Below, piece by piece: positions 1 through 64,000 of a stretch of DNA of 64,000 bases. Below the pieces are notes generated by a model. It did no database searches and was not told the origin of the DNA. It saw nothing but the letters and a program-made list of their open reading frames with translations. The DNA is from a virus (Duplodnaviria; Caudoviricetes), in IMG/VR virus record IMGVR_UViG_2818991472_000001, positions 64,001 through 128,000 of that record. One strand, 5' to 3'. The stretch's first letter is position 1; the number at the start of each line of letters is the position of its first letter. Both the position numbers and the translations under genes were made by a program.

Positions 1-308
1 TAACAAGCCCAGGCGGCCTTCTTCCTCGGTCCGAACCGGCCTGGCTCCTGGGGGGTGGGGGCCGCCGCCGTTGGGGCTGGGCAGCAGTACGCGAGGGTCT
101 CCAGGTCGAGCATCCGGTAGTCGCGGAACATGGCGAGGGCCTCGGGGGCGTTGGGCCAGCGGACGGTGCTGGTCCGGCCGTCGTCGGCCTGCACGGTGAC
201 GTGGGCCTGGGCGTGGTCGATGGCGGTGACGGTGGTGCACAGGCCCAGCAGGCCCTGCTGCGGGGCGTGGTGGATGCGGTCGCCGACGGCCAGCGGCGGG
301 TGGATCAC
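1..308 (-). CDS. hypothetical protein, 3'-truncated by window edge
   Basis: GTG at 308 overlaps the TGA of the upstream ORF (GTGA); frame stays open to the window edge. Confidence 0.4.
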   Translation of the reverse strand, partial: MIHPPLAVGDRIHHAPQQGLLGLCTTVTAIDHAQAHVTVQADDGRTSTVRWPNAPEALAMFRDYRMLDLETLAYCCPAPTAAAPTPQEPGRFGPRKKAAWAC

Positions 309-790
309 TTGTCGGTCCCGGGGTTGTAGGCGTTCTTGAGGCGGGGGTTCTCGGCGACCAGGTCGGAGGCGGTCAGGTGGAGCTGCTCGCTGGCGTAGTC
401 GCGCTCGCTGGCCTTGCTGATCTGGTCGAAGTAGAGGGCGGCGGCGACCACCACGGTGTCGGTGAGCATCGCGTTCTGCGCCTCCAGGGTGGTCAGGCGT
501 GGGGTGAGGGCCTTGACGACCGCCCTGGTGATGGCGGCGGCGCTGGCGGCCGGGGAACTGCTCAGGGCGGCGGTGACGACCTCGCTGACGACGGCTTCCA
601 GGCCGGTGGGGTCGAGGCGGACGCGCTCGCGGGGCGGTTCGCCGACTCCGGCGCAGGCGGCGCCCATGAGCCAGGAGAGGTGGTACGGGTTCGGGGCTCC
701 GTGGTGGCGGATCATCCCGGCCTTGGTGAGGTTCGCCTTCCGGCCGCAGCTGGCGCAGGTGCCTTGCGGTGGCAGCGTGGTGGGAGTCAT
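305..790 (-). CDS. hypothetical protein with N-terminal Cys/His cluster
   Basis: ORF track 305..865; start moved to MTPTT (790) after AGGA; CxxC...HH motif. Confidence 0.6.
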   Translation of the reverse strand: MTPTTLPPQGTCASCGRKANLTKAGMIRHHGAPNPYHLSWLMGAACAGVGEPPRERVRLDPTGLEAVVSEVVTAALSSSPAASAAAITRAVVKALTPRLTTLEAQNAMLTDTVVVAAALYFDQISKASERDYASEQLHLTASDLVAENPRLKNAYNPGTDK

Positions 791-1100
791 GGGGTGGGTC
801 CTGTTTCGGCAGTTCAGGCGGCAGGCGGTGGCAGTATGTAGAAGGTTAGTCGCTGGTTGTGACAATCCGGGTCAGGGGTCGGGGTGGTCGGCTCCCCCGG
901 TGACGGTCAGCGTGATCCAGGTGAAGATCCCGGCCGCCGCCGCGCTCGCCAGCGTGACCACGCCGAGGTGGAAGGCGCCTTCGGCGGCAGCGGCGACGGT
1001 GGTGGAGCAGGCCAGGGTGACGGGGGCGGTACGGCGCACATCAGATCCACGGGAGTCGGTTCGGGCATGAAGTAGACGGAGGGCAGCGGGCCGGGGACGA

Positions 1101-1664
1101 TCACCGGCCCTGGCTCACCTTCCACTGGTGGAGGTCCGTGATGTGGCGCGGGAGGCCCTCGTGGCGGCGCCGCTCGGTGAGGACTTCGTCCATCAGCTCG
1201 GTCAGCTCGCCGATTCCGGCGGCGGTGCACAGCACCCGCTCGGCGCGGCTGGTGACGTCCGGGTCGATGACGGCGCGCTCGGTGGCGGCCCAGTCCAGGG
1301 CCCAGGACAGCAGCTGCGGTTCGAGCGTGAGGGCGGCGGTGAGCGGGGTGCGGCGCTGGACGACGCGGTTGTCCAGGTCCAGCACCTCCAGCACGCGGCC
1401 GGTCAGGCGGACCTTCTGGTAGATCGCGGCCACCCCGGTGTGCTGGTAGTTGCTGTAGGACTCCCACAGCTCGGTCAGCCAGGTGTTGACGCCGAGGATG
1501 TCGGCGAGCAGCGGGTGGATCTGCTCGTGGGCGTGGCGGTTGTTGCGGAGGTCGGAGATCGCGGCGACCAGGACGGTGCGGTTGCGCTGCTGCAGGGTCA
1601 GTCCGTAGAGGACGGCCGGGGGCGTGGGGCCGGTGCTGTTGGTGGAGATGGTGGCGATGGTCAT
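1101..1664 (-). CDS. hypothetical protein
   Basis: ORF track 1101..1712; protein-like composition from MTIAT. Confidence 0.6.
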   Translation of the reverse strand: MTIATISTNSTGPTPPAVLYGLTLQQRNRTVLVAAISDLRNNRHAHEQIHPLLADILGVNTWLTELWESYSNYQHTGVAAIYQKVRLTGRVLEVLDLDNRVVQRRTPLTAALTLEPQLLSWALDWAATERAVIDPDVTSRAERVLCTAAGIGELTELMDEVLTERRRHEGLPRHITDLHQWKVSQGR

Positions 1665-1678
1665 CGTGGCTCGCTTCG

Positions 1679-2047
1679 TCAGGCGTTGCGGACGCGCCAG
1701 TAGGTCCGGCACCGGGAGCAGCGGTAGGTGGTCCAGCGCTTGTCGTCCGGGTGGGTGCCGTGGTTCCAGGTGCGGCGGTGGTCGGTGGGCCGGGCGCAGG
1801 CGCGGCCGGTGAAGCCGGGGCGGCCGAGGGTGGTGGTCCTCGGCGGGTGGATGCGGCGGTTGTAGGCGTGGACGGCCGACAGGAGCAGGCGCGGGGCGCG
1901 CAGTCCGTCGACGGGGACGACCGGGAGCGTCTGGTACTCCACGAGGAGGCGGACCTGGTCCTCGGTCTTGCCGAGGAGAGCGGCGGCGTCGTGGAGGGAG
2001 CAGGTGCTGAAGTCGACCGGGACGGCTGTCTTCTTGCTGCTGCTCAT
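1679..2047 (-). CDS. excisionase-like HTH DNA-binding protein
   Basis: SLHDAAALLGKTEDQVRLLV...LP...R pattern resembles MerR-like/HTH_17 excisionase HTH; ATGA coupling to upstream gene. Confidence 0.55.
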   Translation of the reverse strand: MSSSKKTAVPVDFSTCSLHDAAALLGKTEDQVRLLVEYQTLPVVPVDGLRAPRLLLSAVHAYNRRIHPPRTTTLGRPGFTGRACARPTDHRRTWNHGTHPDDKRWTTYRCSRCRTYWRVRNA

Positions 2048-2589
2048 CGGGGCTGGCGGGCCTCGGAGTTGAGCATCAGGGCGGCGATGAGGGCGCGCAT
2101 GCCGTGCACGGTGAAGGTCTTCTTCTCGCCGAGGTCGCCGGGGACGCCCGCCTCCAGGAAGCCGTCGACGATGCTCCGGTAGTCCGGCAGCTCGGGTTCG
2201 CCGACCAGCCTGGTGTAGTCCGGGCCTTCCAGGCGGGCGGCGACGACGTCGGCGGCGCGGGTGAGCGGCCGGGCGTAGAGCAGCGGTTCCTCCGGCTCCC
2301 AGCCGGAGACCAGCAGCACCGTGGCGGCGCCGTCGTGGGTGGCCCAGACGGCGCGCAGCTTGTCGGTGCGGGAGGACTTCACCAGCAGGGCCGGGTGGAG
2401 GTTCTCGGCGTCGATGCTCGCGGGCGAGATCGGGACGATGCCCAGGGCGGCGAGGGCGGCCTTCAGGGCCTTGAGGCGGTCGCGGGTGCTGACGAGGTAC
2501 GGCGCCGGAGCGAGGAAGGGAAGGGTGGTCTCGTACTCAGCTGCGGCGAGTTCGTACCACCCGGGCGTGGCAGTGCCCGAGGACGGCAT
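2044..2589 (-). CDS. hypothetical protein
   Basis: ORF with AGGAGA RBS, coupled to downstream gene. Confidence 0.65.
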   Translation of the reverse strand: MPSSGTATPGWYELAAAEYETTLPFLAPAPYLVSTRDRLKALKAALAALGIVPISPASIDAENLHPALLVKSSRTDKLRAVWATHDGAATVLLVSGWEPEEPLLYARPLTRAADVVAARLEGPDYTRLVGEPELPDYRSIVDGFLEAGVPGDLGEKKTFTVHGMRALIAALMLNSEARQPR

Positions 2590-2738
2590 GGCGGATTCTC
2601 CTGGCAGGAGGAGTGGTGGAGCATTGGCAGGTCCGGCCAGCCTACATGCCGTCTTCGCAGGCCGTCGAGGTCTGAAACGATCTCACGACAGCGCTGCTGG
2701 CCCCGGTCGTCGCTCCAGGGCCAGCAGCGCCAAGCATG

Positions 2739-3746
2739 TCAGAACGCGGGTTCGGCCGGGCTGTCCTGGTTGAACAACCACGCCTCTTCGTCCTGGACAC
2801 AGGTGTCCTCCGGGGAGGGCTCCTGCTCCTCCTCCTGGTCGGCGCCCGCCAGACCGGGGAACAGCTTGGCCACGTGCCGGGCCACCGCGAGGCCGGAGCC
2901 TGCTCCCCGCAGACCGGACGGCGGCTGGTGGCCCAGCTGCCCGGCGGCATCGGTGTAGACCGGCTCCGGGAGCTTCACGTCGAGGTCGAACGAGTCGATC
3001 TCGTCGTCGACCACCTGCTGCGCCTGCAGCAGCTGCCCGTTGGCGTCCCAGGTCACGCGGACCAGCTCACCGGTGACGACCAGCCATCCGATCATGCGGA
3101 CCGCGAGGAGCTGCGGAACCTGGTGGGGGCGAAGACCACGGTCGACCCGGGCCTGCTGCAGCGTCGGGATCAGGTCGCCCGCCAGTTCCGACAGCCGGTG
3201 GATGCCCGATGCGGATTCGAGGTACGCGCGCACGCTGGGGCGGGCGTTGGGGAGGTTGTAGAACATGACGCCGACGCCGTGGTCGAGGAGGATGCGCTGC
3301 AGCGGCTCCTCGCCGCCTTCGGTGACGTACTTGGCCAGGACCGCGCCCTCCTCGGCGGCCACCTTCTCCGGTGAGGGCGAGGCTTCGGGCGTGGGCCTCG
3401 GGGGCACCAGCGCTGCCGTGGCCTCCACGGAGCCCACCTCGGGGCGCTTCGGCCATGCGAGGCGCAGCCGCTGCTCCTCGGCGTGAAGGGCCCGCTCCAG
3501 TTCTTCGGTTTCCACGGACTGCCGCCAGACCGTCAGCGTGCCGCCCTGCGGGTACGCGTACTCCATGGCCTTGGCCGGTGCCGAGCGGTGCTCCGGGTCG
3601 CCGGGATGGTCCTCGGACAGCCACTGGGGCGCGGCGTCATCGGGCAGGAGGCAGGAGGCGGCGTTCCGGGCGTCGACCAGGGACAGTTCCAGATTGGGTG
3701 TCCCGTCCGGCAGGACGAGCGTGTAGACGAACACGGTGTACTCCAA
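2739..3746 (-). CDS. hypothetical protein
   Basis: 335-aa ORF, GC3-rich, acidic C-terminal tail. Confidence 0.65.
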   Translation of the reverse strand: MEYTVFVYTLVLPDGTPNLELSLVDARNAASCLLPDDAAPQWLSEDHPGDPEHRSAPAKAMEYAYPQGGTLTVWRQSVETEELERALHAEEQRLRLAWPKRPEVGSVEATAALVPPRPTPEASPSPEKVAAEEGAVLAKYVTEGGEEPLQRILLDHGVGVMFYNLPNARPSVRAYLESASGIHRLSELAGDLIPTLQQARVDRGLRPHQVPQLLAVRMIGWLVVTGELVRVTWDANGQLLQAQQVVDDEIDSFDLDVKLPEPVYTDAAGQLGHQPPSGLRGAGSGLAVARHVAKLFPGLAGADQEEEQEPSPEDTCVQDEEAWLFNQDSPAEPAF

Positions 3747-3759
3747 AGGGGGCGGCAGG

Positions 3760-4086
3760 TCAGGCAGTGAGGGCCTGGGCGGAAGGCGGCGGTGAGGTGA
3801 TGCTGAGGTGGGGCAGCTGGTTCATGCCGAGTGCGATGTCCACCGTCAGTCCCGCTTTCTCCAGCACCTGGGCGCAGGTCTCGGTGATGTTGAAGACGAG
3901 CCGGGCGTTGGGCGGAAGGCTGGTGGCGACGTAGGTGACCCGGACGGTGCCGTCGGACAGGTCCTCGACCAAGTACCCGGCGTGGGTGACGACTCCGGTC
4001 CTGGAGAGGGAGGCGGCCACCAACCCGGCGTCCCGCAGTGCGTCCGCGCTGCGCTGGGCGAGGCCGGAGAGGGAACGCCGGGTCAT
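3760..4086 (-). CDS. hypothetical protein (single copy of the repeated 'AL..AG...GY.V...V.V...L..AG' module)
   Basis: ATGA overlap with upstream ORF; module shared with larger proteins in this window. Confidence 0.6.
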   Translation of the reverse strand: MTRRSLSGLAQRSADALRDAGLVAASLSRTGVVTHAGYLVEDLSDGTVRVTYVATSLPPNARLVFNITETCAQVLEKAGLTVDIALGMNQLPHLSITSPPPSAQALTA

Positions 4087-4793
4087 CTGGCACCGTCCAG
4101 CAGCCACGGCGGGACGGTCAGGGGCAGCTCGGCGATCTGGGCGGTGGCGATCCAGAACTGCCCGGACTCCGCCAGGCTGGCCAGACGGGCGGACCCGGTC
4201 ACTCCGGGCTCGTCCTGGTCCAGCAGCGCCTTGATCCCCAGCTCGAACTCTTCCTCGCGCTGTTCCCGGACGGCGGCCACCAGCTCCTCGTCGGTCAGTT
4301 CGTCCAGGTGGCGTACGCCCGCGTGCTTCCTGACCCGGCGCCAGATCGCTTCCCTCTCCTGCGCGCGGACGTAGGTGCCGACCTGGCCGTGGGGGGCGTG
4401 CTTGCGCAGGATCAGCAGGGAGTTGAACCTGCGGCGCTCGCTCTCGTAGTCCTCGCCGTGCCGCTCGGCGCTGGCCCGTATCCGCTGGGCGGCAAAGGCG
4501 ACCTGCTGTGCGGTGCGGACGGTGGAGTCGGACAACGCTTCTCCCAGGTCAAAGAGCTGAGCTGCACGAGCACGGCGTGCGGAGTGACGTCCCGTCAGGG
4601 CATGCGCCAAAGAGCGCAGATGACAGACCGGGTGATCCGCACAATGCAATAATGTCAGCCTCTTGCGGGCGCTGCACAGGAACTGGCCAAAACCGAACGA
4701 GCCGATCCTGTGGCCCCCCACCAACAACCGCCGGAGAGCACCGCTGCATGACCAAGAACCAGCCACCACCCCGACCCGACAACACCACCCCAT
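4083..4793 (-). CDS. hypothetical protein (true start probably ~4600-4650)
   Basis: C-terminal ~170 aa look protein-like; N-terminus overlaps an opposite-strand gene. Confidence 0.5.
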   Translation of the reverse strand: MGWCCRVGVVAGSWSCSGALRRLLVGGHRIGSFGFGQFLCSARKRLTLLHCADHPVCHLRSLAHALTGRHSARRARAAQLFDLGEALSDSTVRTAQQVAFAAQRIRASAERHGEDYESERRRFNSLLILRKHAPHGQVGTYVRAQEREAIWRRVRKHAGVRHLDELTDEELVAAVREQREEEFELGIKALLDQDEPGVTGSARLASLAESGQFWIATAQIAELPLTVPPWLLDGAR

Positions 4794-5041
4794 CGAGTGA
4801 ACGCCGCCGGACCCTCACCCTCTATCTCTCGCTCATCGCCCTGGCCATCCTCGCCACCGGCGCGGTCTTCGTCTTCCTCTCCCCCGAGAAGCACACCCCC
4901 GCCGCAGCCGCGCTGTACGTCCTCACCGTCGGCGTCTGCGTGATCGTCATCATCGCGGTTCCCGACCTCCTGGCCTCCCGGGAGCGCCAGGACCGCACCC
5001 TCCCCCCGCCCAGGCCCTCCAAGGGCCGTACCGAGAAATGA
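4748..5041 (+). CDS. small two-TM membrane protein
   Basis: two hydrophobic segments (LYLSLIALAILATGAVFVFL; LYVLTVGVCVIVIIAV); GGAGAG RBS. Confidence 0.65.
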   Translation: MTKNQPPPRPDNTTPSSERRRTLTLYLSLIALAILATGAVFVFLSPEKHTPAAAALYVLTVGVCVIVIIAVPDLLASRERQDRTLPPPRPSKGRTEK

Positions 5042-5042
5042 A

Positions 5043-5078
5043 CGGTGCCCCGGCCGGGCGGACTCGGCCGGGGCACCG
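5043..5078. terminator. hairpin between convergent genes
   Basis: cggtgccccggccg...cggccggggcaccg inverted repeat. Confidence 0.65.
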
Positions 5079-5089
5079 CGTGTTCATGA

Positions 5090-5521
5090 TCAGTAGACCG
5101 GGCAGGACGGGCAGAACGCGGCGCTGACGGCGAGCGGGCCCAGGAAGATCGTGCGGCTGCGCCCACCGGTCTCCCGCAGCGACTTCTTGCAGGAGTAGCA
5201 CTTGCGGGCCGTGATCGACAGGCGCTTGACGTCGCAGGGGACGCAGGCGACGGTGTCGGGCATCTCGGCCCAGGCGACGAGCGGCACGGTGAGTTCGCCG
5301 TTGCTCGGGAAGTGCGGGCAGTAGTAGCGCTTCTTGCGCGGATTGCTGTGCGTGGCGAGGACGTTCCGGAACCAGTCGGGCCGCTCCTCCGGGCGGATCG
5401 TGGACTCGATCGCCTCTCCCCCGGCAAGCTCCCCGAGCACTTCGACGTGCTCCTGGATGTCACGGACGGCGGCCTGCTCCTGGTCGGAGACAGCGATCTC
5501 TGAGGGGTGTCGCTTCATCAT
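5090..5521 (-). CDS. Cys-rich putative zinc-binding protein
   Basis: CPH, CVPC, CYSC, CPSC motifs. Confidence 0.6.
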   Translation of the reverse strand: MMKRHPSEIAVSDQEQAAVRDIQEHVEVLGELAGGEAIESTIRPEERPDWFRNVLATHSNPRKKRYYCPHFPSNGELTVPLVAWAEMPDTVACVPCDVKRLSITARKCYSCKKSLRETGGRSRTIFLGPLAVSAAFCPSCPVY

Positions 5522-5691
5522 GCGAAAGACGCTATTCCCCCAACTACCAAATGTAGAGCCAAAGTTGGGCCCGCGCAATTTCCCGTCTCCAACCGGCCCA
5601 TTGTGTCCGAAACCCCGGCCTCCGGCTGGCCAGATGCCGCCGGTGCCGGGGTTTCAGGTCGCTCCTGCGTACGACTTCTCGCTCCGATGTT

Positions 5692-6489
5692 CTACTGGCG
5701 GCGGTACGCGGCGAGACGGCAGCGGATACCCCACCAGTTGACGTGCGCGGGGGACGCCGACACCTCCACCCACTCCTCGTCCAGCAGCTCGTAGAACCCG
5801 TCATCGGCGTTCGCCCCGCCCCAGCCCTCCCCCGCGTACAGCAGCAGGTCGCCCTGGTACACCGACAGGGCGTGGCGGGCGTGCTCGCCCTGGTGGGGCG
5901 GCCAGACCATCAGCAGCACACGGTCCGGGTGCGCGGCAGCAGCCTCGGCGCCCTCGACCAGCACCGTGGTGTACGGACCGCCGGAGCACCACCGGTTCTC
6001 CCAGCCGGGCGGCAGCGGGTCGTAGGCGGCGACGTCCACCCCGGCCTGCTCCAGCTGCCACGCCCAGTACCCCGTACCGGCGCCGACCTCGACCACGGCC
6101 CGGCCGCCGAGCTGCTCCACCATCCAGGTGATGTCGCCAGGGGACGGGATCGACCAGGCGTACTGCGTGCACAGCTGCTGCCGGGAGGCACCGAGGAGCG
6201 CGAGGCGCATGCTCAGCTCCGGCGCGAAGTACATCGGCTCCATTTGCACCTCGGGCATCGTCCCGAAGACCGGCGGCGTCGACGGCATCCACCGCACCAC
6301 CTCCCAGTACGGGTTCTGCACCCCGTCAGGAACGAGCTGGTCGTGCGGGCCGCCCGCGAGCGGCGCAGCGCCCTCCGAGAAGAAGAACGGCTTCTCCGGC
6401 AGCTCCGGGTTCTTCCAGGCGGCCTGCAGCGCTTCCACGGCCCGCGCGGGGTCGATCAGCGGGCCGTGCCCCTCAAGGATGTCGGTCAT
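5692..6489 (-). CDS. class I SAM-dependent methyltransferase-like protein
   Basis: VVEVGAGTGYW motif I, AYD, LLMVWPP; start MTDIL after AAGAGGG. Confidence 0.75.
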   Translation of the reverse strand: MTDILEGHGPLIDPARAVEALQAAWKNPELPEKPFFFSEGAAPLAGGPHDQLVPDGVQNPYWEVVRWMPSTPPVFGTMPEVQMEPMYFAPELSMRLALLGASRQQLCTQYAWSIPSPGDITWMVEQLGGRAVVEVGAGTGYWAWQLEQAGVDVAAYDPLPPGWENRWCSGGPYTTVLVEGAEAAAAHPDRVLLMVWPPHQGEHARHALSVYQGDLLLYAGEGWGGANADDGFYELLDEEWVEVSASPAHVNWWGIRCRLAAYRRQ

Positions 6490-6686
6490 GCCCTCTTTTT
6501 CCTGAACTCCAGTACGGTGCCCGGCGGTTGGTCCTCCGGGGTCTTGCAGTCCTGCTGGTGCACGGCGTACCAGGCGGCGGCCTGGGTGTGGGAGCGGTCG
6601 AACCCCGAGACCGAGCACCGGCGGCAGGTCGCGATGCCGGTCTCGGGGTCGTACCGGTACGGGAGCCGGGTCACCCGTCGGGTCAC
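6486..6686 (-). CDS. small zinc-finger-like protein
   Basis: CRRC...H...C; GTGA/ATGA couplings on both sides. Confidence 0.5.
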   Translation of the reverse strand: MTRRVTRLPYRYDPETGIATCRRCSVSGFDRSHTQAAAWYAVHQQDCKTPEDQPPGTVLEFRKKRA

Positions 6687-7081
6687 CCGTCGACCGCGCC
6701 CTGCCGCTCGGCCATCTCTTCGAAGGTGTCGAACAGCTCGGGCCACCCCTCGCCGGGGCGCAGCGCCTGGGCCGGGATGCGGCCGGTGGCTACCGCGAGC
6801 CGGATGCCGATGTGCTGGTGGCCCTCGACGGCGAGCCAGCCCGCGCATGCCTCCTCGTCGCCTTCGGGGGATTTGTGGCAGGCGAACATCGGCTGGGAGA
6901 CGATGTCCTCCATGCTGGTCACCTCGATCTGCTCGCTGGTGTTGCGGAGCAGCTCGTACCGCTCGGCGGTGAACTGGCCGGGCTCGGTCTCGCGCTTCCA
7001 CGGGCACTCGTTGCACGGGTAGCGGCGGTGCGGCGTGCCCGTGCTGCAGGAGCCGCGCTCCGGGGTCTGGGCGTCGGTCAC
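6683..7081 (-). CDS. DUF6283-like protein
   Basis: PCNECPW...FACHKS...CAGWL motif set. Confidence 0.7.
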   Translation of the reverse strand: MTDAQTPERGSCSTGTPHRRYPCNECPWKRETEPGQFTAERYELLRNTSEQIEVTSMEDIVSQPMFACHKSPEGDEEACAGWLAVEGHQHIGIRLAVATGRIPAQALRPGEGWPELFDTFEEMAERQGAVDG

Positions 7082-7839
7082 TGCTGGCTGCCCTGGGTCA
7101 GGGCGAGCAGGCGCAGCGCACCGTCGACGAGGTCGACCAGCTCCTTGGGGATGTCGTCGTCGTACTCGGCGAGGGAGCCGGAGAAGCTGGTGGTAGCGCG
7201 GCTGCGGCCGGGCTTGTTCTTCTCGTTGACGACCAGGCCCGCCGCGACGACGGTGCCGACAGCCCACTGGTTGGGCTCGGTCAGGTCGAAGGTGACGAAG
7301 ACGTTGTCGACCAGGATGCGCTCCTCCGGCTTCTCATAGCGGGCCATGATCAGGTCCTTCGGGGGCTCCAGGTGGAGCTTGACGCGGCCGTCGATGGTCT
7401 TGACGGTGGGGACCGGGATGTCGTCCTCGTCGTCAAGGAGTTCGACGATGCTGGTCTTGGAGAGGAAGCGGGAGACCGCGTTGTGCATGGCGGTGTCGAT
7501 CTCCTGGGCCAGGCCCGCGCGCTGGTTGCGGCGCTGCCCCAGCCAGGTGTTGACGTCGTCGCGGACGGCCATGGTGGCGTCGAAGACGACCTGGTCGGAG
7601 AAGCCGTCCAGGTCGGCGGGCTGCTCGAAGGTGTTGGAGACGATCGTCTGGGCCTTGGCTGCGACGTCCTGCCACTGCTTGAAGTGGGCGTTGGCCTGGA
7701 TCAGCTCCTCCATGCTCCGCTCGCTGAAGCGGGAGATGTCTCCGAGCCACGCGCCGGTGGCCTCGCGGGCGGCGGTCTGGTCCTTGATCACCTCCTTGTA
7801 GGCGGAGCGGATCGACTTGGCGACGGACTTGAGCTGCAC
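7078..7839 (-). CDS. hypothetical protein
   Basis: GTG start after AGGAG; coupled to downstream gene. Confidence 0.65.
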   Translation of the reverse strand: MQLKSVAKSIRSAYKEVIKDQTAAREATGAWLGDISRFSERSMEELIQANAHFKQWQDVAAKAQTIVSNTFEQPADLDGFSDQVVFDATMAVRDDVNTWLGQRRNQRAGLAQEIDTAMHNAVSRFLSKTSIVELLDDEDDIPVPTVKTIDGRVKLHLEPPKDLIMARYEKPEERILVDNVFVTFDLTEPNQWAVGTVVAAGLVVNEKNKPGRSRATTSFSGSLAEYDDDIPKELVDLVDGALRLLALTQGSQQ

Positions 7840-7853
7840 GGAGTGGCTCCTGG

Positions 7854-8375
7854 TCAGACGAGATCGGTGGGCAGGGTGGGCAGGATGTTCAGGCTCGCGC
7901 CGTCGTGGTCGCACTCCAGGGTGCCGACGTGGTGGCGGGAGTCGTTCGGGGTGACCGGGTGGACGGACTCGAAGCCGACGGTCCAGGGGTCGAGGCGGCC
8001 GGTGTAGTCGACGCTGGTGACCTTGGCGAAGTACCGCTCCCCGTACTGGCGGTCGTAGACCTTGATGGTGTCGCCCTCGGCGTAGGGCGGCTGCCGGTCG
8101 GTGTGCGGGTCCTTCTTGGCGGCGGGGCCGACACAGGCGATCTCGGCCAGCCGGTCCGGTCCGTCCTCGTGGTTCATCGCGAGGTCGACGGCAGCGGCCT
8201 CGACGGGGTACGCCTCGGTGAGGATGGCGCGGTTGCGGCGGTCGGCGGCGGCGAGGGCGGCGATCAGCGGCCGGGTGAAGGAGCCGACCTTGTGGCCGGG
8301 CAGGTAGCCGAAGTGGTGGAGGGTGTCGCGGGCGAGGGTGACGGGGATCTGGGGGGCCGGGTCGGCGGGGGTCAT
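7854..8375 (-). CDS. hypothetical phage-type protein
   Basis: GSF..LI.A...AD..N...L..AYP motif seen in small phage proteins; GAGGA RBS. Confidence 0.6.
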   Translation of the reverse strand: MTPADPAPQIPVTLARDTLHHFGYLPGHKVGSFTRPLIAALAAADRRNRAILTEAYPVEAAAVDLAMNHEDGPDRLAEIACVGPAAKKDPHTDRQPPYAEGDTIKVYDRQYGERYFAKVTSVDYTGRLDPWTVGFESVHPVTPNDSRHHVGTLECDHDGASLNILPTLPTDLV

Positions 8376-8441
8376 GGGTTCCTCAAGGGGGTTGGTTGGG
8401 CCGGGGTCCGGCAGGTTCATCCTGCCGGACCCCGGTGGGGT

Positions 8442-9023
8442 TCAGGGCTGGAAGGGCCGGTTGCAGTCGTCGGCCCGCTCGGTGGCGCAGATCGGGTCGT
8501 CGGTCAGGGTGTGCTCCCAGTGGCGGCCTTCGTCGTGGGTGCGGTAGGTGACGGGCTGGGAGCAGTAGTCGCAGGGGCGCGGCCGGGGGCCGCCCGGGAC
8601 GGCGCGCTCGTCGGGGGCCCAGGGGGCGAGCAGGTTGGAGTTGTTGACCAGCTCGGGGCGCAGCCGGGGCAGGAGCAGGTTGGCGCCGACCAGGGCCCGC
8701 CAGGCGCGCAGGCCCTCCAGGGTGCGGGCGTCGTCGGTGAGCGGGGGCAGCATGGCCAGGCGGGCGGCGGCCTCGGTGGCGGCCTTGTCGGTGAGCGGGA
8801 TGATCGAGGGCAGCATCACCAGCAGGCCGCTGCGCCCGGAGCGCGGGGTGTTGATCATGGGGCGGTGGGTTCCGGGGGCCGGGTGCAGGGTGTCGTCCCA
8901 GGCGATGTTCCGGTACGCCCACAGGTCGGTGGCGTCCAGGAGCCGCGCGGGGACGGGGACCGGGGTCTCCTTGGTCAGGCGCAGCTGGTAGGTCTGGTTG
9001 GCGGCCAGGGCGGAGCGCTTCAT
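8442..9023 (-). CDS. hypothetical protein with C-terminal Cys/His motif
   Basis: AGGAGA RBS; first gene after repeat promoter at 9090. Confidence 0.6.
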   Translation of the reverse strand: MKRSALAANQTYQLRLTKETPVPVPARLLDATDLWAYRNIAWDDTLHPAPGTHRPMINTPRSGRSGLLVMLPSIIPLTDKAATEAAARLAMLPPLTDDARTLEGLRAWRALVGANLLLPRLRPELVNNSNLLAPWAPDERAVPGGPRPRPCDYCSQPVTYRTHDEGRHWEHTLTDDPICATERADDCNRPFQP

Positions 9024-9089
9024 GGCAGGTGGTCTCCTGGTGGGGCGGCAGGGTCGGCGGGCCTGGCAGTGGCCCGCCTTCTGCACCCC

Positions 9090-9132
9090 AATCTAGTGCA
9101 CCGCTATGCGCATAGGCAAGAGGGTTCACTAG
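9090..9132 (-). promoter_or_regulatory. repeated promoter/operator element, copy 1
   Basis: minus strand CTAGTGAAC-cctc-TTGCCT-N18-TAGATT, with GTGCACTAG overlapping the -10. Confidence 0.85.
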
Positions 9133-9449
9133 GATTGGCGGCGCCCCCTCACCCGGTCCACCGCCCGCTGCGCCGCGCCCTGCCCGTGCTCGCGGTCGAA
9201 CAGCCAGCCGTCGAACTCCGTCGCCCCGGGCCGCAGGTCCACCTTCAGCGGCCGAGCGGCCACGTACTCGAACTGGCCGTCCGGGACCTGCTCAAGCCAC
9301 CGGCGAGCCTGCTCGACCGGCACGTCCTCGGGCACGGCGCCCATTGCCGCGTAGACCAGCGCCACCTGGCCACCGCCCCCGCCCAGCCCCGCCTCGTTGA
9401 ACAGCGCGGCCAGGACCTCGGCCCGGTCCAGCCCCGTGATGTCGATCAT
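9129..9449 (-). CDS. conserved phage-type hypothetical protein
   Basis: MIDITGLDRAEVLAALFN...KVDL...FD.WLFDR..G.GAA pattern. Confidence 0.7.
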   Translation of the reverse strand: MIDITGLDRAEVLAALFNEAGLGGGGGQVALVYAAMGAVPEDVPVEQARRWLEQVPDGQFEYVAARPLKVDLRPGATEFDGWLFDREHGQGAAQRAVDRVRGRRQS

Positions 9450-10024
9450 GAACGGTCCATCTCCGTCTCGGTGCGGTGGCTGGCCCAGGCGGCCAGCGTC
9501 TCGAAGTCGTCGTCGGTCAACCCGGTGGCCGGGTCGACCAGGCGCAGCAGCGCCGGGGCCGCGTGCCGGTCGGCGACGAAGGCGCGGTCGGCGTCGGTCA
9601 CCTCGTCGTCCACCCAGGCGAACGGCCGCCCGGCGGCGTACTCCAGGAGCGCGGCCAGCTTCCAGTGCACCCCGCCCGGCCGGTCCTCCTCCGGCGCGTC
9701 ACCGACCGGCACGAGCGGCAGGTCCGGCAGCTGCTCCTCGCCGCCGACCAGGCCGACCGCCGGTCCGATGTAGCGGTTGGCCAGCTCGTTCCAGCTGGTG
9801 CACCACACCAGGTCGTACGGCAGTGCGCGCAGCCGGGCGCCGTGGCCGGGGTGCAGCCACACCTTCGGCAGCCGCACGTAGTAGGAGGGCTTGCCCGGGG
9901 TGCCGCCGCTGCGCAGGTGGGTCCAGCGGTGCGGCGTGTACCCGGCCGGGCGGCCCTCGGGCCGGGTGCCGTAGGCGTTCAGCGGGCCGTCGACGTCCAG
10001 GAAGAGCAGCGGGCGGTCAGCCAC
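9446..10024 (-). CDS. HAD-superfamily phosphatase (Swiss-army-knife RNA-repair-like HAD)
   Basis: LFLDVDGPLN motif I, VWCTSW motif II, K, WVDD motif IV. Confidence 0.8.
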   Translation of the reverse strand: MADRPLLFLDVDGPLNAYGTRPEGRPAGYTPHRWTHLRSGGTPGKPSYYVRLPKVWLHPGHGARLRALPYDLVWCTSWNELANRYIGPAVGLVGGEEQLPDLPLVPVGDAPEEDRPGGVHWKLAALLEYAAGRPFAWVDDEVTDADRAFVADRHAAPALLRLVDPATGLTDDDFETLAAWASHRTETEMDRS

Positions 10025-10361
10025 GGCCAGCCTCCCGGGCGCCGTGCACGGCGGGCGGGGCAGCGGAGAGCAGCACGTTGTACCGCAGGTGGCTGCTCCG
10101 CTCGGCGAGCAGGCCGTTCAGCCTGGCGGCGGCTCCCTGGGCGACCTCCAGCAGGCCGCGCTCGCGGTCGGTCAGGCCGTCCGGGCCGATGGCGGGCTCC
10201 CGGGGCTCGAAGCCCTCGGCGCCGCAGTGGACGCAGCGCCAGCCCTCGCCGTCCGGCCCGGAGTGGGTGGTCTCGGTGTCGTGGTCGTAGGTGTCCCCGC
10301 AGACCACCCCCGCCCGGTCGTCGGCCAGGGCCTGTTCCAGGCCCTTCGGCGGGTATGTCAC
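10017..10361 (-). CDS. hypothetical protein
   Basis: AAGGAGGAG RBS; CVHCG motif. Confidence 0.6.
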   Translation of the reverse strand: MTYPPKGLEQALADDRAGVVCGDTYDHDTETTHSGPDGEGWRCVHCGAEGFEPREPAIGPDGLTDRERGLLEVAQGAAARLNGLLAERSSHLRYNVLLSAAPPAVHGAREAGRG

Positions 10362-10410
10362 GGTGCTCCTCCTTCGAAGTGCTGTGTTGCTGAGTTAAGC
10401 ATCTCTGCGG

Positions 10411-10785
10411 TCAGCGCGGCTGCGCCTCGGTGATCGACCAGTCGGCGGCGGCCCAGGTGGTGGCGCCGGTGTCGGGGTCGGTGCTCGGTTTCCAGGCCAG
10501 CGGGCCGCCGTGGGCCTCAGCCTCGTGCCGGGCGCCGCTCAGGTCCCCGTGCCGGGTGTGCTCGGCGCCGCGCAGCAGCAGCACCCGGGGGCGCCGGTCG
10601 GCGGGGACGGCCACCACGGTGTGGGCGGAGCGCTCCTCCCAGCCCCAGGCGCCCGTCGTGAGCAGCTGCGCGCCGGGGGCCAGGGAGGCGGCCATCAGCG
10701 CGCTCTCGATGTCGGTCCCCTTCCACAGCTCGGTGCGGTCGGGTGCCAGGACGGCCATCATCCGGTCCGTCACTCGGTGAGTCAT
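10411..10785 (-). CDS. hypothetical protein
   Basis: GAGGAG upstream of MTHRV. Confidence 0.55.
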   Translation of the reverse strand: MTHRVTDRMMAVLAPDRTELWKGTDIESALMAASLAPGAQLLTTGAWGWEERSAHTVVAVPADRRPRVLLLRGAEHTRHGDLSGARHEAEAHGGPLAWKPSTDPDTGATTWAAADWSITEAQPR

Positions 10786-11230
10786 GATCGTTTCATCTCC
10801 TCGTGTCCGGCCACCGTAGTCGGCGGCCGGGTAGCGGGCGCGGGGTTTGTCCGGGCCCATGATGGGCGGGGCGGCCGACACTCCCCCTGGCGCCGGGTGG
10901 TGGCGGCGCAGCGGCTGGCCATACTGGCCCGACCGCCGCCGGGCCGGGCGTGAAGGCGGCGCAGCGGGCCCAGGCGGGCCCCGGGAACCTCCGCCGGGGT
11001 CCTGGGCCCGCCCACGCCCGTTGAGCGCCTAGCCTGGTGGCATGACACCTACGCGCTTCTTGATGTGCCCCGAGTGCGGCGGACCGGCTCCGGTAGACCC
11101 GTTCAACCAGATGGGCCCGCACGACCAGCCCGACGGCAAGCCCTGCGTGATGTCGTGGGATGACGGGGGCCGGGCGTTCCTGGCCAAGGCGGACGCGGAC
11201 TCCGCCTGAGCCCTACGGAGGGCAGGGCCC

Positions 11231-11959
11231 TCACCGGCGCAGCGCCGCGAGCAGCTCGGTGTACTTCTCCGGCTGCTCCTCGGGCCAGACGCCGTAGCCG
11301 TTGCGGGCCTCGTTCAGGTCGTGGGTGATCGCGGAGTACAGGGCCAGGACGGCCGGGTTGTTGCTGATCTCGGAGCGGTCGGCGGTCCAGTCGAAGCCGG
11401 TGTCCTCCAGCCACCCGGCGATGATCATGGCGCGGGTCTTGGTCCGGCAGTCCATCGCCACGATGACGCCCGGGGTGGCGTCGGCGGTCGGCAGGGCGAC
11501 GGTCCAGGCCATCGGGGAGTGGTTCGAGGGCTTGCGGCGGGCGACGACCAGAGTGGCCGGGGCGGCCGGGCGCGGCGGCTTGGCGGCGGGCTGCTCCGGT
11601 GCGGGGTGCTCGGCGAGCAGGGCCTTCACCTCGTCCAGGGTGTCGTACGCCTTGAACAGGCTGCTCCCGCCCCAGGTGCGGGCGGCGGCGGCCTTGAGCA
11701 CGGCGTCCGTGGCGCAGCGGCCGGACTCGACGAGCAGGATCTTGTGGTCCTTGGGCAGCACGGCGGCCGTGGCGAAGGTGCGGCCGTCCGGTCCGCGCAT
11801 CGCCTTCACCGTGCCGTCGCGGCGCACCGAGGTGACCAGCGCCGGAGTGAAGGTGACGGCCTCGGAGGGCTGCTCCTGGTTGATGTAGAAGGCGCGGTGG
11901 ACCTCGCGGTAGACCGCGAGCTGTCCCCGGGTAGCGCGCAGCGGGGCGGTGGTGGTCAT
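11231..11959 (-). CDS. hypothetical protein
   Basis: GGAGA RBS; first gene after repeat promoter at 11999. Confidence 0.7.
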   Translation of the reverse strand: MTTTAPLRATRGQLAVYREVHRAFYINQEQPSEAVTFTPALVTSVRRDGTVKAMRGPDGRTFATAAVLPKDHKILLVESGRCATDAVLKAAAARTWGGSSLFKAYDTLDEVKALLAEHPAPEQPAAKPPRPAAPATLVVARRKPSNHSPMAWTVALPTADATPGVIVAMDCRTKTRAMIIAGWLEDTGFDWTADRSEISNNPAVLALYSAITHDLNEARNGYGVWPEEQPEKYTELLAALRR

Positions 11960-11998
11960 CGGTGTCTCCGGTTCTTGGCAGGGTTGGTGACAGGCAGG

Positions 11999-12040
11999 AA
12001 CCTAGTGCAACGCTGTGAGTATGCGCAAGGTGTTCACGAG
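11999..12040 (-). promoter_or_regulatory. repeated promoter/operator element, copy 2
   Basis: CTCGTGAAC..TTGCGC-N18-TAGGTT. Confidence 0.85.
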
Positions 12041-12498
12041 AACGTGATGGCCGCGACCGCCTCCAGCGTCATCGGCCCGCGCTGCGCCACCGGCCGGGGA
12101 GCGGCCGACCGCCGGACCTCCCCCCGGTCCACGGACACCGCGTACGGCGGCTCCGGCAGGGCCCCGACGTCCCCCTGCACCCTGACGCGCCCGGCGCGCC
12201 ACTCCCCCTGGACCGCCCCCATCACCTGCGCCCAGTGCGCCCGCGCCTGCGGCAGTTGCCCCGGCCCGTACGGGTGCGCCATCACCCGGGCCGCCCGCGT
12301 CTCCCCCACCCGGGCGGAGATCCTGGTGATCCACTCCCGCCGCTCCCAGGCCGGGGCTCCGCCGGTCGTGGTGCGCACGTCGGCGGCCCAGTGCTGAACC
12401 AGGGTGCGCCACCCGTTCTCGTGCACCACGTCCACGGTGCGCAGCAGCGCGGCGGCGGGGTCGGGGCGGGCGGCGGTCTCGATCGGGTGGGGGCTCAT
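12034..12498 (-). CDS. hypothetical protein
   Basis: GGAGG RBS before MSPHP. Confidence 0.55.
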   Translation of the reverse strand: MSPHPIETAARPDPAAALLRTVDVVHENGWRTLVQHWAADVRTTTGGAPAWERREWITRISARVGETRAARVMAHPYGPGQLPQARAHWAQVMGAVQGEWRAGRVRVQGDVGALPEPPYAVSVDRGEVRRSAAPRPVAQRGPMTLEAVAAITFS

Positions 12499-12545
12499 GG
12501 CAGGTCGTCCCTCCGTGGCAGGCGGCAGGCAGGCGGTGGGTGATG

Positions 12546-12646
12546 CGGATTCCGTCGCCGACTGGCAGTGATCGTGCGGAATCCGTGGCTCGGCCCTAGG
12601 GGGCGAGACGACGGAATCCGTAGATTGGGCTACGGATTCCGTCGTC
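12546..12646. repeat. four CGGAWTCCG boxes; the last two form a perfect 17-bp inverted repeat with a 6-bp spacer
   Basis: boxes at 12546, 12577, 12612, 12633; GACGACGGAATCCGTAG-attggg-CTACGGATTCCGTCGTC. Confidence 0.85.
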
Positions 12647-12671
12647 GGGGGTGGCGGCCCGGACGGGGGGC

Positions 12672-12911
12672 TCAGCCGGTGTGGACGGTCTCGCCGTCGA
12701 CGGTGACCTTGATCGGGATGGTGCCGTCCGGCCGGGTCGCGGTGCAGTCGTCGTCCTTGGAGGCGACGCCGATGAGCAGGGTGCCGTCCGGCTCGAAGGA
12801 GACGAACACCCACGTCCCCCCGATCTCCAGGGTGGGGCCCGCGTACATGTCGGCGGGGTGGAACTGGGCGTCGTCGTTGGCGCGCTCGGCGTCGGCGGCG
12901 GAAGAGATCAT
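12672..12911 (-). CDS. small beta-rich hypothetical protein (paralog of 13539..13772)
   Basis: EIGG..V.....DGTL...V......R.D.T.P...TV....V.TG shared by both. Confidence 0.7.
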   Translation of the reverse strand: MISSAADAERANDDAQFHPADMYAGPTLEIGGTWVFVSFEPDGTLLIGVASKDDDCTATRPDGTIPIKVTVDGETVHTG

Positions 12912-13059
12912 GGCGAGTTCTCCAACTGGCTTGGCAGGGTTGTGAGTTGGCCGGACCGTGGCAGTGGTCGGCCGGTCCGCCCGGCGCTGCTCCGTGGCAG
13001 GGTGGCGCAGCGCCGGGGCGTGAACTGGCTTGCAGGGCTTGGCAGTTGCCCGGGTTGGG

Positions 13060-13449
13060 TCAGGCGGTGTGGTGCAGGTCGAGCACGCGGCCGACGTTGC
13101 CGCTGCCCGCCCCGGGGGTGCGGTGCGCGGCGCACCGGGGGTCGAAGTCCACGACGCTGCCCAGGGGGCTGGAGGTGACGAACACGACGGCCGACGCCTC
13201 CCCGCACACGTCCCCGGCGCTGCTGGTGAGCACGCGGCACGGGCGGGCGGCCCAATACCGGAGGATGGCGTCCCGGCCGTCAGGGGTGAGCTGGGCGTCC
13301 CACCCGGTGGGGGTGTCGGCGACCAGGCCGAGCCGGGCGGCCCGGTGGCGGGCGGTGCGGTGCTCGTCGCCGGTGACGGAGTGCTGAGTCAGCAGGCGCT
13401 CCAGGACGGTGCGCACGGGGCGGGACAGCGGGGCGGCGGTGGCGGGCAT
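13060..13449 (-). CDS. hypothetical protein, wHTH-like N-terminus
   Basis: LS.....L.....T....RLGLV.....LTPDGR pattern; GAGAGG RBS. Confidence 0.55.
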   Translation of the reverse strand: MPATAAPLSRPVRTVLERLLTQHSVTGDEHRTARHRAARLGLVADTPTGWDAQLTPDGRDAILRYWAARPCRVLTSSAGDVCGEASAVVFVTSSPLGSVVDFDPRCAAHRTPGAGSGNVGRVLDLHHTA

Positions 13450-13538
13450 GGCGGCCTCTCTGGCGGTCTGGGCGGGGTGCTGGAGGGAGCGGGGCGCAGC
13501 GGGCGGTGCTGCGCCCCGTGGGGGCGGCGTGGGCGGCT

Positions 13539-13772
13539 TCAGCCGGTGAACACCTCGCGGTCGCCCACGGTGATCCGCAGGGGGACGGTGTCGTCGGCCC
13601 GGACGAGGCCCGGGGCGGCGGTCTCCAGGTTGACGGACACGCACAGGGTGCCGTCGTCGTCCAGGTAGGCGTACACCTGGGCGCCGCCGATCTCGATGCA
13701 CGGCAGCGTGCCGGGCTCGGCCGGGTCGGCGGGCAGGAAGGTGGCGGCGGCGTTGGCGGTCTTCGGGTTCAC
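13539..13772 (-). CDS. small beta-rich hypothetical protein (paralog of 12672..12911)
   Basis: GAGGAGA RBS; shared motif. Confidence 0.7.
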   Translation of the reverse strand: MNPKTANAAATFLPADPAEPGTLPCIEIGGAQVYAYLDDDGTLCVSVNLETAAPGLVRADDTVPLRITVGDREVFTG

Positions 13773-13819
13773 GGCGGTCTCTCCTCGCGGTCGTCTGGCC
13801 AACTGGCTTGCGGTGGTGG

Positions 13820-14068
13820 CTAGTTGCTCTGTCCGGGGCGCCAGGCGGGCGGCTGGGCCAGGGTGGCGATGCCTTCCAGCTCCGGGAACAGGCGCAGCAG
13901 GTCATCGGTGGTGCTCGGGGTGAGCCGCTCCATCAGGTCGACGATGACCATGCCCCGGCTCGGCTCGACCCCGAAGCGCTCGGCGTAGGCCGCGACGTCC
14001 ACGGCCACCATGAAGTTGAGCGGGATCGTGACGGGCTCGGGCTGGGCCGGGGTGCGGTCGGTGCTCAC
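13820..14068 (-). CDS. hypothetical protein
   Basis: GGAGG RBS, GTG start. Confidence 0.6.
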   Translation of the reverse strand: MSTDRTPAQPEPVTIPLNFMVAVDVAAYAERFGVEPSRGMVIVDLMERLTPSTTDDLLRLFPELEGIATLAQPPAWRPGQSN

Positions 14069-14134
14069 GAGGGCCTCCAGGGGGCCTACAGCGGCCGCTG
14101 CGCCCCGGTGTGGGGCGCAGCAGCGGCGCGGGTG

Positions 14135-14662
14135 TCAGGCGGTCGGCTCGGTGGCGCTGGTGGCGTCGGGGGTGGCGTCCGGGTCGGTGTCGGCAACGCC
14201 CGGGTACGTCCACTGGTTGGCGTTCTCGGGGAAGGGCCAGCGCAGCGCGGTCAGCTGGGCGCGGGTCTGGGGCGACAGGTAGAACATGCTGGAGAGGGTG
14301 TGCCCGGCGAACAGGTTGACCCAGGCCGGGGGGTCGACGGGCATCCGGCGCTTGCAGGAGCAGTAACCCTGCTCCTCGGGGTCGCACTCGGCGTCGTGCA
14401 GGGTGCGGTACTGCTGCGGGGCGGGGTTGACCAGGGTGACCAGGCGCCAATCCTGCACGGTGCCGCCCATGATGCTGGGCTTGCCGGTGTCGATGATCTC
14501 CCAGAGGCACAGGGTGCGGTTCTTCAGGTCGGCGTCGTCGGCGGCGGCGTCCAGGGCGTCCCGGACGGGGCCGAAGTTCATGTTGTCGGTGAGGGTGTCG
14601 CGGCTGAGGGTGGTGAGACGGAAGCCGGTGCGGATTCCGGCGGCGGGGGTGGTGGCGTTCAC
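14135..14662 (-). CDS. hypothetical protein
   Basis: AGGAG RBS; H..C....C.C motif. Confidence 0.65.
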   Translation of the reverse strand: MNATTPAAGIRTGFRLTTLSRDTLTDNMNFGPVRDALDAAADDADLKNRTLCLWEIIDTGKPSIMGGTVQDWRLVTLVNPAPQQYRTLHDAECDPEEQGYCSCKRRMPVDPPAWVNLFAGHTLSSMFYLSPQTRAQLTALRWPFPENANQWTYPGVADTDPDATPDATSATEPTA

Positions 14663-14750
14663 GGTGGGCTCCTGAGGGGCTGTAGGGGGTGCTGGGCGGT
14701 CTGCGGGCCCCCGCTGCGCCGCGCGGGGCGCAGCGGGGGCTGTGGGGCTG

Positions 14751-15845
14751 TCAGGCGGCGTGCTGGGCGGCGTCGGTCTGGTCGTACGGGAGGGGGATGG
14801 GGGCGGGCAGGGTGCGGGTGGTCTCGGGCCACCCCTTGCGCCACTCCTCGACCACGGTCAGCACGATGGGGCCGGTGACGCCGTAGTAGGCGGCGAGCAC
14901 GCGCACGGCGTCGTCCTTGGTGGTCTGGGCGGTGCCGACGACGCACCCGGCGGTGCCCTCCTCGGCGTACCACTTGCCGTCTTCGGTGATCACGCAGCCG
15001 CCGAAGTTGGCGGAGGTGACCAGGCCCTTGCCGCGTTCGACCATGTCGACGGCGACGGCGGTGGTGGTCATGATCGCGGTGAGCGCGTCGGCGGCGGCCC
15101 GGTGGGTGGCGACGGTCTTGGCGCAGTCGGCGGCGGACTTCTCGGCCTTGGTGGCCACGGTGGTCCAGTGGTGGGCGCGGTCGTCGCCGGGGCGCTCGGC
15201 GAGGGCCCGGCGGTGGCGCTCGGCTTCGGCGGTCTCGCGGCGCTCCTGGTCGGCCCAGTGGGCGGCGCTGCGCTCGTGCTCGGTGCGGAAGCGCTCCAGG
15301 GTGGGGGTGTCGGTGACCACCATGATCACGCCCACCTCGTCCCGGGTCTTGCCCGCGTACAGGGTGATGGTGCCGCCGTTGTTGATCATGACCTCCCCGT
15401 GCTCGGCGCGGACGCGCTCCACCGCCTCCCAGACCTCGGCCGGGGTCTGGTGGGTGAGGGGGCGGGAGGTGCCGCCCCAGGTGTCGGCGTAGCCGTAGGC
15501 GGGGGCGGTGAGGTGCTCGCGGGTGACGGGGATGCCCTTGACGGGGCGCAGCGGGGTGCCGGGGGTCACGCGCAGCATGGGCACGTGGTAGGTGCTCTGG
15601 GCGCCCCGGTGCTGGGAGGTGCGTTCGACGTCGTAGCCGCGCTGCTCCAGGGCGGTGGCGATGTCGTCGAGGGCGGTGGCGTCGGTGCCCTCCCAGGTGA
15701 CGGCGACTTCCCCGGGGGCGGTCTGAGAGACCTGGTAGCCGGTGTGGGGGTTGCGCCGGATGCCCTTGTCCGTGAGTGCGGTGGTGGTGGCGAGTTGGCG
15801 GGAGATGGTGGCGGCGTGGGCGGTGGTGGCGGGCTTCGCGGTCAT
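14751..15845 (-). CDS. multi-module hypothetical protein
   Basis: first gene after repeat promoter at 15890; N-terminal repeated module. Confidence 0.7.
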   Translation of the reverse strand: MTAKPATTAHAATISRQLATTTALTDKGIRRNPHTGYQVSQTAPGEVAVTWEGTDATALDDIATALEQRGYDVERTSQHRGAQSTYHVPMLRVTPGTPLRPVKGIPVTREHLTAPAYGYADTWGGTSRPLTHQTPAEVWEAVERVRAEHGEVMINNGGTITLYAGKTRDEVGVIMVVTDTPTLERFRTEHERSAAHWADQERRETAEAERHRRALAERPGDDRAHHWTTVATKAEKSAADCAKTVATHRAAADALTAIMTTTAVAVDMVERGKGLVTSANFGGCVITEDGKWYAEEGTAGCVVGTAQTTKDDAVRVLAAYYGVTGPIVLTVVEEWRKGWPETTRTLPAPIPLPYDQTDAAQHAA

Positions 15846-15889
15846 CTCGGTGGCTCCCTGGGCGGTGGTCGGTCGAACGCAACAAGGCC

Positions 15890-15932
15890 AAGCTAGTGCA
15901 CAGCGATGAGTATGCGCAAGCTGTGTCACTAG
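15890..15932 (-). promoter_or_regulatory. repeated promoter/operator element, copy 3
   Basis: CTAGTGACA...TTGCGC-N18-TAGCTT. Confidence 0.85.
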
Positions 15933-16012
15933 ATTGGCTGGCCGGGCCGGACAACAGGCCGCCCCGCTGCTCCCGTCACCAGGGGCGCAGCGGGGCGGCC
16001 ACCGCCACGGGC

Positions 16013-16624
16013 TCACTGCTCGCTCGGGTCTCCTGCTTCCTGCTCGAACACGTACGCCCGCCCGCCCACCTCGAAGATCAGCACGTCCTCACGGCTGAGG
16101 TAGTACCACTCCCCCGCCGACCGCCAGTCCACGAAGTCCGCCAGGCCCGTCAGGATGCCCATGCGGTCACGCCCCTCGTACTCGCTGCGGGCCCACGCCG
16201 CCACCGAGTCGAACACCCCCTGGTAGGCGTCCTCCGCGATCTCCTCCAGCTCCAGGGCCGTCACCTCGTGCTCGCCGTTGCGCTGCTCCACGAACAGGCC
16301 CATGGCGTTCACCGCGTGCTCCCCGTGCGCGTCCACCAGCTGCGCGACGGTCTCAAGCCACTGGTGCCCCTCCTCGGCAAGCACCTCGAACCCGTCCCGG
16401 CCCACCTCGGCCACGGCCGCGATGATCTCCCGCTCCCCCCGGGCCGCCCGGTCCGCCAGGGCGTAGCCGACCACCCCGAGGGAGTCCAGTTCCGCCAGCC
16501 GCTCCGTGTCGCCCGCCTCGGCCGCCTCGATGCGCTGCTCCGCGAACGCCCCGTGCACCAGCGGGTCACCCTCGAACTCGGCCAGCAGGCCCTGGATACG
16601 CGCGTCGCAGTCGAACTTGCCCAT
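16013..16624 (-). CDS. ardA: ArdA-like anti-restriction (DNA-mimic) protein
   Basis: highly acidic; C-terminal EDAYQGVFDS...A...FVDW....GG.AYVF resembles the ArdA C-terminal domains. Confidence 0.65.
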   Translation of the reverse strand: MGKFDCDARIQGLLAEFEGDPLVHGAFAEQRIEAAEAGDTERLAELDSLGVVGYALADRAARGEREIIAAVAEVGRDGFEVLAEEGHQWLETVAQLVDAHGEHAVNAMGLFVEQRNGEHEVTALELEEIAEDAYQGVFDSVAAWARSEYEGRDRMGILTGLADFVDWRSAGEWYYLSREDVLIFEVGGRAYVFEQEAGDPSEQ

Positions 16625-16729
16625 GGTGATCTTGAACCCTCTCAGTACCGTCCAACGCCCCGGGACCACCCCGGACCGCCCCACCCAAGGGGGCGCAGCA
16701 CCACCGCCACGCCCCCGCCCACCGCAACG

Positions 16730-17698
16730 CTAGGCCACCTCGGCCACCGGCTTGACCACCGCGACCATCAGCCGCTGCCACTTCGCCAGGATGCCGCCCG
16801 GGGGCACGTCCTCCAGGGTGATCACGCTCTCACCGCGCCCCTGCTCCCGGTACCCGGCCACCACCGCCGAGCGCACCAGCGCCACCGCCCACGCCCGGTC
16901 ACCGTGCTTGCTCCGGGTCGCGTGGGTGGGGAACTCCTCCCACACCCCCTCGAACAGCTCGCCCTGGGGCACCAGCGCCTCAGCGATGGCATCCGCGTCC
17001 GCCCGGCGCCGCTCCCCCTCCCGGTGCCAGTCCAGAATGGTCTGGTCCACCACGCGCAGCGCTGCGCCGTCGCGCCCCTCGATCAGCAGCACGCCGAACC
17101 CGGCCGCCTCCAGCGCCGCCTTAGCCTTGCCCACGGTGTCCGCGTGCCCCTCCGGCGCAGCGATGCGCGCCCCCTTGTCGTCGGAGAACGCCCGCTGGAA
17201 CGCCGCCTGGTTCTGGGCGCGGTAGTACCAGGACACCGTCACGGACGTGCCCCCGCCCTCACCCCGGCCGGGCGCGTCCTGCCGGAAGCCGTCGCTGTGC
17301 ACGCCGAAGAACCCTCCGGACTTGACGCTCTGCTCCAGCCCGGCCCCCTTCAGCACCCGGGTGATGGACCCCTTGACCGGCTCACGCACCGGCGCGGGCG
17401 CGGCCACCTCCACCACCGCCTGCTGCTCCCCGCCCTCACGCTGCTCCCGCTCGGCGCGGACCTCGGCAAGGGTGGCGTCCAGGGCTGCCTGGCGGTCGGA
17501 CTCGATGCCGGTGGCCGTGGTGAACCCGGTGTCGGTGAGGACGTAGCCGCCGTCCCCGGCGGCGCTCAGGTAGCCGTCGGCCGCGAGCGACACCAGGGTG
17601 CGCAGGTTGCCGGTGACGCGGCGCAGCGGGTTGTCGAGGGGGCTTTCGATCCCGGTGAGCAGGGCCTTGGACTTGGCGGGGCTGAGCTTGCGGGCCAT
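16730..17698 (-). CDS. multi-module hypothetical protein (wHTH-like N-terminus + repeated module)
   Basis: GGAGG RBS; first gene after repeat promoter at 17740. Confidence 0.7.
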   Translation of the reverse strand: MARKLSPAKSKALLTGIESPLDNPLRRVTGNLRTLVSLAADGYLSAAGDGGYVLTDTGFTTATGIESDRQAALDATLAEVRAEREQREGGEQQAVVEVAAPAPVREPVKGSITRVLKGAGLEQSVKSGGFFGVHSDGFRQDAPGRGEGGGTSVTVSWYYRAQNQAAFQRAFSDDKGARIAAPEGHADTVGKAKAALEAAGFGVLLIEGRDGAALRVVDQTILDWHREGERRRADADAIAEALVPQGELFEGVWEEFPTHATRSKHGDRAWAVALVRSAVVAGYREQGRGESVITLEDVPPGGILAKWQRLMVAVVKPVAEVA

Positions 17699-17739
17699 GG
17701 GGTCCTCCGGTGCTTGGCAGGGCGTTGGTGACAGGAAGA

Positions 17740-17782
17740 AAGCTAGTGCACCGCTGCGCGTATACGCAAGTGGGTTCACGAG
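17740..17782 (-). promoter_or_regulatory. repeated promoter/operator element, copy 4
   Basis: CTCGTGAAC...TTGCGT-N18-TAGCTT. Confidence 0.85.
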
Positions 17783-17940
17783 ACTTCCCGGCGGGCCAGG
17801 GTGACAACCGGCGCCCCATCACGGCCGGTAACACGAGGTGGAGTCACCACCACGAACTATGACAATCAGTGACCAAAGGGGAAGGGCGCGCTACCCGGTC
17901 TCCCAGGTGCGCGCCCCGCTGTTGTGCCCCCGCTTCTGCC

Positions 17941-18444
17941 CTACTCCTCGGACCACCAGTCGGTGAGGGCCGGGTCGAGGAACGCGGCGTACTGCTCCTC
18001 TCCCAGGAACTCCCGCAGGCGCGGAGTCACCACCTGGGCCGTGGTGAACTCCTCCCACTCCGCGTCCACGTCCGCGCGGGCGGTCTCGTTGCGGTCCAGC
18101 CACACGGTGAAGTCCCCGGCGCTGCGGTCGAAGTCCCGAGCGTTCTCGACCAGGTGGTGCAGCAGGTCCTGAAGGATGGGGGTGCTACCGAAGGGCCCCC
18201 GGGTGCCGTACTCGCCCGGGGTCTCGTACTCAACCAGGAGGTAGCGGCCGTGGTGCCCGGACAGGGCGCCGTCTTCCTTGTCGTCCCCGAGCGCGATCCC
18301 CGTGCCGTCCAGCAGGGCGCGGAACAGGATGACGGCCCAACGCTGAATCTGAACGGTCCCCGGGTCGGCGGTACCGATGTGATGGAAACGGGCGGTGATG
18401 GCGTTGACCTTGATGCGGCCGGACGCGGCGATCTGCTGGGCCAT
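17941..18444 (-). CDS. hypothetical protein
   Basis: GGGAGA RBS; acidic C-terminus. Confidence 0.65.
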   Translation of the reverse strand: MAQQIAASGRIKVNAITARFHHIGTADPGTVQIQRWAVILFRALLDGTGIALGDDKEDGALSGHHGRYLLVEYETPGEYGTRGPFGSTPILQDLLHHLVENARDFDRSAGDFTVWLDRNETARADVDAEWEEFTTAQVVTPRLREFLGEEQYAAFLDPALTDWWSEE

Positions 18445-18471
18445 GGTCGTGGGGTCTCCCTCTGGGGTAGG

Positions 18472-18681
18472 TCAGTTGGTCGGAACGTCGGCGGGGCCAG
18501 CGATGTACCAGCGATCACGATGGGGGCCACCACCGAAGCGGAAGACGAGCGGGCCGACGTGGATGTCTTGGTCGGTGGGGACGTCCACGTAGCTCGCCCA
18601 GTGGAGATTGCCGTTGAGCGCCTCAACGATCTTGATGGCGAGTTCGCTCCGGCTGGGGTCGGAACTGGGATTCCGGGCCAT
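18472..18681 (-). CDS. small hypothetical protein
   Basis: GGAGA RBS before MARNP. Confidence 0.55.
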   Translation of the reverse strand: MARNPSSDPSRSELAIKIVEALNGNLHWASYVDVPTDQDIHVGPLVFRFGGGPHRDRWYIAGPADVPTN

Positions 18682-18736
18682 GGTTCTCCAATCGGGCCGG
18701 GCCCGCCCGGCAGTGGTACCGGGCGGGCGGGGGCGG

Positions 18737-19903
18737 TCAGCGCATGGTGAGGATGTTGTCCCGGGAGGACATGATGGCGGGCTGGTCGGTGTCGGCGTTC
18801 TGAACGAGCCAGGCCCGGCGGCCGTGCAGGGTGGTGGTGTCCCGCAGGATGGCCGGGAACGAGCCGCCGCCCTGGAGCGAGACGACGTTGACCAGGGTGC
18901 CGCTGGGGAAGTCGGAGACCACCGGGGAGCACTCGGTGGCCAGCCACTCCGCGCCGCCGTCGTCGGTGACCTTGACGCGGGTGGGCTCGCCGTCGCGGTA
19001 GACCATGCGGGCCACCCTGCGGACGGTGCCATCGGCAACAGCGACCCGGGCATCCCGGGGGTAGTCGAAGTGAGCCGGGGTGGGGGTGGTGGGGTAGACG
19101 GCGAGCCCGGCCGGGCCGGAGACGGCGGCGCGCACGTACTCGTTGCGGGTGACCAGGTTGGTCTCGATGCTGGCCCGCCACTCCCGGTACGGGTCGTTGG
19201 TGAAGGCGTCGACGATGGCGCTCAGCTTGGGGCCGGTGACGCGGACGACGCCGGGGCCGCCGCTCTCGACGGTGCAGCCGGTCAGCCCGGCGGCGTCGAG
19301 CAGGTCGAGGGCGGGGCCGATGGGCGAGTGGCTGCGGTGGCCGACGCGGTCGGCGATGGGGCCGCTGTTGGGGGCGTCGGGCGCGGGGGTGGTGTCGGTC
19401 ATCTTGGTCACGGTGCCGGAGAGTTCGCGGATCACGATCACGTCGCGGCCGTCGTCGCTCTTCTGGCGGGTGACGGCGGCGCCGCGCCACACGGCGGCCA
19501 CGATCCGGGCGCGGACCAGGGGCGGGGTGATGATGCGGCCGGGCTCGGGGATGCCGTTGGCGGTGACGCTGGTGTTGTACCGGTTGGGGTAGGTGCCGGT
19601 GGCGGGGTTGCAGGCCATGGCGTCCGCGATGGTGCGCACGTGGTCCCTACGGGCCTTGCTCGCCTGGGCGTCGTCGTCACCGGTGGGGGGCTCCTCGGCG
19701 TGGCGGACGGCTTCGGCGCGCCCGGCGGCGGTGAGCAGCACGCGGCGGTTGGTGCCGGTGCCGTGCTCGAAGGCCAGGTCACGGCGGATGAGGGCGTTGG
19801 CGGTGCCCTTGGGGGCGTGGACCTCGTGGCCGAAGGCGGTGAGGGCGTCGAGGAGGGCGGTGATCATGGTCGGGGTGAGCTTGGCGGGCTTGTCCGTGGC
19901 CAT
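18737..19903 (-). CDS. multi-module hypothetical protein, wHTH-like N-terminus
   Basis: GGAGA RBS; first gene after repeat promoter at 19947. Confidence 0.7.
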   Translation of the reverse strand: MATDKPAKLTPTMITALLDALTAFGHEVHAPKGTANALIRRDLAFEHGTGTNRRVLLTAAGRAEAVRHAEEPPTGDDDAQASKARRDHVRTIADAMACNPATGTYPNRYNTSVTANGIPEPGRIITPPLVRARIVAAVWRGAAVTRQKSDDGRDVIVIRELSGTVTKMTDTTPAPDAPNSGPIADRVGHRSHSPIGPALDLLDAAGLTGCTVESGGPGVVRVTGPKLSAIVDAFTNDPYREWRASIETNLVTRNEYVRAAVSGPAGLAVYPTTPTPAHFDYPRDARVAVADGTVRRVARMVYRDGEPTRVKVTDDGGAEWLATECSPVVSDFPSGTLVNVVSLQGGGSFPAILRDTTTLHGRRAWLVQNADTDQPAIMSSRDNILTMR

Positions 19904-19946
19904 GGTGGTCTCCAGTCCTTGGCAGGGTTGGGTGGTGACAGGAAGA

Positions 19947-19989
19947 AAGCTAGTGCACCACTTCGCGTATACGCAAGTGGTTTCACGAG
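19947..19989 (-). promoter_or_regulatory. repeated promoter/operator element, copy 5
   Basis: CTCGTGAAA...TTGCGT-N18-TAGCTT. Confidence 0.85.
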
Positions 19990-20035
19990 AGTGGGGCCGG
20001 GCGGCCCGGGGTGACGGGGCCGCCCGGCTGTCTAG

Positions 20036-20905
20036 TCAGTAGTCCAGGCCCCACGCGGTCATGCGCTCGGACCACTCGCCCAGCACGGTGTGCACGGCCG
20101 TCAGGTCGTCGTACGTGGCGGTGCCGTCGTCCACCAGGCCGAGCACGCTCATGCCCGCCATGTTGGCGTCGGCGATCTCCTCGCGGGTTTGCGCCCGGTG
20201 CTGGCGGAAGCCGGGCAGGTACTCGCCGTAGACGGTGAGAGCCACGTCGGCGACCGCGAACACCCACGACGTGTAGGTGCCCCACGGGCTGTGTTCGATG
20301 TCGTCCCGCATCATCTCGGCCATGATCGCGTCGTAGCCCGGGGTGCGGCCGGTCTCGGGGTGCTCGGGCAGGCGGGCCGCCGCCTTGTGCCACTGGGCGT
20401 AGCGGGCCATGGTGCGGAACGCGGCGGCGACGTCGTCGGTGGTCACCTCGGTGTCGGTGACGTCGTCGGTGTCGATCATGTCGAACACCATCGCGGCCGG
20501 GTAGGTGTCACGGTAGGCGTTGGCCACGACTGCCGGGGTGGCGTGCGCGGTGGTGTCGTCGAGCGCGGTCCCGGTCCGGGCGTAGTGCACGGCGCTCAGC
20601 GCGATGATCCAGTCGACGATGGTGTCGTGGTCCAGGTCGTTGGTGCGGATCTCGTCGATGAGCTCGCGGTAGCCCTCGGTGTTCCAGCCGACGCGGATGC
20701 CCTGGGGGGTGCGGTTGACGGTGGTCCCCAGGATCTCCCACCCGTCGGTTTCGATGCCGGGCCAGTCGGCGGCGGTGGGCTCGCTCGCGCCGCCGAAGTA
20801 CAGGTGGGTGTCGGTGGTCTCGCCGGGGCGGCCGATGACCAGTTCGACGTGCCAGCGGGCCTCGGACGGGGCGACCTGCGGGCGGGGGGAGGGCATGGCG
20901 GGCAT
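20036..20905 (-). CDS. acidic hypothetical protein
   Basis: GGAG RBS; sole gene between promoter copies 5 and 6. Confidence 0.7.
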   Translation of the reverse strand: MPAMPSPRPQVAPSEARWHVELVIGRPGETTDTHLYFGGASEPTAADWPGIETDGWEILGTTVNRTPQGIRVGWNTEGYRELIDEIRTNDLDHDTIVDWIIALSAVHYARTGTALDDTTAHATPAVVANAYRDTYPAAMVFDMIDTDDVTDTEVTTDDVAAAFRTMARYAQWHKAAARLPEHPETGRTPGYDAIMAEMMRDDIEHSPWGTYTSWVFAVADVALTVYGEYLPGFRQHRAQTREEIADANMAGMSVLGLVDDGTATYDDLTAVHTVLGEWSERMTAWGLDY

Positions 20906-20946
20906 GAGGGCTCCAGGGGCGTTCGGGTGCGGTGGTGACAGGAAGA

Positions 20947-20989
20947 AATCTAGTGCACTGTCATGAGTATGCGCAAGACAGTGCACAAG
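20947..20989 (-). promoter_or_regulatory. repeated promoter/operator element, copy 6
   Basis: CTTGTGCAC...TTGCGC-N18-TAGATT. Confidence 0.85.
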
Positions 20990-21041
20990 AATGGGTGCCG
21001 CCCCGTCGTCTCCCGGGGCGGCACCCTCTCTCTCCGCAGCG

Positions 21042-23879
21042 TCAGGCGGGGAGCACGGTCACCGTGATCTCGTCCTCCCGTTCGACCGCCCACCCAGCGG
21101 CCCGGAAGGCGGCCTCATGGGCCCCGGAGAGGGCGCGGGCGAGCTGCTCCCCCTCGCCGTCCGCCCAGACGTTGCACGGGGCGGTGACGCTCACCCGGTC
21201 GTGCAGCCTGGTCAGCTCGTCGGCCGGGGTGTTGTCCACGTTCACCGAGCCGTCGCGCAGGTGGGCGGGGAGCTGGGGGTAGACGCGGTGGCCGATGGTG
21301 CCAAGCTCGGTGTTCTCCCGGCTGAACCCGGCCCGCCACAGCACCTTGCGCGCCTCCACCACGGCCGGGGTGTCCGGGCGCAGGCCGTCCCGGGGATCGG
21401 TGAGGCTGCCGTCCGCCTCCACCGTGAGCCCGTAGCCGTAGCCGACCTGGGGCGCCAGGGTGCTGCTCTCCCGGGCGTTGAGGCCCTCGGCGCGCAGCGC
21501 GGCGACGGCCGCCCGGACCTTCTCCACCGGGGTGGCGTGGGAGAAGTTGACCAGGCAGTAGACGGCGGCGGTGGCGTGGTCGGGGATCGTGTACCGGGCC
21601 GGGTCGGAGCAGTGGCCGGGCATCCTGTCCGCCTTGACCAGGCCGAGGGTGGACAGGATGGAAGTCACCTTCCCTGCAAGGGAGTTGGGGCCGTCGCCGG
21701 GGATGATGTGCCAGACCATGTGGACGGTGCCGGTGCCCAGGGCGGCGGTGGCGGCGATCATGTCCGGCCTGCTGGCCACGGCGAGGAGCGAGCGGTTCCC
21801 GTAACGGGTCTTCAGCCACTGGTCGACCTGGGCGCCGGTGACGGTCAGCTCAGAGCGCTGCTTGCCGTCCAGGTAGGCGGTCTGGCGGTACATGGCGGCC
21901 GGGTCGGTCTTGACGGCCAGCCACTGGGCGCGGATGCGCTCGCTGTCGTCGGCCGCCGGGCGGCTCCACTCCCCCGTGCTGTTCTCGCCACGCTGCCAGC
22001 CGGTGCGGGTGAGGGCCTCGGCGTAGCGGGCGCGGCGCTCGGCCGGGTCGTGGTCGGTCTCCCAGCCCCTCGGGTGCTCGTGCAGGACCAGGAGGCCGGT
22101 GTAGGCGCCGCGCAGGTCGAAACTGGTCATGACGGTGAAGCCCTCGTGCTGCTCGCCCATGGGGGCGAAGCCCGCGCGGCTCAGCGCCTGGGCGGCGGCG
22201 TCGCGGTCGGCCTCGGCGCGGGCCTGCTGCTGGGGCAGGTCGCGCAGGGCGGCGAGCAGCTCGGCGGCGGTGGCCGCGTTGGCGGCCTGGCGGTGGGGAG
22301 CGGGGTGGCTGCGGTCGGTCAGCGCGTGCCAGCGCAGGCTGTCAGGGTTGCTGCTCTGTCGCCAACTCACCTCGTAGGAACGGCCGTTGGCGGTAGTGAA
22401 CAGCCACCAGTTCGACTCAGGGAACTTCGGGTTCATGGGGCGGATGGACTCGCCGTCGCCGACCAGGGGCATGGTGCGGACGATGCGCGGCACCTCGGGC
22501 AGAGCGCGGACGGCGGCGCGGTAGCAGACGTGGGGGAACTCGGCGCCCTCCTCGTGGGCGGTCCACCCGCCGGTGATCTCGTAGCCCTCCCGGCGGATGT
22601 GCTCGGCGACCTCGTTCAGCGTCACGGCCTCGGGGGTGGCGACGCCGTGACCGCCCACCTGCCAGTGGTTGCAGCGGCACACGCAGTCGAGGGCGATGGA
22701 GACGCCGACGAACGGGGACGCCTTGAACACGCGGACCTGCCGGGCGACGTGGTCGCAGGCGGGGGCGGCCGGACGGTGGGCGCGCGGCAGCGGGCGCGGC
22801 TGCACGGGGCCGGTGACGGCCTCACCCACGGTGGCGAAGGCGCCGAACGGCGGCTGCGGGACCACGGCGAAGGCGGGCTCAGGGTCGGCCACGGCCACGG
22901 GCGCGGGGGCAGCGTCGGGGGCCGAGGCGGGCTGCTCGAAGACGTCGACACCTTCGGTGACGCGGACGGCGGCCAGCGGCGCGCGGTCGAGGAGCTTGGC
23001 CACCTCGTCCAGGGCGGCCTGGCCGCGCTCGGCGGAGGCCCGGTAGGCGTCGCCGTCGCTCCGGCCGCAGGTCCAGGCGACCCGGACGCGGTTGCTGCCG
23101 CGCAGGCGGCGCAGGTACAGGCCGTCGGTGTCGAAGCCGCCGAGCTTGTCGGACTGGGCGAGCGTCAGGCTGGCCCGCTTCAGCGCGGCGCGGACGGCGG
23201 GGACGCTGAGCGCCGGGGCGGCGGGCGCGGTCTCGGGGGCGGGGGCGACGTCGGGCAGGTTCTGGGCGAGGGCCTCGGCGCGGTGGTAGACGGCGAGGTA
23301 CCCGTTCGGCAGGACGTGGACGACGTGCAGGCCCCTGGCGCGCAGGGCCTCGGCCATCGGCTCCAGGTCGATCCCGTAGCCGTGGACGGTGACGCAGCGG
23401 CGCTTGGTGTCGCTGGAGGCGGAGAAGCCGTGGCGCTTGGTGTCGCTGTAGCGGGGGAACTCGGCGGTGTCGAGCATGGCGGAGATGCTGGCGCCGGTGA
23501 TGCCGAACGAGCGGGCCTTGCGGCGGGCGGCCTTGGTGGCGCGCTCGACGCAGCGGGAGTCGGTGCAGGGCTGACCCTTGCGCAGGGCGTGGTGGTCGAG
23601 GTGGCCGTTGATCTTGCCCGCGTTCTTGACGGAGAGGGGGCAGGCGTCGAGGGCGGTCTGGTCGTAGAGCCAGGGGCGGTCGTACGGGTCGCGGGCCTTC
23701 AGCGGGGCGGCGTCGACGTCGTCGATCAGCGTCTTGGCCCAGGTGATGGCCTCCTTGGGCGTCATGGTGCGGTTGGGGGCGGGCACGAGGTGGTCGTTGA
23801 TCTTGATGATCGTCGGGTTGTACTGGTTGCCCTGGGGACGGGTGGCCTCGATGGTGCGGCCCTTGTGGGTGGTCTTCAC
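21042..23879 (-). CDS. large (~945 aa) multi-module hypothetical protein
   Basis: GTG (VKTTHKG) after GGGAGA, just downstream of repeat promoter; several copies of the repeated module. Confidence 0.75.
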   Translation of the reverse strand: MKTTHKGRTIEATRPQGNQYNPTIIKINDHLVPAPNRTMTPKEAITWAKTLIDDVDAAPLKARDPYDRPWLYDQTALDACPLSVKNAGKINGHLDHHALRKGQPCTDSRCVERATKAARRKARSFGITGASISAMLDTAEFPRYSDTKRHGFSASSDTKRRCVTVHGYGIDLEPMAEALRARGLHVVHVLPNGYLAVYHRAEALAQNLPDVAPAPETAPAAPALSVPAVRAALKRASLTLAQSDKLGGFDTDGLYLRRLRGSNRVRVAWTCGRSDGDAYRASAERGQAALDEVAKLLDRAPLAAVRVTEGVDVFEQPASAPDAAPAPVAVADPEPAFAVVPQPPFGAFATVGEAVTGPVQPRPLPRAHRPAAPACDHVARQVRVFKASPFVGVSIALDCVCRCNHWQVGGHGVATPEAVTLNEVAEHIRREGYEITGGWTAHEEGAEFPHVCYRAAVRALPEVPRIVRTMPLVGDGESIRPMNPKFPESNWWLFTTANGRSYEVSWRQSSNPDSLRWHALTDRSHPAPHRQAANAATAAELLAALRDLPQQQARAEADRDAAAQALSRAGFAPMGEQHEGFTVMTSFDLRGAYTGLLVLHEHPRGWETDHDPAERRARYAEALTRTGWQRGENSTGEWSRPAADDSERIRAQWLAVKTDPAAMYRQTAYLDGKQRSELTVTGAQVDQWLKTRYGNRSLLAVASRPDMIAATAALGTGTVHMVWHIIPGDGPNSLAGKVTSILSTLGLVKADRMPGHCSDPARYTIPDHATAAVYCLVNFSHATPVEKVRAAVAALRAEGLNARESSTLAPQVGYGYGLTVEADGSLTDPRDGLRPDTPAVVEARKVLWRAGFSRENTELGTIGHRVYPQLPAHLRDGSVNVDNTPADELTRLHDRVSVTAPCNVWADGEGEQLARALSGAHEAAFRAAGWAVEREDEITVTVLPA

Positions 23880-23925
23880 GGCAGGTCTCCCGGTTGCTCG
23901 GGGGCGGTCTTCCTTGGCACCGCTG

Positions 23926-23968
23926 AATCTAGTGCAACATAATGAGTATGCGCAAGATGGTTCACTAG
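23926..23968 (-). promoter_or_regulatory. repeated promoter/operator element, copy 7
   Basis: CTAGTGAAC...TTGCGC-N18-TAGATT. Confidence 0.85.
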
Positions 23969-24043
23969 ATTCGTTCTGGAGACGCCTCGGCGGCCGGGCC
24001 CGGTAAAGGGGCTCCGGCCGCCGAGGGCAGGAAGAACCGCAGG

Positions 24044-26722
24044 TCAGGAGGTCTCCTCCACGGCCTCCACCGCGCCCCGGTTCTGGGTGAACGAGACGAT
24101 CCGCACCAGGCCGACCGCCTCCAGGTACTCGACGTCGGCCGCGTGGACGCTCGCGGGCTCGTAGGCCCGGCGCTTGCCGCCCTTGCCCGGCTTGTCGACC
24201 CAGTGGACGGCCCGGCGGTTGGCCCGGATCGTCTCCAGCAGGGTCTCCTGTGCCTTGGTCAGGTGCTGGGGCAGCTCGGCAGCCAGGTCGGCCGCCAGCG
24301 CGGCGACCTCGTCGGGGGTGGCGACCCAGACCCGGCGAGCGGCGTTCGGGGCGATGTCGCCCCGGGACAGCGTGGGGCGGCCAGTGACGCCGTCGACCCA
24401 CACCCGCCGGGGCAGCTCCGCCAGCGGGTTCGTGAACCGGTCCCGCTCGACCTTGCCGTACTCGTCCGTGTCGACCCAGGTGAGCAGCTTGGCCGCCGCC
24501 GCGTCCCGCACGTGCAGGTACGCGCCGTACTTGCTGGTGTTCAGGGCGATGGCGACCGCCGTCGCGACGTTGATCAGCGGCCGGAGCCCGGTGCCCTCGT
24601 CGACCTTGCTGCCGGTCACCGCCGCCACCACGGCGGACAGCTCGACATCCTCGGGCTTGTAGCGGTGCACGACCTGGTCGGCGGTCAGGTCGCCCCCGGC
24701 GACCAGCTCGGCGAGGTAGCGCAGGCCGTTCGGCTTGTCGTGGCCGGGCACCTCCAGGGCGTCCAGCCACACCTCGAACTGCGCGCGGATACGGGTGATG
24801 CCCAGGCCCAGCATCACGCGCTGTTCCTCGGTCTGCGCGTCCAGCACGGCCCGGGTGAGCTGGCGCAGCCGGTCGCCGCAGGCGACGGCCTTGGCCTCCC
24901 AGTCCGTTTCGAACGGGCGCTGCTCGGGGCGGGGCGGGTCGAAGCTCTCCGGGGCGGGCGGCATGGCGCGGCCGTCCGGGGCAGCCATGATCACCACGTG
25001 CTCGGCGCCGCCGCCGCGCAGCTCCTCGGCGCGCACCTGGGCGTCGTCCCACACGTAGTCGTCGGCGCCGGTGTGGCGCTCGCCGCCGCTGGTCCAGGCG
25101 AGCACGTAGCGCTTACCGGCGGGCAGCGCCGAGGCCGGGGCCGTCGCCCACACCACGGCACTGCTGGCGACGACGTCCCGCCAGCCGTAGCCGCGCAGGG
25201 CCTGGGCGTAGGCGTTCAGCTTGTGGTCAACGCTGTTCGGCTCCTCGCCCGGCTGGGCGCCCATGACCCGGGTGCCGTCGAGGAACTCAAAGACGCGGAC
25301 GTCGTACTCGCTGCCCTCGACGTAGAAGCCGCTGGCGGCGGGGTTGCCGGTGCGGATGTCGTCGCCCACCACGCGCACCGCGCGCTGACCGTCGTCCGTG
25401 AGCACGTGGACGGCGGCGCGCACAGTGGCCAGGCGGTCGAAGCGCGGGGAGGTGCCCTCGGTGATGTTGGTGTCGGTGGGCGGGGTCACCCACAGCAGCT
25501 GCGACGAGGCCATCTCGTCGAAGGTCCACCCGGCGGCGGCCAGGGCCTGGCCGTACTCCCTGAGCTTGGTCAGGGCCTTGCGGTCCTTGGTGTCCCGGAC
25601 CCAGGTCAGCTCACCGGCGGCGTAGTCGTAGACGGCGATCCGGTCGTCGCGGCGCTGGACGACGAACCCGGAGGTCTGCTCGAAGTCCTCGGGGTCATCC
25701 GTGACGGGGGCGGGGTGGTGCCCAGCGGCGGCCAGCACGCGGACGGCGGCCTGCACCACGGCGTCGTCGGCCTGGTCCGGGTAGCAGCCGTGGGCGGTGC
25801 CGCCGTGGACGACGACCGTCCCTTCGATGGGCTCGGCCACGCGGACGGCCAGGACGGTGGCGGGCTGCTGGGGCACGGCGGTGTTCTCCTCGGTGGTGTC
25901 GGGCTTGGTGGTGGCGCTGGCGATCCAGAACTTCTTGCTGGGGTGGTGGAGAGTGTCGGACATGTGCTCGGTGTAGGTGGCCAGGCCCTTCTCCACCAGG
26001 GACTGGACGGTGCGCAGGCTGATGCCGTAGCCCGCGTGAAGCTCGCCCTCCTGGAGGCGCTTCCACGCGTCGGCCTGGGCCGGGGTGAGCGTGATGCCGT
26101 CGGGGGTGGTGAACGTCTCCGGCTTGGCCTTGACGGGCTCGGGACGGGTGCTCGTGCCGGTGACCTTGATGATGTGCTGGTCGGTGCGGTCGTAGACCTC
26201 GGCCGTCCAGCCGTCGGCCCGCAGGGCCTGCACGAACTCGCCGATGTCGTCCTGCAGGGCCTCGCTGACGCCGACGTCGACGCTGTCCAGGCGCTCGAAC
26301 GCGAAGTACGCCTTCGGGCCCTTCCCGGCGGCCTCCAGGGTCTGAACGACCCGGGCGACGACGGGGGCGCCCTCCACGCGGGGGCGCGGCTCGGCGAGCG
26401 CGGTGACCTCCAGCGCCCCTTCGCGCGGGGACTTCTCGTTGTGCTCGACGTCGAAGAAGTCGGAGAGGTACGCGGCGTAGTCGGCCGCGAACTCCCGTGC
26501 GATCCGCTCGCTGCTGCCCAGCCCGACCTTGTCCAGGTGAGGGCCCCAGTAGAGGGAGACGTAGGAGCGGGCCCCCGCGCCACCGCTGCTCAGGCGGGCG
26601 CCGGGCTTGACGGAGGGGTGGGTGTAGCTGGACTCCACCTTCACGGAGACCTGGAACCCGGCCCGCTTCAGGCGGGTCTGGACGAGGGCGACGGTGATCG
26701 TGGGCTTCGTGGTCTCGGGCAT
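24044..26722 (-). CDS. large (~892 aa) multi-module hypothetical protein
   Basis: MPETTKP after GGAGAG; repeated modules and two wHTH-like segments. Confidence 0.75.
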   Translation of the reverse strand: MPETTKPTITVALVQTRLKRAGFQVSVKVESSYTHPSVKPGARLSSGGAGARSYVSLYWGPHLDKVGLGSSERIAREFAADYAAYLSDFFDVEHNEKSPREGALEVTALAEPRPRVEGAPVVARVVQTLEAAGKGPKAYFAFERLDSVDVGVSEALQDDIGEFVQALRADGWTAEVYDRTDQHIIKVTGTSTRPEPVKAKPETFTTPDGITLTPAQADAWKRLQEGELHAGYGISLRTVQSLVEKGLATYTEHMSDTLHHPSKKFWIASATTKPDTTEENTAVPQQPATVLAVRVAEPIEGTVVVHGGTAHGCYPDQADDAVVQAAVRVLAAAGHHPAPVTDDPEDFEQTSGFVVQRRDDRIAVYDYAAGELTWVRDTKDRKALTKLREYGQALAAAGWTFDEMASSQLLWVTPPTDTNITEGTSPRFDRLATVRAAVHVLTDDGQRAVRVVGDDIRTGNPAASGFYVEGSEYDVRVFEFLDGTRVMGAQPGEEPNSVDHKLNAYAQALRGYGWRDVVASSAVVWATAPASALPAGKRYVLAWTSGGERHTGADDYVWDDAQVRAEELRGGGAEHVVIMAAPDGRAMPPAPESFDPPRPEQRPFETDWEAKAVACGDRLRQLTRAVLDAQTEEQRVMLGLGITRIRAQFEVWLDALEVPGHDKPNGLRYLAELVAGGDLTADQVVHRYKPEDVELSAVVAAVTGSKVDEGTGLRPLINVATAVAIALNTSKYGAYLHVRDAAAAKLLTWVDTDEYGKVERDRFTNPLAELPRRVWVDGVTGRPTLSRGDIAPNAARRVWVATPDEVAALAADLAAELPQHLTKAQETLLETIRANRRAVHWVDKPGKGGKRRAYEPASVHAADVEYLEAVGLVRIVSFTQNRGAVEAVEETS

Positions 26723-26762
26723 CAGGGGCTCTCCGGTGGTAGCGCAGGTGGCGACACCGGTG

Positions 26763-26805
26763 AATCTAGTGCACACCAATGCCCATACGCAAGTTGTTTC
26801 ATTAA
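26763..26805 (-). promoter_or_regulatory. repeated promoter/operator element, copy 8
   Basis: TTAATGAAA...TTGCGT-N18-TAGATT. Confidence 0.8.
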
Positions 26806-27115
26806 AGTTGTCATGACCTGGGCAGCTCCTGCCTTGTCACACCGGTCACGCTAGGACCCTGAGCCGACATCCCCGAGCGACGCTCCCAGTCCCCCACCGC
26901 CTCCGCCGCCGACCCGGTCCGGACCGCCGCAGCGGTACGGCGGGCCAGCCGCGCCAGCGCCCGGCGGCCGGTCACCGGGGTCTGCGGCAGCGGCTGGCCG
27001 GGCCAGCGCAGCCGGTGGGCCCGGTTCAGGTGCTCGACGCCGGGTCCGCACTCCCCCTCCCGCTCGCACCGCACCTCCGGCCGGTCCGGATGGGCCTGGC
27101 CGCACTCCCCGGCGC

Positions 27116-27556
27116 TCACGCGGAACCGGCCGGGGCGAGCGCGGCCAGGTGGACGGCGAGCAGCTCGGCGTACTCCTCGTCGTGGCGCGCGGCCAGCTCG
27201 GCCCAGGCGCCGTGCTGGGCCTTGGCCATGAGAGCCGCCTGCCGCTGCTCGTCCTCGGCCTGCATCCGGGCGGCGTGGGCCTCCCGCGACTCCCAGACGG
27301 GGCGGTTCTGGCCCCGGCGGAACGCGCTGGTCCTGACGGCGAGCCCGTTGACGGTCATGGCGGCGAGGAGGTTCTTCAGGGTGTAGTGGGAGACGGCCTT
27401 CTGTATCTGGTCCGACGTCACCAAGTCGCCCGGGTCGACGCCCTGGAGCAATGCGACCCGGTAGGCGATCTCGGTCATGGACAGCGGCCCGGCGTCGGGC
27501 GCCGTCAGGACGGCCTCGACCTCGGCCTGAGTGGGCTTGATGATCATGCGGAGCAT
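27116..27556 (-). CDS. hypothetical protein, possible wHTH
   Basis: TGATG coupling; PLSMTEIA...L..M..NGL pattern. Confidence 0.55.
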   Translation of the reverse strand: MLRMIIKPTQAEVEAVLTAPDAGPLSMTEIAYRVALLQGVDPGDLVTSDQIQKAVSHYTLKNLLAAMTVNGLAVRTSAFRRGQNRPVWESREAHAARMQAEDEQRQAALMAKAQHGAWAELAARHDEEYAELLAVHLAALAPAGSA

Positions 27557-28140
27557 CAGTTCTCCTCGTTCCAGGCCCGGCCGCGCGGGCCCTCCTCGTG
27601 AGGGTCGTCGGGGTAGGGGTAGAAGGGCTCCTGCTCGGCGTCGAAGCCGTGCAGGTGGGCGTGGTCGGCACGCATGATGTAGACGTCGGTGCCGCCGTCC
27701 TCGCCGGGGTGGTTGAAGCGGTAGTCCCAGCACGTCGAACCCTCGAAGTGGCTGCGGGAGGCCAGCGGGGCGCAGGCGAAGTCCTCGGCCCAGTCGCGGG
27801 CGGCCTTGCGGCTGGCGGCCACGTGCAGGATGCCCTGGTCCATGTCGCCGACCACCCAGGGCATCTCCCTGGTGCGGGTGCAGAGCAAGTGGCGGACGGT
27901 GTCGAGGTCGCCGTAGAAGCGGTTCTCGGCCTTGGGGTTCTTCAGGTCCTCGACGCGCCACTGCTCGATCGTGATGGTCAGGCCGCCGCGCGGGCGGTGG
28001 GCGTACATGGGAGTGATCTCGTACCGGCCGTCGCTGGTGCGGTAGTAGGTGAAGCCGAGGCTGTCCTTGCGCCGCTTGAGGGCCCGGGGCTTGATCCGGG
28101 GCGGGAGCTTGCGGGGGGTCTCGATGGTCTCGGTGCTCAC
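27556..28140 (-). CDS. hypothetical protein
   Basis: AAGGAGA RBS, GTGA coupling. Confidence 0.65.
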   Translation of the reverse strand: MSTETIETPRKLPPRIKPRALKRRKDSLGFTYYRTSDGRYEITPMYAHRPRGGLTITIEQWRVEDLKNPKAENRFYGDLDTVRHLLCTRTREMPWVVGDMDQGILHVAASRKAARDWAEDFACAPLASRSHFEGSTCWDYRFNHPGEDGGTDVYIMRADHAHLHGFDAEQEPFYPYPDDPHEEGPRGRAWNEEN

Positions 28141-28415
28141 CGGGAGGTCTCCTTCTCGTTCGGCTCGGCGCAGTCCTCGCACTGCTCGCCCTCGGGGTAG
28201 CCGGGGTGCTGGTGGCACTGGGGCTCGACGCGGACCTGCTCGCCCTCGGCGCGGTAGTACTCGGCGATGCCCTCGGCGGCATCCGCGCTGGGGAAGCCGC
28301 CTTCGATGAGGCGGCCGTCGTCGGCGTCGTCGAAGACGCCGTAGGTCGGTCTGGTGGCGTCCGCCGTCTGAAGGTCGCGGACGGCTCGGTGCAGGCGGTC
28401 GTCGATGTCGTTCAC
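28137..28415 (-). CDS. small acidic protein with C-terminal Cys/His cluster
   Basis: GTGA coupling; CHQH...CEDC. Confidence 0.6.
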   Translation of the reverse strand: MNDIDDRLHRAVRDLQTADATRPTYGVFDDADDGRLIEGGFPSADAAEGIAEYYRAEGEQVRVEPQCHQHPGYPEGEQCEDCAEPNEKETSR

Positions 28416-28987
28416 GGTCTGTCCTTGTTCGTCAACTCGCCCATGGTGGCGATGAGTTGCTGGATGGAGTCGTTGAGTTCGAGCATCGCGAGGGTCTGGG
28501 CCTCGCAGCGGAGCCCGTCCGCCACGGGGTTGGTCTCGTCGAAGCGGGCCGGTATCGCGGCGGCCTCCCGGAGCAGCTCGCGGGCCCTGTCCGCGCCGCT
28601 GCGCACCTGGTCGGGCTCCGGCCTGCTCGGCGTTCCGGTGCGGGAGCGCCACTGGGGGTCGGTCTCCTGGGCCAGCCACAGCCCACGCACCGGGGCGAAG
28701 GCGTCGGTCGTGGTGAACTCCCTGAGCCTGTCGAGCAGTTGGTTCGGCGTGGGGGCCGTCCAGCGGCCGGGCTCGCCGCTGTGGCGGGTCATCCAGGCGG
28801 CCAGTCCGGGGATGGTGAAGTGCTGGGTGCTGATCTCCGCCGCCCACGCCTGCTCGGGGTGGTGGGCGGGCGGGTGGACGGAGAAGACCACGTCGGCAAC
28901 GACGGCGTAGAGGACCTGGAACCGGGCGTCGGGCAGGCTGCTCTGGCCGGTGATCGGGTGCTGCTGCAGCAGGACCGGGGTACTCAT
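28412..28987 (-). CDS. hypothetical protein
   Basis: ATGA coupling with upstream gene. Confidence 0.6.
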   Translation of the reverse strand: MSTPVLLQQHPITGQSSLPDARFQVLYAVVADVVFSVHPPAHHPEQAWAAEISTQHFTIPGLAAWMTRHSGEPGRWTAPTPNQLLDRLREFTTTDAFAPVRGLWLAQETDPQWRSRTGTPSRPEPDQVRSGADRARELLREAAAIPARFDETNPVADGLRCEAQTLAMLELNDSIQQLIATMGELTNKDRP

Positions 28988-29610
28988 GCCAGCCGCTCCC
29001 GGGCGATCTCCTTGAGCTGGGCGAGCATGTCGGCGTGCTTGCGGACCGGGCCGACCTCGTCCAGGCCCGCGCGGATCGTCCAGCCGTTGTCGAGGTCGCG
29101 GCCGGAGCGGTAGCCGGACTGGCTGCGGGCCTCGGCGACCACGTGGTGGGCCTCGGGGGTGCCGTCGGTGTCGAGGCCGGAGTAGGGCCGGGGGTCGTTG
29201 GCGACGGCCTGGTAGTGGTGCGCGTCGACGCGCACGACGCGCAGCGGCTCGGGCACCTTGGCCGGGTCGATCTCCAGGCGCTGCCAGCGGTAGCGCACGG
29301 CGGGGAAGGCGGCGGAGTCGCAGAAGAGCAGGAGGCGCCCGACGACGCTGTCCACGGTCGGGCCGGACCACGTCGGCGGCCGGTCGTCGGTGTCCCGCAG
29401 CCACTGCCTGCGCCCGATCTCGGTCAGGTGCTCGGTGGCGATCACGGCGGTGCGGGACTTCCCGGGGTTCCTCGGGGCGGAGATGGTGAAGACCACGCCG
29501 TCCAGGTCGGCGTACACGAGGGGCTCGGCGTGCCGGGAGCGGCTGGTCTCGCCGGTGAGCGGGTGTCTGCGGCTGAGGTGGAGGCCGGTGGCGGTGGTGA
29601 TCATGGGCAT
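28984..29610 (-). CDS. hypothetical protein
   Basis: AAGGA RBS; coupled operon. Confidence 0.6.
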   Translation of the reverse strand: MPMITTATGLHLSRRHPLTGETSRSRHAEPLVYADLDGVVFTISAPRNPGKSRTAVIATEHLTEIGRRQWLRDTDDRPPTWSGPTVDSVVGRLLLFCDSAAFPAVRYRWQRLEIDPAKVPEPLRVVRVDAHHYQAVANDPRPYSGLDTDGTPEAHHVVAEARSQSGYRSGRDLDNGWTIRAGLDEVGPVRKHADMLAQLKEIARERLA

Positions 29611-29654
29611 GGGGTGGTCCTTGTCCGGGGCCCGCCCGGCGCGGCGGGCGGGGA

Positions 29655-29987
29655 TCAGATGGGCAGCGTCGGGGCGGAGTCGTCGGTCGGCGGGGCGGGG
29701 TCCGGGGGGAGGCTGCCGCGTGCGATCCGGGCCTGGTGGCGCACCCTGCGCAGGTGGTTGACCAGCACAGGGGCGTAGGCCAGGGCGGCTTGCTCGTCGA
29801 GCAGGTGGTTCAGGATCTGCGCGTACCGGGAGGCGGAGATGCCGAGCTGCTCCCGGATCTGGCTCTCCTTGGTCCCCCGGTTGTGCGGCCCCCAGCTGCC
29901 GCTGCGCTCGAAGTCGAGCACCGCGCGCTGGAAGTCGAACAGGCCGTCGGGGCCGCGTACGGGCAGGTCCTCATCGGCCGGGGTCAC
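29655..29987 (-). CDS. DUF3263 family protein
   Basis: LDFER..W...G.KE..IRE.LG.S..RY.Q.LN.L.D...A....PVLV..LRR signature. Confidence 0.8.
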   Translation of the reverse strand: MTPADEDLPVRGPDGLFDFQRAVLDFERSGSWGPHNRGTKESQIREQLGISASRYAQILNHLLDEQAALAYAPVLVNHLRRVRHQARIARGSLPPDPAPPTDDSAPTLPI

Positions 29988-31015
29988 CGCCTGCTCAGGC
30001 GCAGCAGCGCCGGGGCGGAGGAGTCAGTGAGGGAGTGCTGGAGCAGCGGGCCGGGGCTGTGGCGGCGCATCGGGGTGACGGCCGTGTAGGCGTCGGTGTC
30101 GAAGCGCAGCAGCGTGAGGTGTCGGCCATCGGTGTCTATGGCGCGCTGGCCGGTCCGGAACGCGGAGGGCTGCTCGAAGTCGGCGGTGCGGGCGAGGACC
30201 GGCATGGTCAGGTGCTGGTGGTGCCAGTCCGAGAAGCGCTCTCCGAGGACCCGGGAGTGGTGCGCCCAGGGGTAGACGGAGGGGGCGGCGATCCGGCCGA
30301 AGACCCCCGAGTAGCCGGGCTGGCCCGGGACGTCATGGACGACGTCGTCCAGGGCCAGCAGGCCGCCGCCGGGCAGCGGGATCACGTCGCCGGGCTGCAG
30401 GTCGGCGACCGGCTTGGCCGGGTAGGCCCGGCCGTCGACGTACAGGTGCGGCCGGTCGGCGGCCGGGGAGTAGACGTACCAGTGGTCGCGCAGGTGCTCG
30501 GTGGCGGTGACCGCCTTGTCGACGGCCAGGGTGCTGGTGGGGCGGTTCAGCGAGTTGACCCAGGCGGTGCCGTCGAAGGTGAACTCGGTCCGGGCCCAGG
30601 AGGCGGTGCTGGTGGCCCACTGCGACAGGATGCGGTCGCCGGTGGCCGGGTTCTTGGGCACGCGGGCCTCGGGAACGTCCGGGACCAGGTCCGGGGCGAG
30701 GAGCAGCGGGATGCCGTTCGTGGCCCGGACCTGGACGGGACGGTCTCCGGGAAGGATGAGCAAGGTGTCGTTGCCGCCCATGACCGGGCGCTGACGGATG
30801 GCCACGGAGTGGGCGTTCGACAGGGAGGTGGTGTCGACGACGACCATCGCGCAGATGATCGACGGGGTAGCGGAGGCGACGATGACCTGACCGGCGGTCA
30901 GCTCCTTGGCGAGGAGCTGAGCAGCGGTGCTCCAGCGGAGGGCTTCGATGGTGGCAGTGCAGAAGCCGTGCTGGTGCCGGGTGTGCGTCGCGTCCGCCTG
31001 CTGGGCAGGCAGCAT
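29984..31015 (-). CDS. hypothetical protein
   Basis: AAAGGGA RBS before MLPAQ; two 'A.L..G.VI' beta-rich repeats. Confidence 0.65.
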   Translation of the reverse strand: MLPAQQADATHTRHQHGFCTATIEALRWSTAAQLLAKELTAGQVIVASATPSIICAMVVVDTTSLSNAHSVAIRQRPVMGGNDTLLILPGDRPVQVRATNGIPLLLAPDLVPDVPEARVPKNPATGDRILSQWATSTASWARTEFTFDGTAWVNSLNRPTSTLAVDKAVTATEHLRDHWYVYSPAADRPHLYVDGRAYPAKPVADLQPGDVIPLPGGGLLALDDVVHDVPGQPGYSGVFGRIAAPSVYPWAHHSRVLGERFSDWHHQHLTMPVLARTADFEQPSAFRTGQRAIDTDGRHLTLLRFDTDAYTAVTPMRRHSPGPLLQHSLTDSSAPALLRLSRR

Positions 31016-31059
31016 GGCGTTGTCCCTTTGGCAGAGGGGTGAACTTCCTTGGCAAGAAC

Positions 31060-31089
31060 ACCGTAACCCAGATATCTGGGTGACCGCAA
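31060..31089 (-). promoter_or_regulatory. promoter with palindromic operator ACCCAGATATCTGGGT in the spacer
   Basis: TTGCGG-N18-TACGGT on minus strand; 16-bp perfect palindrome at 31066-31081. Confidence 0.7.
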
Positions 31090-31149
31090 TGCCAATTCGG
31101 GGAATTCTGTCTTCTGGGCCGGGACGTGCGCCAGCCAGCTGCGCAGCTC

Positions 31150-31659
31150 TCACCAGTCCAGGGAGAACCAGACGACCTTGGTGTCGCCGCGCTTCACGAC
31201 GCCCCACTCCTCCGCCATGGCCTCGACCAGGAGCAGCCCCCGGCCACCCACCAGCCCCTCACCGTCGGCGCCGTCGATGTCCTCGAAGCTGACCGGCTCG
31301 GACGCCTGCGCGGGCACCGCGACCTTGTCGGCGGACTCGGGGTCGCCGTCGATGACCTCGATCAGCACCCGGGCGTCGGCGCGCAGTTCGGCGCGCACCA
31401 CGACCTTCGCTTCGTCGCCTTCCGGGTCGTCGGCGTGGCGGACGCTGTTGGTGATGATCTCGGACAGCAGGAGCACTGCCGTCTCGATGACCCGCGTGAT
31501 CCCGTGCCACTGCGTCAGGCGCTGGCGCAGGTCGTCGCGGGCGACACCGACGCTCTCGGGATGGGCGGGGTAGGGGCGCCGGTACGGCTGGAATCCGTCG
31601 GGGTTGGCGCGCGCCAGTCTGTTGCTGGCGGCCTTCGCGGTCTGGCTCACAAGTCTCAC
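31150..31659 (-). CDS. HATPase_c ATP-binding protein (anti-sigma/AbaA-like)
   Basis: LLLSEIITNSVRHA N-box, IEVID, GGRGLLLV, WGV...KVVWF. Confidence 0.9.
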   Translation of the reverse strand: MRLVSQTAKAASNRLARANPDGFQPYRRPYPAHPESVGVARDDLRQRLTQWHGITRVIETAVLLLSEIITNSVRHADDPEGDEAKVVVRAELRADARVLIEVIDGDPESADKVAVPAQASEPVSFEDIDGADGEGLVGGRGLLLVEAMAEEWGVVKRGDTKVVWFSLDW

Positions 31660-31866
31660 GCTCCAGGGGCGTACGAGTGGAACCGGGCATCACCCACCCT
31701 GGCCCGACGTGCGCACAGCGTGAGCGTCTCCAATACCCACGGTCCCGCAAGATCCGCGAAACTGCAACAATGTCAGCTGAACGAATGTCATTTCGATAGT
31801 GGAGTTTGACGCTTCGACACGTCAGACTGATCCTTGGACACCGGACGAGACCAGGGAGACAACGGG

Positions 31867-32727
31867 ATGGCGTACGAGGGCGTTCCAACGGTTCGCAAGC
31901 GCCTGCTCGGCTACCACCTGCGGCAACTCCGCGAAGCGGAGGGTCTGAAGTGGGAGGACACCGCTGCTCGACTGCAGGTCGCCAAGCCGACCGTCATGCG
32001 CCAGGAGAGCGGCCACAGCGCGGTCTCCAGCGCCAACCTTGAAGTCCTCCTCGACTTCTACAAGGTCGGCGACCTGGACAAGCGCTCCCGTCTGGAGGCG
32101 TTCCGTCAGCACGGCCGCAAGCGGGGCACCTGGCACGCCTTCGGCACGGAGATCGGCCCGACCCTGCGGGACCTGGCCGACGCCGAGTCCATCGCCACCA
32201 GCATCCTGTGGTGGGAACTCGGGGTCATCCCGGGCATTCTGCAGACCGACGAGTACGCCGAGGCCACACTGCGCGGCGCCAGCGTTCAGGCCACCAACGA
32301 CGAAACGTTGCGCGAACTGGCGCACCTGCGCCGTGAACGCAGGCATACCCTGGAGAAGGACGGTGCTCCCGAGGCGTGGTTCATCCTCGGTGAGGCCGCT
32401 CTGAGGACCAGGACCGGCGGCCCTGGGAAGGCCGTGATGGAGACTCAGATCCGCTACCTGCTCGACATCAGCGAGCAGCCCCACGTGAACATCCAGGTCG
32501 TGCCGTTCGCCGCCGGAGCCCACCCAGGCGTGGCAGGCAGCTTCACCCTGCTCGGGTTCGACCAGGTCCTGACCTACCAAGCCCTGTACTTCGAGACGGC
32601 CGGGATCATCACCGATGAGGAGAAGTTGGTGGGGGAGAACCAGGCAAGGTTCACTCGCCTGCGGTCCCAAGCCGAGTCGACTCAGCAGAGCCGGAAATTC
32701 CTCCGGGAAGTTCTCGCTACTCTGTGA
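31867..32727 (+). CDS. XRE-family HTH regulator with DUF5753 domain (WhiJ/Scr1-like)
   Basis: RRxLGxxLRxLRE, IPGILQTxxYA, ILGEAAL, IQVVPFxxGAH. Confidence 0.9.
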   Translation: MAYEGVPTVRKRLLGYHLRQLREAEGLKWEDTAARLQVAKPTVMRQESGHSAVSSANLEVLLDFYKVGDLDKRSRLEAFRQHGRKRGTWHAFGTEIGPTLRDLADAESIATSILWWELGVIPGILQTDEYAEATLRGASVQATNDETLRELAHLRRERRHTLEKDGAPEAWFILGEAALRTRTGGPGKAVMETQIRYLLDISEQPHVNIQVVPFAAGAHPGVAGSFTLLGFDQVLTYQALYFETAGIITDEEKLVGENQARFTRLRSQAESTQQSRKFLREVLATL

Positions 32728-32756
32728 GTCAACTCGCAAGTACGAAGGGCTCTCCA

Positions 32757-32993
32757 GTGAACACACCATCCCAGGGGTACAAGCAGTGGCGCATCTCGTC
32801 GGAATCGGGCGGTGACCAGGGGTCTTGCGTCGATGTCGGCCTCGGCGACCTCGACGCCGAGACCGAGGAAGTCGCGTTCCGGGACAGCACGCTCCAGGGT
32901 AGGGGGCCGGTCCTCGGCTTCCCTGCGTCCGCAGTGACCGCGCTGACGGGCGCAATCAAGGTCAGGGGCAGCCGTCTCGCGGGCGGCTTCTGA
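32757..32993 (+). CDS. DUF397 protein, copy 1
   Basis: WRISSES...CVDV...FRDS...GPVL.F..A..A....K. Confidence 0.85.
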   Translation: MNTPSQGYKQWRISSESGGDQGSCVDVGLGDLDAETEEVAFRDSTLQGRGPVLGFPASAVTALTGAIKVRGSRLAGGF

Positions 32994-33011
32994 CCAGTGC
33001 GCAACCAGAAT

Positions 33012-33046
33012 GGTGGCCCCCGGCGCGCGATTCGCCGGGGGCCACC
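33012..33046 (+). terminator. hairpin terminator
   Basis: ggtggcccccggcg...cgccgggggccacc. Confidence 0.7.
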
Positions 33047-33186
33047 CCTGTTTCTACCCCATCGGGCCGTCAGAGCCTCTCATACCCGTTTGAAGATGCA
33101 TGGTCACATTCCGGCGATAGACGATCCCGCCCGGGGCATTCTCGCTACGCTGTGAGTCGCAACCCGCGAGAGCGAAGGGCGTTCCG

Positions 33187-33420
33187 GTGACACCGTCTCA
33201 GGGCTACAACCAGTGGCACATCTCGTCCCACTCCAACGGGGATCAAGGCGGCTGCGTCGATGTCGGTATCGACGCAGCCGCCCCCGAGGCCGAGGAGATG
33301 GCCATCCGGGACAGCACGCTCCAGGGCAGCGGGCCGGTCCTCGGCTTCCCCGCCTCCGCCGTCAGCGCCCTCACCAGCGCCGTGAAGACGAAGGGCCACC
33401 GTCTCGCGGGCGGCTTCTGA
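33187..33420 (+). CDS. DUF397 protein, copy 2 (tandem duplicate)
   Basis: WHISSHS...CVDV...IRDS; near-identical to copy 1. Confidence 0.85.
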   Translation: MTPSQGYNQWHISSHSNGDQGGCVDVGIDAAAPEAEEMAIRDSTLQGSGPVLGFPASAVSALTSAVKTKGHRLAGGF

Positions 33421-33444
33421 CCAGCACGGCAACAGAAACGGTGG

Positions 33445-33789
33445 TCACGGCTGGTCCCGTACCCGAGCAGCGCGGTTGGCGATCTCGCTGGAGACCGGCT
33501 TGTAGTTGGCCAGGGCGGCCTCCACCGTGGCGCGGTAGGTGGCCAAGGCGGCCTCGAAGGTCGCCTCGGCGCCGGTCATCTCCTGGTGGGCATCGGCGAT
33601 CCGGTGGCGAGCGGCCTGCAGGGCGGCCTGCCACTGCTCGCGCTCGGCGTCGGTGGCCGGGACGGTGCCAGGCAAGTCGGTGAGCGCGAGCAGCGGGTGG
33701 GTGAGGTCGAAGGTGACCTCGGCCCGGTTGCCGACGTAGGCCAGCTCCTCCACGGGGTTGAGCTGCTTCGGCTTCCAGCTGTCGGTCAC
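33445..33789 (-). CDS. hypothetical coiled-coil protein
   Basis: AAGGAG RBS, GTGA coupling; helical stretch similar to the N-terminus of the upstream gene. Confidence 0.6.
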   Translation of the reverse strand: MTDSWKPKQLNPVEELAYVGNRAEVTFDLTHPLLALTDLPGTVPATDAEREQWQAALQAARHRIADAHQEMTGAEATFEAALATYRATVEAALANYKPVSSEIANRAARVRDQP

Positions 33790-35006
33790 TGGGACTCCTT
33801 GGCGAGCTGCTGGGCCTGAAGGGCCTTGTACTCCTCCGCCTCGGCCACGGTCATCCTGGTGATGAAGAAGTCGGCGCTGTGCCTGTCGCGGATCATCTTG
33901 TGGCCGTGCTCCTGGATGCGCGCGGCGACCCACTCGTACTCGTTGGCGACATCGGGCAGCTGGCCGGAGGCGAGGTCGGAGCTGGCGGCCCGCACTCCCC
34001 CCTCGAAGGTGTAGCTCACCGGGACCTGCTCGGCGGCCTTGACCGCCCTGAAGGTCTGGGCGTTGCGAGGCGGGTGAACGTGGAACCCAGACGTCAACGT
34101 GTCGGCGTTGTAGAGCGCCGCTCCCATTCGGGTGAGCAGCGCCTTCACGTCGTCCATGCCGATCTTCGGGCGGGTGTGGAGCCGCTCGTGCTCGGCGTCG
34201 TCGATGGCCTGCTGAGCCTTGGCTCGCCAGGCCGGGGCGTGGTCGCCGAGGCAGTCGAGGGCGGTGGCGGCGGCCTTGCAGCGGCGGCACCACTTGACGG
34301 GGAGCTTGGTGCCGGTCGGGCACCCCCGGCGGGGTCCGTCGTGCCGGGAGTTGTAGACCTCGTCCGCGCCGGTGACGGCGAGGTCGCCGATGTCCTCCAG
34401 CCGGACCCCGGGAAGGGACTTCTTGGCGACGGCCGGGCAGGCGGCGGTGTGGATGGTCGGGACGAGAGCGTCGGCGGGGAAGCTCTCAGAGATGTCGATC
34501 TTGGGCCGGGCGATCACCCAGTCCCGGCTGCCGAGCACCGCATCTTCGGCAGCCAGTTGCTGCTCGGCCTGGCGCCCCTGTTCCGCTTCGGCGCGCTCGC
34601 GTTCGGCTTCGAGGCTGGCGGCCATCTCCTCGTAGCGGGCGGCGATAGGCTCTCCGGCGTGCTGCTGGTACAGGCGCTCGGCCGCTCCTACGCGGTCCTG
34701 GTACCGCTGCAGGGCGAGTTCGAAGACCTTCTCGTGGACCTTCAGGTCAGCCAGAGCCTCGTCAACCATCTCGGTGTAGACGTCGTGGGCGGTGGCCCAG
34801 ATCTCGACCTCGACCCTGGTGGCCTGGATCGGCCCCTCGCCGCTGCGCGCGTCGTACTCGTCCAGGGCGACGTCGACGGCCTGCTCGCGAAGGGCGGCGG
34901 TGACGAGGCGGAGCTTGCCCAGACGGCCCTGGGTCAGGTCGGAGTCGTAGTCCGTGCGGTCATCCGTGGTCGTGCGCCACAGCAGGGGGCGCTGGTCGGT
35001 GTCCAT
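33786..35006 (-). CDS. hypothetical protein (coiled coil + Cys/His motif), likely leaderless
   Basis: ATG 8 nt after the -10 of promoter copy 9; H...C...CRRC. Confidence 0.7.
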   Translation of the reverse strand: MDTDQRPLLWRTTTDDRTDYDSDLTQGRLGKLRLVTAALREQAVDVALDEYDARSGEGPIQATRVEVEIWATAHDVYTEMVDEALADLKVHEKVFELALQRYQDRVGAAERLYQQHAGEPIAARYEEMAASLEAERERAEAEQGRQAEQQLAAEDAVLGSRDWVIARPKIDISESFPADALVPTIHTAACPAVAKKSLPGVRLEDIGDLAVTGADEVYNSRHDGPRRGCPTGTKLPVKWCRRCKAAATALDCLGDHAPAWRAKAQQAIDDAEHERLHTRPKIGMDDVKALLTRMGAALYNADTLTSGFHVHPPRNAQTFRAVKAAEQVPVSYTFEGGVRAASSDLASGQLPDVANEYEWVAARIQEHGHKMIRDRHSADFFITRMTVAEAEEYKALQAQQLAKESQ

Positions 35007-35013
35007 GGCCCGG

Positions 35014-35056
35014 AATCTAGTACACCCACAAGAGCATGCGCAAGTGAGTTCACTAA
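35014..35056 (-). promoter_or_regulatory. repeated promoter/operator element, copy 9
   Basis: TTAGTGAAC...TTGCGC-N18-TAGATT. Confidence 0.85.
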
Positions 35057-35061
35057 ACCTG

Positions 35062-35991
35062 TCAGGCCGCCAGCCCCGACTCGCGGCTCTGCAGCACCCC
35101 CAGCCGCATGCACTCCATCCTGACCGGCATCGGACCCGGCCAGCCCGGCCAGGCCGACAGGACGCCGTTCGCTGTCCTGATCCCGCGCCGCCACGCCTTG
35201 TGCAGCCCGATCTCCTGGAGCGTCACCCCGGCGCGCAGGGAGACGCCGTGGCGGTGGTTCGCGGCCAGCGTCACCCACATCCCGACCCTGCCCCCGGTCA
35301 GCCCGGCGGTCAGCGAGGCCCGGCCGCCGCTCTCCCACTGTCGGACCGCCCGCGCGGCCACCGGGGACAGGTCGACGCGCTCGCGCTCCCCGAGCCCCTC
35401 CACCCGCTGCGGATTGCGCTGCAGCCAGACGCTGCGCCGGTCGGCCCCGAAGTCGTCGGGGAAGAGCGCGGCCAGCTCCCCCGACCGGGGCGCCGACTCG
35501 ACCACGACGTGCGCCATGGCGACGAAGCGCTGCCACTCCAGCGACCCGGTGGGGCGCTGAGCGTGCTGGAGCAGCAGGCCCTGGAACATGCGCAGCTGCT
35601 GGCCGGAGACCGGCTGCTGGGCTTCCCAGTCGTACGGGACGTACTCGGTGATCTCGATCCCGGCCTGGGCCGCCAGCCGCTCGACCCACAGTGTCCGGAC
35701 GTTGCCGCTGTTCGAGGTGGACGAGTCCTTGGCCGGGCGCCGCGAAGGGTCGCGGAAGGCCCCTTCCTTCGCCAGCCGCCGGAACTCGGCCTGGCCCCGG
35801 CCGGTGAGCAGGGCCGACAGGCTGACCTCGGTCTCGGGGGGCAGCTCTCCCGAGGTCACGGCCCGCTCCAGCTGACGGACGACCATGTTCAGCTGCCGCG
35901 CCTGCTCCTTGCTCCACTCCTGGGAGGCGAGGAGGCGTGCGTGCACGCTGGCCAGTTCGGCCAGGGAGATCGGCTGCTGCCCGCTGCTCAT
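35062..35991 (-). CDS. tyrosine-recombinase-fold protein lacking the C-terminal catalytic Tyr
   Basis: ESAPRSGELAAL resembles box I (TGxRxxEL); RMECMR sits at the HxxR position; ORF ends shortly after with no Tyr. Confidence 0.5.
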   Translation of the reverse strand: MSSGQQPISLAELASVHARLLASQEWSKEQARQLNMVVRQLERAVTSGELPPETEVSLSALLTGRGQAEFRRLAKEGAFRDPSRRPAKDSSTSNSGNVRTLWVERLAAQAGIEITEYVPYDWEAQQPVSGQQLRMFQGLLLQHAQRPTGSLEWQRFVAMAHVVVESAPRSGELAALFPDDFGADRRSVWLQRNPQRVEGLGERERVDLSPVAARAVRQWESGGRASLTAGLTGGRVGMWVTLAANHRHGVSLRAGVTLQEIGLHKAWRRGIRTANGVLSAWPGWPGPMPVRMECMRLGVLQSRESGLAA

Positions 35992-36038
35992 GGAACAACA
36001 CTAGGCGGCGGCTGCCGGGCCGCGCCAAGAAGTCACGT

Positions 36039-36080
36039 GCGCTGAGCCCCTCCGGTCCGGGTCCGGGAGGGGCTCAGCGC
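36039..36080. terminator. hairpin terminator
   Basis: gcgctgagcccctcc...ggaggggctcagcgc. Confidence 0.7.
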
Positions 36081-36100
36081 TGTGCGGGTTCCGGCTGTGG

Positions 36101-37684
36101 CTAGTCGAAGTCCTCGGGGCGCAGCGGGTTGTCGTTCCTGAAGACCCTGGTGTCGTTGTGCCAGGACCAGTCCGGGACGGAGTTCAGCAGGTACTTCTCG
36201 TGCGGCCAGGGCAGGCGTCCGGCCCAGTGGTCGGTGCGGATCACCCGAATCCAGCGGGCGTAGGGCAGGCCGGTGGGGCTGCGGTGGTCCCAGGCAGGGA
36301 CGTGGTCGTCGGACTCCTCCAGGTAGTGGAACAGCTCGTCGGTGTTCGCGCGGAAGATCTTCAGCTGCTCTTCCCGGCTGGCAAGGATGATCTTGGTGGC
36401 GTTCTGGTAGTCGTCGAGCTGGCTTGCCGTCAGCAGGCCCCGGGAGGCGCTGTTCCGGCAGTACGCGGCGAAGTCCTGCACCTTGAAGCCGCCTTCGAGT
36501 ACCGGGGGTTCGGCATCGTCCCAGAGCGCCTGCAGCGTGTCCGTGACGGCGTCGATGCCGGTCTGCCAGCCCACCGCTGCCGCGCGGTCGAGGTACTTCT
36601 TCACCTGGTTGCCGCCGTTGCCGAGGCGCCGCACCCAGCGGCGGGAGCGCAGCTTCTCGATCTGCTCGCCGAGCAGCAGGCCGTCCTCGGTGACGTAGTC
36701 CACGGGGACGTCGATGTGGCCCCAGGTGCGCGCGTACACCTCCAGGGCGACCAGCTCCGGCCGGACCCACTCCCAGCCGTCGATGGCCTCGACAGCGGCC
36801 CGGATGGCCGGGTCGAGCTTGCCCTGGGCGTACTCGCCCCGCCACGACGAGACGGTCCGCCCGTACGTGAAACCCGTGGGCGTCGTGGCGTCGTACGGGA
36901 TGTTGCAGTGCTGGTTGAAGCCGACGAAGGTCGCGATGGCCTGCACGGCCTGCACGCGGCGCTGCTCCGCGAACGACCTGCGCTGTTCGGCGTCGGAGCG
37001 CAGGTCGGCGCCTTTCGCCTTGAGAGCTTCCAGGCGCTGCACGACCTGCGGGCGGGCGCTGCCCTGGGCGATGCTGGCGCGGGTGTCGGCCCACCACCGG
37101 TCGAGGCGGAAGCCGTTGACGGCCGTCCCGTCGGGGACGTTGCTGTGGCCGTGGGTGCGGACGAAGTCGGTGATCAGCCGCAGGCCCTCGCCGGTGTCGG
37201 CGGCGCGGTTGCCCTTGCGGGTCAGTTCCTGGTCGAAGGTCCACCCGGGCCGGGAGCGGAGCAGGATCTCCTCGGCCAGGGAGAGGCGTCCGGACCAGTG
37301 CTGCACGCAGATCTGGTTGATCCACTTGCCGAGGCCCTGGCAGAACGTGTCGATCACGTGGGGGTGCCGGGGCTCGGGACCGTTGTGGGCGAGCCAGCGG
37401 TCGAGGTTGTGCAGCCAGTGCAGGCGGGTGCCCCACTCGTGCGCGCGCCGGGGGGTGGAGGGCTTGTTCGGCAGGATCGGGATCGAGGCGACGGCGGCCC
37501 GCAGCGGGTCGTCCTGGGGCCGCTCCCACAGGTCGGTGAGCCACCAGGCCAGCGGGTCGCTGTCCTCGGGGAGGCGGCCGTCGTGGTCGACCAGGTGGCG
37601 GATGACGCGGGTCAGGTCGTTGACGAGGCCGGGGGTGTTGTCGAGGGTCTTCAGGATGTCCGGAGCGGGCGCGGTGGTGGTCAC
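36101..37684 (-). CDS. helicase-associated (HA) repeat protein, no helicase domain
   Basis: repeated F...HGH.NVP....G..L..W...R units (e.g. FVRTHGHSNVPDG, YARTWGHIDVPVDY); GTGA coupling. Confidence 0.8.
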   Translation of the reverse strand: MTTTAPAPDILKTLDNTPGLVNDLTRVIRHLVDHDGRLPEDSDPLAWWLTDLWERPQDDPLRAAVASIPILPNKPSTPRRAHEWGTRLHWLHNLDRWLAHNGPEPRHPHVIDTFCQGLGKWINQICVQHWSGRLSLAEEILLRSRPGWTFDQELTRKGNRAADTGEGLRLITDFVRTHGHSNVPDGTAVNGFRLDRWWADTRASIAQGSARPQVVQRLEALKAKGADLRSDAEQRRSFAEQRRVQAVQAIATFVGFNQHCNIPYDATTPTGFTYGRTVSSWRGEYAQGKLDPAIRAAVEAIDGWEWVRPELVALEVYARTWGHIDVPVDYVTEDGLLLGEQIEKLRSRRWVRRLGNGGNQVKKYLDRAAAVGWQTGIDAVTDTLQALWDDAEPPVLEGGFKVQDFAAYCRNSASRGLLTASQLDDYQNATKIILASREEQLKIFRANTDELFHYLEESDDHVPAWDHRSPTGLPYARWIRVIRTDHWAGRLPWPHEKYLLNSVPDWSWHNDTRVFRNDNPLRPEDFD

Positions 37685-39960
37685 TTGGCGCTCCCGGCGG
37701 CGGGCAGCGGAACGACGGGCATGTGGTAGGTGCGGCCGGAGGCGGCCTCGTGGCGGCGGGTGGCGTCGTCGGCTTCCTGGATGATCTCCTCGCTGGTCTC
37801 CTCCATCAGGGCCTCGAAGACGGCGGCGTCGCTGGCGCCGTCGGGTCCGTCGTAGCCGGTGACCAGGTGGGCGCCGACGCCCAGGAGGGTGCCGTCGGGG
37901 AAGCCGGAGTCGGGGGCGTCCAGGGGCAGGGTGTCCTTGGTGCCGGGCGGGCGGCCCTCGGGGTACCAGCGCTGCTCTCGGCGGGCCGCCTCGCGCTCCA
38001 TGGAGCGGTCGTGGATGCGGACGAAGACGGAGCCGACCATCACGCCGACGGTGAAGAGGTCTTCCCAGTCGGTCATGACCAGGTCGGTGGCGTCGGGGAA
38101 CCAGCGGCGCAGGATCTGCGCGAGGTCGGCGTCCGGGTCGTCCTGCTCCTCCAGAGCGCTCAGCGGGGTGGAGGGGACGGTGAGGGTGACGCCGTGGCGG
38201 AGCTGGAAGATGTGGCTGACACCCGGGTAGGGCAGCGCGGGGGCGGTGGGCAGGAGCATCTGGTAGCGGGCGTTCTTGGGCTCCTTCTGGCCCTTGAAGT
38301 CGTTTCGGTCCAGCCAGCCGGACTCCAGGGTGACCGGGTGGCTGTCGGTTCCGGTGACGGTCCGGCCGGAGTGGTCGACCAGGGTGATCGGCTCGTTGTC
38401 GGGGGTGCGGGCGGCCCGGGAGAGCAGGTGACGGTGGGCCAGGAGGCGGTCGGGCACCTGGTACTGGTCGGACGGGTGGGCGGTGGGCAGGAGGCCGCGC
38501 AGGGCGAGTTCGGCGAGCGCGATGTGCTGGGCGTTGCGCTCGCGCGGGTGGGTCAGCCAGCCGCCGGTGCCGTCGCTGGTGATCTGGGCGACGGCGTCGA
38601 TGTTCTCGGCGTCGTGGACCAGCAGGGCGAGGGAGTCGGGGTGGGAGTTGGGGTCGCGGTAGTCGCCGGGCGGCCAGGCGGCGCCGGGGTCCTCCTCCAT
38701 CAGGTAGGTGGTGCAGCGCAGCAGGTCGCCGGTCAGGGCCTCGGCCAGGGTGCCGGTGTGGTGCTGGGCGAATCCGGCGAGGGCGGTGGCGGGCTTGCCG
38801 CCGAGGGCGGCGACGGCACGGCACCACCACACCAGGCGGACGGCGGGGCGGCTGGTGCGGTCGAGGCCGTAGGAGAGGGCGCGGGTGGGGGCCTGGGGGC
38901 TGCGGGAGAGTCGGGCCTTGAGGCGGGCGGGGAGGGTGCGCAGCAGCTCGCTGTCGATCTCGGCCTGCGGGATCGGCAGGCCGTTGATCAGGCTGGTGCC
39001 GATCTGCTGCACGCGGGGGCGCTTGCTGTCGTCGCCGGTGTGCCAGTGGCGGATGGAGCTGTGCAGCAGGTTGACGGTGTCGCCGTAGCGGTTGGCTGCC
39101 TGGCCGAGGAGGGTCTGGGTGCCGTTGCGGCTGACCTGGCCGACGACGACGTGGACGGGCAGGGCGATGACGGAGGCGAGGTGGCGCGCGGTCTCGCGCA
39201 GGATCTCGTCCTTGGCTTCGCAGGCGGTGCGCAGGGTGGTGACCACGCGGAGCAGGGCCGGGCGGTCGAGGTTCCAGGCGGCGTCCATGTCGGCCGGGTC
39301 GATGTTCAGGCGCTGCAGCATCTCGGGGCGCTGCAGGGTGGTGCGGGTGGCGTAGTAGCGGCGCATGCCGTCGGCGATGCGCAGCCGGTGGTCGGCCGGG
39401 GAGCCGTCCTTGAAGGTGAGGGTCTGCGGGATGACGACGAGGGGGGTGTGGATGCCGCCCTCGTCCGCCATGATCCACAGGTCGCTGTCGGGGTCCTCCT
39501 GCTGCTCGTAGATCCGGGCGTTGTCCGCGAGGTGCCAGTTGCGGTCGGCGAGGTTGGGCCAGGCGATGGTGGCGCCGCCGCTGGTCTCCTCGACCGTGCT
39601 CCTGCTGGGCAGCGGGGGTACCGTGCCGCCGGAGCTGGAACGGGTGAGCTTCTTGGTGATGTGCCGCTGGATCTCGTCGGCCGGGGGGCACAGCCACGGT
39701 GCCCACATCCGGGTGGTGAGGATCAGCAGGCTCTTGCCCTGGATGGTGGACAGGCCCGCCAGCGGCTGGGTGAGCTGGACGCGGACGGCGGCCGGGTCGG
39801 TGCTCGCCTGGGCGAGCGCCGTGCTGGTGTCCTCGTCGAGCTGGAGGGTGCTCTGGAGGCGCTGGGCGAGCTTGCGGACCGCGTCGGCCTTGGCGGGCAG
39901 CGGCGGCAGCTCGAAGGTCCCGTAGCCGAAGGTGGACGGGGTGTCGTCGATGGACGTCAT
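37681..39960 (-). CDS. large protein with ParB/Srx-like N-terminal domain
   Basis: GGIHTPLVV...RIADGMRRY resembles the ParB-N G..QP...DG.RR motif. Confidence 0.55.
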   Translation of the reverse strand: MTSIDDTPSTFGYGTFELPPLPAKADAVRKLAQRLQSTLQLDEDTSTALAQASTDPAAVRVQLTQPLAGLSTIQGKSLLILTTRMWAPWLCPPADEIQRHITKKLTRSSSGGTVPPLPSRSTVEETSGGATIAWPNLADRNWHLADNARIYEQQEDPDSDLWIMADEGGIHTPLVVIPQTLTFKDGSPADHRLRIADGMRRYYATRTTLQRPEMLQRLNIDPADMDAAWNLDRPALLRVVTTLRTACEAKDEILRETARHLASVIALPVHVVVGQVSRNGTQTLLGQAANRYGDTVNLLHSSIRHWHTGDDSKRPRVQQIGTSLINGLPIPQAEIDSELLRTLPARLKARLSRSPQAPTRALSYGLDRTSRPAVRLVWWCRAVAALGGKPATALAGFAQHHTGTLAEALTGDLLRCTTYLMEEDPGAAWPPGDYRDPNSHPDSLALLVHDAENIDAVAQITSDGTGGWLTHPRERNAQHIALAELALRGLLPTAHPSDQYQVPDRLLAHRHLLSRAARTPDNEPITLVDHSGRTVTGTDSHPVTLESGWLDRNDFKGQKEPKNARYQMLLPTAPALPYPGVSHIFQLRHGVTLTVPSTPLSALEEQDDPDADLAQILRRWFPDATDLVMTDWEDLFTVGVMVGSVFVRIHDRSMEREAARREQRWYPEGRPPGTKDTLPLDAPDSGFPDGTLLGVGAHLVTGYDGPDGASDAAVFEALMEETSEEIIQEADDATRRHEAASGRTYHMPVVPLPAAGSAK

Positions 39961-40314
39961 CAGAGGTCACGTCGTTTCTGCCACGACGCACGGACGGCCG
40001 GAACCGGGGGTTCGACGGACGGTGCGATGAGTGTGGCGTAGGCAAGCGGGTCAGGGTTCCCTGCGGAGGGCCTGGCCGGTCACCGCGACGGTCCCCAACG
40101 TGGTCGGGGCGTGGCCGGAGGCGAAGCGGAACGGGTCCGAAGGGGCCTGCCACGAGCTGCTGGTCCTTCCGGCTGAACCGGACGCGGACGGGGCAGCGGC
40201 TCGACGGCTGCACCGCCAACGATAGACCACACCGGCCGCTGGAGCGCAAGTCCCCAGGTCGACGGCCAAGCCGAAGTTGCCCGTGGGCAGTTCGTGATCT
40301 GCCAAGCTGTCTCC

Positions 40315-40914
40315 ATGACCGAGACGACGTTCCCCTACCGGCTGGCCGACAGCTCCGGCGAGGGCTGGCTGCACACCGGCGACGGCCTCTACAGCACGTT
40401 CCCCCGCACCGACCTGGGCGACATGGAGTACGACCAACTCGTCTCCGAGCGAGGCCCGTTGAGGGAGATCGCCCCCGAGTCGGCCGAGGACAGCCAGGCC
40501 ATCCAGGAGGCCCTCACCGCAGCGGGGAAGAAGGCCGTGATCACCCTGCTCGCCGCCCTCTACGCGACTGCCCGCAAGGTGATGGACCAGAGCGGCGGCC
40601 GGATCGCGGTCATGACGGCCGGTCGCCCCGGCTCCTGGGAGGCCGACCGGCTCAGGAACCTGATCTGGGAGGGCGACGGCGTCAAGCCCAGCCGCGTCGA
40701 CCAGGCCGCCCTGGACACGCTGACCGGCATCTTTGAGCGCTGGGTCCTCACCGGCGACACCGTGGTGGAGATGGCCGAGAACCTCGCTGGCGACGTCGCC
40801 CAGGTCGCCGGGAAGATCGGCGGCTGGAACGCGATCACCGACCAGTGGGTCCGCAGCGCCCAGTACGCCGAGAGTCTCGGGACCTGGCTGGTCGGCGCCG
40901 ACTACCACTCGTGA
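40315..40914 (+). CDS. hypothetical protein
   Basis: GC3-rich ORF from MTETT. Confidence 0.65.
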   Translation: MTETTFPYRLADSSGEGWLHTGDGLYSTFPRTDLGDMEYDQLVSERGPLREIAPESAEDSQAIQEALTAAGKKAVITLLAALYATARKVMDQSGGRIAVMTAGRPGSWEADRLRNLIWEGDGVKPSRVDQAALDTLTGIFERWVLTGDTVVEMAENLAGDVAQVAGKIGGWNAITDQWVRSAQYAESLGTWLVGADYHS

Positions 40915-41084
40915 ACAGGGCGCGAGCCAGTAACTCCGCCTGAAAGTCGGCGACTTGGAGGGGCAGGCCGATTCTTGCCCCTCCGGCCCGCTTCGGTGCT
41001 ATGGTCCTCGCCGAGGGACGGAAGCCCCGTTCCTCACCCCGCTGATCCAGGGACGGAAACCCCGTTCCGAGGAAGGACCCAGCC

Positions 41085-41735
41085 ATGCAGCTGGAGGAGA
41101 TCACCGTCCGCGCTCTGACGGACGACGAGATCAAGGCCCTCACCCCCGAGGACGTCATCTACGTCCCGGACCCCGATTTCAAGCACGACCCGTTCAAGCA
41201 CGACTCCGACCCCAACCCTCTGATCCTGATCCTGGTCGAGGCGCGACGTGCCGAGCGCGGTGAGTACTACCTGAAGCAGGGCAGCCTGCAGGTCCAGAAC
41301 ATCTACGGCGTCGAGTACTGGGTACCGGCCACGCAGGTGTTCACCGCCGACCCCGACGGTCAGGCGATGCCCAAGTTCTCCACCGCCGGAACGAACCTCT
41401 CCCTCGCCCTGTACATCCCCGGCATGAGCGAGGAGGAGGCCAAGACCGCCGTCTTCGACGCGCTGCGGGCCAAGTTCGGTGCTGGCGTTGTCCAGGTGTG
41501 GAACGCCCGGACCCGGCCCGTGAAGGACCTGCGCTACGACGTCTACGAGGAGAAGATGGTCTACCAGCCCGGCCCCTCCAAGAAGGACCCCGGCACCTAC
41601 GTTGCAACGCGGGTCCGAACGGTCGCCAACGGCGTCCTGGGCGGGCAGGTCCAGTACCTTCGCGGGCAGAACGCTGGCACCAGGCTCGTCACTGAAATCC
41701 ATATCCCCGCAGAAAGCGTCACCGAGACGATCTGA
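41085..41735 (+). CDS. hypothetical protein
   Basis: GGAAGGA RBS, strong codon bias. Confidence 0.7.
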   Translation: MQLEEITVRALTDDEIKALTPEDVIYVPDPDFKHDPFKHDSDPNPLILILVEARRAERGEYYLKQGSLQVQNIYGVEYWVPATQVFTADPDGQAMPKFSTAGTNLSLALYIPGMSEEEAKTAVFDALRAKFGAGVVQVWNARTRPVKDLRYDVYEEKMVYQPGPSKKDPGTYVATRVRTVANGVLGGQVQYLRGQNAGTRLVTEIHIPAESVTETI

Positions 41736-41886
41736 TCGGCACGGATTCCCCAATGATGGGGAATCGCATTTCCACACGGGGAAATGGTGTGGTGCACTTT
41801 CCCACGCAGTGACGAGTTCGGGTGCCATCCCTGGTCCGGCTCAGCTGGTGGGGCCGGAGGTGGTAGCCCGGCCCCACCAGCGGCAT

Positions 41887-42819
41887 TTAACGCTGCCAGG
41901 GTTCGAGTTCCGGTTCGACGTTCTTCCAGGCCACGATCCCGAGCGATGCACTGCCGGGGCCCCACGGTTCCTTGCGGGCCCGGGTGGCGTAGCCGTCCTC
42001 CCGCAGGGTGGCGGTGATGAGGGTCTGGGCTTCCGTCCAGTGCTCCTGGTAGCGGGCGAGCTGCGGGTCGGGGAACCAGGCGACGTGGGCGCAGTCGACG
42101 GCGCCCAGGGGCCGCAGGGTGGGCTTCAGGTCCCATACGACGCAGCCCTTCCCGATCCGGGACGGGACCTTCTCCAGCGGGCGCTCCCCGTACACGTAGT
42201 TCTGCATCATCAGCCGAGCGGCTTCGAGGACGCGGCGCACGCGCTCCTGCTCGTAGGCGGCCTTGTTGATGCCGTACTCAAAGTTCGGCCGGGCGGGACC
42301 GTAGGTGGCCCAGGCGTTCGCGGGCTTCCTGGGGGGCTCCACGCCGGGCGCCATCCGGTAGACGAGGATCTCGGCTCCGGGGTGGTGGGTCGGGGTCCAG
42401 AGGTCGCTGTGGAACTCGGCGACGTAGCCGAGGGACTCCAGGGCGGCCACCGTGGCGGCGATCCGCTTCTCCCAGTGCGCAGCGGCCCCGGTCGGGATCG
42501 TGCGCTTGCGGTAGTCGTTGCTGTACTGGGGGCGGTGGGCGACGTCGGGGTACCAGTTGACCACCACGCACAGCTCCGCCCCGTCCGGCCAGCACTCCTC
42601 GGGTGCCTGGAGCGCCTGGCACCAGCCGAGGCCCTTCGGGAGGACCCGGTGGCCTTGGGCGTCCACACCTTCGCCGAGGCCGAGTCGCATCAGGTCCTCG
42701 TTCACGATGTGCCTGGCGCCGAACGGCCGGACCGGTTCGTACGGGGGCTCGTCGTCCTGCTGCTGGGGCTTGGGCTCCGACGTCTCGGCGGGTTCGCCGT
42801 CCTTCACGATTCTCAGCAT
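41887..42819 (-). CDS. hypothetical protein with two divergent copies of the repeated module
   Basis: ...VAALESLGY and ...ATLREDGY module ends. Confidence 0.65.
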   Translation of the reverse strand: MLRIVKDGEPAETSEPKPQQQDDEPPYEPVRPFGARHIVNEDLMRLGLGEGVDAQGHRVLPKGLGWCQALQAPEECWPDGAELCVVVNWYPDVAHRPQYSNDYRKRTIPTGAAAHWEKRIAATVAALESLGYVAEFHSDLWTPTHHPGAEILVYRMAPGVEPPRKPANAWATYGPARPNFEYGINKAAYEQERVRRVLEAARLMMQNYVYGERPLEKVPSRIGKGCVVWDLKPTLRPLGAVDCAHVAWFPDPQLARYQEHWTEAQTLITATLREDGYATRARKEPWGPGSASLGIVAWKNVEPELEPWQR

Positions 42820-42876
42820 GACGGCATTGTGAATCATTCTCGGAAGGTTCTTCAACGATTCCAGAAAGTACGACTG

Positions 42877-42904
42877 CCGTGGGATTGCATATGCAATCCC
42901 ACGG
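42877..42904. repeat. 28-bp perfect palindrome
   Basis: CCGTGGGATTGCATATGCAATCCCACGG between divergent genes. Confidence 0.9.
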
Positions 42905-42969
42905 GACTTATGGGTTCCGGAAAGGCCAAATGGGTGACACTCGCTACTCGCCTCGGTACACTACTTGCC

Positions 42970-43344
42970 ATGTTCGACGGACTCCGGAAGAGAATTGATC
43001 GCTGGCTAGCAGAGAAAGAAGCCAATCCCCCTCCGTTCCCACCGGAATTCTACGTAACCGATAGAGGAATTCGATTCCGCTCATGGCTCCTCGTCAGTAC
43101 ATTCTTTACGGGATTGGCGGCCGTAACGGGAGCCCTGGTCTACTTCGCTTTGTCTCTGCTCTTCATCGTGCTCTCCCCTAATCTCGCAACCGCCATGGAG
43201 GACTACTGGGAAACGGTTCTCTTTTCGTTTCTCGTCGGGGTCCTTTTCATGGTGCGCCATGGCAGTGAGATCGTCGACGGGCTTCTGTGGCAGGGAGCCA
43301 AGAAGGCGGCAGCACGGTATTCCGAGGAGCCGGAGGAAGAGTAG
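42970..43344 (+). CDS. lower-GC two-TM membrane protein
   Basis: MFDGLRK start; hydrophobic segments; atypical codon usage. Confidence 0.6.
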   Translation: MFDGLRKRIDRWLAEKEANPPPFPPEFYVTDRGIRFRSWLLVSTFFTGLAAVTGALVYFALSLLFIVLSPNLATAMEDYWETVLFSFLVGVLFMVRHGSEIVDGLLWQGAKKAAARYSEEPEEE

Positions 43345-43419
43345 GTAGCCCGTGATCGCGGTAGCCTCCATCGGACCGACCTTCCAGCAGCTAACACCAT
43401 CTCAGACAGCGGAGCAGCC

Positions 43420-44037
43420 ATGTCCGACAAGGCAGAGGACCACCCGGACGTGCAGCGGCTCCTCGCTGCGTACCAGCGGCTGCAGGAGACCAGCCTCACC
43501 TTGCTGGCACTGACCGCCCAGATCAGCGACCTCGGCCCCTACGGTACCGAGGAGCTGCCAGACGCCCTGACGGCACTGCGCTCGCTCGTGGAGCAGGAGT
43601 TCTACGTCCACGAGTTGGCAGAGGTTCTGCGGTCGGTCTCCTGCGCCTATACCGTCGACCCGCTCGCCGCCCTGCGCCTGGGCGGCGAGGACCCGTTGGC
43701 GCTGACGGGGGCCATCATGATGATCCGGGGCACGCTCAGCCAGCTCGATGAGCTGGGTGAGCTGTTTCAACTTCCGGTCCTCACCGTGAAGTTGCCGGTC
43801 GACCTCGGCTGGGAGCAGCGCCAGCCCGGGGGCTGCCGGTGCGCCTGCCAGTTCTTCCACCAGGCACCCGGGGTCTGCCTGCGGGCCGGGCAGCCGGGCC
43901 TGTTCGTCCGGGTGGTCTCCAGGCAGGTCTTCTCCCCCGAGCCCGCCGAGGTCGAGACCGGCATGGTGGTGGTGTGCCTGGACTGCTACCAGGCCATCGC
44001 CGCCCGGCAGGACGGCGTGGCCTCCGGTCAGCAGTAG
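43420..44037 (+). CDS. hypothetical protein with Cys/His-rich C-terminus
   Basis: GGAG RBS; CRC...H....C...CLDC. Confidence 0.65.
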   Translation: MSDKAEDHPDVQRLLAAYQRLQETSLTLLALTAQISDLGPYGTEELPDALTALRSLVEQEFYVHELAEVLRSVSCAYTVDPLAALRLGGEDPLALTGAIMMIRGTLSQLDELGELFQLPVLTVKLPVDLGWEQRQPGGCRCACQFFHQAPGVCLRAGQPGLFVRVVSRQVFSPEPAEVETGMVVVCLDCYQAIAARQDGVASGQQ

Positions 44038-44637
44038 GTCAGGCGACGGTCTCGCCCGCCTCCCAGGCCGCCGCGACCGTGTCCTGGTCCACGTCCGGCG
44101 CGAGCTTCGCCCGCCGCATGTCCTCGCACCGCACGTCGGCGCTCAGGAGCGCGATCGTCTCGCCGTCGCCGTCGTACAGCTCGAACGAGTGGCCGTCCCA
44201 CTCCTCCGGGACGGCTCCCGAGAGGGTGCCGAAGTCCCCGCCGCTGATCTTCTCGCCGTCGCTCGGGCGCAGCACGATGTACGCGCGCAGGATGACGACG
44301 TCCGGGTTCGTCTTCTTGGCCATGCCGAGTAAGCCCCTTCCTGGGGTGATGTGGTGGAGGTGGTCGGCGATCACCGACAGCACTGACGCTACGCATCGAG
44401 CCCCTGTGCTTCAACTGTCCTCACACCGCAGGAATTTGGCCGCTCGGAGGGGAAGATCGCTGCTCTGGCTGCCCCGAAGCAGCGCCTGGTGGCGGTGCTG
44501 GATGCGGCTCGGCTGCCATCAGACGCAACGCACGACGCTTCAGGTCCCCGCAGCTCGACCCGCCTTGAATGTCACCGTTCTATAACGATGAGATCCGCCC
44601 CTCGCGCAGCAGTAGGTCAGGTGACCGTCTCGCCCGC
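44029..44637. repeat. 31-bp direct repeat (44029-44059 and 44607-44637) flanking a one-gene cassette
   Basis: CAGCAGTAGGTCAGGYGACSGTCTCGCCCGC, 2 mismatches. Confidence 0.8.
44039..44323 (-). CDS. small acidic hypothetical protein
   Basis: AGGAAGGGG upstream of MAKKT. Confidence 0.6.
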   Translation of the reverse strand: MAKKTNPDVVILRAYIVLRPSDGEKISGGDFGTLSGAVPEEWDGHSFELYDGDGETIALLSADVRCEDMRRAKLAPDVDQDTVAAAWEAGETVA

Positions 44638-45348
44638 ATACCAGTTCTCCGAGGAGGTGAAGTGCCATGTCCAGGGGACTGTCCGGCATGCGTAGATCCG
44701 GCGCTCCCGTCGTGCCTCGTTGCCGCGCACGTCGTGCAGGATCTTGAATTCGAGAAGCTGCTGTTCGGCCTGGTCCCACGTAAAGGGGATCTTCCCGCAC
44801 ACGCAGCGGCTGGGCTTCTGAGCCTGGCCGCTCCTGTCCCATGCCTCCAGGGCGTCGTCGCACCACGTCGTCAGGGGGGTGATTTGCTCAGCAGCAGCAG
44901 CATTCAGTTGGGTGGAGATGGCGATGTTGCGCTGCGCTGAGTCTCCAGCCTCCTCCACCACAGTGAGCCGTGCCCCCATCTGCAGGGCCTTCGAAGCTGC
45001 CTGTGCAATGAGCGTCTCGATCTGAGGCGATCGGGAGCGGAGGCGGACGGCGCTTCCGGCGAGGAGGCGGTTCCATGCCAGTGCGGACGTGTGGCGCGAG
45101 AAGTGCATCTGGATGGGTACTGGAGCCGTGATCCGCAGCATGGTCGCCAGGGCGCAGACAACCTCCAAGGTCTCCAGATCCGCACACAGCCCCATATCGG
45201 CGACTAGATGCCTGGTCTTATTCCGATGCGTGTAGCTGCGTACGACGTGGACTTTCCCGGCGCCTTCGCTCCAGATTCCGCGCACCCTGACGCGCTGGCC
45301 GTTCCGGAGCTGCTTTTGGCGGCTGATTCGTGGGTGAATCATTTGCAT
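44617..45348 (-). CDS. hypothetical protein with C-terminal CGK...Y.C...WH.TS zinc-finger-like motif
   Basis: motif familiar from actinophage proteins; lower GC. Confidence 0.6.
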   Translation of the reverse strand: MQMIHPRISRQKQLRNGQRVRVRGIWSEGAGKVHVVRSYTHRNKTRHLVADMGLCADLETLEVVCALATMLRITAPVPIQMHFSRHTSALAWNRLLAGSAVRLRSRSPQIETLIAQAASKALQMGARLTVVEEAGDSAQRNIAISTQLNAAAAEQITPLTTWCDDALEAWDRSGQAQKPSRCVCGKIPFTWDQAEQQLLEFKILHDVRGNEARRERRIYACRTVPWTWHFTSSENWYAGETVT

Positions 45349-45479
45349 GAAGGCGATTATCTAGCACCAATCCAGTCGGCATCGGGGGTTTCACGAAACA
45401 TCCCATCCTTTCCAGAAATGAAATATAGAGAGTTGATAATCAAATCCTCTCGATGGGACCGGAGAGCCGCCTTGGATGT

Positions 45480-45531
45480 TACTCATGAGTAGCTTGCGGT
45501 AATGGAGGTTACCGCAGGCTACTCATGAGTA
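45480..45531. other. putative tyrosine-recombinase target site (lox/dif-like)
   Basis: 23-bp inverted arms (1 mismatch) around asymmetric 6-bp spacer TGGAGG, 53 bp before the recombinase start. Confidence 0.7.
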
Positions 45532-45583
45532 GCCTGTAGCGTGGGCTGGACATGGTTCCATCTCACGCCCTTGAGGACCGCCG

Positions 45584-46678
45584 GTGACCGCCACCGAGAT
45601 CGTCGACGCCGAGCTGGTCGACGAGCAGCCGCCCGAGGCTCCGCCGCTGCGCGGGACCTCCCTCGTCGTCGCCGACGGCCGGGCTGGAACGCGCCCGGGT
45701 CTGTCCGACGCGGCCCGGCGCCGCCTGGAGCAGTCCACCCCGGAGGAGACGCGCCGCGCCTACCAGCGCGAGTGGAACCGGTTCTTCGCCTGGTGCTGGA
45801 AGAACGCCGTCCGGCCGCTGCCGTGCACCGACGACGACCTGTCCAACTGGGTGGCCGAGCGGTGTGATAGCAGCGACGGCATCTCCGCGATCCGGCAGGG
45901 CATCGGCGCCGTGGTGATGGCGCACGAGACCCGCTACGGAGTCGGCAAGGGGCCCAAGACGAAGGAGAGTTGGCGCATCCTCTCCTCCTACAAGCGCGAG
46001 CGGTTCGACGCCGGGCACCGCGCCGACCAGGCCGCCACCTTCAACGCCGACCAGCTGCGCGAGATGCTGCTCACCATCCCGAACGACCACCCGGCCGGGG
46101 TCCGCGACCGGGCCCTGCTGTGCACCATGGTGGCGTCCATGAACCGGCGCAAAGCCTGGAACTCCCTGGACATCGAAGACGTGACCGAGGACGAGCTGGA
46201 CCCCGAGTCGGCCGACCAGGAGCTGCTGGCCGACCTGCGGGCGTTCGTCGGCCGTTCCAAGACCGACCAGGCCGCCCGGGGGCGCACGGTCGTGATCCCG
46301 CCCGGCGAGCACGAGCTGTCGGACCCGGTGGGGAACCTGCAGGCGTGGCTGTGCGAGATGGGCGTCCAGGGCGTCACCACCGGCCCGCTGTGGCGGCCTT
46401 TCAGCCGGGGCGGGCGCATCCTCGACCGGCGCCTGAACACCGACCACGCCCGCCTCCTGGTCCGCGACGCCGCTGCCCGCGCTGGGCTCAAGGCCCCGCA
46501 CGGGCGCACGTTCAAGGCCCACTCCACCCGGGCCTCCGCCGTCCGCATCGCCCGCAAGGCTGGGAAGACCTGGTCGTCGATCGAGGAGCAGGGCGGCTGG
46601 GTGCCCGGCTCCACGGCTGCCAAGGGATACGACCGGCCGGAGGAGGAGGAGAACGCGATGCGCGGAGCGGGCCTGTGA
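45584..46678 (+). CDS. Cre-like tyrosine recombinase
   Basis: T.RAY...W..F..WC core-binding domain; RDRALL...RR; RSKTDQ..G; HSTR; QGGW...S....Y. Confidence 0.9.
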   Translation: MTATEIVDAELVDEQPPEAPPLRGTSLVVADGRAGTRPGLSDAARRRLEQSTPEETRRAYQREWNRFFAWCWKNAVRPLPCTDDDLSNWVAERCDSSDGISAIRQGIGAVVMAHETRYGVGKGPKTKESWRILSSYKRERFDAGHRADQAATFNADQLREMLLTIPNDHPAGVRDRALLCTMVASMNRRKAWNSLDIEDVTEDELDPESADQELLADLRAFVGRSKTDQAARGRTVVIPPGEHELSDPVGNLQAWLCEMGVQGVTTGPLWRPFSRGGRILDRRLNTDHARLLVRDAAARAGLKAPHGRTFKAHSTRASAVRIARKAGKTWSSIEEQGGWVPGSTAAKGYDRPEEEENAMRGAGL

Positions 46679-46700
46679 CCCGCCCCGCGCACCCGGCGCC

Positions 46701-47165
46701 CTACCGGAACCGCACCGTGGGCACCCGCCGGGCCGAGGCCATCCACCCTGAGTGGGTGTTGATCGCCTCCAGCATCTCCTCCGTCGTCGGGTGCCGGAGG
46801 TGGGGCAGCCAGACCACCACCAGCTGCGCCCGACCTCGGGCGAGGTCCCACCACAGGGCCGGGGGCTCGTCCAGCTCCATGATCACCTCCACGGCGCCCG
46901 GCTCCCCCGGCTTGTCGAACGCCAAGGTGACGGCGCCGGTGCCGTCGTCCCAGAAGCACCATGGCGACGTCATCGGGGCCTCCTGGTCGAGCGGAGTCAG
47001 CGAGGCGTAGGAGGGGAAGGTGTCGATCTCGGCCTGGCCTGCTCCGCCGTACGGTGCGAGCACGACGGCGGCCATCAGGGCATCGCCGACGGGGAAGGCG
47101 GTCGGCTGGGCCAACAGCCGTGGAATGGACGGGACTTGCTGATCCTCGGTGCGCGGGGTGTGCAT
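46701..47165 (-). CDS. hypothetical protein
   Basis: GC3-rich ORF from MHTPR. Confidence 0.55.
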   Translation of the reverse strand: MHTPRTEDQQVPSIPRLLAQPTAFPVGDALMAAVVLAPYGGAGQAEIDTFPSYASLTPLDQEAPMTSPWCFWDDGTGAVTLAFDKPGEPGAVEVIMELDEPPALWWDLARGRAQLVVVWLPHLRHPTTEEMLEAINTHSGWMASARRVPTVRFR

Positions 47166-47170
47166 CGCGG

Positions 47171-47647
47171 TCACCGGTTGGTGGGGAGGACGAGGTTGAC
47201 CCACTCCTGGGCGTTGCCGGGCTCGAACTGGCTCCAGTCCTTCCCCGGGGCGGGCGTCCACCCGGCCACCTGCTCGTAGCCGGAGTGGCGGCTGGGGAGG
47301 ACCATGTAGCCGTGCTCGATGAGCCGGTGCCCGGCGGAGGCCGGGCGGAAGTCGTCCCAGTCGTAGGTCAGGTGCACGAGGTCGGCTCCGCCCTTGGGGT
47401 CGAGGACGCGGAGGGTGAACGGCCCGGTGGTGTCGGCGCTGCAGACGGCGGTCAGCGCGACGGCCCGCTCCCGGGCCTGGATCGCGGCGATCCGCTCCGG
47501 CGACCCGGTCGGCATCGCGGCGATCTCTTCGTCGGAGAGCAGCTCTTCGGCGGGCTCGGCGGGCAGGAGGGCGGTGGTGAACTTGGCCCCGGATTGGGCG
47601 GCTTGGCGGGCCCGGCGGCTGGCGGTCGACTGGTGCTTCGGCGACAC
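47171..47647 (-). CDS. hypothetical protein
   Basis: AAGGAG before GTG (VSPKH); STAS.RAR...GAKFT.AL N-terminus. Confidence 0.6.
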   Translation of the reverse strand: MSPKHQSTASRRARQAAQSGAKFTTALLPAEPAEELLSDEEIAAMPTGSPERIAAIQARERAVALTAVCSADTTGPFTLRVLDPKGGADLVHLTYDWDDFRPASAGHRLIEHGYMVLPSRHSGYEQVAGWTPAPGKDWSQFEPGNAQEWVNLVLPTNR

Positions 47648-47911
47648 GGTGCGCTCCTTGACGCGGCGGACCCCACACCTCCGCCGGATCGGATGCACGT
47701 CGGCACGATTCCAGTGGACGCATTCGCTCTGCACGGGCCCCGGGAGACCTTCACCGAAGCGGTCGGCGATGTGGGCGCCGACCACGGCTCACGGCGTGCG
47801 TGGCTTGCCGCGTGGCGACAGTGTAGCGGTGCCGTCACTGACTGTCTACCACTTCCGGGCGCCACTGTGCCCCGGGCCCTGCTGTTCAGGGTCCGGGGCA
47901 CGGGCTGGCCG

Positions 47912-48193
47912 TTAGTCCTGGGGCGCTGGGGTCGCCCAGGCCGGGGTCGAGGACTGCGGGTCAAGGTCGAACTCGCCGTCGCGGGCGCCGAGGACGAAGG
48001 CCCTCCACTCGTTGGGCGTGTAGGTGAGGGTCGGGCCGTCCGGGTTGCGGCCGTCCCGCATGACGATGTAGCCCTCGACGAAGGCGATCTGGATGATCCC
48101 CTCGGGGTCAGCGGAGATCCATTCGGCCCCGGTGAGGTCCAGGACGGGCTTCCCGTTGGACGGCAGGTCGGGTCCAGCGCTTTCGTCGGTCAT
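47912..48193 (-). CDS. DUF397 / BldB-like protein
   Basis: LDLTGAEW...IQIAFVEGYIVMRD...PDGPTL.YTP.EW.AFVLGARDGEFDL. Confidence 0.85.
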   Translation of the reverse strand: MTDESAGPDLPSNGKPVLDLTGAEWISADPEGIIQIAFVEGYIVMRDGRNPDGPTLTYTPNEWRAFVLGARDGEFDLDPQSSTPAWATPAPQD

Positions 48194-48279
48194 GGGGTGG
48201 GTGGGTGCCCTTCTGGTTGCGGTTCGTGGATCAGCGTACCGCTGGGAGCCGACGCCGGTGGGCGGGTTGGACGAGCTGG

Positions 48280-49230
48280 TCAGCGGGGGCTGGCGGTAGC
48301 GGCCACGGCGTCCCAGAAGTCGTTCATCCGGAAGTGGAAGAGGCCCATGCCGTGGTCGGTCCAGCTCCCGATCGGCTTGGTGATGATCTCGACGCCCTCC
48401 AGGGTCTCGGGGATGTAGCCGTTGCCCCAGCCGAAGTCGATGCGGGGGCGGCGGATGCCGTCGGGGTTGCCCTGGTCGGTGCGGATCAGGCTGGCGGTGC
48501 CCTGCAGCTCCTGGCCGAGGTGCTTGTGGGCGTGCAGGGCGAGGTCGGTGAACCCGGCCCGGGTCATGACGTCCCAGGGGCCGGTGTCGTGGCGGCCGTC
48601 GGCGGTGGTGCGGTTGGCCCGGAACGGCAGGTCGGTCACCACGTCCCAGTCCGGCAGGGTGGCGCGGTCGGCTTCGTCGCCGCTGTAGGAGTTCTGGTCG
48701 CCGAACCACAGGCAGGGGTAGGTGGTCTGGACGCGCTCGCCGAAGCGGTCGTCCGGGTCCTTGGGCCGCTGCTCGTTCTTGCCCCACTTGACCATCATGA
48801 GGGCCTCGCGGCGGCGCCACTCGGCGTCGTTCGAGCACAGGTGGTAGGAGGCGAGGTTGAGTTCGGGGCTGGCCTCGGTCCCGGCCCGGACGGTCTTGAT
48901 CTGGCAGGCCGGGTGCCACCAGCCGGTCTCCTGCGGGTAGTCGGCGACCACGCGCAGCAGCTGCTCGTTGACGAAGATCCCGGGGGCGTTGGGGCTCTCC
49001 CGGGTGCTGGAGGCGGCGATGTAGCCGGTCATGCCGAGGGCGTGCCCGGCGGCGAAGAGCAGGCGCTTGCCGTTGGCGCGGGAGTGGGTCAGCTCCTGCC
49101 GGGCGATGGCGGCGATGCGGTACTTCCGCGTGAGCATGGCCAGGTAGGCGTGGGCCTCGCGCCAGTGCGCGGAGTTCTCGCCGCCGAAGTCGTGCTCACC
49201 GTTGAGGTTCACGAACGTGATCAAGGACAA
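48280..49230 (-). CDS. endonuclease/exonuclease/phosphatase (EEP) family protein
   Basis: FVNL, RQE, SYHL, GDQNS, RIDF, TDH catalytic motifs. Confidence 0.85.
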   Translation of the reverse strand: MSLITFVNLNGEHDFGGENSAHWREAHAYLAMLTRKYRIAAIARQELTHSRANGKRLLFAAGHALGMTGYIAASSTRESPNAPGIFVNEQLLRVVADYPQETGWWHPACQIKTVRAGTEASPELNLASYHLCSNDAEWRRREALMMVKWGKNEQRPKDPDDRFGERVQTTYPCLWFGDQNSYSGDEADRATLPDWDVVTDLPFRANRTTADGRHDTGPWDVMTRAGFTDLALHAHKHLGQELQGTASLIRTDQGNPDGIRRPRIDFGWGNGYIPETLEGVEIITKPIGSWTDHGMGLFHFRMNDFWDAVAATASPR

Positions 49231-49566
49231 GGTCAGGCCCCTCTTGGAGGTGAATCCCGGTGTGGTGGCCCTGTCCCGGCCGAACAGCTGAAGGTGATTT
49301 TCTGACCGATCAACCAGCTACTGTCATGGCTCGGCCGGGGCAGGGAGTCTCGGGTTCGTCGGAGGCCCGGGGGTTTCCGGCGCCTCGGGCCTCCGACAGG
49401 CGGGTGGGGGGAACCGCCTTGGTCCGCACGCGAGACCTACCGGGGAGCTGGGGTCTCAAGCGGTGCGGGCCGCCCCGTGCGGCAACCTGCGCGGGGCGTT
49501 CGTGGGTGGTGTGGGTGCCCCTTCCCGGCTGGGGCTGGTACTGCTACTACCGGGCCGGTCCGGCGG

Positions 49567-49890
49567 CTACTGGATGGCGCGGGCTCGTGCGGCGACCCCT
49601 TCCAGGTGCTCCTGGAAGATCTTGGGTGCGTCGGGGCCCGCGAGGGTGTACAGCGCGACCATCCCGGTGAGGATGGTGTCGCCGATCTCCTTCTTGACGT
49701 CCTCCCACGTGTGGGTGATGCCCTTGCGGGGGTTTTGACCGAGGACTCCGCTGACGGCCTCGTGGACCTCGCCCACCTCCTCCCCGATCTTCATGATGCG
49801 GAGGAGGCGTTCCGTCTCGGGCGGCAGGGTGCTCTTGCCGTCGAGCCAGGCGACGAGATCGCCGATGTGGTCCCAGGTCTGCTGTTCCAT
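49567..49890 (-). CDS. MazG-like nucleotide pyrophosphohydrolase
   Basis: KIGEEVGEV.EA..G..GQNPRKG...EIGD. Confidence 0.9.
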   Translation of the reverse strand: MEQQTWDHIGDLVAWLDGKSTLPPETERLLRIMKIGEEVGEVHEAVSGVLGQNPRKGITHTWEDVKKEIGDTILTGMVALYTLAGPDAPKIFQEHLEGVAARARAIQ

Positions 49891-49924
49891 GCGTTGCGTC
49901 CGCTTCGGGTCGGGGCGCCGTCGC

Positions 49925-50767
49925 TCAGAACAGGGTGGTCTCCGGTTCGGGCTCCGGCGTGCTGGTCGGGTCGGAGACCGTGAGGTGCTGGTCCCCGGTC
50001 ACGTCCACGCGCAGGGTCAGGCCCGAGTGGTCGGTGAGGTTTTTCTCGGTGCGGGGCTCGTGGACGTACGCACAGGAGTGTACGAGGCCGAGCAGGGGGG
50101 TGGAGACGAATGCGTGGTCGTAGCGGTAGCCGTCGTTGGTCCGTCCCACCCAGGAGTACTCCTGGGCGCCGGGGTGCACGTGCCGGAAGGCGTCGTGGTA
50201 GCCGGTCTTGCCGAACCAGCGGTAGTAGTCGTACTCGAAGGGGCGGAAGATCGGGTAGCGGGGGCGGTGGTCGGGTTCCAGGATGTTGAGGTCGCCCATC
50301 ACGATCCTGGGGGTGCCGGTGCCCTCGGGGGTGCGGTCCTGGCACTCGGCGATGAAGCGGGCCTTGCGCTCGGTCTTGGCGGCGGTGGCGTCCCTGGAGG
50401 GGACGTAGAGGCCGAGGATCTCCAGCGGGCCGTCGGTGGTGTGCACGGCGGTGGAGACGGCCCGGTAGGGCAGGTAGTCGAGCGTGACGGGCTGGTGCGC
50501 GGCGAGCCGGAGCCGGGAGACGATCATGACGCCGCGCTCGCCCTTGTCGGGAACGGGGTAGGCCACCTCGTAGCCTGCGCTCCGGAAGCGGTCGGCCAGG
50601 TAGGCGCAGCCGGGTCCGGGGGTGGTCTCGGTGAGGACGAAGACGTCCTCGGGGCGCTGGGCCAGCCAGGCGAGCTGGCGCTGTGCACGCTCCAGCGCCG
50701 GGCCGCCGATGTTGAAGGTGAGAAAGCTCAGGCCGGGTCGGGCCGGTGTCGCTGCCTCAGTTGCCAC
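49925..50767 (-). CDS. exodeoxyribonuclease III-like EEP protein
   Basis: LTFN, VLTE, GLYVP, GDLN, DAFR, YSW, RYDH, TDHS. Confidence 0.9.
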   Translation of the reverse strand: MATEAATPARPGLSFLTFNIGGPALERAQRQLAWLAQRPEDVFVLTETTPGPGCAYLADRFRSAGYEVAYPVPDKGERGVMIVSRLRLAAHQPVTLDYLPYRAVSTAVHTTDGPLEILGLYVPSRDATAAKTERKARFIAECQDRTPEGTGTPRIVMGDLNILEPDHRPRYPIFRPFEYDYYRWFGKTGYHDAFRHVHPGAQEYSWVGRTNDGYRYDHAFVSTPLLGLVHSCAYVHEPRTEKNLTDHSGLTLRVDVTGDQHLTVSDPTSTPEPEPETTLF

Positions 50768-51386
50768 TGGTTCCCCTCCGCAGGGTGCCGATCCTGGAGA
50801 CGATGATGTCGGCGACCCGCTCAGGGCTGCGGTTGGTGCAGTCGATGATCAGGGTGGGGTAGCCGACCTTTTCCAGGAAGGTAGCGGCTTCCTCATAGAG
50901 GGCGGCTTCCTTACGGCTGCTTCCGGGCATCTTCTCGAAGCGGCTGTGGGTGCCCCGGGCGGTCAGCCGGGCGTGGATGACCTCGGGGTCGGCGGTGAGC
51001 ACGACGGTCAGGTCCGGGGTGATGGCGTGCTGGTTGATGGCCCAGATCGTCGTGGGGTCGATGCCGTCGAGCCGCTGCAGCACCAGGGAGGAGCCCACGT
51101 AGCGGTCGCACAGGACGGTGTCGCCGCGTTCGAGGGCGGGGGTGATCTCGGTGGCGATGTGGTGGTAACGGTCGGCGGCGACGAGGCAGGCCAGCGACAT
51201 GCCGGTGTAGGTCTCGGTGCCGTGCCGGGCGATCTCGCCGAGGTTGGCCCGGGAGGGTTCGGTGGTGGCGTGGACTGCCGTTCCGGCTGTGGTCAGGAGG
51301 TGGCCGACGGCGGCGACGGTGGTGGACTTGCCGACGCCGCCGGGGCCGTCGAAGGCGACAAACAGGCCGCGCTCGGTGTCGCTCAC
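50757..51386 (-). CDS. tmk: thymidylate (dTMP) kinase-like protein
   Basis: FDGPGGVGKST P-loop, EPS, ADR, CDRY..SS, PDL; GTGA coupling to the rSAM gene. Confidence 0.9.
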   Translation of the reverse strand: MSDTERGLFVAFDGPGGVGKSTTVAAVGHLLTTAGTAVHATTEPSRANLGEIARHGTETYTGMSLACLVAADRYHHIATEITPALERGDTVLCDRYVGSSLVLQRLDGIDPTTIWAINQHAITPDLTVVLTADPEVIHARLTARGTHSRFEKMPGSSRKEAALYEEAATFLEKVGYPTLIIDCTNRSPERVADIIVSRIGTLRRGTSGN

Positions 51387-52501
51387 GAGACGGCCACCAC
51401 GGGCAGCAGGGCGCGCTTGTTCGGGGCGACGGGGCACATCTCGGCGTCGAGGGCGCCGATGCGCTCCCCGGCGGCGACCACGGCGGCCGGGCATCCCTTG
51501 CCGCAGCCGTCTGCCATCGAGCAGCTGCCGCAGGTGGGGTTGGCTCCGACGGTGTACCGCTCGTGGAAGTTGTAGGCGTCCAGGCGGTCGGCGATGTCGG
51601 TGTCGGTGAAGATGTTGCCGACGATGAACTCGGTGTCGGCGTGCTGGGAATTCGGGGTCCGGGCGGCGAAGACGAGGTAGGGGCAGACGGTGACCTCGCC
51701 CGGGGCGAAGACGTAGATGATCGTCCCGGCCTCGCAGTTCGCGAGGGGTTTGGTGTCGTTGGGGAAGCGGATGTGGACCAGGTCGAGCTGGTCGCTGGCG
51801 AACGGGGAGGTGAGGTCGTGGATGTGCCGCATGTGGTCGTCCGACCGGGCGAGCTTGTTCTTGCTCTTGACGCCGCGCCCCATGCTGGAGAGCGGGTTCA
51901 TCAGGACGTAGGAGGCGCCCTGCTCGCTGGCGAAGGCGCACAGCTGGGCGTACTCCTCGTCCTCGGCAAGGTTGTTCGGGGTGCAGAGCAGGCCCTGCAG
52001 GAGCCCGGCCTGGGCCAGCCGCTTCACCGTCTCCACGGTGGTGTAGAACGACTCGCGGTCGCCCCGGAACTTGCCGTGGGAGTCGGCGGCGAAGCCGTCC
52101 AGGCTGACGTTCACGTGGATGTCGCCCATCTTGGCCAGGGCCGTGATGTGGTCGTCCGTGATCAGGGTGGCGTTGGTGCACAGTCCCACGCCCATGCCCG
52201 CGTCGCGGAAGGCGGCGGTGACGGCGAGGAAGTCGGGGTGCAGGAACGGCTCTCCGCCGGTGAGGGTCACCCGGGTGACCCGGGCCGCCTTCAGCTGGGG
52301 GATGACCTTGGTCCGGATGTCCTCCAGCGGCATCGTCACGCCGGTCTTGAGGGCGCTGACGAAGCAGTGGGCGCAGCCGAGGTTGCAGGGCTCGTTGATT
52401 TGGACGAGCGCCTTGCGGTAGGGCTCCACGACGGAGGTCCGGAAGTAGCAGGACACGGCCTGCTCGTCCGTCATGATCCGGCGTGCTGTCTTCTCGCTCA
52501 T
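51383..52501 (-). CDS. radical SAM protein with SPASM domain
   Basis: CNLGCAHC, TGGEP, TNA, VSLDG; C-terminal CEAG...CPY...CGSC....CGKGCP...C. Confidence 0.9.
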   Translation of the reverse strand: MSEKTARRIMTDEQAVSCYFRTSVVEPYRKALVQINEPCNLGCAHCFVSALKTGVTMPLEDIRTKVIPQLKAARVTRVTLTGGEPFLHPDFLAVTAAFRDAGMGVGLCTNATLITDDHITALAKMGDIHVNVSLDGFAADSHGKFRGDRESFYTTVETVKRLAQAGLLQGLLCTPNNLAEDEEYAQLCAFASEQGASYVLMNPLSSMGRGVKSKNKLARSDDHMRHIHDLTSPFASDQLDLVHIRFPNDTKPLANCEAGTIIYVFAPGEVTVCPYLVFAARTPNSQHADTEFIVGNIFTDTDIADRLDAYNFHERYTVGANPTCGSCSMADGCGKGCPAAVVAAGERIGALDAEMCPVAPNKRALLPVVAVS

Positions 52502-52736
52502 GGGTGTCCCCCATCAGGCCGGAGGCACTGCTGCGCCCCGTGGTGGCGGGGCGTCTCGGTGCTTGGGCCGTGCGTCGAGGTGGTCAGCGGGGACCGGGCC
52601 CGTCTGGCGCCCGGTTGCTTGCGGTGACCACTTCATCACTGGATCAACCATCCTGACAAGAAGGCGAGTTGAATAAATGTCAGTTACTTACGACTGGCAT
52701 GTGCTGCTGGCATGTTTCCGCAGCTCGCCGGACAAG

Positions 52737-52779
52737 TTAGTGAACTGGGTTGCGCATACTCAATCGAGTGCACTACTGT
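52737..52779 (+). promoter_or_regulatory. repeated promoter/operator element, copy 10 (plus orientation)
   Basis: TTAGTGAAC...TTGCGC-N18-TACTGT with GTGCACTAC. Confidence 0.85.
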
Positions 52780-52817
52780 CGTCCATGTCGCCAACCACCA
52801 CGAACGGGAAGCAGGCC

Positions 52818-53582
52818 ATGTCCAAGACTCCGCAGCTCGTCGGCATCACCACCCCCGTCAAGATCACCCTCACGATCGACGACTGGGAGGGCACCTACGG
52901 CACCGAGCGCAACAAGGCCGAGATCACCCAGCAGCTCGCCTCCCTCACCGTGGAGACCATGCTGAGCACCAACCTCCGCACCGAGCTGTGCGCCCTGATC
53001 GGGCAGACCGGCCACATCAGGACCGACGTGCTCCCCCCGAGCAACACCCTCGAAGCCCAGTTCGACATCGCCACCATCGTGGACACCACGATCTGGGAGT
53101 CCACCTACGGCTCCGACGAAGATGCCCAGCAGATCGCCGACGACGTCGCCAACCGCGTCCAGGAGTACGCCGCCGAGGCCCTCAAGCAGCGCGGCATCAC
53201 CGCCCAGGTCGAGCTGCGAGCCACCCCCACCGTCATCGACGCCACCGGCGACTACACCACCCTCTACCTGGTCTTCGCGCCGCGCGAGAACCCCTTCCTG
53301 GCCACCACCACCGGCGGCCTGCAGAACTTCGCCGCCCGCCTCGACGACGACGCCTGGCTGCGCCCCCTGGACTCCCAGATCGGCGAGTTCGTCGACTACT
53401 GGAACCGCCGGGAGCCGGAGGCGGCGCTGTGGGCCGTCACCACGGAGACCGAGAAGCTGCTGCCCGCGTCCGGCACCGAGCCCAACCTTCACGGCCGCAC
53501 CCCGGTGATCTTCCGGCGCGACCAGATCAAGCCCCTGCTCGCCGTCCTCGCCTCCCCCCAGAACCAGAACCTGGGAAACTGA
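52818..53582 (+). CDS. hypothetical protein with internal duplication (alternative leaderless start 52786)
   Basis: WEGTYGT / WESTYGS repeat; first gene after promoter copy 10. Confidence 0.7.
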   Translation: MSKTPQLVGITTPVKITLTIDDWEGTYGTERNKAEITQQLASLTVETMLSTNLRTELCALIGQTGHIRTDVLPPSNTLEAQFDIATIVDTTIWESTYGSDEDAQQIADDVANRVQEYAAEALKQRGITAQVELRATPTVIDATGDYTTLYLVFAPRENPFLATTTGGLQNFAARLDDDAWLRPLDSQIGEFVDYWNRREPEAALWAVTTETEKLLPASGTEPNLHGRTPVIFRRDQIKPLLAVLASPQNQNLGN

Positions 53583-53610
53583 CCCGTCCTCACCGACACC
53601 GGGAGACGCC

Positions 53611-54018
53611 GTGCACCAGCTCCACCCCCGCGAGCACCCGTGGGGTGACATCCGCCTCGACCACAACGGCGAGGCGACGTTCCTGACCGCCGAGCGCTCC
53701 ACCGACCCGGACTGCCTCTTCGTCCACCTCAAGGTCGCCGACTGCCCGCCGGACCACCAGCTCCTCGACAAGGAGGAGCAGGACGCCGGAGCGGTGCTGT
53801 TCCACATCACCGTCAGCATCCGGCTCCCCCGCGCGGACACGATCGTCCTGGCGCAGTACGAGGGCGGCCCGATCGTTCCCCGCGACATGGCAGCGTTCGA
53901 GTCCGCCAAGTACATGCGCGACGAGATCAACAGGGCCGTCTTCACGGCCCGGTTCAACCTGCGGGCCCTGGCCGCCGTCGCCCACCACCATCCGGTCGCC
54001 GCCCAGGGCACCACCTGA
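53611..54018 (+). CDS. hypothetical protein
   Basis: GGGAG RBS. Confidence 0.65.
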   Translation: MHQLHPREHPWGDIRLDHNGEATFLTAERSTDPDCLFVHLKVADCPPDHQLLDKEEQDAGAVLFHITVSIRLPRADTIVLAQYEGGPIVPRDMAAFESAKYMRDEINRAVFTARFNLRALAAVAHHHPVAAQGTT

Positions 54019-54042
54019 CCACGTATCACCTGAAGGAGCGCC

Positions 54043-54462
54043 ATGAGCACCGAGACCAGCAGTGGCCCCACCGAGTGGCAGCAGAAGCGCCAGGAGGCGC
54101 TCGCCGAGCGCGGCCTGGCCGAGGTCGAGCAGTACTCGCGAGCCAGCGACCTCTTCTACCCCGACAGCATCCGCCCGGCCCGCCGGGGCCGGATCGAGAA
54201 CATCATCTCCCTGGGCCCGACCACCGGCGACACCTACATCGCCGAGCTGGTGGAGAAGTTCAACGGCGAGAACCGCACGTGGTTCGCGGTCGTCATCGAC
54301 GGCAAGAAGGACCCCCAGCGCATGTACACCGCCGACGCGGCCCTGCTGCACTACCTCAGCCGGAAGCACAACAATCCGGACGCCTCCACCGCCGCCTGGT
54401 ACGCCGCCCGCGTCCTGGGCATGCCCGACCTCGACCAGGACCCCGCTGCGCCCGCCTCCTGA
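54043..54462 (+). CDS. hypothetical protein
   Basis: AAGGAG RBS; followed by hairpin. Confidence 0.7.
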   Translation: MSTETSSGPTEWQQKRQEALAERGLAEVEQYSRASDLFYPDSIRPARRGRIENIISLGPTTGDTYIAELVEKFNGENRTWFAVVIDGKKDPQRMYTADAALLHYLSRKHNNPDASTAAWYAARVLGMPDLDQDPAAPAS

Positions 54463-54475
54463 CACACAACCTGCC

Positions 54476-54507
54476 CGGCCCCGTCGCTCTCCCGAGCGAC
54501 GGGGCCG
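54476..54507 (+). terminator. hairpin terminator
   Basis: cggccccgtcgctc-tccc-gagcgacggggccg. Confidence 0.7.
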
Positions 54508-54555
54508 ACGTGTTCAGCAGATAAGCAACTGCCCATCTGTAGGAGTCACCGTTCC

Positions 54556-55116
54556 ATGTCTACACTGCGGAGTATGACCGCCAACCCTGCCTCCACCAGC
54601 GAAGCCACGACGCCGCCAGCCCGCGCCGGACGCCGTGGCGGCCGGACTCGCGAACAGAGCCCCGCGCGCGCCGAACGGCGCCGCCCAAAGCAGGAGCACG
54701 ACCGCCAGACACCGGAGCCGTCGCCTGCTCCCGAGGACGCTGCTCAGATCGACTTCTCCCAGCACCCCGCCCACACCACCCCCTGGCGCCGGACCTCCGC
54801 CCTCCCCGCCACCAAGCGCCTGCCGCGCGTCGGGACGCCGTCGACCCGCACAGTCGTCATGACCCGCGAGCTGGCCGCCCACGTGGACGCCGTCCGGGTC
54901 GACATCGGCACTCCCAACGCCGTCGACTTCACCCTGCTCACCAGCAGTCTCCTGCGCGCCCTGGCCCGCGAGCACGAGGACTACAAGATCCGCGTTGAGG
55001 AGTACCGCCAGACCCACGGGGTCGTCCCCGGGCCAGACGTGGTCCCGCCCGGCCCGATCTTCACTGCGCTGAGTGCCGAGGTCGCCATCGTGATGGACGG
55101 CGGCACCGCCCCCTGA
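54556..55116 (+). CDS. hypothetical protein, possible ribbon-helix-helix in C-terminal half
   Basis: disordered N-terminus then TRTVVMTRELAAHVD...FTLLTSSLL. Confidence 0.5.
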   Translation: MSTLRSMTANPASTSEATTPPARAGRRGGRTREQSPARAERRRPKQEHDRQTPEPSPAPEDAAQIDFSQHPAHTTPWRRTSALPATKRLPRVGTPSTRTVVMTRELAAHVDAVRVDIGTPNAVDFTLLTSSLLRALAREHEDYKIRVEEYRQTHGVVPGPDVVPPGPIFTALSAEVAIVMDGGTAP

Positions 55117-55130
55117 CGGTTGGAGCGACA

Positions 55131-55337
55131 GTGAAGTACCCCCGGAGCAACTGCCGGATCTGCGGCCGTGAGGTCTCGATCCCCGGCAACCGCTACGCCC
55201 GGCACGACCCTCCCGGCCCCCGTGCCCAGGTCGACCTGACCAGCTGCCCAGGGAGCCTCAAGGCCGCGATCCCGCCCCAGGCCGCCATCCCGGGTCTGGA
55301 ACTCCACCAGGCCGAGGAGCACCTGGCCCTGTTCTAG
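55131..55337 (+). CDS. small zinc-ribbon protein
   Basis: CRICGR...RH...CPGS. Confidence 0.65.
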   Translation: MKYPRSNCRICGREVSIPGNRYARHDPPGPRAQVDLTSCPGSLKAAIPPQAAIPGLELHQAEEHLALF

Positions 55338-55528
55338 CCCTCCGTCCCCGGGAGAAGCGCCATCAGCCTCAGGGCAACGTCCACCGCGCTCTCGCCCTCC
55401 CGGGCCGCCGCGAGGTCGACTGGCCGGTGGACGGCCAGCCAGTTGTGCAGGCGCTGCATCTGCGCCACCAGCGGGTCGGCCAGGGCCCGGCCCGGGTCGT
55501 CCGTCGGCGGAGGCGGGAAGCCGCTCAT
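55334..55528 (-). CDS. small hypothetical protein
   Basis: ATGA coupling with 55525..55728. Confidence 0.5.
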   Translation of the reverse strand: MSGFPPPPTDDPGRALADPLVAQMQRLHNWLAVHRPVDLAAAREGESAVDVALRLMALLPGTEG

Positions 55529-55728
55529 ACCCACACCTCCGGGCCTGCGGTCTCGGAGGCCAGCTGCGGGTTGGCCTCCTCCCAGCGCTCTCGGACCGTG
55601 ACCGAGGCCGGGACCGACCCGCTGGCGCATGGGCCGTTGTGGTGCTCGACCACCTCGCACGAGTAGTTCTGGAACTCCCCGCCCACCATCGCCCGGCACG
55701 ACCGCTCCGGGAACACTGCTCGACGCAT
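55525..55728 (-). CDS. small Cys/His protein
   Basis: GGAGGAG RBS; C...C....H.GPC. Confidence 0.55.
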   Translation of the reverse strand: MRRAVFPERSCRAMVGGEFQNYSCEVVEHHNGPCASGSVPASVTVRERWEEANPQLASETAGPEVWV

Positions 55729-55852
55729 CTGTCACTCCTCCCTGTTCACCCCTTCGTGGGGTGTAGGGGCAGCACGGCAGGGCACCCCTCCCCCAGCTGC
55801 CGAGTCCTGTCGGCTGCGGGGAGAGAGGTGCTTGGGCTTGTTATAGGAATGA

Positions 55853-56962
55853 TCAGTCGTTGCTGTCCTTGGGGAACGTCGAGGGCGCCGGGGTCGCGAA
55901 CGCTGCCCAGGGCTCCTCACCCTTCGCCCGCTTGCTCTCGGCGTAGGCGACGGCCTCGGAGAAGCTGCGCTGCCGGAGGTCCTTCTGGGCCTCGCGGTTC
56001 AGACGCTTGTACTTGGCGATGGCCTTCGCCTCCAGGCTGTCCCGCACCTCGGTGACCCCCTGCCCGCGCTTGGCGGCCAGGGCCACGACGAGGCGGTCCG
56101 CGAACTCGACGTCCTCCGCAAGGAGCCGAGCGCGATGCTCCGCCGGGAGGAAGTAGAACGCCAGGTCCGGCTCGGCGGCAAGGATGGCGGCGATGTGCGC
56201 CTCACGGAGGGACGTCACGAGGGCGTCGACGGCCTCGCTCTGGGCGGCGGCCTCGGTGTCGATCCAGTCCCCTCGGCCCTTGCCCTGCAGCCGGTTGCCC
56301 TCGGGGTCGGTGATCGCCTTCGCCGCCTTCGTCACCTTGGCGGCCTCGGCCGCCTTGGCCTTGGCAGCGCGGGCCTCGCTCGCTGCGATCTCGTCGGGCG
56401 TGAAGATCTTGGTGGGCCGCTTCCGAATGTCGACGGGGGCCGAGGGGTAGCACACGGTGCAGGCCCGCTCCCCCGCGTCCTCGACGACCTGCTGCTCCGT
56501 TCCGCCGGAGTAGTCGGTCAGCCAGGCGAACTGCGTGCTGGGGCGGCAGGTGGAGCAGTCCATGGTCTTGTGCACGTGGCCGTCGACGTTGGTGACGATG
56601 AAGGCCCGGGTCCAGCCGCCCCGGCGGGCGAACTCGGCATCGTAGGGGGCCTGCTCGGCCTCGATGGCGGCGATGGACTTCTCCGCGTCCTGCAGCCGCT
56701 GCAGGGCGTTGCGGGCGTCGCGTCCGATGTAGGTGGTGTCGGTGTCGGCGCGGTGCTGGGCGGCCTGCTGGGCGGCGTTGAAGTCCATGCCCCACACCTG
56801 GCGGCGGCCCTGGTAGTTGGACCGGTCACCGGCGGCGCGGTGGATGCTGTCCCGGAGGCTGGGCAGCTTGCTCTCGGCCTTGAAGAGCTGCGCGGCCAGC
56901 TGGGCGAGCTGCTTGTCGATGTCGGCGGGGGTGGCGGTGGTGAGGTCCTTGGCAGAGGTCAT
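55853..56962 (-). CDS. conserved actinophage-type protein, likely leaderless
   Basis: WTRAFIV...GHVH...CSTC...WL..YSG...AGERACTVCYPSAP motif. Confidence 0.75.
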   Translation of the reverse strand: MTSAKDLTTATPADIDKQLAQLAAQLFKAESKLPSLRDSIHRAAGDRSNYQGRRQVWGMDFNAAQQAAQHRADTDTTYIGRDARNALQRLQDAEKSIAAIEAEQAPYDAEFARRGGWTRAFIVTNVDGHVHKTMDCSTCRPSTQFAWLTDYSGGTEQQVVEDAGERACTVCYPSAPVDIRKRPTKIFTPDEIAASEARAAKAKAAEAAKVTKAAKAITDPEGNRLQGKGRGDWIDTEAAAQSEAVDALVTSLREAHIAAILAAEPDLAFYFLPAEHRARLLAEDVEFADRLVVALAAKRGQGVTEVRDSLEAKAIAKYKRLNREAQKDLRQRSFSEAVAYAESKRAKGEEPWAAFATPAPSTFPKDSND

Positions 56963-56968
56963 GGAATG

Positions 56969-56998
56969 AATATAGCAACCTAGATATCTAGGTTGCAA
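56969..56998 (-). promoter_or_regulatory. promoter with 22-bp palindromic operator
   Basis: TTGCAA-N18-TATATT, 6 nt before ATG; GCAACCTAGATATCTAGGTTGC at 56975-56996. Confidence 0.8.
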
Positions 56999-57023
56999 GA
57001 TAGGCGGGATAACTTGGTCGAGT

Positions 57024-57587
57024 TCAGAGGGGCGGGTACTGGCCGTACGCTCCCCAGGAGTCCTTGCCCGGGTTCAGAGTGTCGTTGACGCCGAGCTGTT
57101 GGCCGTAGGAAGCGCGGGCCCAGGCTTCGAGACGTGCCGCGTGGCCGTCGGGGCCGGGGATGTACGGGTGGTCGGGGACCGGGGTATCCCATTCGTCGGA
57201 CGGCGCCCCGGGCGGTGCGAACTGCACCACGAGGGCCGCAAGCAGGCCGCCGCCGCCCGCGACCAGGAGGACCGTCTTGAAGATGATCGGGTCCTGGCCG
57301 CGCAACAGAGCTGCAGCGAGCAGGCAGACGGCGGTCGCAGCCACCAGCCAGCCGAGGACCCAGGGGTGGAGGCCGGGGGCAGCACGGCGGACCGACCAGG
57401 TACCGGTGGCCGGGTCAAGGTGATGGACCTGCTGGCGGTACGGGCGCCGGGCCCGGCGGTACAGACGCAGCTGGCCGGTGGGGCTCAGGCCCTTGTAGGT
57501 CCAGTACTGGCCGTCCAGGTGGAGGTACCAGTGCTCGCCGGGGCGTACCGGCAGGTGGGCTATCGCCCTTGCCTCCTCATGAGTCAT
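57024..57587 (-). CDS. membrane protein
   Basis: two TM segments. Confidence 0.6.
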   Translation of the reverse strand: MTHEEARAIAHLPVRPGEHWYLHLDGQYWTYKGLSPTGQLRLYRRARRPYRQQVHHLDPATGTWSVRRAAPGLHPWVLGWLVAATAVCLLAAALLRGQDPIIFKTVLLVAGGGGLLAALVVQFAPPGAPSDEWDTPVPDHPYIPGPDGHAARLEAWARASYGQQLGVNDTLNPGKDSWGAYGQYPPL

Positions 57588-57627
57588 GCCGCCACGGTAG
57601 TGCCGTGGCGGCATGGGAGGGGGGATG

Positions 57628-58872
57628 TCAGGCGGTGGTGACGAGGGAGTTCAGCTTGTCCTCCATCGGCTTCTTGATGGTCTGTGAGATGTAGGAGGGG
57701 GCGACGCCGAGCACGAGCGCGAGGAGAGCGCCGGTGCACTTCTGGCCGTGGTCGGCGCAGATGTCGTGGATCTTGACGGCGAGGTCGACAGTGTCCTCGA
57801 CGGAGCGGCTTCCACGGCGCTCGGGGATCTCGGTGAGGAGAGCGTCCTGGAGCACCTTGGGCAGTCGCGTGAGCGCCGTCTTGCCGTCGGCGCCGACCAG
57901 CCCGAGGGAGAGACGCTGGTCGGCCGGGGGCTTCTGCGGCGGGATGGGGACCGTCACGATCTGCTTCGGGGCCTTGACGGCGGCGGGGAGCACGTTCTGG
58001 GTCTTCGTCAGCGCGGGCTTGACCGGGGCGGGGGTGAGCTGCAGGCCCGCGAGGGCGAGCGTGGTGTTGACGGCCGGGGCTTCCGGCTCCCGGGTCACTT
58101 CCACCGACGGGGGCAAGAGAAGGTCCGTCATCGGGTCGTCGACGACGAGGAACCGCCAGGCCAGCGGGATGCTCTCGTCGGCGGCCTGGGCCTGGGCGAT
58201 CAGGAACCGGGCGGCCGTACGGGCGTCGCAGCCGCTGAACCACATGACCCGCTTGACCTTGAACATCGGCAGCGGGGCGAGCAGGACCTGGGCCCGGCGC
58301 AGGCGCGGTACCGGGGCCGGGAGGATGCCCTGCTCGATCAGCTTCTGCCGCTCCTCGGCCTGCTGGGCGCGGCGCTGCTTCTTGACCGCGTGCCACTTGG
58401 CCTGGAGCGTGCTGAAGTGGGCGCCGATCCACAGGACTGGCGGGAGGGCGTGGTACGTGGAGGCCCAGGGGTTGGGCCAGCTGTCGTGGATGTTGAGCGC
58501 GATGCTCGCGCTGGCGAGCGCGAGGACCATGAGGTTGATTCCCCAGGTCCGGCGGCCGTCCTCGGCAGCGCTGATGGCCTTCCAGGAGTAGGCGAAGACG
58601 CCGAGGTCGGCCAGGAAGGCCGCGACGTACGCTTCGGACGACCCGGCGCTGAAGCCGACCTTCAGGGCGAGGCCGTAGAGGGTGCGGTAGCTGAGGTAGA
58701 ACGCTCCGGCGGCGAGGACGTAGTCGACGCCGTAGGCCAGGGCGCGCTCGCCGATCTTGAGGTGGCGCCACCAGCGGACCTTGGCGGAAGCCAGTTCCTG
58801 GCCCGATTCCGTCGGAGCGGACGCGAACGACACCTGGTCTTCGCTAGTCTTTCTCCTGGACATCCTGAGCAT
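57628..58872 (-). CDS. DUF2637-like membrane protein (Spd/transfer-associated type) with C-terminal HTH-like tail
   Basis: F.LSY..L..LA...G...D....S...N......HALPP four-TM pattern. Confidence 0.7.
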   Translation of the reverse strand: MLRMSRRKTSEDQVSFASAPTESGQELASAKVRWWRHLKIGERALAYGVDYVLAAGAFYLSYRTLYGLALKVGFSAGSSEAYVAAFLADLGVFAYSWKAISAAEDGRRTWGINLMVLALASASIALNIHDSWPNPWASTYHALPPVLWIGAHFSTLQAKWHAVKKQRRAQQAEERQKLIEQGILPAPVPRLRRAQVLLAPLPMFKVKRVMWFSGCDARTAARFLIAQAQAADESIPLAWRFLVVDDPMTDLLLPPSVEVTREPEAPAVNTTLALAGLQLTPAPVKPALTKTQNVLPAAVKAPKQIVTVPIPPQKPPADQRLSLGLVGADGKTALTRLPKVLQDALLTEIPERRGSRSVEDTVDLAVKIHDICADHGQKCTGALLALVLGVAPSYISQTIKKPMEDKLNSLVTTA

Positions 58873-58955
58873 CGTTTCCTCGCGGGAGCGTCGTGGTGGG
58901 TGTTCGGGAAACCCTCGGCGGCTCCTGCTAGAGCACCGTCGGGGGCTTTCTCGTT

Positions 58956-59873
58956 TCACGAGATGGGCTGGCCAGGCCAGTCGGGGTCGAGAAGAAGGCC
59001 CAGGTCCGAGAAGGAGCGTGGCAGTTCCAGCAGTTCCTCGGGGACGGGCAGGCTGGACACCGCCTTGTTCGGCGCCGAGTCCGGCATCCGGTTGGTGCGC
59101 TTGAGCGACCTGTAGACGGGCGCGGTCATGAACGGAGTGCCGTCCGCCCACGCGATGTGGCGCACCGGGTGCCCCTCGTCGCTGGCGATGCCGATCAGCT
59201 GGTCCTGCAGTTCACCAAGGTCCTGGGAGGCCCTGGCGAGCAAGTGCCGCGCCTGGCCCGCAACGCGGAGGCGCTCCATGAGCGGGGTCCAGGTGACCTT
59301 CTTGTCGTAGGCGCCCTCAAGCTCGGGGTTTGTCTCTCCCGAGGGGATGATCTCCTTGAGGAAGCTGAGGTCGGGCAGGCGCTGCTGCGCCTTGTCGAGC
59401 TGTACGGCTTGCACGCCGTTCTTCAACCGGTCGCGGGCGCGGTCGGTCTCGTACCCCGCTTCCCGCCACACGTTGTAGATGGGGCGGGTCTCCCGGGTGG
59501 ACAGTCCGGAGACCGTCCCGAGGTGGATGGCGGGCTGATTCTCCGACCAGCCGAGCAGCCAGAGGCCCTTGCGGTACTCCTCGATCTCGTGGACCGCCTG
59601 CTGCAGGAGCGCGCGGATCGGCACCGTCTTCACCAGTCGGTCGGTGGCGGCGGTGCTGACGAAGGCGTGGGGCCGGTTCTCCGGAGTGGAGCCCTGGCTG
59701 AGCCCCCCTTCGTCACGTATGCGCTGAGGAGGCGTTACACCGTGCAGGCGCATGTGGGAGCCGAGCCCAGCCGGGCCCTTGCAGACCTTCCCGCACGTCT
59801 TGCAGCGGTAGGCGTCCGCGTCGGCTTCCGGTTCTCGCGTCGGCTCGGAACCCGTGGGTGTGCTGGGTACCAC
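58956..59873 (-). CDS. C2H2 zinc-finger protein
   Basis: YRCKTCGK.C....GL.SHMRLH; first gene after promoter copy 11. Confidence 0.7.
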   Translation of the reverse strand: MVPSTPTGSEPTREPEADADAYRCKTCGKVCKGPAGLGSHMRLHGVTPPQRIRDEGGLSQGSTPENRPHAFVSTAATDRLVKTVPIRALLQQAVHEIEEYRKGLWLLGWSENQPAIHLGTVSGLSTRETRPIYNVWREAGYETDRARDRLKNGVQAVQLDKAQQRLPDLSFLKEIIPSGETNPELEGAYDKKVTWTPLMERLRVAGQARHLLARASQDLGELQDQLIGIASDEGHPVRHIAWADGTPFMTAPVYRSLKRTNRMPDSAPNKAVSSLPVPEELLELPRSFSDLGLLLDPDWPGQPIS

Positions 59874-59908
59874 CGAACCCTCCTTCCACGGTCAGGCGTG
59901 ATGACGGA

Positions 59909-59951
59909 ACTCTAGTGAACTAAGTGTTGCATGGGCAATCGAGTTCACTCA
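59909..59951 (-). promoter_or_regulatory. repeated promoter/operator element, copy 11
   Basis: TGAGTGAAC...TTGCCC-N18-TAGAGT with GTTCACTAG. Confidence 0.8.
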
Positions 59952-59953
59952 AG

Positions 59954-60736
59954 TCACCTCGCAGCGCTGTCCTCGGCGAAGGCTTCGGGGTCGATCTTGA
60001 TGATCCGCATGACCGCCTCGGCCGGACGGTTGTCGAGGACGGCATGGACGACCTGCTCCTTGAACCGCCGGAGCACCCTCAGTTCGGCGGCACTCTCCTT
60101 CGCCGCCACCTTCAGGTCCTTGGCGGCCTGGGCCTTGGTGTCCGCGAGTTCCTCTTCGAGCGCGCGGATGCGCTCGGAGAAGCGCTCGAACTCGGCAACG
60201 GCCCCCTCGCGGACGGCTGCCAGCGCGCTGTCGAAGGCCAGCATCGGATCGGCGGCGGAGCGGGTCCTGCGCCGGGGGGTGTTTCCCGAGGAGGCCCGGA
60301 CGTCGTGGGCACGGGCACGGTGGACCCCGAGGTTGCGGAAGCGCTTCCCGCAGTCGGGGCACTCCTTGTCGGCACCGTCGACCGAGCCTTCGCCGGTCTC
60401 CGGCTCCACTTCTCCGACTGGGGTCGGCTCCTCCGGAACCGGGATCTCGGCTGACGCGACGCCGCCCGCGCCGTACTCGGCCAGAGCCGCCTCCAGAAGC
60501 TCGTCGCCGCCCTGGTCAGCCAGGGCCTCGTACGCCTCCTGGAGGGCATTCCGGACGGCGGAGTCCTGCACGCCACCCCAGCCCGGGTCGCTGGTGTCGT
60601 GAGGCAGGTCGAGGCGTCCGCCGTCCGGCGAGGTGATCACCGTGGCGTTGGCCCGGACGGACACCTCCCACCCGGGGAGCTGCTCGGCCATCGACGCGAA
60701 GCGGGCGGTCTCCGGGGGGAGGGTGGGCGATGCCAT
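59954..60736 (-). CDS. C2H2 zinc-finger / coiled-coil protein
   Basis: CPDCGKRF..LGVH...H; AGGAGA RBS; C-terminal coiled coil. Confidence 0.7.
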   Translation of the reverse strand: MASPTLPPETARFASMAEQLPGWEVSVRANATVITSPDGGRLDLPHDTSDPGWGGVQDSAVRNALQEAYEALADQGGDELLEAALAEYGAGGVASAEIPVPEEPTPVGEVEPETGEGSVDGADKECPDCGKRFRNLGVHRARAHDVRASSGNTPRRRTRSAADPMLAFDSALAAVREGAVAEFERFSERIRALEEELADTKAQAAKDLKVAAKESAAELRVLRRFKEQVVHAVLDNRPAEAVMRIIKIDPEAFAEDSAAR

Positions 60737-60781
60737 GGGGTCTCCTGGGTCTAGTTTCAATTCACCCTATGACCCTGATAC

Positions 60782-63700
60782 CTAGGTGTCAACGCTGTTC
60801 CTCGGAGCCGCTCCGAATGGAATCTTTGTCCACACCCTGCCTGTGGAAACAATTATGTCTGATGCCGTCCAGGAGACTTCCGGGAGTTTGGGCATGAATC
60901 GGAAGTGGTCGCCGACGTACGCGAGCGTCATATGCGGTGACCAGCCGTGTTCGCTCGGGGTTCGATAGCCGTGGCCGTTGAGGAATTTCTCCAGATCGGA
61001 GTGGAGGTGAGTTCCTCCGGGGATATCAGCCGAGCCCCAGAGAACATTCTGGCCGGGCTTGGTGAATGTCCCCACGCCTCCGATGCGGACGGTTACCGGG
61101 CGGTGTCGGCTGGCCCAGTTCCCGATCAGCTGCGGCAAGTCGGCGAGCTGCTGGCGGGTGTAGTGACCCGTCTTGCCGAGGTAGGCGAGGGTGACGTGGA
61201 GCTGGGCTGCTGGTTCTCCGCCGGGCAGGGCCAGCTGCTCGGCGATCTCCGGCGGCGGGACCAAGGCCACCATCATGCCGTCCTCGACTTCGGCGGCGGC
61301 CTGGCGGGCGATGCGGTCGGCCTCCTCGGGGGTGGCCTGCCGGAAGAACAGGGTGGCGGTCTTCGGCCTGAGCGAGGTGAGGTCGACGGTCTCGCTGGGG
61401 CCGTACTCGTCGTGGGTCATCACGCCGTCGTAGCCGTCGGCGGCGATGGCTTCGGACAGGGCGCGGCCGGACTTGCCGTCGTAGCGCGCGGACAGCTGGT
61501 GCTTCCAGTTCGACGGGTCGCGGTAGTCGCCGCCGAAGTGCATCCGCAGCGGCCGGTGGAAGGTGATCTGGCCGCCTTCGTAGCGCGGATCGTCGGCCAG
61601 GTGGGAGGGCAGCGCGCCCTGGGTGATGTATCGGCCGTGGGGTTCGAGGTCCTGGGCGAACTGGCTGCCGTGGTGCCCGGCGCCCTCGGTGTTGCGGAAG
61701 TAATCGAAGGTGACGGGGCGATCGTCGCCGGTGTCCTCGGTGTAGGGCTGGCGCGCGGCGGTGTGGTGCCCGGTGGTGAAGTCGTGATGGGTGAAGTCGG
61801 TGCGGAAGTCGCGGTTGTCGTCGGCCAGGTGCAGGGTCCAGGAGATCCCGGTGCGGTCGCTGGCCCGCTCGCGGCTGTGCCAGACGATCTGCGTGGCCGG
61901 GTGCGGCACAGCGGGGAGGTCCTCGGCGGCTTCGTGAGCGGCCCCGTGGGCGTAGTCGGGGTCGTCCTCCCATTCATGGGCGGCGGGAGCGACCTGCTTG
62001 AGCCGTTCGGCGCGTTCGGCCACCGGTTGGGCCGGATCGTGGACGAAGGCGTGGTCCTCGGGAGTGAGGTGGACGGCGGTCCCTGCGTACTGCTCGGCCC
62101 CGAGGTCGTTGGGGTCGTCACCGGGGTGGTGGATCTCGGGCTGGTGGATCTCGGGGCCGTGGTAGGCCCACTCGTTGATGTCGTTGCCGTCTGTGTGCAC
62201 GTGCTTGGCCGGGACGGTGGCCTTCAGCACCGGCCAGTCCGGGCCGGTGCCGTCCATGGCGTGGTTGCGCGCGTACTCGCCGGAGGTGGAGACCCAGTCG
62301 CCGGGGCTGATCCGGTCGACGCCGTGGGGCGCGGCCCGGTAGATCGTCACCGGCTCGTCCGGACGGCCGTGGGCGCGGTGGAGGGTGTGGAGGGACTCCT
62401 CGTGGGGCTCGCCGTAGCTGCCGTCGGCGACGTTCTCCTCGAAGCCGGGGTGGAAACCGGAAGCTCCGTTGGTGGGGTCGTGCAGGGGCGCGCTGTCCGG
62501 GCCTGGCGCTCGGTGCTGCATACGGTAGTCGTCGTCCACAGTCCCAGCTTGCCGTACTGGGAGGACAGCGGCGGCGGCGCGGGTGGGCGCGGCCTCGGCG
62601 GTCTGGTCCTTCTTCCAGTCGGTCAGGTCCTGCAGAGGGTGGCCCGGCGCGGCGTCCAGCGCCTTCCAGACGACATTGCGTTCGTCGTACAGGCCCGTTC
62701 CGTCGGGGCCGAAGGCGTCGTGGCGGTCTTGGTGCAGCTGGTCGTACAGGGCGGCGCCTGCGGCGGCCTGGTCGTCCTCGGGGAGGTGCTCGATCTGCTG
62801 GATCTGGTCGCGGAGGTCGTCGAGGCGGTCCCAGTCCTCTTCAGGGAGGTGGTGGGCGTCGAAGTCGTCGGGAACCTGCACGGGTTCGACGGCCCAGGTG
62901 TCCGTGGTGAGGTCGTAGGCGGCGTACGGCTTCAGGGTGCGGATGTCGAAGCTGTCGGGGTTGACGTAGAAGGTCGACTCCCACGGGCCGGTGGCGTGTC
63001 CGTCCGACTGCAGGCTCCGGTCGTCGTCGTCCAGGCCAGCACGCAGCTCTTCGTTGAGACGCTGGTCGATCTCCTGGTCCGTCAGGTGCGAGAGCGGTGG
63101 GGCGCTGCGGCGGGCCTCGTCGTAGTTGACGCCGATGAGGGTGTCGAGGTCGCCGTTGCCGTACCAGTGGCTGGCTTCGGAGCCGGTGAGGTAGACGCGG
63201 GCCCACCGGGGCCAGTCGGAGCCGTAGCGGGGCGTCCAGAAGTCGTCGAGGAGGTCGAGGAGTTGCTGGCGGATCTCTGGTCGCAGGTGGGTGCCGTCGA
63301 AGAGCCTGGGGTCGAGGCCGGATTTGCCTGGGCCGAAGAAGTGGCCGGTGGGCAGCCAGTCGTGGTGGTGCTGGTAGGGCTGGGTGTTGTCGGGGACGAT
63401 GGTGTTCTGGAAGGTGAGGCGGCGGATGGCCTGGTCATAGTCGTGCAGGCCGACGTAGCCGATGTGGATGCCGCCGTCGTCGGTGGGGCGGTGGACGACG
63501 CGGTGGCCTCGGCTGGCCTTGGTGCTGTTCCAACCCTTGAGGGGCTGGGAGAGGGCGTGGGTCTGCAGCCCGTCGTCGCCTCGGCGCAGGGCTTCGACGG
63601 TGTCGGCGATGCGGCGCTGGTCCTGGCGGTCGAGCTTGGCGAGGTCCTTATGGGCGCCGGGGTGGAAGGTGACCGGGCGGAGTTCGGCTACAGGCCCAGG

Positions 63701-64000
63701 TCCTGCTGCACCTTCTCCCAGGGGATCGGGGTCTCCCCCGAGTTGTCCCGTTCCAGGATCAGCCGCTCCAGCTCCGGGTGCAGACGTGTCGTGTCGTGGC
63801 TTGCCTCGGCCTGCAGTTCGTGACTGGTCATCATGGTCCCCCTTGGCAGCGGTGGTTGGTTCATCAGCATAGGTGCTGTCGCCTGGGGTAGTGCGGAAGA
63901 AGTCGGCGGCGGAGGCCATGGTCCTGCCCCGGGTGACGGTCTTGTCCCGGGTGTAGCCCTTCCACCATGCCTTCCCGGCGTCGGAGCGGTCGCCGTGCTC
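60782..64000 (-). CDS. polyvalent protein (5'-truncated): RelE-like, nucleotidyltransferase, two ART-like modules, 2H phosphoesterase
   Basis: frame is open past 63919 to the window edge (EHGDRSDAGKAWW...); VTFHPGAHKDL..LD...HRVV; LTGS...GDLD; IYRA...GDWV; GYDGV; HVTL and HMTL. Confidence 0.85.
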   Translation of the reverse strand, partial: EHGDRSDAGKAWWKGYTRDKTVTRGRTMASAADFFRTTPGDSTYADEPTTAAKGDHDDQSRTAGRGKPRHDTSAPGAGAADPGTGQLGGDPDPLGEGAAGPGPVAELRPVTFHPGAHKDLAKLDRQDQRRIADTVEALRRGDDGLQTHALSQPLKGWNSTKASRGHRVVHRPTDDGGIHIGYVGLHDYDQAIRRLTFQNTIVPDNTQPYQHHHDWLPTGHFFGPGKSGLDPRLFDGTHLRPEIRQQLLDLLDDFWTPRYGSDWPRWARVYLTGSEASHWYGNGDLDTLIGVNYDEARRSAPPLSHLTDQEIDQRLNEELRAGLDDDDRSLQSDGHATGPWESTFYVNPDSFDIRTLKPYAAYDLTTDTWAVEPVQVPDDFDAHHLPEEDWDRLDDLRDQIQQIEHLPEDDQAAAGAALYDQLHQDRHDAFGPDGTGLYDERNVVWKALDAAPGHPLQDLTDWKKDQTAEAAPTRAAAAVLPVRQAGTVDDDYRMQHRAPGPDSAPLHDPTNGASGFHPGFEENVADGSYGEPHEESLHTLHRAHGRPDEPVTIYRAAPHGVDRISPGDWVSTSGEYARNHAMDGTGPDWPVLKATVPAKHVHTDGNDINEWAYHGPEIHQPEIHHPGDDPNDLGAEQYAGTAVHLTPEDHAFVHDPAQPVAERAERLKQVAPAAHEWEDDPDYAHGAAHEAAEDLPAVPHPATQIVWHSRERASDRTGISWTLHLADDNRDFRTDFTHHDFTTGHHTAARQPYTEDTGDDRPVTFDYFRNTEGAGHHGSQFAQDLEPHGRYITQGALPSHLADDPRYEGGQITFHRPLRMHFGGDYRDPSNWKHQLSARYDGKSGRALSEAIAADGYDGVMTHDEYGPSETVDLTSLRPKTATLFFRQATPEEADRIARQAAAEVEDGMMVALVPPPEIAEQLALPGGEPAAQLHVTLAYLGKTGHYTRQQLADLPQLIGNWASRHRPVTVRIGGVGTFTKPGQNVLWGSADIPGGTHLHSDLEKFLNGHGYRTPSEHGWSPHMTLAYVGDHFRFMPKLPEVSWTASDIIVSTGRVWTKIPFGAAPRNSVDT
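63688..63834 (-). CDS. antitoxin-like 48-aa protein overprinted inside the polyvalent gene
   Basis: AAGGGGG RBS; GC3-rich codons in this frame; C-terminal IPWEKVQQDLGL* typical of antitoxins preceding RelE/ParE. Confidence 0.6.
   Translation of the reverse strand: MMTSHELQAEASHDTTRLHPELERLILERDNSGETPIPWEKVQQDLGL

Follow-up and report, generated by a model that had tools for sequence, protein, structure and literature searches.

How does a cell survive making a polyvalent effector that bears a toxin? To our knowledge, the survival of the producer cell has not been addressed so far, and the question is raised by a minus-strand gene at the end of the 64,000-nt stretch of DNA analysed here (the window). 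There, a small open reading frame (ORF) is nested, in another frame, directly ahead of a RelE-like domain of a large multi-domain protein.

The polyvalent gene and its toxin domain

The long frame of this gene (60782..64000 within the window, minus strand, identified by its open frame and translation) is uninterrupted from 64339 to its stop at 60782-60784 and encodes 1172 aa. It passes the window edge, in agreement with a first-pass annotation that had described it as open from beyond 64000 to 60782. The likely start is ATG 64297 or GTG 64303, both outside the window and directly past the stop of the upstream gene. The GC content at third codon positions (GC3) of the frame, counted from stop to stop, is 0.87. 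The gene lies directly downstream of a large terminase gene, whose 700-aa product matches the terminase large subunit (phrog_2, E 6.9e-11), on a 155-kb, lower-GC replicon that also carries DNA polymerase and UvsX-like genes.

The encoded modules are, in order, a GNAT acetyltransferase, a RelE/YoeB-like domain, further modules and a 2H phosphoesterase, and one segment matches the PHROG annotation "ParB C-terminal". Several unrelated effector domains are thus combined in one chain whose gene stands beside a packaging gene, the hallmark of a polyvalent protein. The C-terminal part of the GNAT module (63925..64000; the remainder lies outside the window) was recognised with Pfam Acetyltransf_1, which matched residues 45-94 of the whole protein at 29.5 bits (cut-off 20.7), and the module is 58% identical to the GNAT module of protein P0005 of genome G169. 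It is followed by the motif MASAADFFR (63893..63919), whose form [ST]A.[FL]F[RQ] recurs at other module starts and marks a module boundary; the segment that is inserted relative to the G169 paralogue starts just past it. Next come an AT-hook-like motif, AGRGKPR (63794..63814), and a G/A/P/D-rich linker (63692..63793) that is predicted to be disordered (AF2 pLDDT 46-55). The module after the toxin domain (62576..63400) shares 52% identity with residues 259-549 of P0005 and gave no match in a Pfam search. The C-terminal module (60908..61237) is a LigT-like 2H phosphoesterase (Pfam 2_5_RNA_ligase2, E 3.3e-13; LigT_PEase, E 5.9e-07).

The toxin domain (63413..63673, VTFHPGAHKDL...HDYDQAIRRLT) corresponds to residues 204-297 of the 1172-aa frame and is not a separate small protein. 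Profile, Foldseek and AF2 results assign it to the RelE/ParE superfamily, with YoeB and RelK as its closest relatives. A profile built from 35 homologues matched YoeB (E 6e-5) and RelK (E 1.7e-4) in PDB, and Pfam ParE_toxin was matched by 23 of these 35 members (best E 4.2e-5), with the window domain itself scoring 14.8 bits, under the 23-bit cut-off. The AF2 model (pLDDT above 94) has the N-terminal strand, two helices and antiparallel sheet of the RelE/BECR-type fold, and Foldseek matched it to YoeB, RelK, YafQ and RelE (6l8e_E, 3oei_C, 9lew_B and 2a6r_C; TM by target 0.72-0.80, rmsd 1.8-2.5 A, E 7.6e-6 to 1e-3), with ParE2 (5cw7_B) also among the matches.

The catalytic residues of YoeB are Glu46, Arg65, His83 and Tyr84. 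H7, T41, H42, R61, H64, H80, Y82 and R88 are conserved in most of the 35 aligned toxin domains. HMM alignment to YoeB places the conserved His of QTH opposite the Glu of KPE and the conserved Arg of HRV at HRL; it stops short of the conserved C-terminal H-x-Y, which we pair with the YoeB His-Tyr by judgement only. The domain appears to keep catalytic-type residues and is a putative ribosome-dependent mRNA nuclease.

The domain has no start of its own and is continuous with the polyprotein frame, as the first-pass annotation had read it: no ATG, GTG or TTG occurs in the long frame from the Trp codon of the small ORF to VTFHP. Gene callers place starts in relatives at two sites, which in the window read CTG and GTA, and the GTA results from the last G of the final CTG of the small ORF joined to the TA of its stop.

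The nested ORF and its relatives

The nested ORF (63688..63834, minus strand, +1 frame relative to the long frame) runs from ATG 63834 to TAG 63690-63688 and encodes 48 aa, or 47 aa from a second ATG at 63831; homologues and GC3 support it along with its start and stop. A Shine-Dalgarno-like (SD) AAGGGGGA (63837..63844), written into long-frame Lys-Gly-Asp codons, lies 3 or 6 nt ahead of the two ATGs; most relatives have a stronger site, GGAGG. The start, the stop and the ribosome-binding site noted in the first pass are thus all present, and about 145 bases of the polyvalent gene are open in two frames, one reading as linker and the other as small peptide. The peptide ends in IPWEKVQQDLGL, followed by the stop. 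Its conserved C-terminal half, HPELERLILERDNSGETPIPWEKVQQDLGL, overprints the disordered linker, while AGRGKPR overlaps codons 7-14. Two short helices are the only structure predicted by AF2 (residues 20-32 and 39-45, pLDDT 81-87); both are in the conserved half, where the family consensus of the helix-loop-helix is PEL..L.R...PVxWExVxxxLGL, then the stop.

A homologue search with the single 48-aa peptide returned no candidates, and one with an alignment as query found 19 called relatives, all annotated as hypothetical and none with a Pfam match. Profile searches of the peptide against Pfam, NCBIfam and PDB gave nothing meaningful and no antitoxin family match, and neither these nor the AF2 model showed a recognisable DNA-binding domain in the 48 aa. 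The nearest named language-model clusters (RelB3_C, Unstab_antitox and PaaA2) are all antitoxins, a weak likeness with scores of 0.77-0.81 that lie below evidence level. The W/L-E-x-V-x-x-x-LGL tail, which the first-pass annotation gave as typical of antitoxins ahead of RelE/ParE toxins, is at most a putative antitoxin signature. A scan of 63300-64000 for promoter and terminator consensus sequences found none, including no sigma-70-like promoter ahead of the nested ORF.

Third codon positions separate the two frames, and here too the first reading was sound. Over the last 29 codons of the nested ORF, the small frame has a GC3 of 0.97 and the long frame one of 0.34; within the RelE-like domain the long frame has 0.94. 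In a sliding scan the long-frame signal is lost at about 63890 and back at about 63690, and between these points the small frame rises to 0.87-1.0. The same pattern is found in 12 of 12 loci (small frame 0.86-1.00, long frame 0.28-0.41).

The layout recurs in 14 further distinct loci, taken from independently assembled genomes and soil metagenomes, each with an open long frame and a +1 ORF of 42-57 aa; a start codon is usually lacking at the toxin domain. The small ORF was accordingly upheld as a conserved coding unit on the linker, with a conserved peptide, GC3 signal, SD and ATG. Since their RelE domains are 51-70% identical to that of the window, these relatives are not copies of one misassembly. 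A GGAGG precedes 10 of 15 nested starts and 4 of 127 control +1-frame ATGs, and a 4-mer SD precedes 14 of 15 and 22 of 127, respectively (P ~1e-10 to 1e-12, with a value of about 2.5e-12 against the control +1-frame ATGs). The long frame is stop-free in 14 of 14 loci, a state that synonymous resamplings of each small ORF keep in 37-72% of cases. The small ORF stops 17 nt ahead of the VTFHP Val in the window; for most relatives the offset is -17 to +1 nt, with an exception at +31 nt relative to the first Val of the domain (L011).

AGRGKPR is invariant or nearly so in 31 aligned proteins, its third positions take all four bases and the overlapping small-frame residues vary. The ratio of observed to expected differences in this region is 2.47 for changes synonymous in the long frame only and 0.35 for those synonymous in the small frame only. 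Over the last 14 small-frame codons the substitution bias is reversed (1.10-1.23 versus 0.66-0.69), the mirror image of the RelE-domain control. This small-frame signal is modest and, because it is near neutral over the first helix of the peptide, it is GC3, the SD, the stop position and the C-terminal 14 codons that carry the case for the small frame. Judged by these patterns of sequence change, selection acts on each frame in a different part of the overlap: the long frame is constrained at AGRGKPR, over the N-terminal half of the small ORF, and the small frame in its C-terminal helix-loop-helix half.

The cassette occurs in varied settings. Representative proteins with the toxin domain (n = 95) have a median length of 1021 aa, and 71 of them are at least 500 aa long; AGRGKPR stands 34-49 aa ahead of the toxin domain in 39 of 69 representative domains. 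In the gene next to the polyvalent gene the cassette, with its nested ORF, follows a different domain, and in L009 and L011 it follows still others. It is at the N-terminus of the gene in L014, L015 and L018, and L032 is a short form of about 185-200 aa that ends with the toxin domain. In G169 the cassette is absent and the GNAT module is directly joined to the next module. Two related domains (L027 and L030) have no nested ORF, yet mostly retain the catalytic-type positions covered by the alignment. From its gene calls, P0017 is an 87-aa toxin that shares 4 nt with a 40-aa gene, and may be an ordinary toxin-antitoxin (TA) operon. Searches with tblastn found no match in cultured phage genomes and one partial match in plasmids, downstream of the toxin domain. 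The comparison of these contexts indicates that the cassette moves as a unit between polyvalent proteins.

The first-pass annotation had further proposed that a whole TA operon was captured in-frame. This part was not supported, as every member whose DNA was read has the nested layout. A stop in the long frame together with a normal RelE start, as expected of an ordinary inserted TA operon, was seen in no locus with readable DNA. With the nested layout everywhere and AGRGKPR within the overlap, the linker is not a mere out-of-frame remnant of a captured operon, and it looks like the nested cassette itself is the mobile unit.

A candidate antidote and the alternatives

We consider it probable (about 70%) that this polyvalent effector gene, from a phage (or phage-plasmid), harbours a toxin-antidote cassette that is dual-coding and complete in itself. 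Ribosomes would translate the long frame without a break, through GNAT, AGRGKPR, the disordered linker of about 35 aa, the YoeB/RelE-type domain, more modules and the 2H phosphoesterase. The SD and ATG, written into long-frame Gly/Asp/His codons, would start independent +1 translation of a 47-48-aa peptide, whose C-terminal helix-loop-helix would bind and silence the toxin domain encoded just downstream on the same mRNA and so protect the cell producing the polyprotein. Because the antidote gene lies inside the coding DNA of the toxin module, domain shuffling would carry both together, which fits the different positions of the cassette in different polyvalent proteins. We infer translation of the peptide, its binding to the toxin domain and the RNase activity of that domain, as well as packaging and injection of the polyprotein.

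The peptide could instead be translated without being an antitoxin; it might serve the polyprotein as chaperone or as packaging adaptor, or act as a regulator or independent effector, and would have only its DNA in common with the linker. Its lack of homology to any known antitoxin family fits this, and the long-frame AGRGKPR shows that the region has functions besides immunity. We regard this as unlikely, as the ORF ends where a RelE/YoeB-type domain begins and travels with that domain across contexts, and its weak language-model neighbours are all antitoxins. Its size and two-helix C-terminus resemble the toxin-wrapping parts of PaaA2 or of RelB/YefM C-termini.

Another reading dispenses with read-through: the toxin protein would start at an internal GTG or GTGA, and the locus would amount to a standard TA operon of two genes with a fused toxin after it. 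Of 11 loci, 9 do have a long-frame GTG over the Trp codon, a GTGA overlap at the VTFHP Val occurs in three loci, and gene callers place a start within 25 aa of the toxin domain in 30 of 99 domain instances. As a general rule, however, this start fails: it is absent in the window, given the CTG and GTA codons there, the upstream module has no stop, and a motif under long-frame selection lies upstream of the called starts. Moreover, in L014, L015, L018 and L036 the called start is preceded by 124-233 open long-frame codons, which hold real domains or N-terminal motifs. A separate start of the toxin protein is therefore quite improbable.

Still less probable is a programmed +1 frameshift in the polyprotein that would yield a truncated GNAT-peptide fusion and no free peptide. 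The long frame is rich here in rare A-ending codons (CGA, ACT, GCA and CCA), and such codons can favour +1 shifts; against this, the conserved SD and ATG at the head of the ORF are needed for independent initiation and not for a frameshift, no shared slippery site was apparent in passing, and the upstream partner is different in every locus. That the small ORF is an accident, either a free open frame of a G/A/P-rich high-GC linker or an assembly frameshift fusing three genes, is scarcely credible: 50-codon open alternative frames are common in 70% GC DNA and by resampling openness alone is weak evidence, but SD, ATG, conserved peptide and stop position recur in the 14 other loci, with the GC3 bias and SD enrichment given above, the layout is kept across independent assemblies, and one indel cannot account for a missing stop and a missing start together.

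The toxin-antidote cassette would, if true, answer the question of producer survival for this toxin domain and explain how the host survives when toxin modules are shuffled between proteins. Our literature searches, which covered the GRGKPR motif as well as antitoxins nested in or overprinted on polyvalent proteins, found no description. The locus is also a clean natural case of dual coding, in which the constraints of each frame are separable and the nested start could be removed by changes synonymous in the long frame. Gene callers absorb the small ORF into the large gene or let a shortened polyprotein begin at a false start, which is why the peptide family is unnamed and its called members are hypothetical, and TA surveys based on neighbouring genes probably miss the nested layout.

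A tentative extension, possible although we hold it with low confidence, is that this portable, shuffle-proof toxin-immunity unit doubles as a timer and that polyvalent effectors commonly hide immunity genes in alternative linker frames. The labile peptide would be absent from the RelE/YoeB-type nuclease when the polyprotein is packaged and injected, the nuclease would briefly stop host translation, and the peptide, remade from the incoming DNA via the internal start, would turn the toxin off. A whole class of alternative-frame immunity genes would then be missing from annotation.

Comparison with known systems

In the excerpts of the account of polyvalent proteins by Iyer et al. (2017, PMC5512222), GNAT, BECR-fold RNase and 2H phosphoesterase modules are combined in large effectors of phages and conjugative elements, encoded beside packaging genes and subject to extensive domain shuffling. 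The gene in the window shares the GNAT, RNase-fold and 2H modules and the packaging neighbour with that description. The same excerpts describe PBECR RNase domains and mention no overprinted immunity or antitoxin gene inside a polyvalent gene. In the profile and Foldseek comparisons, the toxin domain of the window is closest to YoeB/RelK-type toxins.

With type II TA operons (YefM-YoeB, RelJK of M. tuberculosis, DinJ-YafQ and RelBE) the locus has in common the toxin fold, the order of antitoxin then toxin on one transcript, and a small gene that ends where the toxin begins. In those operons, however, the toxin is a separate protein and the antitoxin gene is adjacent, whereas here the toxin is a module of a 1172-aa polyprotein and lacks its own start, and the candidate antitoxin lies entirely within the toxin gene, in another frame. 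The 48-aa peptide also differs from the Phd/YefM, RelB and DinJ antitoxins, to which it has no match, in having no recognisable DNA-binding domain, and the toxin domain here comes after AGRGKPR and a disordered linker.

PaaA2, which pairs with ParE2 in E. coli O157, is a small two-helix antitoxin with no DNA-binding domain, and it has a gene of its own within an operon of three genes. The nested peptide is likewise short and helical, with no DNA-binding fold and with a RelE/ParE-fold toxin as candidate partner. This is a likeness of design only, as PaaA2 has no detectable sequence homology to the peptide and is a weak language-model neighbour (0.77).

For the nesting itself, the nearest parallel is with the lambda spanins Rz and Rz1, in which the whole of Rz1, its own SD and start included, is contained in Rz in the +1 frame. 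There too a small +1 gene is nested in a larger one, and both products are functional and act together, as they would here. The function is unrelated. The nested product here would inhibit a domain of the enclosing protein, and in contrast to Rz/Rz1 the constraints here are spatially split, with the long-frame motif first and the small-frame helices after it.

The long polyvalent gene and its nested ORF

C8, the 155-kb contig that carries the window, has a GC content of 69.6%, and the remaining contigs of the 10-Mb genome have 72-74%. A 700-aa protein encoded upstream of the polyvalent gene matches a PHROG family of large terminases, other C8 genes have hits to phage DNA polymerase and to a UvsX-like recombinase, and the closest relatives (about 151-154 kb) were deposited as Streptomyces plasmids, which identifies the replicon as either a phage or a phage-plasmid. 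The long frame of the polyvalent gene, on the minus strand, is open from its stop at 60782 up to 64339, with a likely start at ATG 64297 or GTG 64303, right behind the stop of the upstream gene. Its 1172-aa product (P0003) begins with a GNAT domain (Pfam Acetyltransf_1, above the cut-off), followed by the nested-ORF stretch and the toxin domain, then by several modules without a Pfam name and, at the C-terminus, by a 2H phosphoesterase detected by domain search (60908-61237).

This 2H (LigT-like) phosphoesterase recurrently accompanies the RelE-like domain, in the same protein or the next gene, as in P0006 (L013/L014) and at L015 4224-4904, and its substrate may be the cyclic-phosphate ends that the nuclease leaves. 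A short motif, [ST]A.[FL]F[RQ], is repeated at the N-terminus and at most module starts of these polyvalent proteins, where it could mark processing sites or serve as a linker signal. The copies here are MTTAAEFFR, MASAADFFR and KTATLFFRQ; MASAADFFR is at 63893-63919, and the motif also occurs at 61331-61351 and at the protein's N-terminus, slightly beyond the window edge (about 64270-64297). Related loci carry ATDFFRQ, TAFFERT, TAFFQLQ and ATAFFRQ (L008 7790-11242; L009 4360-7491).

Within the long frame, a small ORF in the +1 frame runs from ATG 63834 (second ATG at 63831) to TAG 63690-63688 and encodes 48 aa ending in IPWEKVQQDLGL, with AAGGGGGA at 63844-63837 upstream of its ATG. The long frame reads the same stretch as QSRTAGRGKPRHDTSAPGAGAADPGTGQLGGDPDPLGEGAAGPGPVAELRP and continues into VTFHPGAHKDL, the beginning of the toxin domain, near which the window's long frame has no ATG, GTG or TTG. 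In a sliding scan, long-frame third-position GC (GC3) was 0.87-1.0 down to about 63890, 0.27-0.53 at about 63890-63700 and about 0.9 from 63690, and small-frame GC3 rose to 0.87-1.0 in about 63890-63700. The two frames, the small ORF, the GC3 switch and the missing domain start codon, all reported in the first-pass annotation, were each correct on re-reading.

Among 400 genomes of the same family, the toxin domain was found in only two others. In one of them, plasmid pRLB1-9.1 of Streptomyces sp. cg35 (G169), it is part of a frame of 1150 aa and follows a different module, and the +1 frame again holds a 48-aa ORF (MDRPST...HLAWEPIKEELGLQ) that stops at the start of the toxin domain. Genome and metagenome scans and representative-protein look-ups showed the same nested layout at 14 other distinct loci (L008/L010, L009, L011, L014, L015, L018, L019, L020, L022-L026 and L028), and the layout also occurs in L036, in L037 and in a short form, L032. 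Homologues thus keep both frames open, and these sequence comparisons indicate that the nested layout is a conserved design and not an accident. An exhaustive representative search yielded 96 clusters with the toxin domain, which was re-detected in 95; the 95 representative proteins have a median length of 1021 aa (71 have at least 500 aa), and the position of the domain ranges from the N-terminus to about residue 1475. L011, from a contig of Streptomyces sp. NPDC056670, has lost 15 nt in frame within 780-840, and with them the small-ORF stop and the spacer that precedes the domain, so the nested ORF extends 10 codons into the toxin-coding region and the long frame stays intact.

Toxin domain, peptide and its probable independent start

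A profile of 35 toxin domains matched YoeB (E 6e-5) and RelK/Rv3358 (1.7e-4) in PDB, with RelE weaker. Pfam matches among the 35 members were to ParE_toxin (23), YoeB_toxin (8) and HigB-like families (8); the window's own copy scores under the Pfam cut-off. AF2, run on an alignment of motif, linker and domain, left the first 58 residues disordered and modelled the domain with pLDDT above 94, and its Foldseek neighbours were YoeB, RelK, YafQ and RelE (TM 0.72-0.80, rmsd about 2 Å). Alignment with YoeB places a conserved His and Arg at the positions of the YoeB catalytic Glu and Arg; it ends before a conserved C-terminal H-x-Y that recalls the YoeB His-Tyr. Most of the 35 aligned sequences retain these catalytic-type residues, and the domain is most likely an active ribosome-dependent mRNA nuclease.

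The small peptide had no match in Pfam, NCBIfam or PDB, and its 19 called relatives are all annotated as hypothetical. AF2 predicts helices at residues 20-32 and 39-45, both in the conserved half, and among named language-model clusters the nearest are RelB3_C, Unstab_antitox, DUF6290 and PaaA2, whose scores of 0.77-0.81 are leads only. We favour, with a probability of roughly 70%, a read-through polyprotein accompanied by a separately started protective peptide. Ribosomes would read the polyprotein straight across the linker, and the peptide would be made apart from the same message, from its own Shine-Dalgarno (SD) sequence and ATG; its C-terminal helices would bind the toxin domain as the latter emerges just downstream, which would shield the producer cell. 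Some other function for the peptide is unlikely.

A perfect GGAGG lies 4-13 nt before 10 of 15 small-ORF starts versus 4 of 127 control ATGs, taken as the other +1-frame ATGs within the same long ORFs (binomial P about 2.5e-12), and an SD of at least a 4-mer precedes 14 of the 15 versus 22 of the 127 (P about 2.8e-10). In many relatives the long-frame motif YFGGGH (TTC GGA GGT GGx CAT G) spells SD and ATG; in the window, long-frame K-G-D-H-D does so. Gene calls at L014, L015-L017, L018 and L036 start the polyprotein too late, at a GTG within the nested ORF or shortly after it, and give a 50-54-aa 'hypothetical' gene that overlaps the truncated polyprotein by 4-34 nt. The long frame is really open 124-233 codons further upstream of these calls, and at L036 the uncalled part includes a GNAT domain. 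Among the representatives, 30 of 99 domain instances start within 25 aa of the called start. A toxin protein that starts separately at such an internal GTG is improbable, since the window has CTG or GTA at those sites and the selected long-frame motif AGRGKPR lies upstream. Beside the start signals of the small ORF, production of the peptide by +1 frameshifting is more doubtful still.

Selection on the two frames

The long-frame motif AGRGKPR[RH] lies in the N-terminal half of the small ORF and is invariant or nearly so in 31 aligned proteins; 39 of 69 representative domains have AGRGKPR 34-49 aa upstream. All four bases occur at its third codon positions, which are second positions of small-frame codons, so the peptide varies freely over the motif (ELQAEASH, EPQDEDGH, AQQARASR, ETQDVESL and others). 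Over this stretch, 79% of pairwise differences, versus 32% of possible changes, are silent in the long frame alone (observed/expected 2.47), and for differences silent in the small frame alone the ratio is 0.35. The long frame is stop-free in 14 of 14 loci; when the small ORFs are resampled synonymously one by one, it stays open in only 37-72% of cases, a naive product of 6e-5 over loci that are not fully independent.

The C-terminal 29 codons of the small ORF have a GC3 of 0.86-1.00 in the small frame versus 0.28-0.41 in the long frame at all 12 loci analysed. The conserved half of the peptide reads [HS]PE[LV]..h.L.R.......PVxWExVxxxLGL and then stops, in most loci at -17 to +1 nt of the first Val of the domain. 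In the last 14 codons the bias is towards changes that are silent in the small frame alone (1.10-1.23 versus 0.66-0.69); a control within the RelE-like domain gave 1.33-1.41 versus 0.69-0.79, a bias of opposite sign and about equal size. The first helix of the peptide gave a near-neutral substitution signal. Because long-frame selection falls in the N-terminal half and small-frame selection in the C-terminal half, the linker is truly dual-coding, neither pure off-frame junk nor purely long-frame, and the two sets of constraints follow one another along it. Chance or an assembly error is scarcely credible.

AGRGKPR (63794-63814) is AT-hook-like (several of the 31 aligned proteins have RGRP), and no mention of the GRGKPR string was found in the literature searched. 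No recognisable nested ORF or AGRGKPR precedes the related RelE-like domains of two metagenome contigs (L027 and L030), which mostly keep the catalytic-type positions where the alignments cover them; their antidote, if any, must be located elsewhere. Four representatives (P0054, P0057, P0061 and P0067) have two RelE-like domains in tandem, the second directly after the first, without AGRGKPR and with a linker too short for a nested ORF.

Mobility of the cassette and known systems

In G169, the neighbouring protein P0005 has a GNAT module 58% identical to that of the window, joined to the same next module (52%) without the cassette, and window residues about 134-297, the whole cassette from boundary motif through SD and ATG, AGRGKPR and the linker with its nested ORF to the toxin domain, sit precisely at the junction of these modules. 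In G169, L009 and L011 the cassette comes after modules of three further kinds, and these junctions indicate that it moves as a unit. At P0005 residues about 215-258 (L008 6144-7793), a Cys-rich, zinc-ribbon-like segment (CPCC...CYHC) replaces the cassette, so the same junction is used by different inserts.

N-terminal cassettes (L014, L015 and L018) are also nested, with the long frame open 124-131 codons above the called start, and the nested layout is shared by L032, a form of about 185-200 aa with the toxin domain at its end. Among the loci whose DNA was read, none combined a closed long frame with a normal toxin start, although P0017 may be such a case. The capture in frame of an ordinary operon, proposed in the first-pass annotation, is not supported, because all members read, including the N-terminal and short forms, have the nested layout; the nested cassette appears to be the ancestral, mobile unit. 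Being nested, toxin and peptide would be inherited together during domain shuffling. A role of the peptide as a timer is speculative; so is the idea, drawn from other polyvalent proteins (PMC5512222), that the polyprotein is packaged and injected.

No description of an antitoxin-like gene overprinted in a polyvalent toxin gene was found in the literature searched. Nested phage genes are known. Multidomain RelE/ParE toxins have been described (PMC11980606), and polyvalent proteins that combine BECR-fold RNases with GNAT and 2H domains are known (PMC5512222).
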